Part shown: positions 1 through 64,000 of the stretch, piece by piece
Layout: each line of letters begins with the position of its first letter
Numbering within the stretch: the first letter of the stretch is position 1
Source of the DNA: an uncultured Veillonellaceae bacterium
GTDB lineage: Bacteria; Bacillota; Negativicutes; JARBTT01
Reading direction: 5' to 3'
NCBI GenBank assembly: GCA_963805085.1
Contig: CAWDTA010000002.1
Location: 160,001-224,000 of the forward strand
DNA: 64,000 nucleotides
Position numbers and translations under genes: made by a program
Notes under the pieces: model-generated
What the model was told of the DNA's origin: nothing
The model's input: the letters and a program-made list of their open reading frames with translations, nothing else
Database searches by the model: none

Positions 1-679
1 ATTCGTTTTGTACCTTGAATCGTTCAATTTCATAGTCTTCCCGTACAAAAGTTTTGACTACACGTACAGAAGAAATAGTTTCCTGCAATACAGAAGTAAT
101 ATCAGCAATTCGCTCTTGCATAACAAAGCTGGTTTTTTTTAATTTTTTACCAAAAACTTTCATGGCCTGTGCAATAATCGGCATCGTAATCAATGTTAGT
201 AATGACAATTTCCAATGAAGAAAAAACATAGTGCCAAGTGAGCCAAGTAAAATAGCACTTTCTTGCACGATTTCCACCATACTGCTAACAAGTGCAACCT
301 GCAGAGCCGATACATCATTGGTAATATAACTCATAATAGTACCAGTCTTACGCGTTTCATAATACGCAAGCGACAATTTCTGCAAATGGCGATATAAATC
401 TTCTCTAATATCTATAATAACACGCTGTGCGATATATGACATTAGATAAGTTTGTCCATAATAGAAAATACCTCTAAGGAAAAACACCACCACGATACCA
501 ATAGCAATGGTATTTAGCATCCTCATATTTTTTTGTGCTAATACCTCATCAATCACATCTTTTAGTACCCAAGGGACATAAAGATTTGCTAATGCTGCAA
601 AAATGATACATACAATAGCTACACAAAGTCTCGAGATATATGGTTTCATATAGTAAAGTAAACGTTTATAAGTATTCAA
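1..679 (-). CDS. msbA: Lipid A export ABC transporter (5' part; runs off the window edge)
   Basis: Manual translation from TTG at 679 (RBS GGAGG): MNTYKRLLYYMKPYISRLCVAIVCIIFAALANLYVPWVLKDVID..., an ABC exporter membrane domain directly downstream of lpxB. Not in the ORF track. Confidence 0.85.
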   Translation of the reverse strand, partial: MNTYKRLLYYMKPYISRLCVAIVCIIFAALANLYVPWVLKDVIDEVLAQKNMRMLNTIAIGIVVVFFLRGIFYYGQTYLMSYIAQRVIIDIREDLYRHLQKLSLAYYETRKTGTIMSYITNDVSALQVALVSSMVEIVQESAILLGSLGTMFFLHWKLSLLTLITMPIIAQAMKVFGKKLKKTSFVMQERIADITSVLQETISSVRVVKTFVREDYEIERFKVQNE

Positions 680-727
680 TCAATAACCTCCAATTTCATA
701 CTGTTTAGAGAAACCGATTGTAGATTT

Positions 728-1864
728 CTATTTTTTATTTGCCATGATTAAAACTTCCTCAGCAACGCGCTTCACAGCCCCTGATGAACCAAGTTTTTCT
801 TTCATTAATTTTAGTTTTGTACGAACTGCTTGGCCATAAGGGTTTGTTTCTAGTAAGCGCATTGCTTCTTTAGCAACATTTTCTGCCGTAACCTCATCTT
901 GCAATAATTCTGGAATCATTCGTTCTTCCATTACTATATTGGGCAAGCTGATATGAGGAATTTTCACTAGCAATCTACCTATAAAATAAGTGATTGCCGA
1001 CATTTTATAGACAACAACAACTGGCACCCCTAAAATAGCCGCTTCCAATGTAACTGTTCCCGATGCGGCAATTGCAGTATCGGCGATATTCATTAAATCA
1101 TAAATATTTCCACTAGTTAAATGGACTTTAACCTTGTAACTATTTAGTATACTTTGCAACATTTCCCGGGAAATTGTAGATGCTACTGGTAAAAAAAATT
1201 GACAACTAGGGCTTTCTTGCAATATTTTTTCGGCACTTTCAAGCATAATTGGCAATAAGCTGGTAATTTCTTGTTTGCGACTACCTGGTAATAGTAGAAT
1301 AATAGGCTCATCAGGGTTAGCAGTAAAAAATTGATAGGACTCTTCTTTATTCATACTTGGCTTAACGATATCAAGTAAAGGATGTCCAACAAAATTAACA
1401 TCTGCACCTGCCTTACGATAAACCTCTGCTTCAAAAGGAAAAATACTAGCAACCTTATTAACCAATTTTGCCATTGATTTTGCTCTGCCTTTTCGCCAAG
1501 CCCATGCCGATGGTGGGATATAAGAAAGTATCGGAATACCCAGCTGTTTGGCACATTTTGCCAAACGCATATTAAAGTCAGCATAATCAATAATGAGCAA
1601 TACATCTGGTCTTTCTTTTTTCATAATTTCTACTAACTCATCACGCAAACGAAAAAAGCGCGGTAAATTTTTTATTACTTCGACGAATCCCATGACATCA
1701 AGATCCGCAAAATCATGACTAATCTCTACACCGGCTTCACGCATCGCTTTACCGCCCATACCAAACATTTTAATATTAGGTTTTATTTTTTTTAATTCTG
1801 CGGCTATACTTGCACCATGCAAATCCCCCGATGCTTCACCAACAGATATCATGATTTTGCACAT
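728..1864 (-). CDS. lpxB: Lipid-A-disaccharide synthase
   Basis: GEASGDLHGA, LLPGSRKQEI and SGTVTLE motifs. Confidence 0.97.
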   Translation of the reverse strand: MCKIMISVGEASGDLHGASIAAELKKIKPNIKMFGMGGKAMREAGVEISHDFADLDVMGFVEVIKNLPRFFRLRDELVEIMKKERPDVLLIIDYADFNMRLAKCAKQLGIPILSYIPPSAWAWRKGRAKSMAKLVNKVASIFPFEAEVYRKAGADVNFVGHPLLDIVKPSMNKEESYQFFTANPDEPIILLLPGSRKQEITSLLPIMLESAEKILQESPSCQFFLPVASTISREMLQSILNSYKVKVHLTSGNIYDLMNIADTAIAASGTVTLEAAILGVPVVVVYKMSAITYFIGRLLVKIPHISLPNIVMEERMIPELLQDEVTAENVAKEAMRLLETNPYGQAVRTKLKLMKEKLGSSGAVKRVAEEVLIMANKK

Positions 1865-1948
1865 AAGGAACCTCCAGTAACAATTTTAAAAAGACGCGAG
1901 GACGCTTTACTAATTTTTAGCATCCGTCGCGCCTCTTATCATCAGTAT

Positions 1949-2752
1949 TTACAGAGCGACAATTGTTATTCCGTTTTTATTGGCAATTTCAAGGACTTTT
2001 TCCTCTTCTACTAAAATTGTTTTGCCAGCTTCCATTACCAAAGCTTTCGCTCCGACTGTACACATGGATTCTATGGTCTTTATCCCAACCGCTGGTACAT
2101 CAAAACGGATATCCTGCTTCGGTTTCGCAACCTTTGCTACGACAACACCACCACGGCCTAACTTGCCACCACGTAAAATACATTCATCCGTACCTTCAAT
2201 GGCTTCCACTGCCATCACTGCTAGATTTTTCACGACAACGGTTTGACCAATATCAAGACCGCCAATCGCCTTGGCCATTTTAAAACCAAATTCCATATCT
2301 GCCTGTTCATCTACATTTGGTTCACGCTCTGTAAGTGTACCCTCTTTTACGATCAAAGAACGAATCAATGCGGTTTGATCAAAAACAGTAATGCCTTCTA
2401 TCGCAAGCTCGCGAACGAACGCCAGCATTAATGTATCATCGTTATTATCTGGCAAAGCTGCTAAGATTTTTTTCATGCGATTATCAAGCATTACTTTACC
2501 ATCAAACATCAATTCTTTGGTAACTTTGCCAAGCATCGTTACTCTTGTAATATTATTTTGCTTTAAAAATTCAAAAATTGCATCTAATTGACCAACACCA
2601 ATTTTTTCTATTTTTTCAACGTGTTCCGCTAATTCTTTTTCTACCGACTCTACCAAAGCGACTGTAAAAACATTAAAGCCCATACCTTTAGCAGCACGAG
2701 CAAATTCTACAGGCAATTTACCAACACCAGCCAACAACCCAATTCTCTCCAT
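1949..2752 (-). CDS. lpxI: UDP-2,3-diacylglucosamine pyrophosphatase LpxI
   Basis: IGLLAGxGxLP, DIGQTVVV, AVEAIEGTD, QDxRFDVP motifs; start moved to ATG at 2752 after GGAGG. Confidence 0.95.
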   Translation of the reverse strand: MERIGLLAGVGKLPVEFARAAKGMGFNVFTVALVESVEKELAEHVEKIEKIGVGQLDAIFEFLKQNNITRVTMLGKVTKELMFDGKVMLDNRMKKILAALPDNNDDTLMLAFVRELAIEGITVFDQTALIRSLIVKEGTLTEREPNVDEQADMEFGFKMAKAIGGLDIGQTVVVKNLAVMAVEAIEGTDECILRGGKLGRGGVVVAKVAKPKQDIRFDVPAVGIKTIESMCTVGAKALVMEAGKTILVEEEKVLEIANKNGITIVAL

Positions 2753-2781
2753 ACTTGTTCCTCCGAATAGCATTCAGCTCA

Positions 2782-3600
2782 TTACTCACTCGTCTCTTTA
2801 CGTCCGCGACAAATTCCCCGTTCGGCATTACGCAAAAACCGCAAAAGATGTTCGACTTCATTGCACGAATCAACTTCTTGTTCAATTAATGCAATTGCTT
2901 GCGTTAAGCTAAGACCAGAGCGATAAAGTAATTTATATGCTTTTTTAATATTACGCCGAGATTCAATCGCAATCCCTGCACGAGAAATTCCAACACTATT
3001 TAAACCAGACACTTTTGCTGGATGACCATCAACAATAGTATAGGGAACAACATCTTGTACAACTTTCGAAGCTCCACCAATCATTGCATTACGACCAACT
3101 TTTACAAATTGATGAATTCCCGTTAAACCGCCAATTACCGCACGATCTTCAACAATAACATGACCTGCCAGCGTTGCAGCATTGGACATAATAACATTAT
3201 TGCCAACGATACAATTGTGAGCGACATGTGTATATGCCATCATTAAGCAATCATTTCCGATACGTGTTTCTTCGCCTTCACCTGTCGCTCTATTTACAGT
3301 TGCACATTCACGAATCCTAGTATTATCTCCAATGAACACATAGGACTTTTCACCGGCAAATTTCAAGTCTTGTGGTTCCGCTCCGATGGATGCGCCTGGG
3401 AATATCACACAATTTTTACCTATACTAGTCCAGCCGTCTATAACAACATGTGCACCAATCTTTGTACCATCATCAATCAGAACATTCTCACCAATAACCG
3501 CATATGGTCCGATTTGTACATCTTTGCCAAGTCGCGCACTAGGATGTACAACTGCCGTCTCATGCACATTCCGCAAAACAACTACCTTCTCTGGTTTCAT
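2782..3600 (-). CDS. lpxA: UDP-N-acetylglucosamine O-acyltransferase
   Basis: Hexapeptide repeats, PQDLKF, HVAHNC, IHQF; start moved to ATG at 3600 after AAAGGAG. Confidence 0.97.
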   Translation of the reverse strand: MKPEKVVVLRNVHETAVVHPSARLGKDVQIGPYAVIGENVLIDDGTKIGAHVVIDGWTSIGKNCVIFPGASIGAEPQDLKFAGEKSYVFIGDNTRIRECATVNRATGEGEETRIGNDCLMMAYTHVAHNCIVGNNVIMSNAATLAGHVIVEDRAVIGGLTGIHQFVKVGRNAMIGGASKVVQDVVPYTIVDGHPAKVSGLNSVGISRAGIAIESRRNIKKAYKLLYRSGLSLTQAIALIEQEVDSCNEVEHLLRFLRNAERGICRGRKETSE

Positions 3601-3788
3601 AAGTATCTCAGCTCCTTTTCCTCTTAAATTTATATGAACGCCTACACGTAAACTTCTCCTTAATTCACCAACACCTATATATAGTCCAGACAGTCTGTCT
3701 AAAATAAACGACTCAAATTTCGCCAAAATCAGCTATTATAGTAGGAAAGTAGTATAATAGCTAAATATTTCATACCAAAACAGCTGAT

Positions 3789-4232
3789 TTACTCATTATT
3801 TTCCGGCGTTTTTAACGCAAACGTAAAATCACCTTGCGCAACCATTTGATCTTCCACATATGCCTCACAATGTAATTTTCCAATAGAACCACGTATTTTT
3901 ATTAATTCTGCTGTCATTTTCAATTGATCTCCCGGCACAACAGGCTTTCTAAACCGTACATTTTCCATGCCGGCAAAGAAGGTCACTTTCCCGCGGTTTT
4001 CTGCTGGGTAAAGCATTGCCACGCCACCAACTTGTGCCATTGCCTCCAAAATTAAGACACCTGGCATAATAGGATTGCCAGGAAAGTGCCCTTGAAAATG
4101 AGTTTCTGTCATTGTCACGTTTTTTATACCAACAGCTCGTTTCATTGGTTCTAACTCAATAATCCTATCCACTAATAAAAACGGGGAACGGTGCGGCAAT
4201 ATTTTTTGTATATCAGTTACTGATAAAATCAT
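3789..4232 (-). CDS. fabZ: 3-hydroxyacyl-ACP dehydratase
   Basis: LPHRSPFLLVD and FQGHFPGNPIMPGVLILEAMAQ. Confidence 0.97.
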   Translation of the reverse strand: MILSVTDIQKILPHRSPFLLVDRIIELEPMKRAVGIKNVTMTETHFQGHFPGNPIMPGVLILEAMAQVGGVAMLYPAENRGKVTFFAGMENVRFRKPVVPGDQLKMTAELIKIRGSIGKLHCEAYVEDQMVAQGDFTFALKTPENNE

Positions 4233-4249
4233 AATAAACTCCTCCTCTT

Positions 4250-5077
4250 TTACTTACTAAGCCCAGCGGATATCTGCTTTGCAAGTTCTGTATTAATGGC
4301 ATGGCTAGATTTTACAGCGACAATATGTCCGCGTACCCGTCCAACCAGACGAATATCACCAATGATATCGAGTACCTTATGGCGTACCAATTCATCTACA
4401 AATCTAAGCTTCGTTAGCCATTTTTCATCATTATATACAATGACGTTTTCTGGCGTTCCACCTAACCCCAAGCCCATTTTTTGCAAGGCTTCTATTTCCT
4501 GTTCATAGGCAATGGTTCTAGCTGGTGCTATTTCTTTATGAAAAATTTCTGCTGTAATCTCATAATCTGCATATTGAATCCCCACCAGCTCACTTGGATT
4601 GACAGAAGTAAAGCTAACTCTAAAACCATCGTAAGGTAATATCATGACAAACTTATCATCTTGTCTTATAATATAAGTTCGATCAATGATGATTTCCCTG
4701 CTTTCTTCTTCTTGCTCTCTAACACCAGCACTTTGGATTAACTCAAAGAAAACCAAAGCACTACCATCGGTTACTGGTGGTTCTACGGCATCAATTTCAA
4801 TATAGCAATTATCTATTTGTAGAGCATGAAAAGCTGACATCAAATGCTCTATTGTAAAAACCTTCGCCGTTCCTGATTCAATCGTTGTTGCTCTAACAGT
4901 AGCCGTTACATTGTCAGAAATCGCAGCGACCCGTGGTGAATCTTCTAGATCAACACGAATAAACACAATGCCCGTATTTACTGGAGCAGGCTTTAACCTA
5001 ATTGTGACCTCACAGCCCGAATGTAAACCAATCCCAGTATAGGCTACATCTTTTTCAATTGTCGTTTGGTACTGCAT
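4250..5077 (-). CDS. lpxC: UDP-3-O-acyl-GlcNAc deacetylase
   Basis: GIGLHSG, TIEHLMSA, RHKVLDIIGD; start moved to ATG at 5077. Confidence 0.97.
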   Translation of the reverse strand: MQYQTTIEKDVAYTGIGLHSGCEVTIRLKPAPVNTGIVFIRVDLEDSPRVAAISDNVTATVRATTIESGTAKVFTIEHLMSAFHALQIDNCYIEIDAVEPPVTDGSALVFFELIQSAGVREQEEESREIIIDRTYIIRQDDKFVMILPYDGFRVSFTSVNPSELVGIQYADYEITAEIFHKEIAPARTIAYEQEIEALQKMGLGLGGTPENVIVYNDEKWLTKLRFVDELVRHKVLDIIGDIRLVGRVRGHIVAVKSSHAINTELAKQISAGLSK

Positions 5078-5112
5078 AAATAAAAATCCTCCTGACATGA
5101 TAACCTTTGTTT

Positions 5113-5137
5113 ATTCTACAAAAAATTAGCTCATCCT
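5113..5137 (-). promoter_or_regulatory. Sigma-H-like promoter upstream of lpxC
   Basis: gcAGGA-N17-GAAT on the minus strand. Confidence 0.5.
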
Positions 5138-5161
5138 GCAAGCATAAAAAGAAATTTTTAT

Positions 5162-5923
5162 TTATTTTACCAAAACACGCTTACTAGCATTCATTTGATA
5201 TTCAATTAATGCTTTATAATCTTGTCCCACATTTGAGGTTGGATTAAGAAAAATGTCTTGCGTTGCTCCTGTTTCAACAATCTTTCCTTTATCCATTAAA
5301 ATGATCTTATCAGCCACATTTAAAGCAAACGATAATTCATGGGTAACGACCAGCATTGTACTCGATCTATATTTTGCAAGCTCTTCCATGATAAGGAGAA
5401 CCTCTCGAACTAGCATAGGATCAAGCGAAGCCGTTGGTTCATCCCACAGGATTAGTTCCGGTTCTAACACAAGCGCTCTAGCAATGGCAACACGTTGTTG
5501 TTGCCCCCCTGATAGTACATTCGGCCTCTTTTGTAGTTCTTTTTCTAAGCCTACTTTCATTAATGCTATTTTTGCTTTTTCATAAGCTACTTCCCTTGGC
5601 TCATTCCCCATAATCAGGCCCAACATCACATTTTCTATCGCAGACAACCGTGCTATTAAATTAAAATGCTGAAAAACAAAACCGATTCGTTTACGCATAG
5701 CAAGCAGCTCAGTTACATTCAAGGTTGTAACATCAATGGAATCAAAGAAGATACTTCCTTCATCTGGCTCAATTAAGCGATTAATCATCCGAATTGTCGT
5801 CGATTTTCCACAACCAGATGGTCCCATTAAAACGAGGGTCTCACCTTGCTTTGCCGTTAAATTAATATGATCAACAGCTTGAACTCCACCAAATTGTTTT
5901 GAAAGATTAGAAATTGCAAACAT
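5162..5923 (-). CDS. ABC transporter ATP-binding protein (GlnQ/polar amino acid type)
   Basis: GPSGCGKST, LSGGQQQRVAIARAL, DEPTASLDP. Confidence 0.93.
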   Translation of the reverse strand: MFAISNLSKQFGGVQAVDHINLTAKQGETLVLMGPSGCGKSTTIRMINRLIEPDEGSIFFDSIDVTTLNVTELLAMRKRIGFVFQHFNLIARLSAIENVMLGLIMGNEPREVAYEKAKIALMKVGLEKELQKRPNVLSGGQQQRVAIARALVLEPELILWDEPTASLDPMLVREVLLIMEELAKYRSSTMLVVTHELSFALNVADKIILMDKGKIVETGATQDIFLNPTSNVGQDYKALIEYQMNASKRVLVK

Positions 5924-5943
5924 ATGATCACCCTTTATACAAA

Positions 5944-8262
5944 TTATTTAAATTTTAGCTTCTGCCGATTTAAACGTTCTAGTATTCCTGGTCTTCCGTT
6001 TGGAATGACAATTTCACGCATGATTTCAGTAAAAGACATTCCTAGTGATTTTCCAGCAAATATCTCTTCTTCCGAAACCGGTGTAATTTTTTCCGTAATC
6101 AAAGCGATCAGTAAGCCAAAAAACATTCCAATAACAGGAACTAGATACCAACTAACGTAAGGGATTCCCGCTCCGGAAAAATAAAATATAAAACAAAGCA
6201 AAATGGCCCCTACCACCATTCCATAGACATTTTCACGATAAGCTATACTTTTTACTAACTGTTTACTAGATTGGATCATACCTTTTTGCTGTTTTTGCAC
6301 ACTGTTACTTAATCTTTGATTACGCAAAGCTGACATAACCGCAGTATGGTCAAAAGCTAATAAAACCAGTGTAATCACAAATGCGGTAAGTCCAGCAAGT
6401 ACTGCTTGTACTTCGTTTAACACCTGATAAGCTTGTAAGTATACATTCGGTTCGATGGCGCCAATATTCGATTCAAAAATGCCAATGTTTTGATGCCCAA
6501 CAACCCCATAAACAATTGGCTTAATATTTTCTAGCCAGATAGAATGATCTATCATAATCTGCAATCTTTTATTTGGTATGACTTGACCATTGATCATCTT
6601 ATTCATTAAGGTAATGGAACTATTCATTTCTTCATCATTCAATTTTGGGGCGGATACTTGTAACGTTTGGAGTGCTTCACTAACATTTGTAAAATCAGTA
6701 TTTGCCAACTGAGTCAATCTTTTATTTGCATCAATTAAATTTTCTTTTGTCTTTCCTTTATTAAACGCTCGCAATGAGCTATTTAATCTATTTCCATTAT
6801 CGGCCATTGTCGATAAAATATTTTTTGTCGCAATGGCTTGTTCATTGACACTATTTAGCCCATTGAGCAATTCTCCGAAGGCATCCATTTTCTCTTGTGT
6901 TTCTTTTAATGTTTCTATGGCTAGTGATACATCGGGGTTGATCAAACGTACTAATCGCAGCGTTCCCAGCAGCTTTGTCATTGCCTTTGATGAATTATCA
7001 ATGCGATCTTGAATTGCTTGTACATCAACCGTTTCCAATTTTTCAGTGGCACTATTAATTGAGATAACTGCATCATCCATATTGCTTAAGGTTCTCTGCA
7101 CATTTGTTTCATTCTCATTATAACTTTGCAAGGTATCTAAAGCTAACTTGCTTACTATATTGCTTTCCTTAGCAAAACTAGGCAATTCTTTCGTTATTTT
7201 TTCCGTTTGCGATAACGCATAAAGAAGCTCATCTCGGGGGCTTTGCCACGTCGCTGTTCCAGCATAGGCTGCCACCTTATCTTTATCAAGCAAATACACA
7301 AGATTACTTTTTAGATTACTTCCGTCTCCCTGCGTAATCACTCCAGTATAGGAGCCATTCGCATTTGCTTCAGTTAATGACACAGTAATATTATTTTTTT
7401 GCAGGGCATCACCAACTTCTATTTTTTTCTCGCCTTCCCCCTGCAGTACTACAGTATTTCCTTTTGCTAACTGCACATTCTTTTCTGGTGTTACAAAAAC
7501 TTTTGTTTGATATGCTTTTAGAAATTTACGCAACTCTTGCATGGTACTTGTCAGATGAGCAATATCATCATTACTACTATCGACAGATACATATTTTGCA
7601 ATCTTCGGCTGTAAATTTTTATATAAAGCTGTTACGATATTTTCTGCCAACAATACCGGATTCTCCGGTTCTAAACCAGCAGGGAAACTCACTTCTATCA
7701 TTTTATTTGTATTAAGAATCGCCTCTACTTGGCTGGTTACACTGGCAATTTGATCTGTACCGGCTAACACAACTCCAATATTAGGACCACTGTGATAAAC
7801 AAAATCTACACCTGAAATCGCTTGTAGTTGTTCCATAGTCATATCTACGGCACCCGTTGGTACACCACGAATATTGAGTCTTGGTTCTGTAATAATACTA
7901 ATCCCCACCCCACCAGGAATATTAGAAAACATTTTTTCTAAATTTTCATATACAGTTTTATTTTTATATTCACTCGGCAAAGAAACAAAAAAATTCGCCT
8001 TTTGCGCAATTCCCGGTCCTTCTTTATACTTTGCTCCTACTAGACTCTCAGCAATAATCTTTTCTAATTGCAGTTGACCATTTGCTTTGCTATCTTCGGA
8101 CATTTGTATGATCAAATCATACTCTCCATAATCGCCAACTAAACTTACTAGTTTTTCTTTAAAGTAAAAATTTGCTCCATACGAAACTGCTTTGGCAAAA
8201 GCCGAACCCAATAGGATACTGACAAGTAAAAGAAAAATTATATCGCGTTTAAAAAATTTCAT
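5944..8262 (-). CDS. Large membrane protein: N-terminal TM, about 580-aa extracytoplasmic domain with coiled coil, C-terminal TMs with an EAA-like ABC permease motif
   Basis: C-terminal EEEIFAGKSLGMSFTEIMREIVIPNGRPG resembles the EAA loop; directly upstream of the ABC ATPase; start moved to ATG at 8262. Confidence 0.65.
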   Translation of the reverse strand: MKFFKRDIIFLLLVSILLGSAFAKAVSYGANFYFKEKLVSLVGDYGEYDLIIQMSEDSKANGQLQLEKIIAESLVGAKYKEGPGIAQKANFFVSLPSEYKNKTVYENLEKMFSNIPGGVGISIITEPRLNIRGVPTGAVDMTMEQLQAISGVDFVYHSGPNIGVVLAGTDQIASVTSQVEAILNTNKMIEVSFPAGLEPENPVLLAENIVTALYKNLQPKIAKYVSVDSSNDDIAHLTSTMQELRKFLKAYQTKVFVTPEKNVQLAKGNTVVLQGEGEKKIEVGDALQKNNITVSLTEANANGSYTGVITQGDGSNLKSNLVYLLDKDKVAAYAGTATWQSPRDELLYALSQTEKITKELPSFAKESNIVSKLALDTLQSYNENETNVQRTLSNMDDAVISINSATEKLETVDVQAIQDRIDNSSKAMTKLLGTLRLVRLINPDVSLAIETLKETQEKMDAFGELLNGLNSVNEQAIATKNILSTMADNGNRLNSSLRAFNKGKTKENLIDANKRLTQLANTDFTNVSEALQTLQVSAPKLNDEEMNSSITLMNKMINGQVIPNKRLQIMIDHSIWLENIKPIVYGVVGHQNIGIFESNIGAIEPNVYLQAYQVLNEVQAVLAGLTAFVITLVLLAFDHTAVMSALRNQRLSNSVQKQQKGMIQSSKQLVKSIAYRENVYGMVVGAILLCFIFYFSGAGIPYVSWYLVPVIGMFFGLLIALITEKITPVSEEEIFAGKSLGMSFTEIMREIVIPNGRPGILERLNRQKLKFK

Positions 8263-8295
8263 TTTTCTCCCCCGCAATCATAGAATACCTCACAT

Positions 8296-8325
8296 TATTT
8301 TGCTCCATAACGTTTGACTTTATGT
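8296..8325 (-). promoter_or_regulatory. Sigma-G-like promoter upstream of the large permease-like gene
   Basis: ACATA-N18-CAAAATA versus B. subtilis sigma-G consensus GnATA-N18-CATAATA. Confidence 0.35.
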
Positions 8326-8339
8326 TTTGCAAAAATAAA

Positions 8340-8364
8340 AAAAATCCCCATTTGGGGATTTTTT
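8340..8364 (-). terminator. Rho-independent terminator after lpxL
   Basis: AAAAATCCCCA-TT-TGGGGATTTTT hairpin flanked by A/T runs. Confidence 0.6.
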
Positions 8365-9232
8365 ATCGTTGCTTCCATCTATTGTGCATCCAAAACCATT
8401 CTGCTGGATATTTTCTGATATGTTCTTCAATAATTCGTGTTAATTTTTCCGTTGTTTGTTTGATATCTTCCTGCTTATTTTCTGTTTTCGTGACAAAAAA
8501 TGGCTCTTTAATGATGATCGTATGTGTTCCATCACTATTTTCGGTAATAAAGGTTGGCAGAAGTGGAGCATTTTTAATTCGAGCCAAAAAAGCTGGTCCT
8601 TGTGGACAAGAAGCTTTCCTGCCGAAAAACTCCAATTCTATACCGTCAGTACTAGCATCTTGATCCATTAAAAGTCCAATCGCACTACCCTGACCTAACA
8701 TTTTAATCATTTCGCGCACGCCATTTTTATAAGTGACATGGATACCAACTAAAGCCCGATATTCATTAATCAATCGATCCATATCACCATTGGCTTGTTT
8801 TTGGGCAACACCGACAATGGGATAGCCATTTAAGGCAAGTGCTCCGCCCAGCAGTTCCCAATTGCCACTGTGAGCGGTTGGAATCACTATGCCTTTCCCA
8901 TAAGCAAGTGCTTTGTCAATATTTTCTCTACCTTCAATTTTCACATAGGAATTGATATCTTTTTTGAGCTTCGGATATACCATGACTTCAATCAGCATTT
9001 TACCAAATCGAGTCCAACTATGCTTGGCAATCTGCCTTGCTTCTAACTCTTCAATCCCTAATGCTAAAACAATATTTTCTGTTGCCATCAATTTACGTTT
9101 TTCAGGCACAATCCCCCATGTAACGTTACCAATAAAATTTCCAAGCATCCGCTGCATTTTGAACGGTAACAGGCAAACAATCTTACTAAACAATTTAATC
9201 AATAAATAAGTCATCGAATCAACTCCAGCCAT
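8363..9232 (-). CDS. lpxL: Lipid A late acyltransferase (HtrB/LpxL family)
   Basis: TAHSGNWE, LLMDQD, PAEWFWMHNRWK. Confidence 0.9.
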   Translation of the reverse strand: MAGVDSMTYLLIKLFSKIVCLLPFKMQRMLGNFIGNVTWGIVPEKRKLMATENIVLALGIEELEARQIAKHSWTRFGKMLIEVMVYPKLKKDINSYVKIEGRENIDKALAYGKGIVIPTAHSGNWELLGGALALNGYPIVGVAQKQANGDMDRLINEYRALVGIHVTYKNGVREMIKMLGQGSAIGLLMDQDASTDGIELEFFGRKASCPQGPAFLARIKNAPLLPTFITENSDGTHTIIIKEPFFVTKTENKQEDIKQTTEKLTRIIEEHIRKYPAEWFWMHNRWKQR

Positions 9233-9242
9233 AATCCCTTTA

Positions 9243-9860
9243 TTAATATAAATTATATGTTACACCAACATACGTTTCCTTATCACGCCAACCAGCATTT
9301 ACTTTTAATCCCGGTACGATTGACATACGCACTCCATAATTGATATCGTGTCCGTCATTTTCAACAATCAATGTCGTATCAGGAAATACCCCTTTGATCC
9401 CCAGTGGCGTGATATTTTTTTCTAGGGAACAAAACATGCCATCATATCTACCATTACCAACGCCAACATGTGCTCTAAAGCCAAGTGGCAGTCCTTTACT
9501 TACAACCGCGTAGGCTGTGCGATCCCTTTTATTAGCAATATCTTCTACCCCAATAGCAATCCCTGGTGTCAATACCCCTTCTGCTGCTATCGCGTATTTA
9601 GCATTTACATAAGTTGCTTTATCGGAAAAATCAAAATCTGTACGAGCTACACTAACTTCTAAATTTTTTGTTGCACTAAAACCAATACTCGCAGTTTTAC
9701 CTTCATGGAGATTGTAATACCCCAATGAAACTTGCCCTTCACGAAGAACATCCGCCGTAGGTGTATTAATCATCCCTGTGGATCCGCTAGTTGAAGAAGC
9801 TGCATACGTCATATTCGTTAAGGATAGTAAGATTGCTGCACTTAACAATAATTTTTTCAT
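9243..9860 (-). CDS. Exported YjbH-domain / small beta-barrel outer membrane protein
   Basis: Signal peptide, GSTGMINTPTADVL N-terminal motif, alternating beta strands, C-terminal aromatic residue. Confidence 0.65.
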   Translation of the reverse strand: MKKLLLSAAILLSLTNMTYAASSTSGSTGMINTPTADVLREGQVSLGYYNLHEGKTASIGFSATKNLEVSVARTDFDFSDKATYVNAKYAIAAEGVLTPGIAIGVEDIANKRDRTAYAVVSKGLPLGFRAHVGVGNGRYDGMFCSLEKNITPLGIKGVFPDTTLIVENDGHDINYGVRMSIVPGLKVNAGWRDKETYVGVTYNLY

Positions 9861-9900
9861 AAATAAAACCCTTTCAAGATCCCATATTTCTCCAGTAAAA

Positions 9901-9925
9901 AGGCTGTTACAGATTGCAACAGCCT
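9901..9925 (-). terminator. Hairpin/terminator after lpxD
   Basis: AGGCTGTTACA-GAT-TGCAACAGCCT followed by TTTT on the minus strand. Confidence 0.6.
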
Positions 9926-9938
9926 CAATTCATAAACC

Positions 9939-10961
9939 TTAGCTTTTATTTTCTAATTGGGCTAACCGCTTTTCAAGGTCGCGAACTTTTTTGACAAGGT
10001 CTACGGCTTTGTTCGCTGCCGCTTCGTTACGCAACCACTCTCTATGAGGGCGCGCTGGGAACCCCCCATAGTACGACCCTGCTGGCACATCACCAATCGG
10101 AGCTGACCTTGCAACAAATACGCAATTATCGCCAATATTGATATGACCAACACAGCCACATTGTCCAGCAAACGTAACATTATTGCCAACTTTTGTACTG
10201 CCGGCAATCCCTGTCTGCGAGCAAATCAAGCCATTTTCACCAATGACTACATTATGAGCAAGATGCACGAGGTTGTCCACTTTTGTACCTCGCTTTATTA
10301 TGGTTGATCCAGTTGTTGCGCGATCAATACCAACATTTGCCCCAATTTCAACATCATCCTCTAATACTACATTACCAACTTGGGGAACTTTGCTATGCTT
10401 ACCTTGCTCGGTAATAAAACCGAAGCCATCACTACCAATCACTGCGCCACTATGAATAATCACACGTTTACCAACTCTGCAACATTCACGTACTGTTACA
10501 TTAGGATAGATCACACTATCTTCAGCAATCGTAGCATTTTGTCCCACATAAGTGTGTGGATATAAAATAACATTATCACCAACGATTGCATCATCGGCAA
10601 TCACAACATAAGGCATAATTGCAACATTGTTACCAATCGAAACATTCTCACCAATCACCACTGTGCTATGGACTTCACGTTTGATTTTCAGTGGTGGTGT
10701 AAATAGTTCTAATAACTTAGTAAAAGCCGCTCTTGGATTAGCTACACGAATTGCGGGCTTCCCGTATTGCTCAATATTGTCTGGAATAATGACAGCGCCT
10801 GCATTACAAGCCTCACCTTGTGCAATATGAGGTTCTACTGCAAAGGAAATATCACTTGCCGTTGCATTATCAAGATTTGTCACACCTGTGATTGTAATTT
10901 CTGCCTTGCTCAATATATTGCCATCTACTAACCTGGCAATTTCTTGTAATGTCATTTTCAA
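9939..10961 (-). CDS. lpxD: UDP-3-O-acylglucosamine N-acyltransferase
   Basis: Hexapeptide repeats, GSDGFG, KVPQVGNV, KVDNLVHLAHN. Confidence 0.97.
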   Translation of the reverse strand: MKMTLQEIARLVDGNILSKAEITITGVTNLDNATASDISFAVEPHIAQGEACNAGAVIIPDNIEQYGKPAIRVANPRAAFTKLLELFTPPLKIKREVHSTVVIGENVSIGNNVAIMPYVVIADDAIVGDNVILYPHTYVGQNATIAEDSVIYPNVTVRECCRVGKRVIIHSGAVIGSDGFGFITEQGKHSKVPQVGNVVLEDDVEIGANVGIDRATTGSTIIKRGTKVDNLVHLAHNVVIGENGLICSQTGIAGSTKVGNNVTFAGQCGCVGHINIGDNCVFVARSAPIGDVPAGSYYGGFPARPHREWLRNEAAANKAVDLVKKVRDLEKRLAQLENKS

Positions 10962-10979
10962 GACATCGTCCTCCCAATA

Positions 10980-11399
10980 TTACTGCAACTTTTGAATGAC
11001 ATCATCCGTTACATCTATGCCACCCTGTGCTACATTATTTTTATATAATACAACGGATAGACCTTTCTCTTTCGCGATATCTGCTAATGCCTGATTGATT
11101 AAAGTATCCATTTGATTTTCTAAGTCTTGTTTTTGTTTTACAAAATCAGCATACACTTCTTGCTGACGTTTTTGAAATTCCTCAGTTGATAGCGTTCCTT
11201 TTTCTTGTTCGAGTTTTTGAGTTAAATCTTTACCACTTGTATTTAATTGCTCTTGGAATTGTTGTACCTTAGCACTATCCTTCATTACTCTTTGTACATC
11301 AACAACCCCTGTTTTTTGCGCGTTAAAGCAGCCTGACACCATTACTGACATCACTACTACCATAAGCAGTGTTACCATACGCTTTGCTTGTAATTTCAC
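10980..11399 (-). CDS. OmpH/Skp family chaperone (lipoprotein)
   Basis: Lipobox VSGC, GVVDxQRV, GGIDVTDDVI. Confidence 0.88.
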   Translation of the reverse strand: MKLQAKRMVTLLMVVVMSVMVSGCFNAQKTGVVDVQRVMKDSAKVQQFQEQLNTSGKDLTQKLEQEKGTLSTEEFQKRQQEVYADFVKQKQDLENQMDTLINQALADIAKEKGLSVVLYKNNVAQGGIDVTDDVIQKLQ

Positions 11400-11455
11400 T
11401 TACGAAGCCTCCCTTAAAAAATTAAATAGTTTCATTTCTATTATACACTTTTCCA

Positions 11456-12418
11456 TTACTTCTTAAACTCAGCAATAACAAGATCCGTAATGTCTATTGC
11501 ATTGACGTTAACCTGAACAATCGCTAATACAGTTGCTAAATTTTTTTCAATTGCTATTTTCGCAACTTTACTAGCAATATCATTGTTCATACTTTCTTCT
11601 AATACAGCAATTTCTTGTTCTTTATAAATAATAGTTTCTTTACCTTTTGCTACCTGATTGATATCTAATTTAATCGTTTCATTCTGATTGGTCATCGTTT
11701 GGTTATTACGAGTATCTATTTCTTCTTGCTTCATATTTCTTTCTGTTTTTGCTTCTTCTTCTATTTGCTTACGCTCTTCAGCAAGTTCAATTTCACCCTT
11801 TTTAGTTTCATCTTGCATGATAGAATTCAACTTATTGTTAAATTCTTGCTGTTTTTCTTGAATTTTCTGGTTGCGCTCACTATCTAAATTGATACGTTTG
11901 TTATTTAGTTCTTTTCTTGCTTCCTCAGTAATATTAGCCGTTTCCACCTTCAATTTCAAATCGAAAATGATCGGTTGATAATATGCATTAATTGTCGCTA
12001 CTTCAGCTTCAAATTCTTTTCCAAATTGATCTGTCAGTTCTTTATTTTTCTTTTTTAATCTTTCACTGATTTCTGCGTGTTTTGCAATTAATTTTTGATT
12101 TTGTTTTTGCTGCATTGCATCATCAAGTGAACCTTGACTTACCACTGGTGCCTGATTGTCAATTGTAAAGTTTTGTGCTTCTTCATTTTGGGCAGTCAAT
12201 GTATTCAATTCTTTTTTTAATCTCACTAAGTCTTGATATTTCGGATGTGCTTTTAATGCTTTATTCATATTGATAATACCAATATCTGTTTGGGTATCTA
12301 CAGCTGTCGAACCTTTAGGGTTTTTTGAGTCACCAACTGTAGCCTTGAATAAATATCCAGCAAATGCGATAACAGCTAAAACAAGGATACTAGCAATCAA
12401 AATTTTTCGACTCGCCAT
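11456..12418 (-). CDS. Extended OmpH/Skp-like protein
   Basis: IGIINMNKALKAHP...IDITDLVI termini around a long coiled coil. Confidence 0.75.
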   Translation of the reverse strand: MASRKILIASILVLAVIAFAGYLFKATVGDSKNPKGSTAVDTQTDIGIINMNKALKAHPKYQDLVRLKKELNTLTAQNEEAQNFTIDNQAPVVSQGSLDDAMQQKQNQKLIAKHAEISERLKKKNKELTDQFGKEFEAEVATINAYYQPIIFDLKLKVETANITEEARKELNNKRINLDSERNQKIQEKQQEFNNKLNSIMQDETKKGEIELAEERKQIEEEAKTERNMKQEEIDTRNNQTMTNQNETIKLDINQVAKGKETIIYKEQEIAVLEESMNNDIASKVAKIAIEKNLATVLAIVQVNVNAIDITDLVIAEFKK

Positions 12419-12506
12419 GAAACCACCCTTTCTAATAAAGTACCGAGCGCGGTTGCCCTTGCTCGGTACATGCTAAAATTCAGTATTTTTAATTACGATA
12501 CCAATT

Positions 12507-12977
12507 CTATTTAGAAAGCTTTTTTACAACTTCGTCAGTAATATCTTGTCCACCGTAAACTACATTGCTTTTATCAAGAACAACAGATAATCCTTTTGCA
12601 TCTGCGACGCTTTTAATCGTAGCTTCTACTTTGTCCATAATAGGAGAAATTAACTCTTTTTCTTTGCTTGCTAGACGTTGTTGCAATTGTTGATAATATG
12701 CTTGTTTATCTTGGTCATTCATATTAGCGGATTTAGACTCGAAATCTGCTTTTGCTTGTTCAACTTCTTTTTGCATTGCTTCTTTTGCTGCCGCCATATC
12801 TGGGTGCTGAGAAACAATCATCTGTTGATTTACAACTCCAACATTAGAAGAAGATCCAGCTGCACTAGCAAAGCCTTTGCCTGATTGAGATACCCCAATA
12901 GCAACTACACTAAATACAAATGCAAGTACAATCGCTACACTAATAACCTTGATTTGTTTTTTTTCAAATTTTATCAT
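12507..12977 (-). CDS. OmpH/Skp family chaperone
   Basis: VGVVNQQMIVSQHP, LSVVLDK, GGQDITDEV. Confidence 0.9.
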   Translation of the reverse strand: MIKFEKKQIKVISVAIVLAFVFSVVAIGVSQSGKGFASAAGSSSNVGVVNQQMIVSQHPDMAAAKEAMQKEVEQAKADFESKSANMNDQDKQAYYQQLQQRLASKEKELISPIMDKVEATIKSVADAKGLSVVLDKSNVVYGGQDITDEVVKKLSK

Positions 12978-13095
12978 TTAAATATTCTCCTTTTTGCCTA
13001 TCCGGCGTTAAAATTTCAACTCATTATGCCTTGACTTATTTTATTAGCAAGACATTATTCATTATAACAAACTCCATCTTGTTATTCAAGAAAGT

Positions 13096-14364
13096 TTAAA
13101 AATATCCAACCATTCTTAGCCAGCTATCATTATCATCTATGACATACTCCACACCAACAAAATCATGCAACTTATAACGCACAGCAAATTCATTAAATTC
13201 ACGGCTTGGCGTATGTTCAAAGCGTAGCAGCCATTTTTCTGCAACTTGTTGCTTTGCCCATAAAACTGTTGCCTTTTCATTCGTATCATACTTAAAACCA
13301 ATTCTTGTTTGCGGTGTTAAATCATGTGATATTCCCGGTAATAGATTCCACTGAACTTTATGAGGTAAAAAATCTGCCTCGACAAAAGCTTCATCCTGCT
13401 CTGAAATCATCTTACCAGCGTGAATTTTTAACGAGGTATTATCTTCTTTCCGCCCGATATCTAAATATCCTTCCAATGAAATTCGATATTTATTCGTTTC
13501 TGCACTAATTATGATATCAGTATTGTTTGCTACCTGCATTTTTATATTCGTCGTCACGCCAAAATTTTTAAGATTTTTATCATGGTTCAAAACGTCCGTA
13601 AGTTCATTAATAAAATAAGCCTGATGTCTTTTAACGAATTCTACCGGTAATCCAATAAGTTTTTCCGATTGTTTTTGAATATAAGGTCTAAAATTTAATA
13701 ATAATATATTAGGAATTGATTCTGAGTGTAAAGATAAATTTACATCATGAATAATATTTCCTTTGGGATACAAATTTAATTTCAACGTAGTTACATTGCC
13801 AGGAACAACTTCAAAGCTTGCATCATATTCTGGTAATTGTACTGATAAAAAATCTGTAAGTGATATTTTTATGATACTCCTTGCCCAATCTACCGCATCA
13901 ATCGGCAGACCGACTAAAACGTTATTAATCACGTGATCAATTTCAGCCAGATCAGCTAAAATAAGATTTTTTACCTCTGGTGAAACTTCGTTCACCACAA
14001 CATCAATATTGACTTTATTGATAATATCTGGCCATGGTGAAATAACTACAACAATAGAGGTACTGGCTTGCGGTTCAATCATTACAGATTTTATAGAATA
14101 ACCAATTAAAATCCGATCCAAGACTTCGTGGATCAAGCTTTCATACTTATCTTTTTTTAACTCAATATCGCCTACGATATGACCACTTAAAACATTATCA
14201 CCAATCGTATAAATACTCGCCTGCATTCTCTTAACTATTTTATCTGGTATCATCTGTCCGTCATCCGTTTGCACACTCACTTGTATGTTTTCTATTGTAT
14301 CATTTGCAGCAGCACTTACAATATTTGGTGAAAACACTACCAGCAAAAAAAAAGTTATTATCAA
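13096..14364 (-). CDS. Conserved exported hypothetical protein of the outer-membrane cluster
   Basis: Signal peptide, beta-rich C-terminus ending in Phe, located between bamA and ompH. Confidence 0.7.
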   Translation of the reverse strand: MIITFFLLVVFSPNIVSAAANDTIENIQVSVQTDDGQMIPDKIVKRMQASIYTIGDNVLSGHIVGDIELKKDKYESLIHEVLDRILIGYSIKSVMIEPQASTSIVVVISPWPDIINKVNIDVVVNEVSPEVKNLILADLAEIDHVINNVLVGLPIDAVDWARSIIKISLTDFLSVQLPEYDASFEVVPGNVTTLKLNLYPKGNIIHDVNLSLHSESIPNILLLNFRPYIQKQSEKLIGLPVEFVKRHQAYFINELTDVLNHDKNLKNFGVTTNIKMQVANNTDIIISAETNKYRISLEGYLDIGRKEDNTSLKIHAGKMISEQDEAFVEADFLPHKVQWNLLPGISHDLTPQTRIGFKYDTNEKATVLWAKQQVAEKWLLRFEHTPSREFNEFAVRYKLHDFVGVEYVIDDNDSWLRMVGYF

Positions 14365-14454
14365 ACTAAATGTACGTATGATCGTTCACCTCAATACTAA
14401 CTTGCAAATGTTTATAAGAGAAACCAGGCAAACCTGCCTGGTTTCAAAAAATTT

Positions 14455-16275
14455 CTAGAAGCTACCACCAAAGCTAAAGTGTGTCCTACCACCATCTTCA
14501 CCTTTACCATAGTCAAGGCGAATTGGTCCAATTGGTGTTTCCATTTGAATTCCAACCCCAATACTACTATGAAGGCCAGAAAGAGTATAATTACCATCCC
14601 AAGCGTTACCAAAGTCAGTAAATAGTGCGCCTTGTACTTTGTTGACAATTGGGAAACGATATTCTACAGAACCTAGCAATAAATTTTTACCTTGGAACTG
14701 ATCATCTTTATAACCACGTAACGTAGTTTGTCCACCCGCATCAAATAATGCAGCCTCTGGCATTGAGCCAGTTGCATACCCTACTGTTGCCCTAGTTGCA
14801 ATTACATGATTACGACCAACCTTAAAATAATGATGATCTTCAAAAGAGTATTTATTATAGTCGAAGTCCCCACCAGCAATGCCAGCGAACTCACCACTAA
14901 CCGTAACTTTTGCCCCTTCGGTTGGATTATAGATATTATCTCTCGTATCAGTCGTATGCGCAAGAATTACACTACGCGTATTACCAAAGTTATCTTTTAA
15001 ATATTGTTGATGTTCAGCTGTACCATCACTATAATTGGTATCACCACTCACATGTTCAATATATTTGTCTGTACGATCTTTAAACGTAATATAGTTAGTT
15101 GAATATTCACTCACTGGACGCCCGAAAGAAAGTTCAACTCCTTTGTAATTTTTGTCATATGTTTCTATCAAATTACCGTTTCGATCATTATCATCATATT
15201 CATGCGTCATATCATATACACGAAAAGTTGCCGAAGTTTGTTTACTATCTAACCAAGGCTTAGTATAGCTAAATTGATAACTATCATAGCTATCAGCATC
15301 GCCACCGAATTCAAAATGAATTTTTATTGCATCTCCTGTACCTCTAAAATTAGTATCACCAATTTCAAAGATACCGATTAAACCGTCAGAACTACTATAC
15401 CCCGCACCAACAGAAAATGATCCTGTACGTTTTTCTACAACATCAGTTTCTAAAACAACAGCATTTGGTTCGCGACCAGGGTTTAATTTCATATTAACAT
15501 CTTCAAAATACCCTAAATTGTAAACCCTTTGCATACTGCGACGCGCATCTTTTACATTAAAAGCTTCGCCTGGTTTTAAGCGCATTTCACGTGTAACAAC
15601 ATAGTCCTTTGTTTTTGTATTGCCTTTTACTTGAAAACCTTCTAATACACCTTCATTAACAGACAACGTTAGGACGCCATCATTTGACATTGCAACATCA
15701 CTTACTTTTGTAAAGATATACCCTTTATCATGGTAATACCCTTCAATACTGCGTGCATTGGCATTTAATGTCTTTGTATTTAATATTTCACCTTTTTTTA
15801 TGGTAAGCATCTCTAAAATTTTGTTCGTATCAACTTTTGTATTCCCTTTTACGACGATATCTTTGAGAATTGGATTTTCAATTACAGTATAAACTACGTT
15901 TACACCTTCTGGAATTTCCTGAAAATTTACAATAATATCAAAAAAGTTTCCCATTTCATAAATAGATTGTAAATCCTGCTTAATTGCAGCTTCTGTTAAG
16001 GAATCGCCAGCCTTGGTCTTAGTTACTGCTAAAATATCATCTTGTTTCGTAATTTTATTACCAGCAACACTAATATTCATAATTGGTTTATTGACATAAG
16101 CACTCACTGGATTTGTAGCTTCAGCTGTTTTCGCAGTATCAGGAGATGCCACTACATCCGCTGGTGCTTCAACGTCATTTACCTCTTCTGCAAATACGGG
16201 AGTGGTAACTGTTACTAAACTAGTCGTAAGCATTAAGGCACATAAAATTGCTTTATATTTTTTATTAATATTCAT
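14455..16275 (-). CDS. bamA: Omp85 family outer membrane protein assembly factor
   Basis: POTRA repeats, LRGY motif, TPIGPIRLDYG, C-terminal Phe. Confidence 0.95.
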   Translation of the reverse strand: MNINKKYKAILCALMLTTSLVTVTTPVFAEEVNDVEAPADVVASPDTAKTAEATNPVSAYVNKPIMNISVAGNKITKQDDILAVTKTKAGDSLTEAAIKQDLQSIYEMGNFFDIIVNFQEIPEGVNVVYTVIENPILKDIVVKGNTKVDTNKILEMLTIKKGEILNTKTLNANARSIEGYYHDKGYIFTKVSDVAMSNDGVLTLSVNEGVLEGFQVKGNTKTKDYVVTREMRLKPGEAFNVKDARRSMQRVYNLGYFEDVNMKLNPGREPNAVVLETDVVEKRTGSFSVGAGYSSSDGLIGIFEIGDTNFRGTGDAIKIHFEFGGDADSYDSYQFSYTKPWLDSKQTSATFRVYDMTHEYDDNDRNGNLIETYDKNYKGVELSFGRPVSEYSTNYITFKDRTDKYIEHVSGDTNYSDGTAEHQQYLKDNFGNTRSVILAHTTDTRDNIYNPTEGAKVTVSGEFAGIAGGDFDYNKYSFEDHHYFKVGRNHVIATRATVGYATGSMPEAALFDAGGQTTLRGYKDDQFQGKNLLLGSVEYRFPIVNKVQGALFTDFGNAWDGNYTLSGLHSSIGVGIQMETPIGPIRLDYGKGEDGGRTHFSFGGSF

Positions 16276-16297
16276 GCATTATCCTCCAATTTCTACT

Positions 16298-16875
16298 CTA
16301 TTCCTGCCCACGTAGTGACTTACCTGCAGCTCGCATCAAATTTTGCATTTGTGCTGGCGGTAAATTTACTACATCTTCTTTAACCGCTGAAGCCGTGCTC
16401 GGCTTTTCTTCAATTTTTGATTTAGTTTCATTTCCTTGATTTACTTTAGTCACTTCACTAGCTGCGATTGGAACATCTACTTTTTTTCCACCATTTGCAT
16501 TGGCTTATCCATATCATTTATTGATATGTTTTGGTTTTTATCTAAAATCTCATTATTTACTTGTTCCATTTTATTGACATGACTAAATGTATTTATTGCT
16601 GGTTTCCCATTTAAAAATTCCCATCCACTAAAACCAACAACTACAACTAGCCCAGCAATGCAAGCTGCAAGAATACTGTGAATTAGTCGATATTTATTAT
16701 AATGTTTCTTATTTTCTACTCTTGATTCTTGCGCTCGCTTTAATTCCGCTTGCGCTAACATCAAATCAAGCTCACCTCTAATATTCTGCTCTTTATCAAA
16801 GGATTGCTCAGCCTTGCCAAGCCATGCTTTTGCCGCCTTCACATGTTTTGCCATTCGATCCTTTAACTCCACCAT
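16298..16875 (-). pseudogene. Single-pass membrane hypothetical protein, frameshifted at an A7 tract (16481-16487)
   Basis: The 132-aa ORF stops right after the A-run. Adding one A restores a 192-aa frame ending ...PAQMQNLMRAAGKSLRGQE* at 16298, just before the bamA RBS. Confidence 0.75.
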
Positions 16876-17041
16876 TAGATCACACCCCTAATGTCAATCA
16901 TACAAACATATATATAATCCAATACAAAGTTAATATTAAAACTAGTTGTTTTAAGCTTTAATTCGCCAAAAACACTTGTTTTCATTCAATATCCTTACAA
17001 ATTCATCGTAACTTGACCGTTTTTCATCATTTAAAAAGCAT

Positions 17042-17680
17042 CTACCAATGTTTCATCAGATTTGATAACATTCCACGAATCCTTTTAATCCCCCGTTTCT
17101 GCAAACGATAGATATGCGTGGTGCTAAGTTCTAAATTTTCAGCAACCTCTTTTACATCTTGATCTTTCATATACACACCTCGCAAAACTAGTTGCTCCTT
17201 TTCCGGCAACCTTTGTATTGCATGATTTAGTTGGTCCACTAAAAAACTTTGTTCGACCTGATTTGACACTGCTGGTGCCAAATCGATAATATTCTCACCT
17301 AAGGTCGTCACATTGTCCCCATTATACATTGGTCTGTCAATATAAGTCAACTCAGCACCTCCTTCCTTTTGTAGGAAGTTAAGCATCCGCCCACGAATAC
17401 GATGCAGTGCATATAGACTAAACGCTACGCTACGCTCATGGTTATAATTTTCTACGGCTTCAATCAGACCAACCGTTCCTTCTTGCACGATATCCATGAC
17501 ATTATCGTTTACTTTTAATTGCATAACAGCTTTAAATACAAGAGGTTGATAACTTTCAATTAAAACTTGTCGGGCTTTAATATCTTGATTTATTTTATAC
17601 TCTCGCCAAAGCTTAGCTTCTTCTTCTATATTTAACATTTTTATTTTTTTTAGTTCTTTTAAATATTCACTAAGTTCCAT
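17042..17680 (-). CDS. Alternative sigma-70 family sigma factor
   Basis: Region 2 DIVQEGTVGLIEAVENY...FSLYALHRIRG and region 4 HTH; start tentatively moved to ATG at 17680. Confidence 0.9.
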   Translation of the reverse strand: MELSEYLKELKKIKMLNIEEEAKLWREYKINQDIKARQVLIESYQPLVFKAVMQLKVNDNVMDIVQEGTVGLIEAVENYNHERSVAFSLYALHRIRGRMLNFLQKEGGAELTYIDRPMYNGDNVTTLGENIIDLAPAVSNQVEQSFLVDQLNHAIQRLPEKEQLVLRGVYMKDQDVKEVAENLELSTTHIYRLQKRGIKRIRGMLSNLMKHW

Positions 17681-17695
17681 TTGTATCAACCCCAA

Positions 17696-20600
17696 TTAAA
17701 ACTTAATTCTAGCTTCAAGCCCAATTGTAGTATTATGGTTTTGGTCAACATCCCCGTTCAAACTCAATCTATTATTGAAGTCGTAACGAATACCCAATTT
17801 ATACGCTTGATAATCTACCCCTGCTGTATATGTTAACATTGTTTTATCATTGATATATTTACCAATTTCAACATTATATACTTCACGACTTGAGCCATTA
17901 TTGTTAGCACTACTTGCTGAAAGAGTATCCCGAACTACATTAAATTCATCTACACCAATTGCTTGACGAAGTATACTCTCTATTTCACTTAAAAAGCTCA
18001 TTTGTAAACCAATATTAAGCATTGATGTAAGTTCGTCGCGCCCCATAGAAGAATCATTATTATCTTTGCTGTTATAATGACTCCTTAAAGTCAATAATGA
18101 TAAAATTTCTTGTTCATTCATCTCCGGATCAGATGTTAACTTAAAATTCATTGCCTCTACTGGTCCATTAACATTCAAATAGACTTTCGTTTTTTCTAAT
18201 CTTGTATCTGCCTCTACATGAAGACTTGGGAACAAAGATCCAACTTGATTAAAGTAGGCATTTGCCTCTCTAACTTTAAACGATGTCTTCAGATAACTAA
18301 TCGTACCACGCGTAGAATGAATTTCTCCAGAAGTCCGTGGGTGTAGTGTGCTACCAGTAAAATTAGCATGCCCTTCTAGCCAAATATCATATAGGAAAGA
18401 ATTATATAAACGAACTTTTTTACCAACATTCACATCTACATCTAATCGTATATGTGGCATTTCTGTTTCACTAGCAGCAATCATTGGAATATCTACAGTG
18501 CAATTTTCAAAATTCAAATTGCCTGCAATCTTCGGTACTCCATTATCATCAATCAGGGTGAACATACCTTCTAAAGGACCTGTATAGTATTTATTTACAA
18601 TATCAAGTTTATCTAAATTCAGGGCAAAATTATAATCCACAAGCCCTTGGGCTGTGATGCGACTAGTTCCCGAAATTTTATAAGATCCATTTCCCATTAC
18701 ACCTTCGAATGTTTTCAAATCTATTTTATCATTTAAAAATTCAATATCAAGTGCCATTTTTTGGACAGGCTTTGCTAATTGCTTAAATTTAACAGCCCCA
18801 TTTGTAACAGTTACTGCCCCATTAAGGAGTGGATTATCAAGTGTACCACTAATTGTAATACCACCTTTAGTCGGACCAATTGCCCAATCAACTTGTTTGG
18901 TTAAAAGTGGCAAAATGCTAAGATCTGCTTGATCTAACGATACTTTTAAATCCATTTGATTTTTAACGTCAGCATGTTCTCTTTCACCCTTGACAATTGC
19001 TGCCAAAGGAACAATACCGTAAGCACTCGCTTTATACTGGCCCTTATTTAAAAGTATTTGCTGGACATTAATAATACCATCTTGCAATATAAACATACCA
19101 TAGAGTGAATCAAAGGTTGCCGTGCCTACACCGCCACCTTGAATATCTATTGAGACATCTGCCTTTGGATTGTCAAGCATGCCGGTTATTTGCGACCCAA
19201 AATTTAGAACTCCTTTAGTATCAACATCAAGATCTGCTAAATTTGTCAATAAACCAGCTTCAATATTTTGACCAGCGACTTCAACATTAAGTTCACCGGC
19301 TAAATCCATCTTACCTTGTGCAACTAATCTCCCGTTGCCTTGCACAGCATTAAAACGAGTAATTGTAACTACTTTATCATCTAAAGACACATCTAAATCT
19401 ACATTATCTAATTTATATTTTTTAAGCGACCCCTCTTTTAAATTACCCAATAAACGTACTTTAGGATTGTCTGTTGTACCTTCTAAATGAATATTACCAT
19501 TGAGTGTCCCATCAATCCAATTTTGATCAACATTTAAAATCTTTAAAATGGAAGCTAATTGACCATCTTTTACATCTAAATTACCTTGTATTTGTTTTGT
19601 CTTAATATTTGCATTTGCCGATAAACTAAAGCTGCTTTTCTCTTGATTAAAACTAAACGAGGTGAGATCAACGACATCATTGCCATAATTTATTTTACCA
19701 TCTACTTTTTCCAAATTCCGGCCGTTGAAAGCGACACTATCGGCAGTTAATTGTCCATTAAATTTTGGTGCATCTACATTTCCCTGTAATTTACCAATAA
19801 ATTTTGCTTGACCAGATACTGGATATGGTAGTTGTAAACGAAGCTTTTGGACATCAATATCGTCAGCAACAATATCAAAATCAAGATCTTCATTTGCTGT
19901 TAAAACGCCCTTTAATTTCACATTTAAACTAGGTGAACTAACAGAAAAATCTTTTATTTCGGTTTGCCCATTTTTCCGTTGATACTTACCTTGTGCCTTT
20001 GTTAATAATATTCCTCTAAAACTGCCTTGGTTGAAGCTAATTTGCCCATCAGCATTGATATTATCCAGCGTCCCCGTAAGTACAACATCGTTGTCAACGT
20101 TACCTGTAAGAGCTTCACCCGGTAATAATAATTTCACAATATTTTCAGCTCTTGCCTGTCTTGATGAAACTTTTATATTGAGTGATTTATCAGCTGTCAA
20201 ACCAATAGTACCACTTATTTCATGCTTTGAGACGCCATCTAACAAATCAAGTTTTTCAATATTTACTTGATTTTTATCTGCACTTAAACTACCTTGCGCA
20301 ACTTTAAATGGTTGATAGAAGGCACTGCCGTTTATCGCGGAAAAATTACTTTTGACTTGTGGCTGGTTAGTAGTTCCCGTTACTTGACCAGAAAAATCAG
20401 CGAATCCACTTAAAATAAGATTTTGATCTATACTTGCTAATTGCTCAAGTCCAACTGCAGAACCATAAAAGTTAATAGCCAATTGATTACCATTTATAGA
20501 TCCATCGGCAGTAATTTTTCCCTGCGGTAATCCAATTGTTAAATAATCAACTGTAATATCTTCACCTTGTTTGTAAAAGCTAGTATCCATATTTGCAAAA

Positions 20601-21982
20601 GCAATCCCTTGATAAGTCCCGTTGACAATACCCGCATTACCATAGACAGCAGTCATATGATTTAAATCTAAACCTTTTCCGACAATAGCTACATCAGCTT
20701 TTGCATTACCTGAAATCTGCGGAATATAATCACCTAAACTTGTTAAAGAAATATTGTCGGCCTTTGCTTGTAAGTTATATTCTTCAGTAATCGTATTGAT
20801 TTGACCATGAGCATCGACGGTTCCGCCCAGAATTGAAGCCGTAAAATGATCAACAAGCACCATATTGTTAACGAATTTCAATTGTGCTTTTACATTATGA
20901 ATGTCGTAATCATATAAAGTTCCTTCTGCAACATTAAACTCACCACTAATGATTGGTTCACTCATTTTACCGGTAATATTTGCTTTAAAAGCGATCGCAC
21001 CTTTCAGTGGAAAACTAGCTAAAACCTTACTTGCATCAAAACCTTTGGAGCTCACCTGTAAATTTAACACAGGTTCTACAACATCTAAATTAGTTGTACC
21101 TCGCAGGACAATTGGCTGCTCAGCTATCTTACCGCGACTAAATACACGGATTTCTTTCTCATTAAAAAGGATTAAACCGTCAATTTTATCAATGATTGTA
21201 CCTTGCGCCTCTACACTAACGCCCGTAACAACTGTTTCACCATTAAATTCATACTCACCATTTACTTTTAACATAGTAACATCGAATTTCTTCAAATTGC
21301 CTTTTAGCACTTTAATCGCCATTTTTTCTGGTAGAAATTCTAAATAATTTTCTAAATTAAAATCTTCCGCTTTAATACTAAGTGCTTGGTGCTCACCGCC
21401 TATGGTTCCCGAAGTTATTAAACTACCACCTTTGTGCTTTAATGAAATATTTAAAGCAATGGAAGGTTGACTAACAAAATCTAGTGTACCATTAATATCT
21501 TCTAACGTTGCCTCTTTTCCTTCAGCACTGAGATTTGCTGTTGCATTTTTGAGCTCTACTTTTCCTTTAAATTCATTGGAAGCATTTTGTTCACCTGATA
21601 AAAGATCCATATAGTTCCATCTACCATCTTTTTGCTGGACTATATTGACTTCGGAATCATTTACTATCACTTTATCAATCGCCTGAATGACAGATTTATC
21701 TCGTATGATATCAAGTAGGCTAAAAGCCACCTCTACATTTTTTGCAGTTGCTAAAACCTCACCATTCTTAGTATAAATAGTAATTCCATCTGCTGAAATT
21801 TCTGTTGGTGATTTTATCTGTATGGAATTCACTTTTACATCCGTATTTAAAATATTCGTGATTTCAGTTGATAGAACTCCCGCTGTTGTCGTCATAAAAG
21901 ATTGACTTTTTATCCACAATAAGCTAATTCCAACAATCATAATCAGTGTTAATGCAATTATAATCAATGCTTTACGCCACAT
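17696..21982 (-). CDS. tamB: Translocation/assembly module TamB (AsmA-like) protein
   Basis: About 1430-aa beta-rich protein with N-terminal TM and C-terminal SDPEMNEQEILSLL (DUF490-like); upstream of bamA. Confidence 0.88.
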   Translation of the reverse strand: MWRKALIIIALTLIMIVGISLLWIKSQSFMTTTAGVLSTEITNILNTDVKVNSIQIKSPTEISADGITIYTKNGEVLATAKNVEVAFSLLDIIRDKSVIQAIDKVIVNDSEVNIVQQKDGRWNYMDLLSGEQNASNEFKGKVELKNATANLSAEGKEATLEDINGTLDFVSQPSIALNISLKHKGGSLITSGTIGGEHQALSIKAEDFNLENYLEFLPEKMAIKVLKGNLKKFDVTMLKVNGEYEFNGETVVTGVSVEAQGTIIDKIDGLILFNEKEIRVFSRGKIAEQPIVLRGTTNLDVVEPVLNLQVSSKGFDASKVLASFPLKGAIAFKANITGKMSEPIISGEFNVAEGTLYDYDIHNVKAQLKFVNNMVLVDHFTASILGGTVDAHGQINTITEEYNLQAKADNISLTSLGDYIPQISGNAKADVAIVGKGLDLNHMTAVYGNAGIVNGTYQGIAFANMDTSFYKQGEDITVDYLTIGLPQGKITADGSINGNQLAINFYGSAVGLEQLASIDQNLILSGFADFSGQVTGTTNQPQVKSNFSAINGSAFYQPFKVAQGSLSADKNQVNIEKLDLLDGVSKHEISGTIGLTADKSLNIKVSSRQARAENIVKLLLPGEALTGNVDNDVVLTGTLDNINADGQISFNQGSFRGILLTKAQGKYQRKNGQTEIKDFSVSSPSLNVKLKGVLTANEDLDFDIVADDIDVQKLRLQLPYPVSGQAKFIGKLQGNVDAPKFNGQLTADSVAFNGRNLEKVDGKINYGNDVVDLTSFSFNQEKSSFSLSANANIKTKQIQGNLDVKDGQLASILKILNVDQNWIDGTLNGNIHLEGTTDNPKVRLLGNLKEGSLKKYKLDNVDLDVSLDDKVVTITRFNAVQGNGRLVAQGKMDLAGELNVEVAGQNIEAGLLTNLADLDVDTKGVLNFGSQITGMLDNPKADVSIDIQGGGVGTATFDSLYGMFILQDGIINVQQILLNKGQYKASAYGIVPLAAIVKGEREHADVKNQMDLKVSLDQADLSILPLLTKQVDWAIGPTKGGITISGTLDNPLLNGAVTVTNGAVKFKQLAKPVQKMALDIEFLNDKIDLKTFEGVMGNGSYKISGTSRITAQGLVDYNFALNLDKLDIVNKYYTGPLEGMFTLIDDNGVPKIAGNLNFENCTVDIPMIAASETEMPHIRLDVDVNVGKKVRLYNSFLYDIWLEGHANFTGSTLHPRTSGEIHSTRGTISYLKTSFKVREANAYFNQVGSLFPSLHVEADTRLEKTKVYLNVNGPVEAMNFKLTSDPEMNEQEILSLLTLRSHYNSKDNNDSSMGRDELTSMLNIGLQMSFLSEIESILRQAIGVDEFNVVRDTLSASSANNNGSSREVYNVEIGKYINDKTMLTYTAGVDYQAYKLGIRYDFNNRLSLNGDVDQNHNTTIGLEARIKF

Positions 21983-22030
21983 AAATCTATCCTCCAAGTC
22001 AAAATACCTGTAACCATATATCTTACTCTA

Positions 22031-22056
22031 TTTCGACGTCAGCATTCACACTTCCT
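22031..22056 (-). promoter_or_regulatory. Sigma-H-like promoter upstream of tamB
   Basis: acAGGA-N18-GAAA (gtcGAAAT). Confidence 0.4.
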
Positions 22057-22131
22057 GTAGTAAAAATTTACTATTCGAACCAAATGCATACTAGTCTAAA
22101 CAATTGATATTTAAAATTCACTTGGATATAG

Positions 22132-22167
22132 AACGGAGCTGTCACAAAACCTTGTAACAGCTCCGTT
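22132..22167 (-). terminator. Hairpin/terminator after tolC
   Basis: AACGGAGCTGTCACAA...TTGTAACAGCTCCGTT inverted repeat. Confidence 0.6.
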
Positions 22168-22179
22168 ATTAAGAAGAAA

Positions 22180-23475
22180 TTATTTTACTGCAATCCCCAT
22201 TGCTTGGTCTAGAGTTGCTTTACCAGTATTATAGTCATACAGTGCTTTAATATAATCCTTCTGTGCAGACGTTAATGAAACTTGTGCATCAATTACATCA
22301 CTATTCGTTCCTACACCAGAACTATAACGGACTTGCTCGATTTTCAAATCTTCGCGTGCTTTTTCTATGGCTACTTTACTTGTTTGGATCGTTTTTTCCG
22401 CCGTTACGATCGTTAAATATGCTTTGCGGACTTCTAATTGTATAGAATCTTTTGTCTGTTTTGCCGTTTCCTCAGTTTTTAGCAAAGCGGCTTCTGAGCT
22501 TTTAATATTTGACTTCGTGACATTTCCATCAAAAACATTCCAAGTAGTCGTAAGACCAGCAGACCAGCCATTGTCGTCAGTACCAGCAAATTTATCATCA
22601 GCCAAGCTCTTGGTTGCACTAAAAGTAACATATGGCCTTTGGTCACCTTTTGAAATATTTACAGCTTCTTTTTCCATATCAATATTTTTCTGTGCAATCT
22701 TTGCATCAGGACGATTTTCCAAGGCATAAGCAATACAATCCGCTAAAGATATTTCGTATTTTTCATATTTTAATTGATCAAGCGTGGTCACTACCGTATC
22801 TTGTGGCAGACCAACTGCATTATTAAACGTAGCTACCGCTAGGTCATAATCATTTTTTGTTGAAACCAGCGTTTGTTCTGCAGTTACCAAGTTCACTTCA
22901 GAACTAAGGACATCCGACTTTGCTACCGTACCAACTTCATATTGTGCTTGTACGTTTTTTAAATGAGTTTTATAACTTTCTACGGATTCTTCGCTTACTT
23001 TTACAACCTCAGCACATTTTAAAATATCAAAATAATCCGTTGTTACTTCTTCTTTTAATGATTGTTTGGTATCGTCAAGTGTTAAATCGTAAACCTCCGT
23101 ATTTATTTCCGCTTTTTTGATCTTACCTTCTAATGTACCACCACTATAAATTGGTATCGATGCTGTCAGAGCATTCGTAAAATCATTCCCTGTTACATAT
23201 TTCTTATAAGTTGAACTATAAGCCTTACTCCGACTATCTTTATGCGTATAATCAAATGAGAAACTTTTCGCACCTTTTGCTGCAGCTAAATCCCATTTTG
23301 CGCCTTCTTGTTCTGCGCCAACGATTTTAATACTTTGGTTATTATTCAATGCAAGGTCAATGCTTTGTTCCAAGGTCAAATCTACAGCATTTGCAAAAAC
23401 GGTTGCACTGGTGAAACTTAGTAAAGCACCCAACACCATCGCTGTTAACTGTTTATTAAAATTATATTTTATCAT
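22180..23475 (-). CDS. tolC: TolC family outer membrane efflux protein
   Basis: LTLEQSIDLAL, duplicated OEP repeats (QYEVG...DV; RYSSG...DVIDAQ). Confidence 0.93.
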   Translation of the reverse strand: MIKYNFNKQLTAMVLGALLSFTSATVFANAVDLTLEQSIDLALNNNQSIKIVGAEQEGAKWDLAAAKGAKSFSFDYTHKDSRSKAYSSTYKKYVTGNDFTNALTASIPIYSGGTLEGKIKKAEINTEVYDLTLDDTKQSLKEEVTTDYFDILKCAEVVKVSEESVESYKTHLKNVQAQYEVGTVAKSDVLSSEVNLVTAEQTLVSTKNDYDLAVATFNNAVGLPQDTVVTTLDQLKYEKYEISLADCIAYALENRPDAKIAQKNIDMEKEAVNISKGDQRPYVTFSATKSLADDKFAGTDDNGWSAGLTTTWNVFDGNVTKSNIKSSEAALLKTEETAKQTKDSIQLEVRKAYLTIVTAEKTIQTSKVAIEKAREDLKIEQVRYSSGVGTNSDVIDAQVSLTSAQKDYIKALYDYNTGKATLDQAMGIAVK

Positions 23476-23573
23476 TTCTAATTTTCCTCCTACTTTTAGA
23501 GTTTTGACTATGCAGTCAAAAACTACACTTCATTATATTATTTATCAAATTTAGTGTCAAGAACAATCCATTT

Positions 23574-24845
23574 TTAAAACGAATGACGCATACCTACAAA
23601 AGACTCTCGCCCCTCACTTTTATTGATACTATCGGTTTCTCCCACAATAAAAGTTTCTGGGGCAACTTCATATTGCGCTCTGAGTTTTACTCTTAAATCA
23701 TTTGGATCGTAAGCATCGACTGACATGCGAAATTCATTGTTTATTTTTGCATCCAAACCGACACCAGCTTTACTATCAATAAGCCCAACCCTACTTGCAA
23801 ATTTATCACTACCAGAACCAATTTGTACATTTGTTTTATTTCCTTCACCGATATCATTTACTCCTAATAAAACAAAGTCATTCGGTGAAGTATGGATTTT
23901 GATATCAGCATTGGTCTTATAATCCTCTGAACTTGCACTATAGAGTGTTTCTACACTGGTTTCTGCTTTGATATTCGACACCTGGTTCATCATACGATTG
24001 GCCTTTTCACTAACACCGCGTGCATTACGAAGCGTAGTTTTTAAATTTTCTGCGGTTTCTGGATCAGTCACAAAACCTTCAATTGAAACGGCCATATTTT
24101 CTACGCGTTTACTGGTAGCATTCAAATTTGCAATTGCTTCTCGCAAATCCGTCGCCGTTTGGCCATTGTTATCTACTGTAGCAAGCATATGGTCAACACG
24201 GCCAGCGGCATTCATCATACTACCCGACATAAATTTCAGATTCGTCACCATCGCCTTTACATCTTGTTCATTATTGACTGCCATCCGTGCCATGACAGCG
24301 CTCATTCGATTTAAATTCTCAGTAAGTTCTTTTACACTCACAGCAGAATCAATCAGTGCATTTTGTACACGTTCATCACCAAAGACTGTATTTAATGATT
24401 GCACTAATTTTTGGATGTCCAGCAGTACACTATCCGCTGTCACCAATAAGCGATCTATGCCTTGCTGATCTCTTCCAGTAATAGCATCGCCAGGTTTTAA
24501 AAATCCCTTTGTTTCAGCACCTGGAGATATACTGATATATTTTTCTCCCATTAATCCGTCTGCACCAATCCCAACAATTGCAGTATCGGGGATTTTAACC
24601 CCAGGATTGATTAGAAGTCTGACTTTAGCTCCATCAGGTTCTGCATGAACGTCATCTACTTTGCCAATATCTACACCAGCATAACGAACAAGATTACCAG
24701 GTTTCAATCCATTGACTTCATTAAATAGAACATCAACAGGATAGCCTTTATCACCAACACCAATTCCACCGAGATGAACGATGATATAGGTTAACAGAGC
24801 CAATCCTAAGATTGTAAATGCGCCTACTTTAGCTTCTGTTGTCAT
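23574..24845 (-). CDS. mlaD: MCE/MlaD family lipid transport protein
   Basis: GLKPGNLVRYAGVDIGKV, GLMGEKYISI, long helical stalk. Confidence 0.9.
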   Translation of the reverse strand: MTTEAKVGAFTILGLALLTYIIVHLGGIGVGDKGYPVDVLFNEVNGLKPGNLVRYAGVDIGKVDDVHAEPDGAKVRLLINPGVKIPDTAIVGIGADGLMGEKYISISPGAETKGFLKPGDAITGRDQQGIDRLLVTADSVLLDIQKLVQSLNTVFGDERVQNALIDSAVSVKELTENLNRMSAVMARMAVNNEQDVKAMVTNLKFMSGSMMNAAGRVDHMLATVDNNGQTATDLREAIANLNATSKRVENMAVSIEGFVTDPETAENLKTTLRNARGVSEKANRMMNQVSNIKAETSVETLYSASSEDYKTNADIKIHTSPNDFVLLGVNDIGEGNKTNVQIGSGSDKFASRVGLIDSKAGVGLDAKINNEFRMSVDAYDPNDLRVKLRAQYEVAPETFIVGETDSINKSEGRESFVGMRHSF

Positions 24846-25591
24846 CTATGAACCTCCTTTGTCATACCTTTGGAGCCATTAATAAAATCTTGCACAACTG
24901 AATTATTAGAATTTTTGATATCCTCAACATTGCCAATCTGAGTAATTTCTCCCTCATGAATCATGGCAATACGATCAGCAATCGCAAAGGCACTTTCCAT
25001 ATGGTGCGTTACCACGACCGAGGTGACCCCTAATACTTTTTGCATGCTTACAATCAAACTATCAATCTTCGCTGTCATAATAGGATCCAGTCCAGCACTT
25101 GGCTCGTCATACAAAACAATGTCGGGTTCAAAGGCGATTGCTCTAGCTAAGCTTACCCGTTTTTTCATACCACCGGAGAGTTCATTGGGTAGATGATGTT
25201 CATAGCCTTCTAAATCAACTAATTTTAACTTTTCTTGGACCTTTTTATTTATTTCAGACTCACTTAATTTGGTATGTTCACGAAGACCAAACGCTACATT
25301 GTCACCAACGCTCATCGAATCAAACAACGCCGAATACTGAAATACCATTCCCATCTGAAGTCTAATTTTATCTAACTGGTCTTCACGTAATTTTGATATT
25401 TCAGTCCCCGCTACCCAAATTTGACCACTCGTCGGGCGAAGCAAGCCAATCATCAACCGTAATAACGTGCTCTTACCAGAGCCACTTGCACCGATAATGG
25501 CAAGTACTTCACCCTTTTTCACTTCTAAATTAATATTTTTTAGTATTTTTTCTTTTTTGAACTCCATATGTACATTCACTAATTTAATCAC
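24842..25591 (-). CDS. mlaF: MlaF ABC ATPase
   Basis: GASGSGKS, FQYSALFDS, LSGGMKKRV; lies between mlaE and mlaD. Confidence 0.92.
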   Translation of the reverse strand: MIKLVNVHMEFKKEKILKNINLEVKKGEVLAIIGASGSGKSTLLRLMIGLLRPTSGQIWVAGTEISKLREDQLDKIRLQMGMVFQYSALFDSMSVGDNVAFGLREHTKLSESEINKKVQEKLKLVDLEGYEHHLPNELSGGMKKRVSLARAIAFEPDIVLYDEPSAGLDPIMTAKIDSLIVSMQKVLGVTSVVVTHHMESAFAIADRIAMIHEGEITQIGNVEDIKNSNNSVVQDFINGSKGMTKEVHR

Positions 25592-25603
25592 ACCAACACA
25601 CCT

Positions 25604-26377
25604 CTAGCGATACAAAATCAAGGATAGAAAACAATTTAAAATAAAAATAATAATAATTGAACTAACTACCGATCCTGTTGTCGCTTTCCCTACTCCAACT
25701 GCTCCATTTCGTGCATTCAATCCTTGATAGCACCCAATAATTGCAATAATTGCCCCAAAAAAGACTGATTTTATTACACCACCAGTAACATCATGCACGA
25801 CCATAAAATTATTTATCGACTGCATATAGGTTACCGAGTTAATCCCAGAATAAAAAGTAGCAACCAAATAACCACCAAAAGTACCAATAACATCGGCAAA
25901 TACAACCAATAACGGCAACGTAATCATACAAGCAATTAGCCTTGGTACAACCAAATAACCAACTGGATTGGTTGCCATAACCTTTAAAGCATCAATTTGT
26001 TCTGTTACTTTCATCGTGCTAATTTCTGCTGTAATAGCAGCACCAACACGCCCAGCAGCCACAACTCCAGTTAAGACCGGAGCAAGCTCACGTGCCATAG
26101 AAATTGCCACGATGCCACCAACCGTAGATTGCGCGCCATATTTGATAAATTCATGCGCCGTTTGCAAGGTAATAACCATCCCTGTAAATAGAATGGTAAG
26201 TGTTACAATCGGTAATGAATCAACACCTAAATGTGACATTTGCACGATGATGTGTTTTATATTAGGCGGATGTTTTAATTGGCAAATTGTTTCATAAATA
26301 AGCATCATCACTGCACCGAAGTCTTCAAGAAAACTTAGTACACCGCGGCCAATTTTTTCCAGGTAACCAACCATCAT
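25604..26377 (-). CDS. mlaE: MlaE ABC permease
   Basis: RELAPVLT, MKVTEQIDAL, VGKATT; start moved to ATG at 26377. Confidence 0.95.
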   Translation of the reverse strand: MMVGYLEKIGRGVLSFLEDFGAVMMLIYETICQLKHPPNIKHIIVQMSHLGVDSLPIVTLTILFTGMVITLQTAHEFIKYGAQSTVGGIVAISMARELAPVLTGVVAAGRVGAAITAEISTMKVTEQIDALKVMATNPVGYLVVPRLIACMITLPLLVVFADVIGTFGGYLVATFYSGINSVTYMQSINNFMVVHDVTGGVIKSVFFGAIIAIIGCYQGLNARNGAVGVGKATTGSVVSSIIIIFILNCFLSLILYR

Positions 26378-26450
26378 TGCATTTTCCCCCATATATATAA
26401 ATACTAAGATATACAATAGTACATATTAGTTTACTATTTTTTAGAATTAT

Positions 26451-26475
26451 ATTCAATACTTTTCGTCAATTCCCT
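26451..26475 (-). promoter_or_regulatory. Sigma-H-like promoter upstream of mlaE
   Basis: gcAGGG-N17-GAAT. Confidence 0.45.
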
Positions 26476-26509
26476 GCAATTTTCGTTAGTTTTATTTGTT
26501 TTAAACCAA

Positions 26510-26543
26510 GAAACAGCTATCACAATTTTGTAATAGCTGTTTC
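26510..26543 (-). terminator. Hairpin/terminator after the S55 peptidase gene
   Basis: GAAACAGCTATCACAA-TT-TTGTAATAGCTGTTTC. Confidence 0.6.
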
Positions 26544-26546
26544 CTC

Positions 26547-28346
26547 TTATTTTACTGGTTCAACATTAATTGACGTTTGTATAACGTTATCAATAATATA
26601 ATCCGTAGCAAATTTTGTATTGTTTGGTTCTTCCTCTGGTTTGTTTTTTACCGTTTTATTATTTTCTTTAGATTCCTTGTTACCTTTAGTAGTTTTTTTG
26701 ACTACTGATGCTTTTTGTGGTGCTACTTGATTTGCTTCATCAACCGGCATAGCAATTGGATCAATAACGATTTCATTATTTTTATTGGTATCTAAAAATT
26801 CTTTGATAATCATATCCAATGTTTTCGTCTTGTCTTCCTGTGCACTAAGATCAATTCCTTGTTGTTGCATTAATAACTGTGTTACAGAAACCAAACCACC
26901 ACCACGTACTTCTAGCATAGTTGCACCCGGCGCTTGATGCTTGGGTACTGTATAGGGAATTTTAAGGATTACTTCATTGTCCCGATATGGTTTTAGTTTT
27001 ACTGCAATATCTACCTTTTCGCCAGCTTTCACACTGGGCTTTTCGGGAATCGCTTCGATAAGCGAAGCAGTTTTTCTTGTTTGATCCACATCGACGTTTA
27101 CTTTTACACTAAAAATATCAGTTTCGTTTTGGTTATTACCACATAAGATATCCAGCGCTTGAAATACCTCTCCAATTGCTAATTTACCAACATCTTGCGG
27201 ATTATAATACATATTATCACGTTTTAAAATGCCACCTGAACCAGCATTGGACATGATTTCAAAACTTACTTTTGCCGTACCTTCACCAGTACGATCTATC
27301 GTCTGATCAATACTATTATAAACCATCGTTGCTGCTAAAGTTGCCGCTAACTCTTCGTCATAAGCAATTTGCATTGAATAACTTTTTGTCGTATTAAACT
27401 GTTTATCTGTTACATTAACTTGAAGCGGAATCACACTTGGATACCTACCAAGCACACCAGAAATTGCTGCAGTTCGATCTTGGGTTACAACGCCGACCAA
27501 ATTGCCAGGAACACCGATTTTAAACCCAGCGTTTAAGCCACTGGCAGTACTAATAATATTAGCATCGGTCATAAAGTAATTCACATTACCTTTGCGTAAG
27601 AAAGGATGTCCAAACGCTAACACTTTTCCATCCTCCACCGCTGTTACTGTGCCAATTGCCGCTAAACTAAAATCACCGCGAACTAATTGAGCGCCAATCG
27701 AACTCCCAGGTTCAATGGTAACTGGCGCAAAATCACCGTTCACACCACTTGACGCATACGGCACCATATTAAATGGTTGCAATTTTTCTGTTAGCATATG
27801 AAATGCTGCATCACTAAAACCAGCTGCCATTAACGGTGTAGCAAGTTCTTTTCCTATTTCTTTAGGTTTAGTTTCTATTTGTTGATCTGGTTTAACTGCT
27901 GCTTTTAAATCTACTTGCTTAATTTTTTGATCTTTCTTTAAATCTGGCATATCCCATAGTTTTAACATATCAGCAATCGGTGTAATAATACATGTTCTGC
28001 TATCAATGTCTTTCCAGCCGCCAGATACTGCCCCGACAAGCTTGCCGTCAATATAAACTGGGCTGCCACTCATTCCTTGCAATACTCCACCAGTTTTATC
28101 AATCACTGGGCCAGACGCTTTTGCTAAAATTCTGCCATCACTATTGATTCCTTCTTTCACCACACCTAAGATTTCAATATCAAACGTATCAATAGTGGTT
28201 CCTTGAATCACTGTTTTAGCAACGCCTTGCATGCCTGGTTGCAATTGATCGGTTGTCATAATGTCCGGTGTTGCACTTACCTTGCTCATTGGTAGTAATA
28301 AAACTACTAGAAGCATAAACAAACTTCTTTTTAGCCATTGCAACAA
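26547..28346 (-). CDS. SpoIVB-like peptidase S55 domain protein (exported)
   Basis: GGVLQGMSGSPVYIDGKLVGAVS and LAFGHPF. Confidence 0.9.
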   Translation of the reverse strand: MLQWLKRSLFMLLVVLLLPMSKVSATPDIMTTDQLQPGMQGVAKTVIQGTTIDTFDIEILGVVKEGINSDGRILAKASGPVIDKTGGVLQGMSGSPVYIDGKLVGAVSGGWKDIDSRTCIITPIADMLKLWDMPDLKKDQKIKQVDLKAAVKPDQQIETKPKEIGKELATPLMAAGFSDAAFHMLTEKLQPFNMVPYASSGVNGDFAPVTIEPGSSIGAQLVRGDFSLAAIGTVTAVEDGKVLAFGHPFLRKGNVNYFMTDANIISTASGLNAGFKIGVPGNLVGVVTQDRTAAISGVLGRYPSVIPLQVNVTDKQFNTTKSYSMQIAYDEELAATLAATMVYNSIDQTIDRTGEGTAKVSFEIMSNAGSGGILKRDNMYYNPQDVGKLAIGEVFQALDILCGNNQNETDIFSVKVNVDVDQTRKTASLIEAIPEKPSVKAGEKVDIAVKLKPYRDNEVILKIPYTVPKHQAPGATMLEVRGGGLVSVTQLLMQQQGIDLSAQEDKTKTLDMIIKEFLDTNKNNEIVIDPIAMPVDEANQVAPQKASVVKKTTKGNKESKENNKTVKNKPEEEPNNTKFATDYIIDNVIQTSINVEPVK

Positions 28347-28361
28347 AAATTCATCCTCTCT

Positions 28362-28661
28362 CTATTGCGCCTCAATACGAGCGACAACATCACCACTATT
28401 TATTTTGCTTCCCTTTTGGACTGTCACTTCTTTCACAACACCTGCAGTCGTTGCCCTAGCAGCTGTAGCTGAACCAGCAATTGTTGTTACTCTCACAAGT
28501 TCTGTACCTTCATTAACACTTGTCCCAACCGCTACAGTTGATACCACCGTGCCCGATAACACAGAATGTTGCTCTATTAAAGAACTGGCTGTTACCGTCC
28601 AAACACCAGTAACTGTTAGTAGTAATACCACTAGGATGATTAACGCTTTTTTATGGAGCAT
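28362..28661 (-). CDS. Exported biotinyl/lipoyl-like (barrel-sandwich hybrid) protein without the attachment lysine
   Basis: SGTVVS..VAVGTSVNEG...AGVVKEVTVQKG; start moved to ATG at 28661 after AAGGGGG. Confidence 0.7.
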   Translation of the reverse strand: MLHKKALIILVVLLLTVTGVWTVTASSLIEQHSVLSGTVVSTVAVGTSVNEGTELVRVTTIAGSATAARATTAGVVKEVTVQKGSKINSGDVVARIEAQ

Positions 28662-28737
28662 TAAAACTACCCCCTTACTTTCATCATATTCTACCTCAAT
28701 TATAACCGATTGCAACTAAATAGCAAATACCTGATTA

Positions 28738-30144
28738 CTATTTTGATAAAACTACCAATGCGGCGCCAACCTTACGTTCGCTACCATCTGATGGTCTATT
28801 TGCAACTTCATTTTTTATAACCATTTCGCTTGATCCGCCGCCGTCAAAGTTGACTGCGTCTACTGCACCCATTTCTTGCATAAGTACTGCCATCTCTGAC
28901 AAAGTACAACCAATACTATTTGTTTGCCTACCATCCACGACCGCTAAAATAACATGACTATCTTTGGTAATACCAACAGCAGTACGTGGCGCTCTACCAC
29001 TGGCAACGTCTGGTCCAAATTCTTCTTCTTTGGTAGTTAAATATACACTATTATTTTTTAATAACAGTGGACCAACTCCCATGATCTGTGGCACTTGATT
29101 CCAATTTTGGCCCAAATTTTCGCTAACCGTAAGTTTATCGCCAATTTTTACATTTGCTAATTTATCCTTGCTCGTACCATGCGCTGATACGACAATCGTG
29201 CCTGCATCTATTGGTGAATCATTTTGATTGATCGCTATCACTATACCATTTTTAACAACATATTCTATGCCATACTCATTGGTTTTTGTACTGCTATCAA
29301 AGTAAGGATTATATAGAACTAAATTATTCTCACCGCGTTCACAATTTACTCCCGATATTGGTATAGACATCCCATTTGCTAAAGTAACAACACCAGAATA
29401 GTCTACCTGCCCAATCATCGGTTTGCCATTGGTCTGAATACCAAAAGCACCACGCGCCAAATACGTCGTACTAACGATGGTATTATCAATCTTCGTTAAA
29501 CCAAGAATCTCTCCACTCGGAGCAAAATAAGAAGCATTGATCGCCGCCAAAGCATTATTATGTAGCGCCATTGAACTCAAAGACTCACGACCGGCAATGA
29601 CATCATTGGCAAGGACAGGACGAAGCTGAAAATTTGCTTTACCATCAATATCTAAAAAATTTGCTGTAAGCATTCCTTTTTCATTGCTTCGCACCAAAGT
29701 AATATGTTTTATTCCAGGCGCAACTTCATCTACTAACTTTTGATCAGAATTTTTAATGATATCAATATAGAATCGATTGGGGTTTGCCAATTTATTTACC
29801 TTATAAACGGCATTACGACTTAAAGTAATTGTCGTGCGCAAGGTATCTTTGTTAATCGCAGCAAAAGTAACACTTTGAACCAAATCATCATCTATTGCTA
29901 AGTTTTCTAACGAAGTATTATTTACTGTATTTGGCATATCGATAATGATACTTACGCCATTATTGGTCGTACTTACATTATATGTCGGCACAGCATCGAT
30001 ATCAAAAACGATCCTGACAGCTTCGGCTTTTTGACTAAAACGTATTCCTGTAATATTACTTTGCAAGCCCGCTGCAAAAGCAATCTGCGAAATTAATAAT
30101 AACATAATGACAAACGCAACGATGCGTTTACTGAAGAAATTCAT
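28738..30144 (-). CDS. AMIN-domain phosphodiester glycosidase (NAGPA-like) family protein
   Basis: AAINASYF, APRTAVG, VVDGRQ, NFDGGGSS; N-terminal RIVFD...NPNRFYIDI. Confidence 0.88.
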   Translation of the reverse strand: MNFFSKRIVAFVIMLLLISQIAFAAGLQSNITGIRFSQKAEAVRIVFDIDAVPTYNVSTTNNGVSIIIDMPNTVNNTSLENLAIDDDLVQSVTFAAINKDTLRTTITLSRNAVYKVNKLANPNRFYIDIIKNSDQKLVDEVAPGIKHITLVRSNEKGMLTANFLDIDGKANFQLRPVLANDVIAGRESLSSMALHNNALAAINASYFAPSGEILGLTKIDNTIVSTTYLARGAFGIQTNGKPMIGQVDYSGVVTLANGMSIPISGVNCERGENNLVLYNPYFDSSTKTNEYGIEYVVKNGIVIAINQNDSPIDAGTIVVSAHGTSKDKLANVKIGDKLTVSENLGQNWNQVPQIMGVGPLLLKNNSVYLTTKEEEFGPDVASGRAPRTAVGITKDSHVILAVVDGRQTNSIGCTLSEMAVLMQEMGAVDAVNFDGGGSSEMVIKNEVANRPSDGSERKVGAALVVLSK

Positions 30145-30222
30145 AAAAATCTACACTTCCTGTTATTCAATATAATTACAATAGATAAAAGCCAGGCTAC
30201 GCTGAGCCTGGCAATTATTTCA

Positions 30223-30588
30223 TTACTTCTTGTTACTCATAGACAACTGTTTATAAATCATATTGGCAATTCCAATACCGCCTGCATTTGCCATGTTTTT
30301 CGTTAACTCTGTATCAAGCATCGATTGCATGATTTTTTCGCCACTTGATGATCCATATAAAGTATTTTCAGGTACTGTCTCACGCATTTGAGTATACATA
30401 TAATTCAAAAACATCGATTCAAAATCTTTACAGGTTGCTTTTAATTTTGCATCATCTTTTGCTGTATTTGCAACCTTTCCAGTCTTGGTCGCTTGTTCCA
30501 ATTCCTTGGAAAAAGTTCCATCGGCACTATTTTTTGCCGCAGAATATTGACTTATGATACTATCTGAAGAAATCCCATCAATTTGCAT
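30223..30588 (-). CDS. flgJ: Flagellar rod-binding protein (short FlgJ)
   Basis: CKDFESMF...MRETV...GGIGIANMIYKQL. Confidence 0.88.
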   Translation of the reverse strand: MQIDGISSDSIISQYSAAKNSADGTFSKELEQATKTGKVANTAKDDAKLKATCKDFESMFLNYMYTQMRETVPENTLYGSSSGEKIMQSMLDTELTKNMANAGGIGIANMIYKQLSMSNKK

Positions 30589-30605
30589 ATCATTTTCACC
30601 TACAT

Positions 30606-31712
30606 TTAGATAATTTCTAAGTCTGCATGAAGCGCGCCGGATGCTTTAATCGCTTGTAATATTGAAATAATATCACGTGGTGTTGCTCCGACAGCATTTA
30701 ATGCTCCAACAATATCACTTACATTGGCTGTAGCCGGAAGCACAATCGTGTGTGCTTTATCTTCTGTTACCGTAACATCGGTATTCTTTGTTGTAATCGT
30801 TTCCCCTAATGAAAAAGGTGCCGGTTGACTGACATCAGTATTTTTTGTGATATTAATACTTAAGCCACCCTGTGCAATGGCAACTTCATCCACTGAGACA
30901 TTTCCACCGATAACAATTGTGCCGGTCCTTTCATTCACAACGACCTTGGCAATATTATCTGGAGTAACGTACAAATTCTCAATTTCAGCAACAAAATCAT
31001 TCACCTTATTTTGGTACATAACAGGCAACGTAATATCTATCCTGCCTGGATTACTAGCCCTAGATATCGCACCATAGCGAGCGTTAATTGCTTCACTAAT
31101 TCTTGTTGCTGTAGTAAAATCTGGGTTGCTAATCGACAGAGAAACCGTCCCGCCTGTGCCTAAGTTATCTTCAACACTATGTTCCACAATGGCTCCATTA
31201 GGCGTAATGCCTACGGTTGGAAAATTCTTTTTCACTCCGCCACCAGCAGAAAAACCACCTGTCGAAACGGAGCCTTGCCCTACCGCATATACTTGACCAT
31301 TTGCTGCTTTGAGCGGTGTTTGTAAAAGTGTACCACCTTCAATACTTTTTGCATCCCCCATGGAAGAAACAGTGATATCAATCGTATCACCCTCTCTGAC
31401 AAACGGCGGAAGCTGCGCTGTAACCATAACCGCCGCAACATTTTTCGTTTTCAGTTGTGAGGTTGTAATGGATACACCAAATTCTTTCAGCATATTACTA
31501 ACAGATTGTAATGTTTCTAACGTTTTATTGGAGTCACCAGTACCAGCAAGTCCAACTACTAAACCATAACCAACCAACTGATTGGATCTTACTCCTTGAA
31601 CTTTGGCAATATCCTTTATTCTCGTACTCACCGTGCTCGATGCTGCGAAGGCTGATGTAATCAGCGAACAAAACACCAACATAAAGGTCATTGTCGCAAT
31701 AAGTTTACGCAT
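30606..31712 (-). CDS. flgI: Flagellar P-ring protein
   Basis: RIKDI..VQGVRSNQLVGYGLVVGLAGTGD. Confidence 0.97.
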   Translation of the reverse strand: MRKLIATMTFMLVFCSLITSAFAASSTVSTRIKDIAKVQGVRSNQLVGYGLVVGLAGTGDSNKTLETLQSVSNMLKEFGVSITTSQLKTKNVAAVMVTAQLPPFVREGDTIDITVSSMGDAKSIEGGTLLQTPLKAANGQVYAVGQGSVSTGGFSAGGGVKKNFPTVGITPNGAIVEHSVEDNLGTGGTVSLSISNPDFTTATRISEAINARYGAISRASNPGRIDITLPVMYQNKVNDFVAEIENLYVTPDNIAKVVVNERTGTIVIGGNVSVDEVAIAQGGLSINITKNTDVSQPAPFSLGETITTKNTDVTVTEDKAHTIVLPATANVSDIVGALNAVGATPRDIISILQAIKASGALHADLEII

Positions 31713-31725
31713 ACTTAAGCCTCCA

Positions 31726-32331
31726 CTAAAATAAAATATTAAATATTTGAGTTAGAATACCTTGACGTTGCTTGGAGTTCAACGGACCTTTACCATCAAA
31801 TTTAAGCTGTGCATCCGCAACTTGTGATGACTTTATGGTGTTATCTACTGTTACATCATCTCTACGAACAACACCAGTCAAGGTAATTTTATGTGTATCT
31901 GTATTTTGTACAATGGTTTGTGTTCCAGATATCACCATATTACCATTTGGTTTAACTTCAATCACTTGAACAGTAATTCTACCACTCACATTATTCGTAT
32001 TGCTCAAGCTTCCATTAGATTTAAAACTATCTGACCCACTGGCACTAGCAGCCGCTAGAAAATCAAAAATCCCCGTACCGGCTGATAAGGTATTGCTACC
32101 AGATTTAGAATTGCTGCCCGTAGCGGAACGACTAGCCGAGGAAGTTTCACTAATAATAATCGTAAGTGAATCACCAACAGCCCTTGCCTTTCGATCAGAA
32201 AAAAGTCCCATAGAAGTACTATCTTCAGACCATAGAGACGTTGCATCTGCACTTGGCACGATACTCATCATAAAACCAACGCATAGTAACATCACTATCA
32301 ATAGTTTATTAAATTTAATCACAAAACACAC
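31726..32331 (-). CDS. flgH: Flagellar L-ring protein
   Basis: LFSDRKARAVGDSLTIII, GVVRRDDV..DNTIKS. Confidence 0.93.
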   Translation of the reverse strand: MCFVIKFNKLLIVMLLCVGFMMSIVPSADATSLWSEDSTSMGLFSDRKARAVGDSLTIIISETSSASRSATGSNSKSGSNTLSAGTGIFDFLAAASASGSDSFKSNGSLSNTNNVSGRITVQVIEVKPNGNMVISGTQTIVQNTDTHKITLTGVVRRDDVTVDNTIKSSQVADAQLKFDGKGPLNSKQRQGILTQIFNILF

Positions 32332-32337
32332 CTACCT

Positions 32338-33315
32338 TTAGTGAGTTGAAACCTCAACTGTAGAACCATCTATCACTTTTCCAGCAACAACTTTATTGGA
32401 ACTTATATTTTTCACACGAATCACGTTACCTTCTCTACCATCTTGCAACGCTTGGCCCGATGTTTTTACCACAATACCGTTCACATTTGATATGATATTG
32501 ATCATCGCCAATTGTTTGATAATGATTGGTTTCTCTAGCATATATGTATTCAGTGGCGTTCCATTTTGCAAGATTCGTCTTGTTTCCAAGCCAAGGACTG
32601 TATCAATATTCGTTATATACCCCGGGCTAAGCTTACTCGTATCTAACTTTTCTAAATGCAAATCGTCTCTAGTCACTATATGCTTGACTGGCAATGTTTG
32701 TCCGACAACTGCTACTTGTTCGTAGACCCGCACTTTGAAACGAACAGTAGACTTATTATATAGTCGATCATCAATATAGATATTTACCACCGTATTCGTT
32801 GGCACATTATATTTGATACCATAAGGTAAAGTAACCTCAAATGTTAACTTACCATCTGGCACGATTACCGCATTTGGCAAATCAATTCCATCGACATGAT
32901 ATTCTTTCGCATCACTTTTAGAATTTACTTGTTCATTGATATAACTTTTCGCAAGTCCAGCAATCATTTCACTAGATATCGTCTGTGCTTTCGTTGTTAT
33001 GGTAACCGGCTCTGCCACATTCCATACAATATCCGTATAATTACCACCAGCCCCCGCTAAGCGAGCACCAAGCAGTTCATTTGTCAATATAACGCTATTG
33101 CCAGGATCCGCTGCATTACCTATTTTTAATTGTTTTAGCTCGTAAATACGATTGGCATCTTCCCCGGAAATTGTTGCAATATCACCAAGTAATATATCTG
33201 GACCAGAAATTTCCACTTTATCATAAGTCGTTATTTCAATTGGTGAAGCAATCACGAGACTTGGCAATAGCATAAAAAGCATCGCAAATACCAATACTAT
33301 TTTTTTCATCATCAA
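32338..33315 (-). CDS. flgA: P-ring assembly chaperone
   Basis: C-terminal GQALQDGREGNVIRVKNISS. Confidence 0.92.
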   Translation of the reverse strand: MMMKKIVLVFAMLFMLLPSLVIASPIEITTYDKVEISGPDILLGDIATISGEDANRIYELKQLKIGNAADPGNSVILTNELLGARLAGAGGNYTDIVWNVAEPVTITTKAQTISSEMIAGLAKSYINEQVNSKSDAKEYHVDGIDLPNAVIVPDGKLTFEVTLPYGIKYNVPTNTVVNIYIDDRLYNKSTVRFKVRVYEQVAVVGQTLPVKHIVTRDDLHLEKLDTSKLSPGYITNIDTVLGLETRRILQNGTPLNTYMLEKPIIIKQLAMINIISNVNGIVVKTSGQALQDGREGNVIRVKNISSNKVVAGKVIDGSTVEVSTH

Positions 33316-33322
33316 ACTATAC

Positions 33323-34111
33323 CTAACGTTTTAATCCATTCGCAATTTCAAGCATGGAGTCAGAAGTTGTAATCGCTTTTGAATTCGTTTCATAAGCACG
33401 TTGCGCAACAATCATATTGACCATTTCATCAACAATCTGTACATTTGACATTTCAAGAAACTGTTGCACAATTGTTCCAGCACCGTCAGTCCCCGCCGCA
33501 TTCGTCGTTGGCGCACCAGATGCCGCAGTTTCCTTATATAGGTTTTGCCCCTCGCGTGATAAACCTGCTGGATTAACAAAACGCGCTAGCTCTATTTGAC
33601 CAATTTCTTCTGGTTGTGTCTCCCCTGGAATCGTTGCAGAAACACGCCCATCAGAAGAAATCGTAATATCTGTAGTATTTGCCGGAATGGTAATCTGCGG
33701 TTCCAGTGGATAGCCGTCTGAAGTCACAATTCTGCCATCAGCATCACGTTTAAAAGAACCGTCTCTACTATAACCAATCGTCCCGTCTGACAACGTGATT
33801 TGGAAAAAGCCTTCACCCGAAATTTCCATATCGAGCGGATTGCCCGTACTTTGAGGGCTTCCTTGTGTATGTACGGTGTTTGTTGCTGACATACGTACCC
33901 CATGCCCCATTTGAAGACCTGTAGGAACCGTTGTATCTGCACCAGTAGTAGAACCGGCTTGACGCATAGTTTGATACATTAAATCTTGAAATTCCGCCCG
34001 TTGTTTTTTATAGCCAGTCGTATTTACATTGGCTATATTATTAGAAATGACATCGATATTATTTTGTTGTGCTGCCATACCTGACCCTGCTGTCCAAAGT
34101 GCTCTCATCAT
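33323..34111 (-). CDS. flgG: Flagellar distal rod protein
   Basis: SNNIANVNTTGYK, LEMSNV..VDEMVNMI.AQRAYE. Confidence 0.96.
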   Translation of the reverse strand: MMRALWTAGSGMAAQQNNIDVISNNIANVNTTGYKKQRAEFQDLMYQTMRQAGSTTGADTTVPTGLQMGHGVRMSATNTVHTQGSPQSTGNPLDMEISGEGFFQITLSDGTIGYSRDGSFKRDADGRIVTSDGYPLEPQITIPANTTDITISSDGRVSATIPGETQPEEIGQIELARFVNPAGLSREGQNLYKETAASGAPTTNAAGTDGAGTIVQQFLEMSNVQIVDEMVNMIVAQRAYETNSKAITTSDSMLEIANGLKR

Positions 34112-34275
34112 AATAAAAACCCCTATCTATTCTATTCTATTCTTTTTGAAAATTTCAGGATAACGTTAAGGACCATAATCTTACAGCCACACCCGATCTG
34201 CGAAGAATTGCGGTCCTTAAAATAAATGTCTATATTATTATCGTAATAATCCCTTAAAACATTAAGTGTTTTTTA

Positions 34276-35025
34276 TTAAACAGTACCAACTTGATTTACA
34301 GCTTTATCAAGTAAACTATCTTGCGTAGTTACAGCCTTGGAATTTGCCTCGTAAGTTCTATATCCATTGATTAATTTAACCATTTCTGATACAACATTTA
34401 CATTTGACATTTCTAGGCTACCTTGTTCTAATTTTCCTGTTGCTGGAGCTGTCGGTTCATTTGGCGGCGCTACATATAAATTATTGCCCTCTTTTGTTAA
34501 TCGTTTATCACTACTAAACTCAACAAATCCCAAAGTTCCAACCGTTTGATTGTCCACCACAACGTCGCCTTTAGCACCGATGGTCACATTGGTACCATCC
34601 GGAATTCGAATGGGACGACCCTTCTGATCCAAAACTCTTGAACCACCTTCTGTTACTAGGTCACCAGCAGATGACCGAACAAAGGAACCTTCACGCGTGT
34701 AACGTATACCATTCGGTGATTCAACAACGAAGTAACCATTCCCTTCAATTGCGACATCATATTTATTGCCTGTTTGGCGTGTCGCACCTTGTTCATGGAT
34801 GGTTGCGATCTCATCCACTCTAGAGCCTCTGCCCAAGCCGCCAATATCAGGTGTTACTTGTCCATCATTAATGCGTTTTAATAATACGGCCTCAAATTCG
34901 GCGGTAACAGTTTCATCTTTTTTATAGCCTACGGTGTTCACATTTGCTAAATTGTTGGCAATAACATCAGTGCGAAGTGATTCTGTCACCATACCTGATG
35001 CTGCCGTATAAAGTCCGCGTAACAT
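34276..35025 (-). CDS. flgF: Flagellar hook-basal body rod protein (FlgF/FlhO)
   Basis: ANNLANVNTVGYK, YTREGSF, LEMSNVNVV. Confidence 0.9.
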   Translation of the reverse strand: MLRGLYTAASGMVTESLRTDVIANNLANVNTVGYKKDETVTAEFEAVLLKRINDGQVTPDIGGLGRGSRVDEIATIHEQGATRQTGNKYDVAIEGNGYFVVESPNGIRYTREGSFVRSSAGDLVTEGGSRVLDQKGRPIRIPDGTNVTIGAKGDVVVDNQTVGTLGFVEFSSDKRLTKEGNNLYVAPPNEPTAPATGKLEQGSLEMSNVNVVSEMVKLINGYRTYEANSKAVTTQDSLLDKAVNQVGTV

Positions 35026-35057
35026 AAACGAGCACCTCCAATAAATAATTTTATAGA

Positions 35058-36086
35058 TTAAGACATACTATTTGTTCTTAATGTTGTTAAACTATCTTCT
35101 AATTTATCAATAGAATCTAGTGCTTTTCCTGTACCCAACGCAACACAAGACAATGGATCTTCTGCTAAATATGTAGGAATACCAGTTTCTTTTTGAATCA
35201 ATTTATCTAAGCCAAATAACAATGAACCGCCACCAGTCATAACGATACCACGATCCATAATATCTGAAGCAAGTTCTGGTGGAGTATCTTCAAGTACTTT
35301 TTTTACACATTGTACAATGCGAGTTACAGGTTCATTAAGTGCTTCGCAAGTTTCATTGACTTCCATTTTTATTGTTTTAGGCAAACCAGTTAATAGGTCA
35401 CGACCACGCACTTCTAAAGACCCCTTACGCGCATCCAAGATCGCCGTGCCGATATTGATCTTTATTTCTTCGGCAGTACGCTCGCCGATCATAATATTAT
35501 ATTCTTTTTTTACATAACGAACGATAGCTTCATCAAACTTATCGCCGCCGATACGAAGTGATTCACTGATAACAATACCGCCTAAACTGATTACTGCAAC
35601 GTCGGTTGTACCACCACCAATATCAACCACCATCGAACCATATGGTTCAGAAATTTCTAACCCTGCACCAAGTGCTGCTGCCAATGGTTCTTCTATTAAA
35701 TAAGTTTTACGAGCACCAGCTTGCACCGCTGCTTCTAATACTGCACGTTTTTCTACAGTAGTAACACCTGATGGGATGCATACCATGATACGTGGTTTAA
35801 ATAAGAAACTTCTACCTGCTACTTTTTCAATAAAGTGGCGAAGCATACTTTCTGTCGTATCATAGTCAGCAATAACGCCTTCACGAAGTGGACGAATCGC
35901 TACGATATTACCTGGGGTACGACCAAGCATACGACGTGCCTCTTCCCCAATTTCTAGCACTTTGTTCGTGTCACGATCAATTGCTACAACGGATGGCTCT
36001 CTAAGCACAATTCCTTTACCTTTTATGTAAACTAAAACATTGGCTGTACCTAAATCGACACCAATATCCATCGACATTCCAAACAT
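35058..36086 (-). CDS. mbl: MreB-like actin homologue
   Basis: DLGTAN, DIGGGTT motifs; spoIIID-mbl-flhO-flhP gene order as in B. subtilis. Confidence 0.9.
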
Positions 36087-36172
36087 GAATAATCCCCTTC
36101 CAAAACTGCAATATACTCTTCATATTATTTTTGTTATATTTTATCCGCATACTATTATGCTCAACATGCTTT

Positions 36173-36197
36173 ATTCTACATTTTTCAATTAAATCCT
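36173..36197 (-). promoter_or_regulatory. Sigma-H-like promoter upstream of mbl
   Basis: agAGGA-N17-GAAT. Confidence 0.55.
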
Positions 36198-36214
36198 CTA
36201 TTTTAAACTTAATT

Positions 36215-36352
36215 CTAACATTTTTTATATTTTTTTCTTGTTGCTTCTCCGCCCCGAATATGGCGTTCTGCTTTATTCTCTTCTAATATTACTCTAATCT
36301 TTGCCGCTAACCTTTTATTGATAAGAGGCAATCGTTCAATCATATCTTTATG
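36215..36352 (-). CDS. spoIIID: spoIIID 3' half (codons 38-82), separated from the 5' half by an integrated element
   Basis: Manual translation HKDMIERLPLINKRLAAKIRVILEENKAERHIRGGEATRKKYKKC*, matching the SpoIIID C-terminus (ERLP...RHxRGGEAT). Confidence 0.95.
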   Translation of the reverse strand, partial: HKDMIERLPLINKRLAAKIRVILEENKAERHIRGGEATRKKYKKC

Positions 36353-36377
36353 GAACGATTAACCAAAAATGAACGGT
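36342..36377. repeat. Attachment site at the mbl-proximal end
   Basis: Core ATATCTTTATG (36342-36352) plus arm ACCAAAAATGAACGGT (36362-36377). Confidence 0.9.
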
Positions 36378-36385
36378 CACACGAA

Positions 36386-36422
36386 GGGGTTAATGCTCTT
36401 ATTTTCAAAGATCATTAACCCC
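36386..36422 (-). terminator. Hairpin just inside the element end
   Basis: GGGGTTAATG...CATTAACCCC 10-bp perfect stem; weak U-tail. Confidence 0.45.
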
Positions 36423-36479
36423 ACCTATAGTACTTATATTTTATTACAAAACTTACTGTTTAAAAATAGGTATGGTGCA

Positions 36480-36692
36480 CTATTTTTCAATATACTTAAT
36501 ACACTTTTCTGCTAAAAACTTTACAATACCATTTGCTTGCCTATTTTCATAAAAATCTACCATTAACGTATTGAATTCTAGTATGTCCTCTACCTTGATA
36601 TTAAATACACCGTAACCTGCATTAACTAATATACCATTTGCCATTAGGCGAGCAGTTCGTTTATTGGCATTCCAATAAATTACTCCAAACAT
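36480..36692 (-). pseudogene. C-terminal fragment of a Fic/Doc family protein
   Basis: YWNANKRTARLMANGILVNAG resembles the second half of the Fic motif (FxDGNKRTAR); the catalytic His and N-terminus are missing. Confidence 0.7.
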
Positions 36693-36702
36693 AAAAGACT
36701 TA

Positions 36703-37335
36703 TCACCGACTTAATTTTTTATCAATATAATCCTCCATGATACCACGATATTCGGCGTTTTTCCCCTCTACCTTTAAATTTTCCTTTACCTTAAGCAAGA
36801 TTGCCTTTGTCCATTGCCCCTGAGCTTTGTAATGTGCTAATTTATTGCGAAGTGTCTCTAACGCAGCTTTACGATTTGTCTTTAAGAAAACACCTACACA
36901 ATCACAATTCAAATTCAAGGTCACATCTAAATCATTATTCGTTTCCCTATCTTCAGAGTAAATTGTTCCGTCTGATTTATATTTTATCAGCTGAACTTTA
37001 GAACGATCAAGTGGATTTATGGTTAACACAACATTCCCACGATGTGCATCACAAGTCATATCCTCTTTTCGGTGCCCCCTATGACCTAAACAAACGCCTA
37101 GCATATTACGATAATCTAACTCTAGATTTTCATCTACCGTCTTCGGAATATAGTGCTCTATAGTCATAGTATCCTTAGCAATTCTTCTCATGCAATATGC
37201 ACATATATGACCTTGCTCAATTAATAAAGCTTCTCGAACATTCTCTTTTTGTGAAAATCCATCATAATAAGCACCATTTTGTTGTTTGTATTTTATCAAG
37301 CTTGCTGGCTCTTGTCCCTTCTCTATAAAAATCAT
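36703..37335 (-). CDS. HNH endonuclease, Septu PtuB / retron-associated type
   Basis: EQGHICAYC...IEHYIPK...YRNMLGVC...TCDAHRGN; immediately downstream of an AAA ATPase. Confidence 0.85.
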   Translation of the reverse strand: MIFIEKGQEPASLIKYKQQNGAYYDGFSQKENVREALLIEQGHICAYCMRRIAKDTMTIEHYIPKTVDENLELDYRNMLGVCLGHRGHRKEDMTCDAHRGNVVLTINPLDRSKVQLIKYKSDGTIYSEDRETNNDLDVTLNLNCDCVGVFLKTNRKAALETLRNKLAHYKAQGQWTKAILLKVKENLKVEGKNAEYRGIMEDYIDKKLSR

Positions 37336-37339
37336 GATG

Positions 37340-38611
37340 TCAATCTCCCAATATAGTTGTTTCTAAATCCAACGTAATTTGGGCTTTTACTATATCAGGA
37401 TCATTGTCGTCCAACTCACCCATTAACTCTTCTAAAATAACTTTGGCTTTCCTATACTCTTCTTCGTCAATTGCTTGGTAGAAACCATCAAATTTATCTT
37501 TTACTTCTTTTGCACGTTCACCACTATGTTGAAAATAGGATAACACATCATTTACTTGATACCCATAAGCAGATGGTCTATACTCAATATCCATATCATT
37601 CTTAATGGTAATTAGTTGCTCATTTTTACAAGAAGCAATAATCAAGGGCGAATGCGTTGTAGTAATAAATTGTGTGCAAGGAAACGTTGTTTTTAACGCA
37701 TCAACAATTTTCCATTGCCATTTAGGATGTAAATGCAAGTCCAGTTCATCAATGAGAACAATCCCCGGCGTTTTACTGGTTACTTCTTTACGTAAATTTG
37801 GATTTAACACCGCCATACGATATGCGATATCCATAACCATCCAAATTACCGATTGATAACCAGAACTTAATAAGTGAATAGGAATGTTTTCTTCTTCATT
37901 TATACTATATACCAATTGACCTGTTCTCTTATGAAACCGTACTCCTTTGACCTGTTTTTCACACATAATACTCATAAAAGTAACAATTGCTTCTTTTACT
38001 GCTTCATACTCAGAAATTTTTTTATCTTCTTGCCAAGAAATTTCCTCCATCCGTTTGCACCAATTTAGCAACATCTTTGCATTAGATTCCTCTGCTAAGC
38101 AATCTATATAACCAACACTTCTAGTGTAATTCTCCCGAAATACATCTGTTGCTTTTTCCCGTTTTTGCGCCCACATTCTAGCAGCACTTTGATAATTAAT
38201 CAACGGTACTATTTTTTCGGTATCATCCAGCATTTCTTTACTAGCTCTGCAAATATCCCTAGGTTCTACTGTTGTCCTGCCTCTTAAAGTTTTCTTTTGC
38301 CTACCCCATGCAAATTCTTGATTATCTAAAATAGCCGTACATTCAACTTTTACTGGATATTCTTGTTTTATATTAATCGATCCATCACCAGTTAGCGTAC
38401 TTTCCAATCGAACTTCATCTTGGCTAATGTGTTTTGTATTAATTTCATTAACTCCCGCTAAAAAGCCACCTAACCCAACTGATATTGCTTCCAATATAGA
38501 TGTCTTTCCTACACCGTTATCCCCAATTAATATATTAAATCCAGCTTTAAAATTTAGAGCTACATCTTTAATTCCTTTAAAATTTTTAATCAGAATTGAC
38601 TGTAATTGCAA
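37340..38611 (-). CDS. AAA/ABC-like ATPase, Septu PtuA type
   Basis: GDNGVGKTS, LSSGYQ, GIVLIDELDLHLHPKWQ, QFITTTHSP; TTG start after AGGAGG. Confidence 0.85.
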   Translation of the reverse strand: MQLQSILIKNFKGIKDVALNFKAGFNILIGDNGVGKTSILEAISVGLGGFLAGVNEINTKHISQDEVRLESTLTGDGSINIKQEYPVKVECTAILDNQEFAWGRQKKTLRGRTTVEPRDICRASKEMLDDTEKIVPLINYQSAARMWAQKREKATDVFRENYTRSVGYIDCLAEESNAKMLLNWCKRMEEISWQEDKKISEYEAVKEAIVTFMSIMCEKQVKGVRFHKRTGQLVYSINEEENIPIHLLSSGYQSVIWMVMDIAYRMAVLNPNLRKEVTSKTPGIVLIDELDLHLHPKWQWKIVDALKTTFPCTQFITTTHSPLIIASCKNEQLITIKNDMDIEYRPSAYGYQVNDVLSYFQHSGERAKEVKDKFDGFYQAIDEEEYRKAKVILEELMGELDDNDPDIVKAQITLDLETTILGD

Positions 38612-38831
38612 ATTGACACCTCCTAACTATCAAATTTAACCACTATATATTAAACGTACATGTATAAGTAATCATTTTGGTACAAGTCTACGAACCATAT
38701 TTTCAAATACATATTTATACTTATACCCCAAACTACATAGTTTATATTCGTAATAACTATGTAAAATCCTTCATTTATACCGCTAATTTGGCTTATATAA
38801 GTAAATGCAATAATATTAGTCCTAAACTAAA

Positions 38832-38868
38832 AGAACCTATTGCACAATTTTTAAAAGCAATAGGTTCT
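38832..38868 (-). terminator. Rho-independent terminator after the recombinase
   Basis: AGAACCTATTGC...GCAATAGGTTCT 12-bp stem followed by a T-run on the minus strand. Confidence 0.7.
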
Positions 38869-38874
38869 CTACGT

Positions 38875-40410
38875 TTATATAGCAGCCGCATGGGTAATCT
38901 CCAAATCGGAAAATAATTTCAAATAAACTTGGAGCTCACCTTCTACGGTCACAACAATTTTATCAATGACCTTTCTCAGCAAAGCATTATCAATAAGTTC
39001 TGCATTTAGCACGGCTTGAATACTACCACAATACTTACGAACCACTTCGTCAATCCGACTTAAAATAGAAGTATTCCCTCTGATAGCACTAAGTTCATTC
39101 TCGTATTTGGCTATTGCCAAATTTAATTCAGTGGTTCGTTCTTTGAGTTCATCAATCGTAATAGCGTCAACTTCAAACATTTCTGTTTGTTTTGATTTTG
39201 CTTTCTTGAGCCTTGCCAATTCAGCCAATATAAAAGGTTCCGACAGTTCATTATCTTGCGGTTTATATTGTTTTCTAAATTCGGTTATTGTTTGCTTTAA
39301 CAGCTTGTCCTTCGATGATACCAACCCGCCCAAATAGCTTTTAATCTCCTCGATCAGTTCTTTTTCATCGATAATTGTATGATTGTTACAGAAATCCATG
39401 CCGTTAGCGTTCCTACCAGAACAGCACCACCGTATGTATTCATTAACGTACTTTCTCTGTGTCCTTCTGAAGCTATAACCGCAATCACCACATTTGATAA
39501 GAGTACTAAAACAATATTTGTTTGATTGACGTTTATTGGTTATACGAAAATTTTCTGTTCGCTCAGCGAGCAAAGATTGTGCTTTAGCAAAAAGTTCCTT
39601 ATCAATAATAGTAAGTTCTGGCTTGTCTACAATAAATTGTTTATCAACGCTATTCTTCACTCGTTCACCAGTCAAAAAATCCTTAACCGATTCTTTGCCA
39701 TTGATAACCTTACCTGTATAAAGCGGATTGGTTAGTATCGTAGAAATTGCTTGCTGTGACCACCGGCATTTACGTTTTGTTACTAACCCTTCCTTATTTA
39801 ATAGCTGTGAAATCTTGTTGGCACCATGCCGCTGATTTACATAGTAATCAAATATGCGTTTTACAACCTTTGACTCTACTTCATTTATTGTTAGATTAAA
39901 ATATTCACCTACTGTTTTATCATAACCATAGACAATATTAGGAACCCGCCCCTTTTCGGCATTACGTTTTTTACCAAACTTTACACGTTTAGAAAGATTA
40001 GCCGATTCTTCCTGAGCAACAGCTGCCAATATTGTCAAGGTCAATTCACCATCATTGCTAGACATATTGGCCGTTACGAAGCGGCAATCAATATTTAATG
40101 ACTTTAGTTTACGAATGCTCTGGAGAAAGTCTACGACGTTACGCGCAAGCCTAGATACATCTTTTACAAATACGCATTCAAACTTTCTTCGCTGAGCATC
40201 AAGCATCATACGGTTGAACTCTTTACGATTTTTTAACTTAGTCCCACTAATCCCTTCGTCAGCATACAACTCAACAAGCTCATAATTATTTTTAACAGCA
40301 TACTCTTCAAAAAATTCTTTCTGTGCTTGCAGACTTAATAGCTGCTCGTCCTTTTCAGTTGATACCCTACAGTAAGCGGCAATTTTTTGTTTTCCATCAC
40401 TACCAACCAT
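38875..40410 (-). CDS. Large serine recombinase (SpoIVCA/CisA-like integrase)
   Basis: AAYCRVST (catalytic Ser), DEGISG, SRLARN, recombinase domain, zinc ribbon CGDCG...WCC...C, coiled coil; start moved to ATG at 40410 after GGAGG. Confidence 0.96.
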   Translation of the reverse strand: MVGSDGKQKIAAYCRVSTEKDEQLLSLQAQKEFFEEYAVKNNYELVELYADEGISGTKLKNRKEFNRMMLDAQRRKFECVFVKDVSRLARNVVDFLQSIRKLKSLNIDCRFVTANMSSNDGELTLTILAAVAQEESANLSKRVKFGKKRNAEKGRVPNIVYGYDKTVGEYFNLTINEVESKVVKRIFDYYVNQRHGANKISQLLNKEGLVTKRKCRWSQQAISTILTNPLYTGKVINGKESVKDFLTGERVKNSVDKQFIVDKPELTIIDKELFAKAQSLLAERTENFRITNKRQSNKYCFSTLIKCGDCGYSFRRTQRKYVNEYIRWCCSGRNANGMDFCNNHTIIDEKELIEEIKSYLGGLVSSKDKLLKQTITEFRKQYKPQDNELSEPFILAELARLKKAKSKQTEMFEVDAITIDELKERTTELNLAIAKYENELSAIRGNTSILSRIDEVVRKYCGSIQAVLNAELIDNALLRKVIDKIVVTVEGELQVYLKLFSDLEITHAAAI

Positions 40411-40452
40411 CGTATAACTTCCTCCCTTCATTCAAAATTGAAACAATTTTAA

Positions 40453-40614
40453 TTAAGCTGAATGCCTAACATCATAACCGATATCATCATCACCAGTCTT
40501 ATCATTGATTTCTCTATTAACTTTATTTATAATCGCTGAAGCTAAAATTTTAGGTAGATACTTGTCCACCGCATCTTCACTATTAGGATTAACAAACGTA
40601 ATTTTAAGGCTCAT
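40453..40614 (-). CDS. 53-aa protein directly upstream of the recombinase; candidate recombination directionality factor
   Basis: Manual translation MSLKITFVNPNSEDAVDKYLPKILASAIINKVNREINDKTGDDDIGYDVRHSA*; strong RBS GAGGGGGAG; stop 42 nt before the recombinase ATG. Confidence 0.7.
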   Translation of the reverse strand: MSLKITFVNPNSEDAVDKYLPKILASAIINKVNREINDKTGDDDIGYDVRHSA

Positions 40615-40767
40615 AGTAAACTCCCCCTCACATATTAAAAAATTGATTAGCCACCAACTATAGTTTTGTATAGTAAATCTTATTGTTATGACACCAAAAA
40701 TATAACCATAAAATTTTACCTACATAAGAAATACCCATAATTCAAAACCCTTGCTATGGTTCCGAAC

Positions 40768-40799
40768 AAAAAAGGCTCCACGTCAGACCACGCGAAGCC
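40768..40799 (-). terminator. Terminator downstream of the tRNA remnant
   Basis: GGCTTCGCGT-GGTCTG-ACGTGGAGCC followed by TTTTTT on the minus strand. Confidence 0.65.
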
Positions 40800-40812
40800 G
40801 TGAATTTACTAA

Positions 40813-40874
40813 TGGCAGAGAGGGATGGATTCGAACCCTTGGCACCTTGCGGTACAATTGATTTGGAGTAAACT
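40813..40874 (-). pseudogene. Degenerate 3' part of a tRNA-Ser gene
   Basis: Minus strand AGTTTACTCCAAATCAATT-GTACCGCAAGGTGC-CAAGGGTTCGAATCCATCCCTCTCTGCCA: long variable arm, TTCGAAT loop, GCCA end; mismatched stems and no 5' half. Confidence 0.75.
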
Positions 40875-41205
40875 ATCTTTTCTAAAATTGACTTATTCCA
40901 CATAAAAAGCAATGCCATAAGAAGAAACAGATAACTATTATATATCATCTATTAATTGTTATTGTTGGATAAATATTGAATAATTTGTCAAGCGATGTTA
41001 ATATAAAAGTGCAACTAGCATTGCTTAACACAAGAGATAAACTAAGGGAGCTTATCCTTTTAGGGACAAAACATGGTCGTTATTTCCAATTTGTTTCCTA
41101 TTAGCCATGCCCTCCGTCAAAGGGATAAAATTTATCTTATAAGTCATAATATGATATTTCATTCAATTATAGATCATATATCCAAATGGTATATAGAATA
41201 AAGAG

Positions 41206-42174
41206 GTGGTTCATATATTTTTTTTAATCGGGATAGTATCAACATTTATTATGCTTTCATTACTTCCAAATACTTCTTTTGGTCGTAATAGAAGCATCAC
41301 GGCATTGTTTATGTTCGTTTATTCTTCATTGTATTTTTTCATTATTCAGTATGGATTAACTGTAAATAATTCTTTTAAAATTCCTCTCTTTTTTGTAGCA
41401 TTAATTTTAATTTTATATTTATCAACGGCCGATAGGTATATTAATCTAAAATTGGATTTAGATATGCTATTTAAAATTGTTTTGTTTATAATGATACCGA
41501 TAGTAGTATGTTTTTCGTTTCCAACCGCTAATAATCAATTTCACTTAATTGATATATTAATTGTTGCTTTTGTTTTTGGAATAAATCAATCACGTTTTAA
41601 TAAAACCACAATGTTATATCAAGAAAGCACAATTGAATTTTATGGATCGTCTACTACAGCTCATCTTCTAATTTTGTTTATTTTTCTGGGCTATAGGAAA
41701 ATTAATATCAATCTATTTTTCATTAATACAATGGATGCATGGGGATTAACTTTGGTAGTTACTTTTTTATGTTGTTTTTTCGCAATTTTTATTGGAGTAA
41801 AATTAAACTATCTTAGTTTTAATTTCAAAAAAGTTAAAACTAAAACTTTACTAATATTAACTATTTTTAATTTTTTTCATATAGCAATAGCAGAAGAAAT
41901 TATCTATAGAGGATTTGTCTATAATTATCTACGACAGTTCATCGGTGGAGGAGATTGGATACCACTGGTATTGACAACTTTATTATTTGGGTGTCACCAT
42001 ATTAGCTTTGGTGGCAGAAGAATGTTTGTACTTTCTTCTATAGCTGGTTTCTTTTATGGTTTAATATATATGCTTACAGGAAACCTATTAACCTCGGCAA
42101 TTATTCATACTATTACTAATATGGTTTGGCGATTATTTTTTGTTATAAGATCTAATGTAGAGGCGCAAAAATGA
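41206..42174 (+). CDS. CPBP (CAAX protease/Abi) family intramembrane metalloprotease
   Basis: AEEIIYRG, FGCHH and HTITN motifs; multi-TM; very AT-rich. Confidence 0.9.
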   Translation: MVHIFFLIGIVSTFIMLSLLPNTSFGRNRSITALFMFVYSSLYFFIIQYGLTVNNSFKIPLFFVALILILYLSTADRYINLKLDLDMLFKIVLFIMIPIVVCFSFPTANNQFHLIDILIVAFVFGINQSRFNKTTMLYQESTIEFYGSSTTAHLLILFIFLGYRKININLFFINTMDAWGLTLVVTFLCCFFAIFIGVKLNYLSFNFKKVKTKTLLILTIFNFFHIAIAEEIIYRGFVYNYLRQFIGGGDWIPLVLTTLLFGCHHISFGGRRMFVLSSIAGFFYGLIYMLTGNLLTSAIIHTITNMVWRLFFVIRSNVEAQK

Positions 42175-42361
42175 TCCTGGTTTTGGTTCTATTATTATAG
42201 TGGGGAATAATAGCAATAATTACTTTTTACAATGATATTAAAAATAAATTTAATTATTGGTATTACAATGAAAGCCATGAATTCAGGAACTGCAATACTG
42301 AACCATTCGATAAAAAATGAAATTTTTAAAATATCAATGTGCATCAAAAATATAAGATACT

Positions 42362-42493
42362 CTATCCATAAGACGTATCCTTACCGCTCAATTTCTCAAT
42401 AAATACTTCTTCCGCTCTGAGCTCTTGCATAATTACTTCTTGCCGGATAGTATTTTGATCCAGCGAACTTACTCTTACATAACCGATTTTCAT
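42362..42493 (-). pseudogene. Truncated small serine resolvase (43 aa)
   Basis: Manual translation MKIGYVRVSSLDQNTIRQEVIMQELRAEEVFIEKLSGKDTSYG*. Confidence 0.85.
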
Positions 42494-42518
42494 ATGCTAC
42501 ACTCCCCATTAAAACAGA

Positions 42519-42626
42519 AAAAGTGTTCCACAAAGTCTACTTTGATTATGGGCTAGCCCAAAAATCATTTTTCGACTTATGTGGAACACTTTTATTTTGT
42601 ACCATTAAGGTATACCTTATTGGTGC
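42519..42626. promoter_or_regulatory. res-like site upstream of the resolvase relic
   Basis: Inverted repeat AAAAGTGTTCCACA-AAGTC / GACTTATGTGGAACACTTTT plus a 28-bp near-palindrome GTACCATTAAGGTATACCTTATTGGTGC centred on TATA. Confidence 0.65.
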
Positions 42627-42636
42627 ACTCATCTTA

Positions 42637-43821
42637 TTAATTTATATGCCTGTTATCATTAACTCGCTTTATGTACCGATTAAATTGAGGTACAGTAAAG
42701 TCCACTTCACCATAGCGGGGAGCATAGATAAACCCCTTATAAATCAATTGCCCTCTGACTGGCGAAATACTTTGCACACCTGTATTCATTTTGCTAGCTA
42801 TTTCGGCAATCGTACATGGTAATTCACCACATTCAACCATAGCAAGCATAAATTGCTTTTCCTTTGGTGTTGCTCGATCATACCGCACCTTGAAAAAGCT
42901 GTCATCCAAACTTCTCTCAAAATCCGGATAAGCTGCCTTCACAGATGCTAGATCAATAGTCTTATCTTTAATAAACGCCCAAACCTGTTTTCCATATTCC
43001 TGAAGAAAATAAGGATATCCTTCGGTAATTCTTAGTATTTCACCAATAGCGTCATCACTAAACGTTACATCCATTTTTTTAGCAGGCTCTACTAACGCCA
43101 ATTTAGCCGCCTCTGCTTCTAAAGAACCAATCGAAATAAAGCTAAATAGCCGTTCAGCATAGGATTTTATATCGCCAGCAATCTTGGTCACCTTCGGCAA
43201 GCCTGCTGAAATTAACGTCACAGGCAACCCCTTTTGATTTGCTCGATGCAAGGCAGTAATTAATGCTTCAAATTCATCATCTTTTAAATATTGTATTTCA
43301 TCAATAAATAGACAAACTGAACTTTCGCTATTTTTTGCAAGCGTTCCCATGGATACTAATAATTCCGTAAGATCATTAGAAAAATTTCCTGTATCCGATA
43401 CCCCTACTGCTGCATCCACTTCATCATTTATCCCTACACTTATTTCCCCCTCTGGAGAGTAAGTAATTTTAAAAGCTTTTAATACTGACATTGCTTTTTG
43501 AAAATAATTTTTTGCTTTTGCCTTAACGCTCATTTGTTTTATTAATTTTTGTATATGTAAAGAAATAGAGACTTTAAAAGACGAACGCTCTGACACTTCA
43601 ATGTGTTCATATAGGACATCATACTCGTCAGCAATCTCTTCAATTTTGTTTAAGAGTACGGTTTTCCCAACACCACGCAAGCCATAGTAAACCACCGAAC
43701 GAGCAGGATAGCCATGTGCCACATAAGCAATAATTTCTTTTGCTGCCTCAATGGTATCATCACGCCCAGCTAAATAATTTGGTACTAAACCCGCTCCCGG
43801 AGTATAAGGATTTATTATCAT
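42637..43821 (-). CDS. AAA-family P-loop ATPase with probable C-terminal winged helix
   Basis: NPYTPGAG, GLRGVGKT, LFIDEIQ, TEGYPYFLQ. Confidence 0.85.
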   Translation of the reverse strand: MIINPYTPGAGLVPNYLAGRDDTIEAAKEIIAYVAHGYPARSVVYYGLRGVGKTVLLNKIEEIADEYDVLYEHIEVSERSSFKVSISLHIQKLIKQMSVKAKAKNYFQKAMSVLKAFKITYSPEGEISVGINDEVDAAVGVSDTGNFSNDLTELLVSMGTLAKNSESSVCLFIDEIQYLKDDEFEALITALHRANQKGLPVTLISAGLPKVTKIAGDIKSYAERLFSFISIGSLEAEAAKLALVEPAKKMDVTFSDDAIGEILRITEGYPYFLQEYGKQVWAFIKDKTIDLASVKAAYPDFERSLDDSFFKVRYDRATPKEKQFMLAMVECGELPCTIAEIASKMNTGVQSISPVRGQLIYKGFIYAPRYGEVDFTVPQFNRYIKRVNDNRHIN

Positions 43822-43931
43822 ACAATCACCTTCTTGTCATGATTATTACCGCAATTATATCTTTATATTCGATAAATTTCAATATTTACGCTAAAAAATG
43901 CTTATATCTTTATTGATACACCCATTCAATT

Positions 43932-45161
43932 CTATAATTTTGCTACTACATCTAAATTCACACTATAAACATTCATTTTACCACTTTGCTTAACACTCAG
44001 CATATCTTTAGGTATTTGCTTAATCCAACCACGAATTGTAGATGGACTTAATTCAGCAATTTCTACTAGATTTTGAATACTAACACCTTCATCATCAAAC
44101 AAAGTACTTTGCACCAAAGCATGCAATATATTTCGGATTGGTTTATCTCCATTTGCATATTTTTCAATTTTTTCTTTATAAAAATTATACTGTTCGCCTT
44201 TTCCTTCAATAATAATACATAAATTTTCGATAGTTTCTTCTATAAGTTCCAAAAATCCAATAACAAAAGGAGTTAAATCACCTTTATTTTTATAATCATT
44301 CACTTCCTTAAACATATCATAATATTTTTTAAGCTTATTTTTAATCGTATACGACAAACTAAAACCAACTACTGATTCTAATTGCTGATTTAATAGATAG
44401 CTACTAATGAATCTTGCCATTCTGCCGTTGCCATCATAAAAAGGATGTATATAACCAAACATATAGTGAAATACTGCTATATTCACGAAATCGTTTAATT
44501 TATTATTGTTTAACATATCTAGTGCAACTGTCATAGCTGTAATAATTTTGGCTTCGGGATACATACCCTTATGAATCACCTTTTGGCTTGATGAAATTAT
44601 TTCAACAATTTCTTTTCTAAAAATATCACCATCTGGAGCATTATCTGGATTATCAGCTTTTACTTCTGCTAAAACGAATTCATCATAAAGTTTTCTAATA
44701 TCCTGACAGGATTTTAAAGTAAATTCCTGTCCATATGACAACATCATATATTTTTGTACCAAACCATACAAACGCTTCTTTTCCTTATTTTCTGTTTTAT
44801 CATCAATTAGCTCTCTGATTTCTTTACGTGTACTGTGAACACCCTCAATCTCGTTAGTCAGCTGAATTTCATCTACAATACACTTTAACGTAAATTGAGT
44901 CAAAGCAATCGGCGGTACACTTTTGGTTATTTTTAAAAGTCTCTTATCCAATTTCAAAATACTGGTTAATAAATTTAAAATTTCTAAATTCATAACAACA
45001 AACGCCCGATTTTCACCAATTGTAAAATCATAACGATAAGTAAACTCGTTATTAAATCTTTCTTTATATGTAGTTTCATAGGCTTCATTATTTTTATAAA
45101 ACAATTTATTTAAAGATTTATACAACACTTGACTCACATCCTTTTTGTCATTATACTTCAC
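43932..45161 (-). CDS. Fic family protein (N-terminal autoinhibitory motif, C-terminal HTH)
   Basis: HPFYDGNGRMAR catalytic motif; TNEIEG inhibitory motif; C-terminal SIQNLVEIAELSPSTIRGWI. Confidence 0.93.
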   Translation of the reverse strand: MKYNDKKDVSQVLYKSLNKLFYKNNEAYETTYKERFNNEFTYRYDFTIGENRAFVVMNLEILNLLTSILKLDKRLLKITKSVPPIALTQFTLKCIVDEIQLTNEIEGVHSTRKEIRELIDDKTENKEKKRLYGLVQKYMMLSYGQEFTLKSCQDIRKLYDEFVLAEVKADNPDNAPDGDIFRKEIVEIISSSQKVIHKGMYPEAKIITAMTVALDMLNNNKLNDFVNIAVFHYMFGYIHPFYDGNGRMARFISSYLLNQQLESVVGFSLSYTIKNKLKKYYDMFKEVNDYKNKGDLTPFVIGFLELIEETIENLCIIIEGKGEQYNFYKEKIEKYANGDKPIRNILHALVQSTLFDDEGVSIQNLVEIAELSPSTIRGWIKQIPKDMLSVKQSGKMNVYSVNLDVVAKL

Positions 45162-45182
45162 TCAAACAAGCAAGTAAACAAC

Positions 45183-45240
45183 AAATAAAACTATTTACTT
45201 ATTAATTTATGATTATTTTAATAAGTAAATAGTTTTATTT
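45183..45240. repeat. 23-bp perfect inverted repeat with 12-nt spacer upstream of fic
   Basis: AAATAAAACTATTTACTTATTAA (45183-45205) / TTAATAAGTAAATAGTTTTATTT (45218-45240). Confidence 0.9.
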
Positions 45241-45283
45241 TAAATTTTCTTATTATATTTTACCCATTTTAATATGATTAAAT

Positions 45284-45430
45284 TCAATTTTCACCGTTCA
45301 CTTTTGGTATATCTTTATGAACAGTACTTTTACTAACACCAAACACCACCGCTGCTTGCCGAACTGTATGTTTACTCTGCAAAATATGATCACAAATATC
45401 TAAGACACGTTTACGAATATATTCCTTCAT
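45284..45430 (-). CDS. spoIIID: spoIIID 5' half (codons 1-40) running into the element; 48-aa truncated product
   Basis: Manual translation MKEYIRKRVLDICDHILQSKHTVRQAAVVFGVSKSTVHKD|IPKVNGEN*; signature TVR...FGVSKSTVHKD; RBS AGGGGG. Confidence 0.95.
   Translation of the reverse strand: MKEYIRKRVLDICDHILQSKHTVRQAAVVFGVSKSTVHKDIPKVNGEN
45293..45319. repeat. Attachment site at the spoIIID-promoter-proximal end
   Basis: Arm ACCGTTCACTTTTGGT (45293-45308) plus core ATATCTTTATG (45309-45319). Confidence 0.9.
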
Positions 45431-45460
45431 TACTCTGCCCCCTAAAGCCATTTGCTAACA

Positions 45461-45490
45461 TGTATATGCAAACAATTAGGCAAGCAGAAC
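45461..45490 (-). promoter_or_regulatory. Sigma-E-like promoter of spoIIID
   Basis: gTTCTGCT-N14-CATATACA; spoIIID is sigma-E dependent in B. subtilis and clostridia. Confidence 0.45.
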
Positions 45491-45637
45491 AATGTAAAAA
45501 TTATACGATGATATAAAATAGAATGTGCGCGGTTATACCATAAAAATGGCTACACTAAAAATAAATTTTACATGTAGCCGCTATATATTTTTTTCTATAT
45601 GTTCCATACAACCAGCTCATTTTTAACAGGACTTTTA

Positions 45638-46723
45638 TCACTTGCTTCTTTTTCTACCTATTTTTATTTCAGCACCGATCCATAGCATAATAGGAATAAC
45701 AACCTGAAAGGGTAGAACATAATACTGAAAAACATCTGTAAAATTGAACAGCTCCATTACACTACTAAATTCAAAAATACTGATTGCCAACATTAAAATA
45801 CTTAGTATAAACAACACCGATCCATTTTTTTTAATGTTAAATAGTTTTTTGACTCCTTTTACCGCAGCTAATACACAAATTGATATTTTGGCAATCCCAG
45901 CTAATATAAAGTTATACGATATAATCATTTCAATTCTCGAAAGAAAATCTCCTATATTGATCATCCGCGCTGCTCTATAGGATGGAAAGTATGAATTTTC
46001 CACCATAGGAACACCCAAAACCATAATGCCAAGCAAAAACACAAGCACCAAAACTACCGTTGCTATGAAAATACCATACAAATAAATTTTATAGGGATTA
46101 TCACTCTTTTTAATTGAATCTGCGAATGTTAAAAATAGAACTGTTCCACCAAAGGTAGTCGTAAATATTCTTAAGCTTGCGTTTCCAAGGGCTGTAACAC
46201 TATGCTCCATAACTGGCAAAACATTAGAAATTTTTATTTCTGTAGTAGATAAAATCATGATATATAACAATATGACTAAATACAAAGGTAGTACAAACAT
46301 TGCCCACTTTCCCAAAGTTTCTATTCCACTAAAGGCGAGATAACCAGCGACAACAAGTAGTGTTATCATTATAGGAAGCTCTGGGGTTTCCTGTAAAGTC
46401 ACTATTTTAACAAATTCTGAAATAAGTCTGATTACAATAGCACTCAGATGAATTGCATACCAGGTCATCAAAGCAATGATTATTTTTCCGATTATATCTC
46501 CAAATACCGCTTGGGCTATATCGTACAAATCCATCTCTGGAAACAGACTGATAATCCTAGCATATACAAGTACAAGGATGCTGCCAGCAGCTAATGCAAG
46601 CAGGAGTGCTATCCAAGCATCCTGCCCTACTCCCCAGCTGACGCCCATTACAGCACTGCTCCCAAATAAAAACAATACAATCAAAAAAATAGTTTGCCGC
46701 ATTGATATCATTTCTCTTTGCAT
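45638..46723 (-). CDS. Spore germination receptor B subunit (copy 2)
   Basis: Multi-TM APC-like, QDAWIA, QETP, FLSRIE; start moved to ATG at 46723. Confidence 0.9.
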   Translation of the reverse strand: MQREMISMRQTIFLIVLFLFGSSAVMGVSWGVGQDAWIALLLALAAGSILVLVYARIISLFPEMDLYDIAQAVFGDIIGKIIIALMTWYAIHLSAIVIRLISEFVKIVTLQETPELPIMITLLVVAGYLAFSGIETLGKWAMFVLPLYLVILLYIMILSTTEIKISNVLPVMEHSVTALGNASLRIFTTTFGGTVLFLTFADSIKKSDNPYKIYLYGIFIATVVLVLVFLLGIMVLGVPMVENSYFPSYRAARMINIGDFLSRIEMIISYNFILAGIAKISICVLAAVKGVKKLFNIKKNGSVLFILSILMLAISIFEFSSVMELFNFTDVFQYYVLPFQVVIPIMLWIGAEIKIGRKRSK

Positions 46724-46766
46724 AACAATACCTCTTTCGTCTGTCGCTATCTCTACATTCGCCATA

Positions 46767-47924
46767 TCACTTCGTTAACCCAGTATTTATGATGACGAAT
46801 TCTGGTCTTACTTCAACTTCCATTGTTTGAATATAATACTCCCAATTTTCTTTTAACTGATACCATAATGTTGGATTACTCTTATGAATCATTGCTCCAA
46901 ATCCGAAAATATCACAACCAAATTCTGTTTGTCCTTTTTTTACCACCTCATCCATTCTCTGTAAAAAATTCAAAGTAACTGCTGCTTTAATTTTTTCTAC
47001 ATTACTTTCTTTCAAGACATCAATATCAGTACCAATTTCACCGATCGTTGCCGTGGTCTTAATATCTAAAAAAACTTTAAGACGCTTTCCATCGTAAGAA
47101 TAGGATCTTTTCGTCTTATTTTTTGCTATTTCAAGCGCAAAATTATCCTGATTATCTTGATTTAAAGAAAATTTGGTAATACCTCCAGCAATTTCATCAA
47201 TCGCAAAAAGATAATACTTTGTTTCTTCTGGCGACAAATACCCTTGCAACTTATCTTCCTTAAAAATTGCAGATCCATTTACCTCTACCACTTTTTTATT
47301 TTTATTAGAAATACAGTGAACAGCAGGCAAAACTAAAGCTGCTTCCTTACCTCCGTGTAGAATATCAAAAACCTGATAATTTTCAATCTTTTTTGTAGAG
47401 GCTGTTAGTTTTCGGTCACTACTTATAATTTTTTCAAGTTCTTCAGAAATGATTTTGTCGTCTGTACCACTAGCTGCCAAAATTTCTTTTGCGGTTTTTT
47501 CTTGAGAAATAACTGGGATCGCCGTTTCTCTTGTCTCTGCATCTCGAATAAACCAGTCTAAACTAGGCTTTATTCCCTCTTCTCTAGCAATCTGATTGCT
47601 AATCACAATAATCTTTACATCACTTACATATAATTTTTTCGACAATCTTTTTTTCGCATTTCTAACTGCTTCAAATATCGTTTTTCCTTCCGATTCAACA
47701 AGCTGAGATTTACCAGTACCTTCCTTACTTGCCGCAGATAGATCTAGGATTTCTATTGTTAACTGATAATTATCGTTGTCTGTCTTTCTGTCGATCGCCA
47801 TACCTGTAACAATCGAAATTTTATTTAAGCCCCGATAATTCCAACAGCCACTGAGCGGAATACATACACCAATGATTAAGAAAATACTGATTAGCTTTTT
47901 AATCATCATCACCCCGATCATCAC
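46767..47924 (-). CDS. Spore germination receptor C subunit lipoprotein (copy 2)
   Basis: Lipobox LSGCWN, GMAID, DIFGFG. Confidence 0.93.
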   Translation of the reverse strand: MMIGVMMIKKLISIFLIIGVCIPLSGCWNYRGLNKISIVTGMAIDRKTDNDNYQLTIEILDLSAASKEGTGKSQLVESEGKTIFEAVRNAKKRLSKKLYVSDVKIIVISNQIAREEGIKPSLDWFIRDAETRETAIPVISQEKTAKEILAASGTDDKIISEELEKIISSDRKLTASTKKIENYQVFDILHGGKEAALVLPAVHCISNKNKKVVEVNGSAIFKEDKLQGYLSPEETKYYLFAIDEIAGGITKFSLNQDNQDNFALEIAKNKTKRSYSYDGKRLKVFLDIKTTATIGEIGTDIDVLKESNVEKIKAAVTLNFLQRMDEVVKKGQTEFGCDIFGFGAMIHKSNPTLWYQLKENWEYYIQTMEVEVRPEFVIINTGLTK

Positions 47925-49410
47925 TATCCAGCCGCGTCTTATTTTTAGTCAAGGTCGCTGGCCGATTAATCATTTTCCACCATGGACCTCTAAAAAAAGT
48001 ATCCTTAACTTCCTGATATTTAAGATTATCCATCGATGTCATTTGCGGTATTCCGAAGGAATGTAAATTTAACAGATGCGTCATTATGATAGAAATTCCT
48101 GCAATAAATCCTAATAATCCCAAGATAGATGATAATGCAATTAACAGTATACGAAGATAAGCAACGGTGGCATTCAATTTAGGTACCAACAAACCAGTAA
48201 TTGCCGTAATAGCAACTACAATAAGCATTGGCGCAGCCACAAGTTTCGCGGCTACTGCCGACTGACCAACAACAAGCGAACCGACAATACTTAGTGCTGG
48301 TCCAATACCTGTAGGCATTCGTATGCCAGTCTCTTTTAGAATATCGAATAAGATGAGCATGACAACCGCCTCCAATACAGCTGGCAATGGCACTCCTAAT
48401 CGTTCCCTTGCAATATTTGTCAAAAGTGTCGTCGGCAGTACTTCTTGATTAAAATCACCGATGACAAGGTAGAATGCAGGCACAGTAATACTCAAGATAA
48501 ATCCCATAATCCTTAGAAGTCTTTCAAATGAAGTGTAATAATAACTTAGGTAGTAATCTTCAGGACTCTGAAAATTTTCAATAAATAGATAAGGCAGTGT
48601 CAACACCACTGGCGAACCATCAACAAATAAAGCAATCCGTCCCTCCAACAATTTTCCGACAACGACATCCGGCCTTTCAGTATAGCCAGTCGCCCGAAAT
48701 GGTGACAGGTTCGAATCGCGAATAAGTTCTGTAATGTAATTGCTATCTAAAACACCATCAATATTAATCGTTTCAAGACGACGATAAAGTTCCGCAAGAA
48801 CTTTTTTATTTACAATACTGTCAATATAACAAATACAAGCTTGCGTATGAGTCCGTACACCAAAGCTTTTGAACTTTATTTTCAATTCATTGTTCCGCAA
48901 TCTGCGCCTGACCATCGAAAGATTGATCATCAAAGCTTCACAGAATCCTTCCTTTGGTCCACTAAGAATCTTTTCACCGGAAGGCTCACCTATTGCCCTT
49001 GTGTTGAATCCTTTGCTATTTAGAAGAAGCGCCTCTGATTCCCCTTCTATAAATAAAATCGTATCACCATAATTAACTGCTTCAATAATTTCTTGCCATT
49101 GATTTGTTTGTTTCACCTGATTAATAGAAATTACTTGATGAACAAGAATGTCTAGTTTCTGTTCCTCGCTAAAGGAAACTCTTGATAGCATCAACGGCTT
49201 TATAATATTTTCGTTTATGATTGCAGAATTAACAAGACCGTCAGCTTGGACAATACAATATTTCAATGCAGTATTATGACAATTGGTTATCCACCTTGTT
49301 CCGATTGTCGCGTCATCTACGAATATTTTTTTTAATTCGGCAAGATTTTCTTCTAATGATGAAGAAAGTACATCTGCTATTTTATTCTTTTCTAAACTTT
49401 TTTTCAGCAT
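47899..49410 (-). CDS. Spore germination receptor A subunit (copy 2)
   Basis: GPKEGF, TERPDVV..KLLEGR, DGSP, ETGIRMP; start moved to ATG at 49410. Confidence 0.95.
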   Translation of the reverse strand: MLKKSLEKNKIADVLSSSLEENLAELKKIFVDDATIGTRWITNCHNTALKYCIVQADGLVNSAIINENIIKPLMLSRVSFSEEQKLDILVHQVISINQVKQTNQWQEIIEAVNYGDTILFIEGESEALLLNSKGFNTRAIGEPSGEKILSGPKEGFCEALMINLSMVRRRLRNNELKIKFKSFGVRTHTQACICYIDSIVNKKVLAELYRRLETINIDGVLDSNYITELIRDSNLSPFRATGYTERPDVVVGKLLEGRIALFVDGSPVVLTLPYLFIENFQSPEDYYLSYYYTSFERLLRIMGFILSITVPAFYLVIGDFNQEVLPTTLLTNIARERLGVPLPAVLEAVVMLILFDILKETGIRMPTGIGPALSIVGSLVVGQSAVAAKLVAAPMLIVVAITAITGLLVPKLNATVAYLRILLIALSSILGLLGFIAGISIIMTHLLNLHSFGIPQMTSMDNLKYQEVKDTFFRGPWWKMINRPATLTKNKTRLDSDDRGDDD

Positions 49411-49463
49411 AAAAATCCTCCCCTTACGGAAATTCACTGCTCGATATCTTAGTCATAAGCATC

Positions 49464-50573
49464 TTATTGTTTTGATTCATCTACTGATGATTTTTTTCTT
49501 TTTTTACCTTTTTTCATTTCAGCGCCAATCCATACCAACACCGGAATAAGAATTTCAAATGGCAACGCATAGTATTGATAAACATCTATAAACTTCATCA
49601 TTTCCATAACACTGTTAAATTGAAATATGCTTACTAGTAAAATTAAAATACTGACAAAAAATACAGTTTTCAGATTACTTTTAATGTTAAACAATTTTTC
49701 AACACCCTTTACTGCCGCAAATACACAAATTGATATTTTGGCAATACCACCTAATATAAAATTATAAAATATTGACATTTCAATTCTCGAAAACAACTCG
49801 CCTATATTAATAATCCTTGCCGCTGTATAAGATGGAAAATATGATTTTCCCAGCATTGGAACACCCAAAATCATCAGATTACGTAAAGCTACAAACACTA
49901 AAACTACCCCACCAATGAAAATCCCGTACAAATAAATTCTATAAGGATTGTCACTTTTTTTAATGGAATCTGCTAATGTTAAAAAAAGTACTGTTTCGGC
50001 AAAGGGAAATGTAAATAATTTTAACGTTGCTGACCCCATAGTTGGAAAATCATGTGTCACCATCGGTAAAATATTGGAAAATGTTACTTGTTTAATAGAT
50101 AGAACTATCGTAAATAACACGACCGCTATCACCAACACTGTGGCAATCATCGACCATTTCCCCAAAGTTACTATCCCGCTAACAACCAAATAACCCGTAA
50201 CAACAAGTGTTGCTATCATCACAACAAGCTGTGGTGTTTCCTCTAATGCCACAATTTGAATAAATTCCGAAAAATTTCTAAGCACAAAGGCTGCCAGATG
50301 AATCGCATACCACGTCATCAATACAATGATAATTTTCCCGATTATTTTTCCAAATATAGCTTGGGCTATATCATAAAGATTCCTCTCGGGAAATAAACTT
50401 ATTATTCTAGCATACACAAGAGCAATCATGCTTCCAAACATAGAGGCCACAACTACTGCAATCCAAGAATCCTGCCCTGCCTCCGAATTCATCCCCATTA
50501 CAGCACTGCTCCCAAATAAAAACAATACAATCATACAAATAGCTTGCCCCATTGATATCATTTCTTTTTGCAT
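49464..50573 (-). CDS. Spore germination receptor B subunit (copy 1)
   Basis: QDSWIA, EETP, FPFAETV, FSRIE. Confidence 0.92.
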   Translation of the reverse strand: MQKEMISMGQAICMIVLFLFGSSAVMGMNSEAGQDSWIAVVVASMFGSMIALVYARIISLFPERNLYDIAQAIFGKIIGKIIIVLMTWYAIHLAAFVLRNFSEFIQIVALEETPQLVVMIATLVVTGYLVVSGIVTLGKWSMIATVLVIAVVLFTIVLSIKQVTFSNILPMVTHDFPTMGSATLKLFTFPFAETVLFLTLADSIKKSDNPYRIYLYGIFIGGVVLVFVALRNLMILGVPMLGKSYFPSYTAARIINIGELFSRIEMSIFYNFILGGIAKISICVFAAVKGVEKLFNIKSNLKTVFFVSILILLVSIFQFNSVMEMMKFIDVYQYYALPFEILIPVLVWIGAEMKKGKKRKKSSVDESKQ

Positions 50574-50615
50574 AACAATACCTCTTTCGTTTGTTGCTAC
50601 TTTACCTTGGCTTTA

Positions 50616-51782
50616 TCATTTAGCTAATGCCGTATTTATTATTACAAATTCTGGCTTTACTTCAACTTCCACATTTTTAAAATAATCATCCCAATTTTCT
50701 CTTAGCTGAGACCATAAAACTGGATTTTTTTTATTGATCATCGTCCCAAAGCCAAATATATCATAACCAAATTCTGTTTGTACTTTTTTGATTACTGCTT
50801 CCATCCGCTCTGCAAACACCGCACTTGTGCTCGTTCTGATCTTTTCTATATTGTCTTTTTTCGAAACATCTATATCTGTACCAACTTCACCAAGCGCTAC
50901 CGTAGTCTTAATATCTAAAGAAAATTTAAGACGATTTCCATCATAAATAAAAGATTTCTTCGTCTTATTTTTAAATATTTCAAACGTAAGGTTATCCTTA
51001 CTTACCTGATTTTTGTCGTTAAATGGAAAAGTTAAAATTCCTCCTTCAATTTCATTAACAGCAAAAAGGTAATATCGTGCTTCTTCTGGCGACAAATATC
51101 CTTGCAATTTATCTGCTTTGAAAATAGCAACTCCATTTACTTCTACTACTTTTTTGTCCTGATTACTGACGCAGTGAACGGCGGGCAAAACCAAAGCGCT
51201 CTCCTTCTCGCCTTGCAAAATATTAAGGATCTTATATGTGTCAATATTTTTTGTTGAAGCTGTCGTTCTGTTGTCGGCATCAAGAATTTTTTCTACCTCT
51301 TCCGAAACAATTTTATTATCAACACCACTTGCTGTGAGAATCTCTTTTGCTGTTTTTTCTTGAGAAATAACTGTTGAAAAGGTTTCACGTGGTTCCTCAT
51401 TTCTCATAAACCAATCTAGAAGGTATTGTATTCCTTCTTCTCTTGCAATTTGGTTGCTAATTACAACAAGCTGCATATCAGCAAAGTATAATTTTTTTGT
51501 TAATCTTTTTTTCGCATTCCTAACCGCATCATAAATTGTTGTCCCTTCCGCTTCAATGATTTGTGATTTATTTGAACTCTCCTTGCCCGATGTAGATAAA
51601 TCAAAAGTTTCTATCGTTAGCTGATAAGTATTACTATCCGGTTTTCGATCAATGGCCACACCTGAAACAATAGAAATTGTATTTAGCCCTTGATAATTCC
51701 AACAGCCGCTGAGCAACGTACATAAAGTAACGATGACTAGAATGCCAATCAACCTTTTAATCACAATCACCCCTATCGTCAC
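50616..51782 (-). CDS. Spore germination receptor C subunit lipoprotein (copy 1)
   Basis: Lipobox LLSGCWN, GVAID, DIFGFG. Confidence 0.93.
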   Translation of the reverse strand: MTIGVIVIKRLIGILVIVTLCTLLSGCWNYQGLNTISIVSGVAIDRKPDSNTYQLTIETFDLSTSGKESSNKSQIIEAEGTTIYDAVRNAKKRLTKKLYFADMQLVVISNQIAREEGIQYLLDWFMRNEEPRETFSTVISQEKTAKEILTASGVDNKIVSEEVEKILDADNRTTASTKNIDTYKILNILQGEKESALVLPAVHCVSNQDKKVVEVNGVAIFKADKLQGYLSPEEARYYLFAVNEIEGGILTFPFNDKNQVSKDNLTFEIFKNKTKKSFIYDGNRLKFSLDIKTTVALGEVGTDIDVSKKDNIEKIRTSTSAVFAERMEAVIKKVQTEFGYDIFGFGTMINKKNPVLWSQLRENWDDYFKNVEVEVKPEFVIINTALAK

Positions 51783-53310
51783 TATTCATACGTTTCTTAT
51801 TTTTACTCAAAATCGCTGGTCGATTGATCATCTTCCACCATGGACCTCTAATAAAAGTATCCTGAACCTCTTGATACTTAAGACTATCTATAGTCGTCAG
51901 TTGTGGGATTCCAAAAGAATGCAAATTTAACAGATGAATCAACAATCCGGCAAGCCCCAATACAAGACCTAATAAACCTAATGTCGCTGACAAGCCAAGT
52001 AATATCAGTCGAATATATATAACGGGGGCATTCAATTTTGGTACTAATAAACCGGAAATCGCCGTAGTTGCAATGATAACAACCATCGGTGCAGCTACAA
52101 GCTTAGCTTCCACTGCCGCCTGTCCAATAACAAGGGCCCCAACGATGCTGAGTGCTTGCCCGATACCAGAAGGCATTCGTATACCAGTCTCCTTTAAAAT
52201 ATCGAACATAATCAGCATAACAATAGCTTCCAGTCCAGCTGGCAATGGTACTCCTAAGCGTTCTCTAGCAACATTAATTAAAAGTGTTGTCGGCAGTATC
52301 TCATGATGAAAGGCAACAATGATAATAAAAATAGAAGGTACCGTAAGAGTTAAGAAAAAGCCAAGCATTCTCAGTAACCGTTCAAATGAAGTATAGTAGA
52401 AGCTTAGATAATAATCTTCATTACTCTGAAAATTTTCAATAAATAAATAAGGCAGTGTTAAAACAACTGGAGAACCATCCACCAATAAAGCGACACGCCC
52501 CTCTAAAAGTTTTGCAACAACAACGTCTGGTCTTTCGGTATATCCCGTTGCCCTAAACGGCGACAATTTTGAATCTCGAATACATTCTGAAATATAATTG
52601 CTATCTAATACCCCATCAATCTCAATCTTTTCAAGACGCCGTTCTAACTCAGCAAGCACTTTTTTATTTACAATAGTGTCGATATAACAAATACAGACTT
52701 GCGTATGCGTCCGAACACCAAGGCTTTGAAATTTTATTTTCAATTCATTGGTTCTTAGCCTGCGCTTAACCATTGATAGATTAATCATTAAAGCTTCACA
52801 AAAGCCTTCCCTTGGCCCGCTGAGAATTTTTTCCCCGGACGGTTCTTCTATTCCCCGTGTATTAAAACCTTTACTGTTTAGCAACAGCGCTTCTTTCTCA
52901 CCATCCACAAATAAAATAGTATCGCCATAAGTGACTGCTTCAATAATTTCTTGCCATTTATCCGTTTTTTTTATTTGATTAATTAAAAGTACTTGATGAA
53001 TTAAAGTATCTATTTGTTGCCCTTTATTAAGAAGTGCCTCTGATAACATCAATGGCTTTATAATATTTTCATTTATAATCATAGAATTAACCAATCCGTC
53101 ATTTTGGACAAGACAATAGTTGAGCACATTATTATGGCAATTGGTTATCCATCTTGTCCCTATGGTATCGTCATCAATGAATATACTTTTTAAATTCGTA
53201 ATATTTTTTTCCAAGGATGAAGAAAGGGCAGTATTTGTATTCACCTGATTCAAACTGTCAATACTATCATTCACAGCTTCTTTGTTTTTTTCCGAACTTT
53301 TTTTCAGCAT
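51757..53310 (-). CDS. Spore germination receptor A subunit (copy 1)
   Basis: GPREGF, TERPDVV, IGQALSIVGALVIGQAAVEA; start moved to ATG at 53310. Confidence 0.95.
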   Translation of the reverse strand: MLKKSSEKNKEAVNDSIDSLNQVNTNTALSSSLEKNITNLKSIFIDDDTIGTRWITNCHNNVLNYCLVQNDGLVNSMIINENIIKPLMLSEALLNKGQQIDTLIHQVLLINQIKKTDKWQEIIEAVTYGDTILFVDGEKEALLLNSKGFNTRGIEEPSGEKILSGPREGFCEALMINLSMVKRRLRTNELKIKFQSLGVRTHTQVCICYIDTIVNKKVLAELERRLEKIEIDGVLDSNYISECIRDSKLSPFRATGYTERPDVVVAKLLEGRVALLVDGSPVVLTLPYLFIENFQSNEDYYLSFYYTSFERLLRMLGFFLTLTVPSIFIIIVAFHHEILPTTLLINVARERLGVPLPAGLEAIVMLIMFDILKETGIRMPSGIGQALSIVGALVIGQAAVEAKLVAAPMVVIIATTAISGLLVPKLNAPVIYIRLILLGLSATLGLLGLVLGLAGLLIHLLNLHSFGIPQLTTIDSLKYQEVQDTFIRGPWWKMINRPAILSKNKKRMNSDDRGDCD

Positions 53311-53347
53311 AAAAATCCTCCCCATGACGGAAATTCATCTCTTGCTA

Positions 53348-53376
53348 TATTATTGGTCGTTTAAGCGTAAATATTC
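53348..53376 (-). promoter_or_regulatory. Sigma-G-like promoter of the ger operon
   Basis: GAATA-N17-AATAATA; ger operons are typically sigma-G dependent. Confidence 0.5.
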
Positions 53377-53450
53377 ATACTGAAACAGCACTGCTGTCAT
53401 TTCAGCTCATATCGGATTGCTAAGCGAATAAATCGCTTAATAAAATAAAA

Positions 53451-53496
53451 AAGATAAAGCAAAGAGTTTTTCAGGCTTTCTCTTTGCTTTATCTTT
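53451..53496 (-). terminator. Terminator after the ABC-2 permease genes
   Basis: AAGATAAAGCAAAGAG...CTCTTTGCTTTATCTT stem followed by a T-run on the minus strand. Confidence 0.7.
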
Positions 53497-53529
53497 ATAT
53501 GAGAATATATTGAATGCTTTTATTATCAC

Positions 53530-54681
53530 TTATACAGGTGCTTTCACTTGCTTAGCAACACGCATTTTTTGATAACGATAGATCGACAGACTAAGCATAA
53601 CTGCTCCATAGAAAAGAAGAATCATAATATCTTGATATAACTGTGGTGCTTTTCCCGATAACATGAGACTCCGTAAGTTATCAGCAAAGTAGGTAAATGG
53701 CAATAACTCTGCAATTTTTTGTACAAGAAACGGCATAGCCCGCAGTGGCCAAGTAAAACCAGAGACAATAAAAATCGGAACCGAACTGGCAATTGCCAAT
53801 CGATAAAAAACAAGTAAATTGGTAAAAAAAGAAATGATCAGACTGCTGAGTGCTGTCATTGCAAAAACAAAACTACTGCCAAGCAGTAATAAATCCAAAG
53901 CATTTCCCTGTGCTGGTAAATGGAAAATGGTAACTGCGATCGTTAAAAGTACGCCATAGGCACAAGTACCAGCTAGCCAGAACGGCAAAATCTTCCCAAG
54001 CACTACATGGAAGGGCTTACTTTTGATATATTGATCACTTTTATACTCAATCAGCATAGAAATTGCATTTGGAATAAATAACGACATCTGAAAGGAAGTC
54101 ATTAACAAACCATACAGAAAAAAAAGTTGATAATCTAGCGTTGGATTATGTAACAGCCTTGTTTTTAGCTCCACTGGTGAAATTTTATGGAGTGCCGCTT
54201 GTGGCAAGACTCCAGACTGGCTTTCTAATACTTTTACTGCAACTTGTTTGGAGAATCCCCCCAAAATCTCTTCTGCGGCAATCATCACAGTATTTGTGGC
54301 CATTAGATTGGTTCCGTCCACATCAATCAGCACCTGTGTTGGCAATCCCGTCTTCACATCGCGCGTGAACTTCTTTGGTATCCCAACGCCGACCATCGTT
54401 TTTTTCTTATACAAATATTCTTCTAATTCTTCCTGAGAATCTACATATGCAACCAAAGTAAAACGATCGGAATCTTCGAATCTTTGTGTAAGCTCACGAC
54501 TGAGGTACGTCTGACTTTCATCGCAAATAACCAACGGAATATGATCAATAGAATTTTGACTGAACAAATTTCCAAATAAAAGCATATAAAAAAGTGGAAT
54601 AACAAACATACTCAATAGCAACTTGGGGCGTTTGGCTATGATACTCTTAAATTCGCGACTTGCAATTTCCCACCAGTTCAT
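53530..54681 (-). CDS. ABC-2 type exporter permease (YbhR/YhhJ-like)
   Basis: IPLVICDESQTYLSR, SGFTWP, LPFTY. Confidence 0.9.
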   Translation of the reverse strand: MNWWEIASREFKSIIAKRPKLLLSMFVIPLFYMLLFGNLFSQNSIDHIPLVICDESQTYLSRELTQRFEDSDRFTLVAYVDSQEELEEYLYKKKTMVGVGIPKKFTRDVKTGLPTQVLIDVDGTNLMATNTVMIAAEEILGGFSKQVAVKVLESQSGVLPQAALHKISPVELKTRLLHNPTLDYQLFFLYGLLMTSFQMSLFIPNAISMLIEYKSDQYIKSKPFHVVLGKILPFWLAGTCAYGVLLTIAVTIFHLPAQGNALDLLLLGSSFVFAMTALSSLIISFFTNLLVFYRLAIASSVPIFIVSGFTWPLRAMPFLVQKIAELLPFTYFADNLRSLMLSGKAPQLYQDIMILLFYGAVMLSLSIYRYQKMRVAKQVKAPV

Positions 54682-55862
54682 GCTGAAACCTCCGCCTGTT
54701 TAGCTAAACCTATTTTTTTCACACGATGTTTGCAGATTCCAATTGTAATGAAGCATACAACGACCCCGCCACAACATAAAATAAAAACATTTTGTAGTAA
54801 TTCTCCTGCATAGCCAATAAGCAAAATATCGCGAATGGTATCGGCAGCATAATTGAGCGGTAAAAGGTGTGCATAAAGAGAAGCAAAACTGTTTTTTGCT
54901 ATATTGGGCCAGGAATATCCACTATAGAGAAACGCTGGCATAAAATAAATAAATTCTATGGGATGAAACGGCATAATTTCATTGGGGGCAAGCGCGGAAA
55001 AAAATAATCCCAGACTAGTAACCGTAAAGGTAAACGCAGCATAAATCAAAAGTAAATTTTCTAAACTCCCACGAAAAGGTACCTCAAACAAATACATATA
55101 ACAACCACAGGAGATAATAGCCGCGCCAAAAGCACACAACCAATACGCCATTAGCTTCCCAACCACAATACTGCCTGCAGAATAGCGACTCCATAACTCT
55201 TGATTCTTATATTCTCTTATGATGGCAAAACAAATAGACAAAATAATGCCGATTTGCAAACCATTTGCCGCCATCCCCGGCAACATAAATGGAGTATAAG
55301 AATCCGTAGGATTATACAAAATACGAATTCTTGTTGCAATTGGCGCAGTTGTATATAATGCCTGATTCGGGACTTGTCCGATTGCTTCAACTAATTTTTT
55401 TCCTACCCCGATATTATAAGTAGTAATAATCTCTTTGGCAAAATTCATCGCAGAATTGGGGTACATTAAATTTTTTGCATTAACCGATAATAAAACCTCT
55501 GTACCCACGCCACTTTTGATATGTTTGGCAAAATCAGCTGGGATACCAACAGCTACCATCGCTTGTTCACGATTTAAATAGTCTTCCATTTCTTCCTCTG
55601 AATCGACAACGCCAACAATATCAAATCGCTCCGAATCAGAAAAAGCAAGCAACAATGAACGACTAGCCACACTTTGATCTTGGTCATAAATGACCGTTGG
55701 CATCCCCTTTAACGCATCGGGGCTATAGACAAAACCAAACAGTAGGGTAAAGAACAGTGGAATACCAAAAATAAAATAACCAGCCTTCCCTTTACCGTCA
55801 TAGAAAATATAATGCAATTCCTTGCAGAAGTTAAAATAGAATTCTCTCATTTTTAGCATCAT
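54678..55862 (-). CDS. ABC-2 type exporter permease (YbhS-like)
   Basis: PTVIYDQDQS, LYNP...FMLPG, SGYSWP. Confidence 0.9.
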   Translation of the reverse strand: MMLKMREFYFNFCKELHYIFYDGKGKAGYFIFGIPLFFTLLFGFVYSPDALKGMPTVIYDQDQSVASRSLLLAFSDSERFDIVGVVDSEEEMEDYLNREQAMVAVGIPADFAKHIKSGVGTEVLLSVNAKNLMYPNSAMNFAKEIITTYNIGVGKKLVEAIGQVPNQALYTTAPIATRIRILYNPTDSYTPFMLPGMAANGLQIGIILSICFAIIREYKNQELWSRYSAGSIVVGKLMAYWLCAFGAAIISCGCYMYLFEVPFRGSLENLLLIYAAFTFTVTSLGLFFSALAPNEIMPFHPIEFIYFMPAFLYSGYSWPNIAKNSFASLYAHLLPLNYAADTIRDILLIGYAGELLQNVFILCCGGVVVCFITIGICKHRVKKIGLAKQAEVSA

Positions 55863-56869
55863 CCGATCAGTTTGAAGCGCATACCAGGACGAATTTTTTC
55901 AGAATCAACCTGTATCTTCACATTAAAGGTAATAATGTCTTGCTTATCGCGTTCATTGGTTGCGCGGTAAGTCGCATATTCTGCCTTCTTACTGATATCA
56001 ACAATATCGCCCTCTACTTTTAACTCTTTGTCTCGCCCTTCCAACTGGATATGACTACCAATTTGATATTTAGATAAATCAGTCTCAGCTACTTTGATGT
56101 TTACCCAATTATCTTTAGGATCTTGAATACTAACGAGCGGAATACCTGTAGAAATCATCGCACCGACTTCAACATATTTTGCCGTAATGATACCGTCAAA
56201 CGGTGCCCGAATTTCCGTTTCATCCAAACTTACTTGCGTTTGTTCTATTTCTGCTGACGACTGCGCAATTTTACTGCGCAGTACTTCTTCATTTTCACGA
56301 TTTGCTTTTCCTTGCAATAGATTTGCTTCTGCCGAACTCACACCAGCTTGCGCTTCTTCTCGCGCGGCCATCGCTACATTATATTTTGATCGATAACTTT
56401 CAAACGTTTGCTGCGATATTGCCCCACTATCTACCAACTTTGAAAATCTATTAAAATCAGATTCTGCTAAATCTAATTCAGATTGTGCCGTAGCCAATTT
56501 TGCTTTAGCTACAGACAATGCAGCCTGCAGTGTCTGATCTTGCAGCCCAGTATTCGTAGTTGCTTGGTTTAACTGGGCAGAAAGTGATTGCTCCCCTGCT
56601 TTAGCCTGATTGACTTCAGCAACAATTTCACGCTTATCCATACGGGCTAATATTTGTCCTTTTTTTACGGTATCGCCCTCTTTCACCAATAACTCTACAA
56701 CTCGCCCAGCGATTTTAGAATTAATATCTACCTCTCTTGCCTCTGTACGTCCCCATATTTCTGGCTCGGATTGTTTAAAACTACAACCATTTAACACTAT
56801 GCTAACAAGCATGATGCACAAAGCCACCACACTCTGAATATAACGATATTTTTTATACTGCTCAACCAC
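55859..56869 (-). CDS. HlyD family periplasmic adaptor (possible lipoprotein)
   Basis: SKIAGRV.ELLVKEGD.VKKGQ, helical hairpin, IRAPFDG; LNGC lipobox. Confidence 0.92.
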   Translation of the reverse strand: MVEQYKKYRYIQSVVALCIMLVSIVLNGCSFKQSEPEIWGRTEAREVDINSKIAGRVVELLVKEGDTVKKGQILARMDKREIVAEVNQAKAGEQSLSAQLNQATTNTGLQDQTLQAALSVAKAKLATAQSELDLAESDFNRFSKLVDSGAISQQTFESYRSKYNVAMAAREEAQAGVSSAEANLLQGKANRENEEVLRSKIAQSSAEIEQTQVSLDETEIRAPFDGIITAKYVEVGAMISTGIPLVSIQDPKDNWVNIKVAETDLSKYQIGSHIQLEGRDKELKVEGDIVDISKKAEYATYRATNERDKQDIITFNVKIQVDSEKIRPGMRFKLIG

Positions 56870-56962
56870 TCAATTTCCTCCTAAAACACTTTTCTTGTTT
56901 TTGACTCATTGCACTATTATAATAAAAAGTAAATCATATGTATAATACATAATAAAATAATG

Positions 56963-56985
56963 ATTCATACAATAAATGTATGAAT
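56963..56985. promoter_or_regulatory. LysR recognition box
   Basis: ATTCATAC-N7-GTATGAAT (ATAC-N7-GTAT, T-N11-A) in the divergent promoter region. Confidence 0.7.
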
Positions 56986-57009
56986 TATTATTTTATGGAG
57001 GAATGAGCT

Positions 57010-57906
57010 TTGATCAATTTTAAAAAATTACAATATTTTCTTACCGTAGCAGAAGAAGGGCAAATTACAAAAGCTGCAAAAAAGCTCTGTATTGCCCAGC
57101 CCCCTTTAACACATCAGTTAAAAACACTAGAAGAGGAACTCGGCGTACAATTGATCAAGAAAATCGGCCGCAATATCCAATTAACGGAAGCTGGTTATGC
57201 CCTACGCGATAGTGGCGAGCAAATACTGGAATTGGTGAATAAAGCACAAAAGGAGTTAAAAGAAATCGACCAAGGTGAAACGGGCACTTTAGCCATCGGC
57301 TCAGTAACTGCTTGGGGTGCAACGGTTTTACCTGACCAGATTTCTAATTACAGTCTAAAGTATCCTAAAATAAACTTTCGTATTTATGAGGGAGATAATC
57401 ATAAAATTATCAACCTCTTAAGTAACGGAGTAATCGAAGTCGGCATTGTCTTATTTCCTGTTGATACCGCGATTTATGAATCAATTCGTTTGCCAAGTGC
57501 TCCGATGGTCGCGGCAATGAATAAAAAATGGGATGATCACCCCGAAAATAGTACGATCAGCCTTAAAGACCTAATTGATAAACCGCTTATTCTTCACCGT
57601 CTAAGTGAACGAACTACCGCCTATTACCAAGAACAAAATTTAAAACCAAATATTATCTGCATACATAATGACATCCGTTCTATGTTGGCCTTGGCAAGTA
57701 CAGGCCTCGGCGTAACCATTGTGCCAAAATCAAGCGCTTCGCTAAAACAGGATAATACATTGATTTATAAAGAAATCACCGATCCTATATTGCCGTTATC
57801 TGTTACCATTATATGGAAACGTAATCGTTATTTGTCAATGATTGCCAAGAACTTTTTAGGAATGTTTACCGACGATTCAGCAGATCAATCCTTGATGCCG
57901 CTCTAA
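57010..57906 (+). CDS. LysR family transcriptional regulator
   Basis: LQYFLTVAEEGQITKAAKKLCIAQPPLTHQLKTLEEELG. Confidence 0.96.
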   Translation: MINFKKLQYFLTVAEEGQITKAAKKLCIAQPPLTHQLKTLEEELGVQLIKKIGRNIQLTEAGYALRDSGEQILELVNKAQKELKEIDQGETGTLAIGSVTAWGATVLPDQISNYSLKYPKINFRIYEGDNHKIINLLSNGVIEVGIVLFPVDTAIYESIRLPSAPMVAAMNKKWDDHPENSTISLKDLIDKPLILHRLSERTTAYYQEQNLKPNIICIHNDIRSMLALASTGLGVTIVPKSSASLKQDNTLIYKEITDPILPLSVTIIWKRNRYLSMIAKNFLGMFTDDSADQSLMPL

Positions 57907-57960
57907 CCTCTATGTTTATCGATGATCAAATTTCATTAAAAATTTTGACATGAATAGACA

Positions 57961-58050
57961 TCATGATACCCTAAATTTGTCTACTGCATGTTGCAGCTCG
58001 GCGGCCATTTTATTGAGTTCTTGACTAAAGGCCGCTATTTCTTCCATGGA
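57961..58050 (-). pseudogene. C-terminal remnant of a second methyl-accepting chemotaxis protein
   Basis: SMEEIAAFSQELNKMAAELQHAVDKFRVS* parallels the C-terminus of the adjacent MCP ([28 protein letters not shown]). Confidence 0.75.
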
Positions 58051-58067
58051 TTTACTCTCTGCATAAA

Positions 58068-58104
58068 AATGCCTCAATCCCTATTTTATAAGGATTGAGG
58101 CATT
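58068..58104 (-). terminator. Terminator after the MCP gene
   Basis: AATGCCTCAATCC...GGATTGAGGCATT stem followed by Ts on the minus strand. Confidence 0.7.
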
Positions 58105-58169
58105 AATTTATCTTACCAGTGATGTAGTTCTGCGCATCGGATAGAGTGGTGACATCCCCAGAAAGCCGC

Positions 58170-60005
58170 TTAAATTTTAAACTCTCTAATAGCCTGTTGT
58201 AATTCTTCTGCCATTTTTGCTAAATGCTTACTTGCCGAAGCAATCTCTTCTACTGATGCCGATTGTTCTTCCGTTGCCGCCGAAATAGTCTGCGTTTGTT
58301 CAGATGTTTTTTGGCCTTCAGCATCAATGTCCTGTACAGCATTCACTACATTTTGAGTACCACTTGTAATCTCTTCAATAGAACCAGATATTTCATGAAT
58401 TTGGTTGGTCATGTCCCGAACCATTTTTAATATTTCTTCGAAACTTTGCCCCGCAGCTACTACAACATTTGCACCTGTATCTACTTCTTTTTTGCCATCA
58501 TTCATAAACATTACCGCACTATCGGTTTTAGATTGCACGTCATTGATTAACTCTGTTATTTGCTTTGCTGCATCTTGTGATTGTTCGGCAAGCTTCCTAA
58601 CTTCTTCTGCTACAACGGCGAAACCTCTACCAGCTTCACCTGCTCTTGCCGCTTCAATTGCCGCATTTAATGCCAAAAGGTTTGTTTGCCCTGAAATACT
58701 GGAAATAACATCAACAATTTTTCCGATTTGTTTTGATTTTTCTTCTAATTCGCCAATTACATTAGCAGTTGCATTGGTTTTTTCTTCAATTATTTTCATT
58801 TGGTTTACTGCTTGTTTTATTGCTTCTTCACCATCATTAGCTGTCATAGCTGTCTTCTCAGCAGAACTTGAAACTGTTTCTGTATTCACTGACACTTGAC
58901 TGATTGCATGAGATATTTGGTGTACTACGTTATTTGCGTTATTGGATAAACTTAATTGTTTTTCTGCGCCTTGCGCAACCTCAGTTACCGAACCTGCTAC
59001 TTGATTCGCTGCTTGAGCCGATTGTTCAGCACTTGTCGTTAACCCTTCTGCCGCTACAGACAAATTGTATGCCGATTTATTTATTACATTCAACATAGTT
59101 CGGACATTGGTACGCACATTTAGCAGTGCATCCGCCAACTGACCAACTTCATCTTTACTAGAAATATGTCGCGGTTTATCACTAAAATCTCCTTCGGCTA
59201 ACTGATTGGCGGTTTCCACCATTGAAATTATTGGATTTACAATTTTACCAATTACGACCAAAGCAATCACAGTTCCTAATAACAAAGAAACCAGCATAAC
59301 GATTCCAGAAACATACAATATCTTATTTGCTCCTTCATTAAAATCAGACATGTATGTACCTGCAACAACAACCCACCCCCAATTAGGATCTAACTTCTGG
59401 AAGGTTATCTTTTCTCCAAATGCCTGTGAGTTAGGTAAAGTCCAGGAATAATATGCAAATCCTCCATTAGGTTTAAGCGCTTGATTTATTTGTTCTTGCC
59501 CGACGAATAGACCATTCTCTTTCCCTTTTTCTTTTAACTCCCAAATATTAGAACCTTCGAGACTTGGATGAGCGATTTCTTCACCGTCCTGCGAATAAAT
59601 AATCGGATATCCGTTTTTGCCTAAAAATATATCTTTATTTATTGGGCGTTTTATTTCTTTTATTGTTTTTTTATCGCCTTGCTTATTATATTTGACTTCA
59701 ATGCTTTTACCTGTTTCTAGCGATTTTCCCAGAATATATATTTTTGTTTGTTCTTGTGCTTCTTCAAGAGAGATAGCACCTCTCTTAACTTCTTCATTCT
59801 TTGCATCAATGAGCATTAATATCATATTAACCGTATTCTCTAAAATAACTCTACCTTGTGCATCCAATTCTTTTTGAGCTATATAATAACTTGCAGTACC
59901 AATAGTAAGACTCACACACAACAAAAGCAAAATAACAGTTACAATAATTTTACTTTTAATCGTTTTTTTGATATCAAACAAATGCTTTAGCCAGTTCAAA
60001 TACAA
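58170..60005 (-). CDS. Methyl-accepting chemotaxis protein (Cache sensor, HAMP)
   Basis: [35 protein letters not shown]; two TMs; AHP...WGWVV Cache motif. Confidence 0.96.
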
Positions 60006-60238
60006 CCGCCCCCATTAATAAATGTAAATTATTTCATCACATGTGTTGATTCCCAAATATTTCTATAGTATTAGACGAAAATATTGAATTTTAAGACATT
60101 AAAATATCTGAATATAAAAGCTTAAGTCTAAAGGATTTTACGATAATTTCATTACATTTTATGGATAGTCAACACATATAACTTGAAAAAACAGATTGCT
60201 ACAAATCCAAGGCAGTTGAGTGTGCTGATTTTTGGAAA

Positions 60239-60532
60239 TCATCCGCAGCGAAAAGATATACCTAAAGTTCCTTCAGGATATTTCCATTGTTTTATTCCTT
60301 TATCTTTACATACAATTCGACAAGTCCCACATTCTAAGCAACCAGCATAATCAAAGGTTATTTCACCATTTTCATTTAATTTATATACCGAAGCTGGGCA
60401 TACCACCAAACATGCTTTATTTTGGCACTTTGCGCAAATGCTTTTTTCTAATATGATGTGAGCATTTTCTTCATCAACCACAAATTTATTTAGCCCTAAT
60501 AGTTCATCGGCACCTTGTCTTCTTACGGTCAT
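60239..60532 (-). CDS. fixX: Ferredoxin-like protein
   Basis: CxxC...CPA...CLECGTCR, YPEG; follows fixC. Confidence 0.92.
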   Translation of the reverse strand: MTVRRQGADELLGLNKFVVDEENAHIILEKSICAKCQNKACLVVCPASVYKLNENGEITFDYAGCLECGTCRIVCKDKGIKQWKYPEGTLGISFRCG

Positions 60533-61815
60533 ATCGCTCTAAATCCTTTCCAGCCATCAGCAATGAGTTGACCTAAACGGATATGTCTTCTCATAATTTT
60601 TTTCATCGCACTTGGCATTTTTTCTGGCAGTTTCCCATCTACCGTAAACATAAACTTCATCATTTCATTCATCATCTCAGGATATTGTTTCGCCATACGC
60701 GGTATACTCGTAATTTCTGGCCAACCAGCAAATAGTTTCATCGTCGGAATCAGCTGCAATTCATGTAATTCTCTAACATAACTCGGGCCGACTTCCTGCC
60801 TAGATTTTGCACCTAGTATAGCTTGAGCTGCAGCAACTCCGCTTACAATCGCTAGATCGATTCCTCTAATCATCGTACCTGTATTTACACAAAACCCTGC
60901 GGCATCACCAACAATTAAGAACCCATCACGATATAATTGTTTCGGTACGCTATTCCAACCGTTTTCTGGTACTAAATGTGCACTATACTCACTTGTCGTA
61001 CCATCACCAATCATTTGATAAATTGCCGGATGCATCTTAAAGTCTTGATAAATATCGGCAATCTTTTTCTTTTGCTGGGCAAGTGCGGCTGGACTAAGGA
61101 CAATTCCTAATGAAATACTATCTTTGTTGGTGTACAAAAAGCCACCACCTTGTACACCATTTGTTTGCCCTAAAATGGCTCTAGCCGCCCCTTCGTCAGT
61201 GCCCACGTTGAATCTTTCTTGAATAATATTGGCTGGCAAGTTGATAATTTCTTTTACACCTACGCCAACTTCATGAGATGTCCAATCTTTTTTAAGTCCA
61301 GCTTTTTGCGCCATAAATGAATTTAAGCCATCGGCCGCAATAACAACATCGGCATACATTTCATCCTCGCCAGCTTTTACCCCAACTACTTTATCGTCTT
61401 TGATAATAAGATCATTGACTAGTATTCCTGTTGCAATCATTGCACCTTTTTCTTCCGCTTTACCAGCAAACCATTCATCAAATGGCGCGCGTAGTACAGT
61501 ATAAGATTGTGGCATTTCAGCTCTTGCCAAATCAGCATCAAAATAATCAATAGTTACGCCTGTATTTTCACCAAGCAACATAATTTGTTCTCTAACGACT
61601 TTCCGTTCCAGCACTGCTTCTTTATGTAAACCAGATTCTACTAGTTCTAAAGCATAAGTGTAAAGACGTCCACCAGTTACATTTTTACTTCCAGCTGTGT
61701 CCCCACGTTCTATGACTAGAACACTTTTCCCCTCACGTGCTAGGATATAGGCACAAGCTGCGCCAGCTGGGCCAGCACCTACGATGATGGCATCAAATTT
61801 TTCTTCGTCCCCCAT
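60529..61815 (-). CDS. fixC: ETF:quinone oxidoreductase-like flavoprotein
   Basis: GAGPAG, GSKNVTGGRLY, EYSAHLVPE, VGDAAG. Confidence 0.93.
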   Translation of the reverse strand: MGDEEKFDAIIVGAGPAGAACAYILAREGKSVLVIERGDTAGSKNVTGGRLYTYALELVESGLHKEAVLERKVVREQIMLLGENTGVTIDYFDADLARAEMPQSYTVLRAPFDEWFAGKAEEKGAMIATGILVNDLIIKDDKVVGVKAGEDEMYADVVIAADGLNSFMAQKAGLKKDWTSHEVGVGVKEIINLPANIIQERFNVGTDEGAARAILGQTNGVQGGGFLYTNKDSISLGIVLSPAALAQQKKKIADIYQDFKMHPAIYQMIGDGTTSEYSAHLVPENGWNSVPKQLYRDGFLIVGDAAGFCVNTGTMIRGIDLAIVSGVAAAQAILGAKSRQEVGPSYVRELHELQLIPTMKLFAGWPEITSIPRMAKQYPEMMNEMMKFMFTVDGKLPEKMPSAMKKIMRRHIRLGQLIADGWKGFRAI

Positions 61816-61844
61816 CAGCTCACCTCCCTGCCTTTCTCTACATT

Positions 61845-62774
61845 TTATTTCACTATTTTTTCTGTTAACAATGGCACGATATCATATAAGTCACCAACAA
61901 TCCCATAATCTGCTGCCTCAAAGATCGGTGCATTTTCGTTGGTATCAATTGCTACGATGATTTTCGAATCACGAATACCAGCGGCGTGTTGTACTTGTCC
62001 TGATACTCCCATAGAAATATAAAGTTGTGGTTTGACCTTTTGCCCAGATAAACCGATGTAGGCTTCGTTTGGCAACCAGTGATAATCTTCGGCAACACTT
62101 CTGGTACAACCAATTTCTGCGCCTAATTTATCAGCTAAGTCTTGTGCTAATTTCATATCTTCTTGTTTGGCAAGACCACGGCCAACGCAAATGAGTTTTT
62201 CTGCAGTTGTGATATCTGCACCTTGTTTAATAATTGGGCATACATTGCCGACTGTTACAATCTCTGCTACTTCTACTGTGATTTTTTCAGTTTTCCCGGT
62301 ACGACTTGGATCACCTTGCGCTGCATCATACGTACGTGGTTCTATCGTTACAATACTGGCAGGTGCTAGTATTTCTGTGCATACTGCAAGTCCACCATAC
62401 ATGATTCTTTCCGTCTCAATATTTCCGTCAATTACTTTGATGCTAAGCGCACTGTTTACAAGCCCTACATTTAGGTGAGCTGAAATTTTTGCGGCAACTT
62501 CTTTACCACGTAGTGTCCCACCGATTAAAAGCGTGGTTGGTTTTTCTTTACCAGCTATTTCTGCAATTGATTTTGCATAGCTTTCTGGCGAAACGCTATT
62601 TCCTTCTATTATAATTGCTTTATCAGCACCTCTTAAAATTAAGTCTAGAGAATTATCTTCCATAATATTTACTGCAATAAGTGGTTCTTTTAATGAATCT
62701 GCTAAACTACGGCCAATCGTTAATAACTGTTGCTCTACTATGTTATCTTCTGAATACACCCAAATTCCAGCCAT
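61845..62774 (-). CDS. fixB: Electron transfer flavoprotein alpha subunit
   Basis: VGRG, IGLSG, GVSGQVQH, APIFEAADYGIVGD. Confidence 0.93.
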   Translation of the reverse strand: MAGIWVYSEDNIVEQQLLTIGRSLADSLKEPLIAVNIMEDNSLDLILRGADKAIIIEGNSVSPESYAKSIAEIAGKEKPTTLLIGGTLRGKEVAAKISAHLNVGLVNSALSIKVIDGNIETERIMYGGLAVCTEILAPASIVTIEPRTYDAAQGDPSRTGKTEKITVEVAEIVTVGNVCPIIKQGADITTAEKLICVGRGLAKQEDMKLAQDLADKLGAEIGCTRSVAEDYHWLPNEAYIGLSGQKVKPQLYISMGVSGQVQHAAGIRDSKIIVAIDTNENAPIFEAADYGIVGDLYDIVPLLTEKIVK

Positions 62775-62790
62775 GATTGTTCCTCCCTTT

Positions 62791-63570
62791 CTATAGTGCG
62801 CCTTCTTTTGTAAGACTGGCGATTAATGCATTAACTTTTTCTTCTGGCGTACCATCTTTGTAAATGATATTTTTACGATTCATAACAAACCCTTTGATGG
62901 ATTTTACTTTATTTTTAGGTGTAATAGCTTCGGTAGCCAAACCTAAATCAGCCATACTGAGTTCAGTTGATGGTTTTTTAGCGGCTCCTAATACTTGTTT
63001 TAAACTTGGTATCCGTGGTTTGTTGATTTCTGGCAATACTGTGATTGCAACTGGGAACTCAGCAGTTACCACTTCACTGCAATCGCCGATTTTTCTGGTC
63101 GCTGTCACATGATTGCCTGTAATTGTTATTTCAGATACAAATGTAATGACTGGAATGCCTAGTAAAGTGGCAACTCGGGGTCCAACCTGCTGACCATAAG
63201 TATCTGCTGATCCTTCACCAAATAAAATCACATCGTATTCACCTATTTTTTTTATAGCCGCAGTCAGTACATTTGCTGTTACAAATCCATCTGCAATATC
63301 AGCTGCTGCATCATTTACCCAATAAGCTTTGGCCGGTCCGCGAGATAAAGCATCTTTTAATGATTGCTTTGCTTTACTATTTCCAAAGGTTAAGCTAGTT
63401 ACCATAGCATCACATTTTTCTGCCTGTAGTACTGCTTCCTCGATAGCATTTTTATCATATTCGCTAATTTTACTTTTTGCCCTGCCAATATCTAACGCTA
63501 GACTACCAGCGGTTATTTTAATATCTTGTTCATCTAAAACCCATTTATAACAAGCAATAATGTTAGCCAT
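62791..63570 (-). CDS. fixA: Electron transfer flavoprotein beta subunit
   Basis: YDKNAIEEA, ALSRG, GEGSADTYGQQVG, PRIPSLK. Confidence 0.93.
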   Translation of the reverse strand: MANIIACYKWVLDEQDIKITAGSLALDIGRAKSKISEYDKNAIEEAVLQAEKCDAMVTSLTFGNSKAKQSLKDALSRGPAKAYWVNDAAADIADGFVTANVLTAAIKKIGEYDVILFGEGSADTYGQQVGPRVATLLGIPVITFVSEITITGNHVTATRKIGDCSEVVTAEFPVAITVLPEINKPRIPSLKQVLGAAKKPSTELSMADLGLATEAITPKNKVKSIKGFVMNRKNIIYKDGTPEEKVNALIASLTKEGAL

Positions 63571-63625
63571 ATTAGCACTCCTTTATTAGTTAAGGGGCAG
63601 GCAAACTGCCCCTCCGTGTCTTTCA

Positions 63626-64000
63626 TTATTTTTTAGGGAATTTACCAGTAAAGTTTACTTTTGCTTTTTCAACAAAAGCAGTCATACCATCTTTTTGGTC
63701 TTCACTTGCAAAACATGCGCCAAAAATATAAGCTTCATATTGCATTGCATTTGGAATATCCATTTCTATACCGCGATTGATTGCATCTTTTGCAAAACGA
63801 ACTGCGATTGGGCTCTTGCTCATGATTTTCATAGCAAGTGCTTTTGCTTCATCAAGAAGAACTTCTGGTGCAACTACTTTTTGTACTAAACCAATTCGTA
63901 AAGCTTCTGGAGCTTTAACCATATCAGCGGAATAAATTAAATATTTAGCCATACCTCGACCAATAAGTCTTGGCATACGCTGCGTACCACCGAAGCCTGG
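63626..64000 (-). CDS. Enoyl-CoA hydratase/crotonase (3' part; start outside the window)
   Basis: PGFGGTQRMPRLIG, EALRIGLV, DQKDGMTAFVEK. Confidence 0.9.
   Translation of the reverse strand, partial: PGFGGTQRMPRLIGRGMAKYLIYSADMVKAPEALRIGLVQKVVAPEVLLDEAKALAMKIMSKSPIAVRFAKDAINRGIEMDIPNAMQYEAYIFGACFASEDQKDGMTAFVEKAKVNFTGKFPKK

Follow-up and report, generated by a model that had tools for sequence, protein, structure and literature searches.

The spoIIID gene of an uncultured Veillonellaceae bacterium is split by an 8,967-bp element that carries its own large serine recombinase (LSR). The split lies in the 64-kb stretch of DNA analysed here (the window), part of an assembly of 4.21 Mb in 5 contigs (G000; 83% complete, 6% contamination). 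The insert is most probably a gene-intervening element of the skin and gin kind, whose excision in the mother cell would rebuild spoIIID; we assign this reading a probability of about 0.72. Coordinates below are those of the window, and features lie on the minus strand unless stated otherwise.

The 5' half of spoIIID (45309..45430) comprises codons 1-40 and ends with the core shared by both joints. Its frame (45430..45284, 48 aa) continues inside the element until a stop at 45284, and the first 40 residues match positions 1-41 of the Pfam SpoIIID profile (PF12116, E 6.7e-17). The 3' half (36215..36352) runs from His38 to the stop codon, and its 45 residues match positions 37-80 of the same profile (E 3.6e-19). 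The 11-bp core CATAAAGATAT stands at 45309..45319 (attL) and at 36342..36352 (attR), so that the insert length equals 45309 minus 36342; these are the 2 copies present in the window, where 0.12 are expected, and 0/100 shuffles contained at least 2. Precise removal of the insert fuses 40 + 42 codons without a stop into an 82-codon spoIIID, and such restoration of one open frame is a defining property of sporulation gene-intervening elements. Downstream lie Mbl, two flagellar rod proteins, FlgA and the L-ring protein FlgH; upstream is a GerA/GerAC/spore-permease operon. An earlier sequence-only reading had described an insert of about 9 kb with an 11-bp direct repeat, the in-frame 82-aa product, two undecayed halves, the Mbl and flagellar rod neighbourhood and an intact LSR within the insert, and all of these are borne out. 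The search that it proposed for another intact spoIIID, run on G000 with PF12116, found no second gene and the two halves as sole matches. Alignment of loci located a promoter box, GCATATACATG (45459..45469), upstream of TTAGCAAA and of the ribosome-binding site GGGGG; box and ribosome-binding site are kept in 7/7 split and 12/12 intact loci aligned, and the box resembles what we take to be the mother-cell sigma-E -10 type.

The two ends of the element, ACCAAAAGTGAACGG on the left (45294..45308) and CCGTTCATTTTTGGT on the right (36362..36376), are attP arms that proved symmetric at 22/30 positions when compared. Together they form an attP-type inverted repeat with its dyad centre on the CA of His38, where 20/26 positions are symmetric, compared with at most 13 at any other offset and with a mean of 7.3 and a maximum of 15 for 5,000 random centres. 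All attR joints (52/52; the window's own and 51 C-half rows of other loci, two of which repeat others) break immediately 5' of the His CA, and the first CA of CATAAAGATAT is the probable crossover dinucleotide. A short identical core at both joints, combined with an inverted-repeat attP, is likewise characteristic of intervening elements.

The LSR is encoded by an ORF of 518 aa (38875..40431; phrog_95 integrase, E 3.1e-114), although its start is likely Met8 at 40410, which GGGAGGA precedes; the protein would then have 511 aa, the length in relatives. It has the Resolvase, Recombinase and Zn_ribbon_recom domains by which large serine recombinases are defined, and the catalytic R22 V23 S24 T25 and the zinc-ribbon C314 C317 C337 C348 are invariant in 22 sequences of relatives. 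The element therefore possesses a site-specific recombinase of its own, a further mark of the intervening class. Directly upstream of the LSR, a conserved 53-aa ORF (40453..40614) with the motif I-x-F-x-N-P-N ... L-P-x-x-L-A has no match in Pfam or PHROG and is a candidate recombination directionality factor. A small ORF immediately 5' of the LSR recurs in 10/12 complete elements, in 20 of loci L015-L070, in 4 further Negativicutes loci and in 18/24 gut-subfamily loci. A predicted complex of its product with the LSR scored 0.60 (best of 3 controls, 0.00); the mark was reached by 58/80 solved complexes and 2/110 mismatched pairs, and only 7 of the 80 solved complexes lay at 0.60 or below, together with both mismatches passing the mark. 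The prediction runs share at least 82% of contacts, with a partner pLDDT of at least 64, and hint that the small protein may bind the LSR. Upstream of the small ORF, a conserved motif is present in only 4/7 loci of the class, with no clear sigma-E site. CATA-type boxes were also seen there and are no more than leads. Co-transcription of the small ORF with the LSR would leave factor-free integration unexplained, and this possibility counts against the excision model.

The element carries further genes. They encode a 409-aa Fic-domain protein that is a SoFic-like defence candidate (43932..45161; PF02661, E 1.4e-12; PADLOC SoFic, E 3.4e-34), an AAA_16-type ATPase of 394 aa (42637..43821) that shares 85% identity with a cargo gene in the L016 element, and, on the plus strand, a CAAX/Rce1-like membrane protease of 322 aa (41206..42174; PF02517, E 7.8e-17). 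PtuA, an ATPase (37340..38611; PDLC00298, E 3.5e-169), and PtuB, an HNH nuclease (36703..37335; PDLC00322, E 2.6e-67), are encoded 4 bp apart, the adjacent arrangement of Septu type I, and these profile matches identify the pair as Septu type I, cargo with a predicted defence role. A 70-aa ORF (36480..36692) is probably a gene remnant; it resembles the C-terminus of a phage family of Fic-like proteins (phrog_11900, positions 159-226 of 230). The interval 40774..40865 holds the 3' fragment of a tRNA (T-arm, acceptor end and CCA), no whole tRNA, and then a terminator-like hairpin. A prophage was considered and rejected: genes for phage structure, packaging or lysis are absent from the element, and the integrase is the only named PHROG function among the 8 element proteins scanned (PtuA and PtuB, named by PADLOC, were outside that scan). 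Pfam and PHROG revealed no replication gene among the element proteins.

The split recurs widely. Among 401 Negativicutes genomes, 74 have spoIIID, whole in 62 and split or partial in 12; all 12 are broken at about profile position 35-42, and they belong to 9 GTDB families. A family LSR adjoins a spoIIID half in 10 of these 12, and in the other 2 the halves lie at contig ends. Among the best 80 LSR relatives from 185,579 species genomes, 48/51 loci with at least 40% LSR identity (mostly Clostridia) adjoin a spoIIID half, compared with 0/29 at 37% identity or less. The RHIRGG motif is retained in 50/51 C-half rows of other loci; the decayed case (L024/L119) has a C-half that ends after AERHIR and lacks the small ORF. 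The same break point in 12/74 genomes and at 48/51 LSR loci strongly favours a maintained, functional arrangement rather than a dead gene.

LSR likeness is independent of host likeness: G000 and G019 are 58% identical in the LSR, 90% in Mbl and 64% in a rod protein, and G000 and G034 are 82% identical in the LSR and 56% in the rod protein. This indicates that the element moves horizontally. Cargo varies from element to element, and a metagenome variant lacks the Septu cassette.

The main competing explanation is that a disruptive island uses spoIIID as a mere attachment site, is excised at most for transfer, and has carriers that do not sporulate or are losing sporulation. It would suit defence cargo of use to vegetative cells, the decayed C-half of L024/L119 and the failure to find an attP form in the metagenome and viral contigs searched with the pattern used. 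It would also suit G000 itself, in which spo0A, spoIVA, sigE and spoIIGA have no matches; possible loss of sporulation in this lineage counts against the excision model, and G001, of the same genus and 84% complete, has no spoIIID match. The sequence-only reading had called the host a spore-former, which agrees with its GerA operon genes and both sigK halves but was overstated given those four missing genes. Their absence most likely reflects assembly incompleteness: the housekeeping gene recN, which adjoins spo0A in G019 and G072, also has no match in G000, and its joint absence with spo0A therefore points to an unassembled region. Moreover, spoIVA and spo0A are intact in 4/4 other well-assembled split genomes (G019, G034, G072 and G132), the gene halves, promoter and ribosome-binding site are intact in nearly all carriers, the GerA-type germinant receptor genes at the locus are intact, and the split is shared by 12 of the 74 spoIIID-bearing genomes across 9 families. 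A plain island is therefore unlikely.

Less likely still is a population-level switch, in which rare excision and re-integration in growing cells would turn sporulation heritably on and off as bet-hedging. Which of the two reactions an LSR performs can depend on a directionality factor (PMC5595907), and one contig of metagenome run X3, matched at a likeness of at least 90%, omits precisely 8,967 bp, and 11 of its letters fit either side. Its depth is 2.6 (shorter side, 44 letters) and that of the element contigs there 7-8, so that a joined form roughly one third as deep as the split form fits a mixed population; the contig may also come from a relative with an empty site. However, cured cells would lose the element permanently unless the circle were kept and re-inserted, no replication gene was seen in the element, and the tested precedents are all mother-cell specific (PMC5025042, PMC5595907). 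An assembly or binning artefact joining foreign DNA into spoIIID might be suspected in a 5-contig assembly with 6% contamination, but it is hardly credible: the same junctions, arms and LSR occur in many independent assemblies, including the single-contig genomes G019 and G072 that have the split, and metagenome contigs run across attR into the element.

For mother-cell excision, modelled on skin, gin and SPbeta, the following course may be proposed. A direct hint of such excision comes from a single contig of low depth, the joined form in run X3. The insertion itself is shown by anatomy and comparison: an LSR placed the element in the DNA for the SpoIIID recognition helix, at codons Val37-His38. 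The element would be retained in growing cells and in the forespore, where an inactive spoIIID would be costless. Once sigma-E is active in the mother cell, the LSR would recombine attL with attR, with the conserved small upstream-encoded protein probably assisting as directionality factor, yielding an 8,967-bp circle and a whole spoIIID of 82 codons under its own conserved promoter. The mother cell would die and the spore line retain the element; the LSR would become indispensable for sporulation, shielding the element and its cargo (Septu, the Fic protein and the ATPase) from loss. The sigK gene of G000 is also split, by a second, unrelated recombinase element whose LSR is 23% identical to that of the spoIIID element, and there may be two DNA rearrangements in series within one cascade. 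Tentatively, and with more doubt than confidence that all three parts hold together, we suggest that the cascade is gated by two successive excisions, the spoIIID element leaving first under sigma-E alone and restored SpoIIID then licensing excision of the sigK element; that the "NPN" small protein represents a new directionality-factor family of the spoIIID-targeting LSR clade in Negativicutes and Clostridia; and that the defence island is germ-line-secured with an early sporulation regulator as hostage.

In the mother cell, SpoIIID is the first regulator to be made after sigma-E, and a DNA switch here would precede those in sigK (skin) and gerE (gin); once the spoIIID element is counted, an intervening element, known or candidate, exists for each cascade regulator below sigma-E. 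Members of the family are common: sampling of 74 spoIIID-bearing genomes of the class found them in 12, and many gut Clostridia carry them too. Annotation blind to the family will record spoIIID as absent or pseudogenised, and will misjudge the spore-forming ability of uncultured Firmicutes. The LSR, with its clearly defined attB and attP sites and the candidate factor, would form a ready-made orthogonal integrase system, and split spoIIID and sigK genes in one genome allow a direct test of chained developmental DNA rearrangements.

The skin and SPbeta elements are prophage-derived and 48-134 kb long, whereas the window's element has 9 kb and no phage structural genes. Its proposed behaviour is nevertheless like that of skin of Bacillus subtilis (SpoIVCA) and SPbeta (SprA/SprB), in which developmental excision by an LSR restores a sporulation gene within the mother cell (PMC4191935). 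Bacillus cereus ATCC 10987 has the gin element, which interrupts gerE and requires GirC and the small factor GirX. Like the window's element, it is an intervening element of non-phage type within the gene for a small HTH regulator of the mother-cell line, with a short shared core, predicted cleavage at the central dinucleotide of an inverted repeat, an LSR with a very small factor (a candidate only in the window) and evidence of horizontal mobility. It differs in target and host class and contains three recombinases, against a single one and defence cargo in the window's element; excision of gin has been demonstrated in vivo and in vitro (PMC5595907), and the window's element is known from sequence alone.

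The skinCd element in sigK of Clostridioides difficile is also an LSR element within a mother-cell regulator gene, and requires the LSR CD1231 and the 72-aa directionality factor CD1234, a small unannotatable element-encoded protein whose counterpart in the window is a candidate (PMC5025042). In most relatives, as in skinCd, the LSR stands at the edge beside the 3' gene half. The skinCd factor, however, lies apart from its LSR, whereas the candidate here is directly upstream, and the target here, spoIIID, acts upstream of sigK. CD1234 requires sigma-E and SpoIIID (PMC5025042); such dependence on SpoIIID is impossible here because there would be no SpoIIID before excision.

The closest likeness in target gene and element kind is Ruminiclostridium cellulolyticum, whose spoIIID is interrupted by a skin-like element (Galperin et al. 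2022, bioRxiv 10.1101/2022.02.25.481979). The same LSR family is probably involved, because an LSR 64% identical adjoins the spoIIID 3' half in Ruminiclostridium sufflavum DSM 19573 (L026). The host class differs, the window's host being a diderm with flgH in the window, and the accessible text of that account gives no att sites, factor, distribution or experiment. It does, however, list split sigK genes in Negativicutes. The novelty suggested in the sequence-only reading, for a spoIIID-intervening element and for any such element in this class, was therefore overstated. The additions made here are the spread in Negativicutes, the att anatomy, the candidate directionality factor and a sigK also split in the same genome.

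The spoIIID gene of the uncultured Veillonellaceae bacterium lies in two pieces on the minus strand. The 5' frame (45430..45284) encodes MKEY...STVHKD, eight element-encoded residues and a stop, and its product matches positions 1-41 of the Pfam SpoIIID profile (PF12116; E 6.7e-17), while the 3' frame (36352..36215) encodes HKDMIERLP...KKC and a stop and matches positions 37-80 (E 3.6e-19). The repeat CATAAAGATAT is present at both joints; the whole window holds two copies against 0.12 expected, a number reached in none of 100 shuffles. The copies are spaced 8,967 bp apart, and excising that length joins 40 + 42 codons in frame. The sequence-only reading had proposed a spoIIID split by a recombinase element, with a repeat at both joints and an in-frame product on its removal; all of these particulars are borne out, as is the proposed gene setting, with mbl and two rod-protein genes downstream, followed by flgA and the L-ring gene flgH, whose presence implies an outer membrane. 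It had also called for a check for a second spoIIID: the PF12116 search of the whole assembly (4.21 Mb in 5 contigs, 83% complete, 6% contamination) returns the two half matches and nothing else. Upstream of spoIIID is a GerA/GerAC/spore-permease operon with intact germinant receptor genes. Two spore-permease paralogues (45638-46765 and 49464-50573) occur within 45638-50573 on the minus strand, the former belonging to the operon directly upstream of spoIIID.

All but one of the features of the insert lie on the minus strand. They comprise a Fic protein (43932-45161; PADLOC SoFic, E 3.4e-34), an AAA_16 ATPase (42637-43821), a CAAX-type protease on the strand opposite to spoIIID (41206-42174), a 3' tRNA fragment (T-arm, acceptor and CCA) followed by a terminator-like hairpin (40774-40865), a 53-aa ORF (40453-40614), a large serine recombinase (LSR; 38875-40431), the PtuA (37340-38611; E 3.5e-169) and PtuB (36703-37335; E 2.6e-67) genes of a Septu pair, and a 70-aa ORF (36480-36692). 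Met8, preceded by GGGAGGA, is the probable start of the LSR and gives 511 aa, which matches the length of its relatives. The 70-aa ORF is probably the remnant of a Fic-like gene: it matches just the last third of the Fic-like phage family phrog_11900, which is also matched by the full-length Fic gene. The tRNA fragment, just upstream of the module formed by the 53-aa ORF and the LSR, may have been left behind by a previous insertion that targeted a tRNA gene; by ARAGORN the element contains no complete tRNA gene, and the sole Rfam match there is far under its gathering score. None of the 8 element proteins scanned against PHROGs is a phage structural protein, and the element is thus a small defence island, not a prophage. 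A phage origin was considered and rejected, since the phage collection's top match (MT838016.1, 46%) represents an integrated copy that has a spoIIID 3' half, and is not a circle; real phages attain at most about 33%. A scan for sigma-70 promoters and terminators gives counts no different from shuffle level (56 against 51.3).

The PF12116 search of 401 genomes of the same class, the Negativicutes, identifies 74 that pass the cut-off, 62 with a full-length gene and 12 with the gene in halves. These 12 (the window's own assembly G000 and G013, G019, G034, G036, G043, G072, G084, G104, G132, G172 and G307) belong to 9 GTDB families and all break at about profile position 35-42. A recombinase of the same family adjoins a spoIIID half in 10 of them; in G084 and G307 the halves lie at contig ends, G307 having the 5' half alone. 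Where one contig holds both halves, the insert measures 7.4 to 26 kb. The family was also sought in one genome per species (185,579 species) with an alignment of five class recombinases, 58-82% identical to that of the window, and spoIIID halves were sought beside the relatives with an HMM built from 12 intact SpoIIID proteins. Among the best 80 of 160 relatives, a spoIIID half is found at 48 of the 51 loci with a recombinase at least 40% identical and at none of the 29 with one at most 37% identical. The three loci lacking it are L029 (recombinase 62%), with no half within 10 kb, L067, a 4.8-kb contig, and L070, which is cut inside the LSR. By record title the relatives include MAGs of Negativicutes, Selenomonadales, Pelosinus and many gut Clostridia, as well as Ruminiclostridium sufflavum DSM 19573, Oscillospiraceae, Lachnospiraceae, Congzhengia, Ructibacterium and Intestinibacillus.

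The recombinases are not distributed in step with their hosts. The closest host, G019, shares 90% identity in Mbl and 64% in rod protein with the window's genome, with recombinases 58% identical, and for G034 the recombinases are 82% and the rod proteins 56% identical. The AAA_16 ATPase is 85% identical to that of locus L016, and the remaining cargo differs. The groundwater metagenome run X3 contains a depth-8 contig in which 233 different letters link 36498 with 38896; it is a variant of the window's element that lacks the Septu cassette. The recombinase/host mismatch, the cargo differences and this variant together indicate repeated entry into spoIIID and exchange of cargo. The Septu PtuA/PtuB cassette (36498-38896) itself looks like a later addition. 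In most relatives the recombinase directly adjoins the spoIIID 3' half, and the X3 variant element is 92-95% similar. Two further matches were noted elsewhere in the class. The 14.8-kb element of G072 contains a full recombinase and a 204-aa fragment of a second one of the same family (L117:9513-10124, minus strand; profile positions 257-436), which suggests a decayed tandem element. G110, whose spoIIID is intact, has on another contig an extra 24-residue match to SpoIIID positions 20-43 (C71:8247-8318) that could be a remnant or an att-like mimic.

The left end of the element is ACCAAAAGTGAACGG and the right end CCGTTCATTTTTGGT. When joined, they form a palindrome centred on the CA of the His38 codon, with 20 of 26 positions matching by script; other centres tried give at most 13 of 26, and for 5,000 random centres within the element the mean is 7.3 and the highest value 15. 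At attR, the joint with the 3' half, the element stops immediately before the His-codon CA in all 52 joints (the window's own and 51 3'-half rows from other loci, two of which repeat others). The two joints of G013 have little in common beyond the CA, which would fit crossover at this dinucleotide. Read by eye, both attP arms have a TGAACG motif at 18-23 nt from the centre, and in the rebuilt gene's right arm its distance is 13-18 nt. Rutherford et al. 2013, in structural work on these integrases, reportedly describe a 5-bp shift between attP and attB half-sites. In a gut Clostridia subfamily (L037-L068; for example, L038:3146-3148), the recombinase gene stops just a few bases short of the attR core, its 3' end thereby overlapping the attachment arm.

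Developmental excision of the element, restoring spoIIID, is likely (probability about 0.7). The sequence-only reading had called for a search of raw reads for junction sequences. Four metagenome runs sharing at most 12% of sampled words were compared with the locus, and one X3 contig (depth 2.6, with 44 letters on its shorter side) passes from 36341 straight to 45309, skipping exactly 8,967 bp, with 11 letters fitting both sides; contigs of the element in X3 have depth 7-8, and 36352 is the exact end point of contigs in X1 and X4. The joined contig is the predicted attB form; its origin may be excision or a relative whose site is empty. A strict IUPAC two-arm pattern for the circle (18-22 nt gap) matches 0 stretches in metagenome_contigs and 0 in viral_contigs, a result that is uninformative as circles are transient. 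The split genes themselves are well preserved. The RHIRGG motif is kept in 50 of 51 3'-half rows from other loci (two rows being repeats), and the spoIIID promoter (TTTTGTCC-GCATATACATG-TTAGCAAA, then GGGGG and ATG) is conserved in 7/7 split and 12/12 intact loci, with G000 and L015 differing on the -35 side. The exception among the 51 rows, and the sole decayed case, is one relative (L024:12976-13152 and L119:11477-11653), whose 3' half ends after AERHIR, losing the basic tail, and whose recombinase has no small ORF upstream; it shows how decay looks when it occurs.

Excision during development presupposes a host that sporulates. Four other well-assembled split genomes (G019, G034, G072 and G132) each encode full-length spoIVA and spo0A. 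The 83%-complete assembly of the window's own genome has no match for spoIVA, spo0A, sigE or spoIIGA, and the single congeneric genome (84% complete) lacks any spoIIID match, as might follow if sporulation had been lost in this lineage. The genes lie within about 220 kb of one another in G019 and within about 370 kb in G072, and the housekeeping gene recN, which adjoins spo0A in both, is also missing from the window's assembly, in which ftsZ is present. Because sporulation genes are clustered in relatives and recN is missing with them, one unassembled region is the simplest explanation of the gaps; loss of sporulation is a possible, less simple one.

The same genome also has a split sigK, its halves (C5:700935-701369 and 704120-704380; locus L116, 1394-4900) matching profile positions 2-147 and 140-226 and lying 2.75 kb apart. 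The sigK insert encodes a 163-aa ORF and, on the opposite strand, another LSR, 23% identical to that of the spoIIID element. G019 and G034 also have a split sigK, as G132 probably does; that of G072 is whole. According to passages of PMC5025042, C. difficile and B. subtilis require SpoIIID for skin excision; if such dependence holds here, the spoIIID and sigK excisions would run in series.

The small ORF that immediately precedes the recombinase on its strand encodes 34-68 aa with the core I-x-F-x-N-P-N ... L-P-x-x-L-A-x-A and has no Pfam or PHROG match. It is present in 10 of 12 complete elements, 20 of loci L015-L070 and 4 further class loci, and a recognisably related form (LHITFHNPNT...) occurs at 18 of 24 loci of a more distant gut subfamily. 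Three prediction runs of its complex with the recombinase score 0.60, whereas the highest of three controls scores 0.00; at least 82% of contacts are shared among the runs, with partner pLDDT of at least 64. Among solved complexes 58 of 80 pass the mark for this score, as do 2 of 110 mismatched pairs; just 7 of those 80 solved complexes score at most 0.60, but so do both passing mismatches. The prediction thus points weakly to the small ORF as a candidate directionality factor. A search for a sigma-E promoter ahead of the small ORF gives, in 4 of 7 class loci, a motif whose first box is TCATATT-like but whose second box departs from the consensus. Upstream of the small ORF at L049 (9760-9846) is TGTCCGCATATCTTGTTAGG, a sequence very similar to TGTCCGCATATACATGTTAGC, the conserved box of the spoIIID promoter; this hints that the module and spoIIID could share a sigma factor.

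Known elements of the same kind are skin, SPbeta, vfbin, vrin, gin and yin. The novelty suggested from the sequence alone stands in part. Galperin et al. 2022 (bioRxiv 10.1101/2022.02.25.481979) note that skin-like elements interrupt Laceyella sacchari cotJC and Ruminiclostridium cellulolyticum spoIIID, and also list Negativicutes with a split sigK, so that spoIIID as a target had been noted once in print; in the main texts found in the literature search, spoIIID elements are neither studied experimentally nor described from Negativicutes, and Table S3 of that paper may hold more. What is new here is the spread in the class, the att anatomy, the conserved small ORF, the defence cargo and the pairing with a split sigK. 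In its size and in being likewise unannotatable, the small ORF resembles the factors described for two of these systems, CD1234 (72 aa) of skinCd (in passages of PMC5025042) and GirX of gin (in passages of PMC5595907).

Follow-up and report, generated by a model that had tools for sequence, protein, structure and literature searches.

A small conserved gene beside the serine recombinase of spoIIID-splitting elements encodes a candidate recombination directionality factor

Comparative sequence evidence places a small open reading frame (ORF) as a conserved part of the recombination module of a family of spoIIID-intervening elements, the other part being a large serine recombinase. Its product is slightly favored as the recombination directionality factor (RDF) that works with this recombinase, whose gene begins 42 nt further on, a reading to which we give a probability of about 0.55. 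The data also point to a sigma-E-type promoter upstream of the pair, as would suit an element that interrupts spoIIID itself.

Introduction

Mobile elements that split sporulation genes have been described in several species. The skin element of Bacillus subtilis splits sigK, and the 64-aa protein Skr is encoded directly upstream of spoIVCA on the same strand, with a 101-nt overlap between the two genes (PMC6957869). Expression of skr-spoIVCA is mother-cell specific (PMC6957869) and is driven by a sigma-E plus SpoIIID promoter. The gin element in gerE of Bacillus cereus is a non-phage element with three recombinase genes; its GirX protein, of 42 aa and with no known motif, is a proven RDF in vitro, and GirC and GirX are expressed together in mid-sporulation (PMC5595907). 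In the skin element of Clostridioides difficile, the RDF is CD1234, an acidic protein of 72 aa and pI 5.5 whose sigma-E promoter confines excision to the mother cell, and SpoIIID is also needed (PMC5025042). No common fold unites the RDFs of serine integrases, yet their binding site is DBD2, close to the coiled coil; SprB, for example, uses a helix and strands to bind at this place (PMC12286644).

A skin-like element in spoIIID receives a one-sentence mention for Ruminiclostridium cellulolyticum (10.1101/2022.02.25.481979). It has the same target gene as the element studied here, and its RDF, promoter and distribution are not described in the available part of that preprint. A literature search that covered few subscription journals found no paper on how a spoIIID element is regulated or on an RDF encoded by one.

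In this study, we examine a spoIIID-splitting element in one genome of the Negativicutes, and the distribution, conservation and upstream region of a small ORF that it carries, across 401 genomes of the class as well as metagenome contigs.

Results

An 8,967-bp element splits spoIIID in the window

The stretch of DNA analysed, 64,000 nucleotides long and here called the window, contains spoIIID in two parts. Pfam family PF12116 is matched over its positions 1-41 at 45305-45427 (-) and over its positions 35-80 at 36221-36358 (-). The distance from core to core, which is the length of the element, is 8,967 bp. The features of the gene halves, the element ends and the cargo are as follows.

45461-45468 (-): -10 element of the spoIIID promoter, CATATACA; the -10 block CATATA(C/T)A is common to the four upstream regions compared (window, L014, L018 and L019)
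45309-45430 (-): spoIIID 5' segment, from codon 1 to about codon 41, with the attL core at its end (Pfam PF12116)
45319-45309 (-): attL core, CATAAAGATAT, 11 bp, identical to the attR core
45309-45291 (-): left-end inverted repeat, TACCAAAAGTGAACGGTGA, just inside the junction
43932-45161 (-): cargo, Fic-domain protein, SoFic-like (Pfam Fic; PADLOC SoFic, 3.4e-34)
42637-43821 (-): cargo, AAA_16 ATPase (Pfam)
42362-42493 (-): truncated remnant of a small serine resolvase (or invertase), N-terminus-like, 43 aa (translation judged by eye)
41206-42174 (+): cargo, CAAX/Rce1-like membrane protease (Pfam)
40765-40869 (-): partial copy of tRNA-Ser(CGA), the 3' part with its terminator, sharing 90-94% identity with the true gene and with two more partial copies
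37340-38611 (-): cargo, Septu PtuA ATPase (PADLOC, 3.5e-169)
36703-37335 (-): cargo, Septu PtuB HNH nuclease (PADLOC, 2.6e-67)
36480-36692 (-): 70-aa ORF, role unassigned (phrog_11900, of unknown function, 2.6e-13)
36361-36379 (+): right-end inverted repeat, with 3 mismatches to the left-end repeat
36352-36342 (-): attR core, identical to the attL core
36215-36352 (-): spoIIID 3' segment (PF12116 positions 35-80)

A search of the window with the end repeat gave two matches against 0.02 expected. The same repeat occurs in most other elements of the family and is degenerate in G172 (locus L063) and G019 (locus L019). Joining the two ends of the element would give a palindromic attP-like site, the usual arrangement for serine integrases, and the att sites, with inverted repeats around an identical core, fit an enzyme of this type. 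In its in-frame split of a mother-cell gene, the core shared by both junctions, its inverted-repeat ends and its serine recombinase, the window element conforms to the sporulation gene-intervening elements of the skin, gin and SPbeta type. None of the element ORFs scanned belongs to a phage-type gene family. Its cargo includes anti-phage defence genes, namely the Septu PtuA/PtuB pair and the SoFic-like Fic protein.

ARAGORN and Rfam detected no RNA gene in the window, and the tRNA-like stretch within the element is a partial copy. The true tRNA-Ser gene lies elsewhere in the window genome (G000, C2:1768266-1768353), which also holds further long partial copies (C2:1722737-1722833 and C5:298779-298878) and a short one (C2:1770567-1770612). 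The copy in the element looks like a scar left by tRNA-targeting islands. It provides the terminator 5' of the small ORF, which insulates that ORF from upstream transcription.

The small ORF and the recombinase form a predicted operon

Between the cargo genes lies a pair of genes on the minus strand, with the following features.

40799-40774 (-): terminator hairpin and T run, 5' of the small ORF (10 pairs, -17.6 kcal/mol, z -3.2)
40706-40699 (-): -35-like element, GTTATATT, kept in the compared loci
40684-40677 (-): conserved -10-like element, AATAAGAT, 14 nt after the -35
40629-40621 (-): ribosome-binding site, GAGGGGGAG, 6 nt 5' of the small-ORF ATG
40453-40614 (-): small ORF, 53 aa, ATG start, candidate RDF
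38875-40410 (-): large serine recombinase, 511 aa, with Resolvase, Recombinase and Zn_ribbon_recom domains (Pfam)
about 38870-38830 (-): terminator hairpin 3' of the recombinase (-20.6 kcal/mol, z -6.9)

The recombinase aligns over residues 28-489 with YokA, the SPbeta integrase (E 4e-13), and recombinases 65% identical to it occur in Ruminiclostridium and Anaerobacterium records. Its ATG, at 40410, follows the stop codon of the small ORF by 42 nt and is preceded by a ribosome-binding site of its own, GGGAGGAAG; the structure of the 42-nt spacer is unremarkable (z -0.05). Because there are terminators on both sides of the pair, the small ORF and the recombinase look like a single insulated operon. 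The first-pass annotation of this DNA had described a 53-aa ORF with a strong ribosome-binding site 42 nt upstream of the recombinase, a terminator that shields it from upstream, and spoIIID as the interrupted gene, and all three descriptions hold.

The small ORF is a conserved gene

A word-indexed protein search returned 40 relatives of the small-ORF protein, 47-63 aa long and 55-98% identical to it, among them one hypothetical protein of Sporomusa carbonis and one protein from a Negativicutes MAG. When a profile was run against 1.84 billion representative proteins, 27 were found at E<=0.001, most of them 43-62 aa long, and these 27 representatives share a core of K-(I/V)-x-F-x-N-P-N, about six residues, and K-x-L-P-K-I-L-A. 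The family thus consists of tiny acidic proteins of 43-63 aa. Fifteen columns are invariant in alignment A1 (M1, K4, I5, T6, F7, N9, P10, N11, K18, Y19, L20, P21, I23, L24 and A25). For 17 orthologues compared across their first 36 codons, the median dN/dS is 0.14, from the 84 of 136 pairs that were usable in that dS was computable and above 0.05; synonymous sites are saturated in many pairs, and a few pairs exceed 1. The ratio indicates that the small ORF is under purifying selection.

By direct count, the protein of the window carries 9 acidic against 7 basic residues, for a net charge of about -2. An AF2 model (pLDDT 73.5) has residues 1-12 extended, a helix at 13-41 and a disordered tail, and inspection of the sequence reveals neither a signal peptide nor a membrane-spanning hydrophobic stretch. 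Pfam, PHROGs and PADLOC gave no significant match. Against the PDB the profile gave chance-level matches only, the best (E 0.15) to an unrelated polymerase, and the ESM Atlas yielded only unnamed clusters, with scores of about 0.8. Longer or fused forms were sought as well and none turned up, although this counts as weak evidence.

An ORF this small, with no family match and of a kind often left uncalled by annotation, might be a chance reading frame in the intergenic leader of the recombinase. The protein sequence is conserved while synonymous change is saturated, and we reject a chance origin on these conservation data as very improbable indeed. The ORF is more than chance because it has 40 relatives, a dN/dS of 0.14 and the same position beside the recombinase in all eight other genomes that carry it; by this comparison it is a real, conserved gene.

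The small ORF is linked to the recombinase of split spoIIID genes

Nine of the 401 genomes of the class contain the small ORF, and these belong to nine different genera. In each of the eight besides the window genome, the gene that directly follows it on its strand is an orthologous recombinase, 58-85% identical to that of the window. A search of the same 401 genomes with the recombinase found matches at E<=1e-40 in 96 genomes, only ten of which have a full-length match of at least 58% identity. The next-best matches are those of G007 (46%) and G028 (54%, partial), and the remainder are at most 40% identical. In all ten genomes with an orthologous recombinase, spoIIID is split at the same codon and both halves were found; nine of the ten have the small ORF directly 5' of the recombinase. 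Beside the recombinases of G007 and G028, which are non-spoIIID recombinases (46-54% identity), no relative of the small ORF is present, and spoIIID of G007 is intact.

Element length ranges from 7.4 to 26 kb in the carriers whose two spoIIID halves share a contig. Pfam families assigned to 87 ORFs of the other elements include type I restriction-modification, Schlafen/AlbA, Septu-like ATPases, sugar and tricarboxylate transporters, an RND pump and aldehyde dehydrogenase, besides others. Fic and AAA_14-DUF4143 recur, and no family is universal other than the recombinase domains. The only genes common to the spoIIID-splitting elements are the small ORF and the recombinase (9/10 genomes and most metagenome loci). 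The small ORF is therefore encoded in the same mobile element as its recombinase, as expected of an RDF.

The tenth genome, G172, is a 65%-complete MAG in which the small ORF is internally deleted. Its conserved core is gone; its first codons and its last ones are still in place, as are the ribosome-binding site and the promoter motif ahead of them. The spoIIID 3' half of G172 also ends early, without the conserved C-terminal motif, and the recombinase frame is open. The deleted ORF and the truncated spoIIID half lie at about 6300-6480 and at 13036-13137 of L063 (G172:C11). This natural loss, a single case, fits a small ORF that is kept only while spoIIID needs rebuilding.

Intact spoIIID genes, or empty sites, occur in G128, G116, G006 and G027, which are of the same genera as carriers, and the element has therefore been gained or lost within genera. 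In G072 the element contains an internal attP-like site (L012, about 13148) composed of the right-end repeat, the core and the left-end repeat, together with a second, truncated recombinase copy (L012:15213-15800) that is 80-82% identical over about 180 residues. This arrangement suggests two elements inserted in tandem, one of which has decayed.

Metagenome contigs extend the linkage to a distant clade

Search patterns for metagenome contigs were built from alignment A3, alignment A4 being too diverse, and they located the small ORF at 39 loci. A related recombinase follows downstream on the same strand at 32 of these, and half of a spoIIID gene is visible within the 4-kb flanks at 18. Seven loci have no recombinase; five of them offer less than 2.4 kb of downstream sequence, and two, L089 and L100, have 3.7-3.9 kb from which a recombinase is absent. 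Thirty of the 39 loci form a distant clade, with identities to the window proteins of about 30-50% for the small protein and 47-55% for the recombinase. Here cargo separates the small ORF from the recombinase, which lies 0.9-2.5 kb downstream and is followed directly by the 3' half of spoIIID; some of the record names refer to the human gut. One contig, L099, holds a complete spoIIID element of only 3.8 kb (2699-6806), made up of a 200-aa ORF on the opposite strand, the small ORF, a 182-aa ORF and the recombinase. Relatives of the small ORF were not found in viral contigs, and a collection of genome contigs gave only four related loci, all already known from the other searches. Among sequencing runs, none of RNA was listed as containing the stretch, and DNA runs matched at most 0.12 of its sampled words.

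Co-occurrence of homologues with recombinases in split sporulation genes had been proposed as a check on the first-pass idea that the ORF is a candidate directionality factor, and it is borne out in all eight other genomes and, as regards the recombinase, at 32 of the 39 metagenome loci. Linkage to the recombinase and to split spoIIID (9/10 genomes and most metagenome loci) thus strengthens the candidacy considerably; the role itself is still a deduction.

The recombinase might instead excise the element unaided, with the small ORF as conserved cargo whose product, for instance a regulatory or membrane peptide, has an unrelated job. An RDF may be dispensable for some large serine recombinases (PMC12286644), the G172 recombinase frame is open in a genome that has lost the small ORF, and L089 and L100 have a small ORF with no recombinase within the 3.7-3.9 kb downstream. 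Yet the rest of the cargo varies while the small ORF persists beside recombinases that range from 47% to 96% identity, it was not found beside the non-spoIIID recombinases of G007 and G028, and a membrane role is at odds with the lack of a signal peptide or membrane-spanning stretch. We regard unaided excision as quite improbable.

A sigma-E-type motif precedes the small ORF

The -35-like and -10-like elements upstream of the small ORF follow the pattern GT(C/T/A)ATAWW, 13-14 nt, (A/C)(A/G)TAnnnT, which is present 58-94 nt before the small-ORF ATG in 17 of the 18 close loci. The pattern was written after these loci had been viewed, so this count is not an independent test. It is also present in 30 of 30 distant-clade loci, none of which was used to define it; these 30 represent one related clade with 19 distinct small proteins. 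The -35 and the spacing are kept while the surrounding DNA diverges. The pattern is rare in the window genome, with 51 matches on both strands of 4.2 Mb, or about 0.0009 expected per 150 nt. Most of the 51 are inside genes, the pattern being too loose to define a regulon, and only the match at spoIID is informative.

Similar sites precede sporulation genes of these bacteria. Upstream of spoIVA, all four relatives examined have G(T/G)(C/A)ATAWW, 13 nt, CATATATT; examples from upstream of spoIIIAA and spoIID are GTCATAAA-14-CATAGCTA and GTCATATT-14-CATAGAAT, and spoIID of the window genome is preceded by GTCATATA-14-CATATTCT. The pattern itself scores before spoIIIAA in two of four relatives and before spoIID in two of five genomes, one of them the window genome. 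The spoIVA, spoIIIAA and spoIID sites agree with the sigma-E consensus of B. subtilis. The small-ORF motif matches these promoters in its -35 and its spacing and only partly in its -10, which is weaker; it begins with A at many loci, that of the window among them, and three loci have CGTA. The best-supported reading of the conserved motif is a sigma-E-type promoter, which would make expression of the operon dependent on sigma-E.

This reading bears on two first-pass proposals. A trigger independent of SpoIIID had been called for, and the logic is sound: with spoIIID itself split, a promoter of the skr-spoIVCA kind, which takes both sigma-E and SpoIIID, is impossible here, and the conserved motif lends support. 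A particular -35, GTCATA, had been put forward as sigma-E-like. That hexamer is present at 40692-40687 (-), within the spacer of the conserved motif (40706-40677), but its conservation fails already in L067 and L068, the closest relatives. A promoter built on it (TCATAAC, 12 nt, TATACAAA) likewise exists in the window, and we rejected it as the main promoter on account of this unconserved -35.

The one close locus that lacks the pattern is that of G019, where about 160 nt separate the spoIIID 5' half from the start of the small ORF, which has no motif of its own. It could be read there from the spoIIID promoter. Such read-through would still be sigma-E dependent, as judged from B. subtilis.

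An alternative is that the small ORF is an RDF that answers to another trigger, whether read-through, a sigma factor that acts later or a promoter of the housekeeping kind. The imperfect -10 and the G019 locus would accord with this, as would the many weak sites that a simple sigma-70 scan gives in AT-rich DNA, and the C. difficile recombinase CD1231 is described as sigma-A driven (PMC5025042). We nevertheless consider another trigger improbable: the -35 and the spacing are conserved amid diverging DNA and equal those of the spoIVA and spoIIIAA promoters, and read-through in the window would be blocked by the terminator.

It is also conceivable that the small protein belongs to the recombination module in some other capacity, whereby it stabilizes or times the recombinase, blocks re-integration only, or marks the excised circle. 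The linkage data speak to membership of the module and not to the action of the protein, and in the window the small ORF is predicted to be co-transcribed with the recombinase and therefore cannot be the sole switch there. Against this, all studied sporulation-gene elements with a serine recombinase use a small RDF, and in the distant clade the small ORF has its own conserved promoter motif apart from the recombinase, as the SPbeta RDF switch does. A role in the module other than that of RDF is in our view unlikely, if a reasonable contender.

Discussion

If the small protein is the RDF, excision would proceed as follows. Once sigma-E is active in the mother cell, the promoter GTTATATT/AATAAGAT would drive the operon and both proteins would be made. 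The small protein would bind the recombinase, which would then recombine attL with attR at the shared core. The 8,967-bp element would leave as a circle and spoIIID would be rejoined in frame, and the copy of the chromosome in the forespore would retain the element. We infer four parts of this scheme, namely recombinase binding, directionality control, sigma-E dependence and mother-cell excision.

The proposed RDF has likenesses to each of the known systems. As in skr-spoIVCA, a small RDF-candidate gene is directly 5' of a serine recombinase gene and the gene that is split encodes a mother-cell regulator, although the two genes are separated by 42 nt here and overlap there. The gin element is likewise non-phage and pairs a serine recombinase with a tiny motif-less protein; it differs in target gene and recombinase clade. 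CD1234 is also a small acidic protein, but the CD1231 recombinase is sigma-A driven and is not in an operon with it. The small-ORF protein was compared with Skr, GirX and CD1234 by size, charge and gene position only, and with 53 aa it resembles these proven RDFs in size. As for SPbeta SprA/SprB (YokA/YotN), the recombinase aligns with YokA and the predicted secondary structure of the small protein is of the same kind as that of SprB. The profile found no match among PDB entries, the YokA-YotN fusion 9dxd included, and the protein is accordingly not assigned to the SprB/YotN family. Nor does it have the marks of an Xis or excisionase-type protein, as it belongs to no Pfam family, is modelled as a single helix and has a net charge of about -2.

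The sporulation genes of the host have also been considered. Searches of G000, an 83%-complete assembly, did not find sigE, spoIVA or spoIIIAA. All three sit in a single 0.4-Mb block (1.56-1.95 Mb) of the complete genome G072, and the lack of one such block could explain their absence from G000. Among the ten carrier genomes spoIVA was found in seven, the others being G000, G172 and G036.

The gene sigK is also split in G000 (C5:700980-704380, locus L106), by an element of about 2.8 kb with a different serine recombinase on the opposite strand. It is split in G034 and G019 too, and intact in G072.

The small-ORF family is previously undescribed and tied to one clade of serine integrases. If the RDF role is true, the family would provide a new integrase-RDF pair, with an 11-bp core and sites of about 50 bp, and a possible orthogonal tool for genome engineering. 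A split spoIIID is not a one-off, as it occurs in 10 of the 401 genomes of the class and on many metagenome contigs, and annotators should expect it and avoid scoring the gene as missing or as a pseudogene.

The two skin elements that have been studied need SpoIIID for their excision, whereas here SpoIIID itself must be rebuilt; the switch must therefore sit one step earlier, probably at sigma-E. A wider proposal, which we offer tentatively as possible rather than probable, is that the mother-cell cascade of the window genome and several relatives is gated by two successive excisions, in which sigma-E would lead to the RDF and recombinase, these would rebuild spoIIID, and SpoIIID would then permit excision of the second, unrelated element from sigK. 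In the same proposal, the spoIIID elements would be a widespread family (in Negativicutes and on metagenome contigs, some labelled human gut) that parks defence and metabolic cargo safely in a gene used by the mother cell alone, its only fixed parts being the new RDF family and the integrase. Placement of the switch at sigma-E is a testable prediction on how mobile elements may be wired into a developmental cascade.
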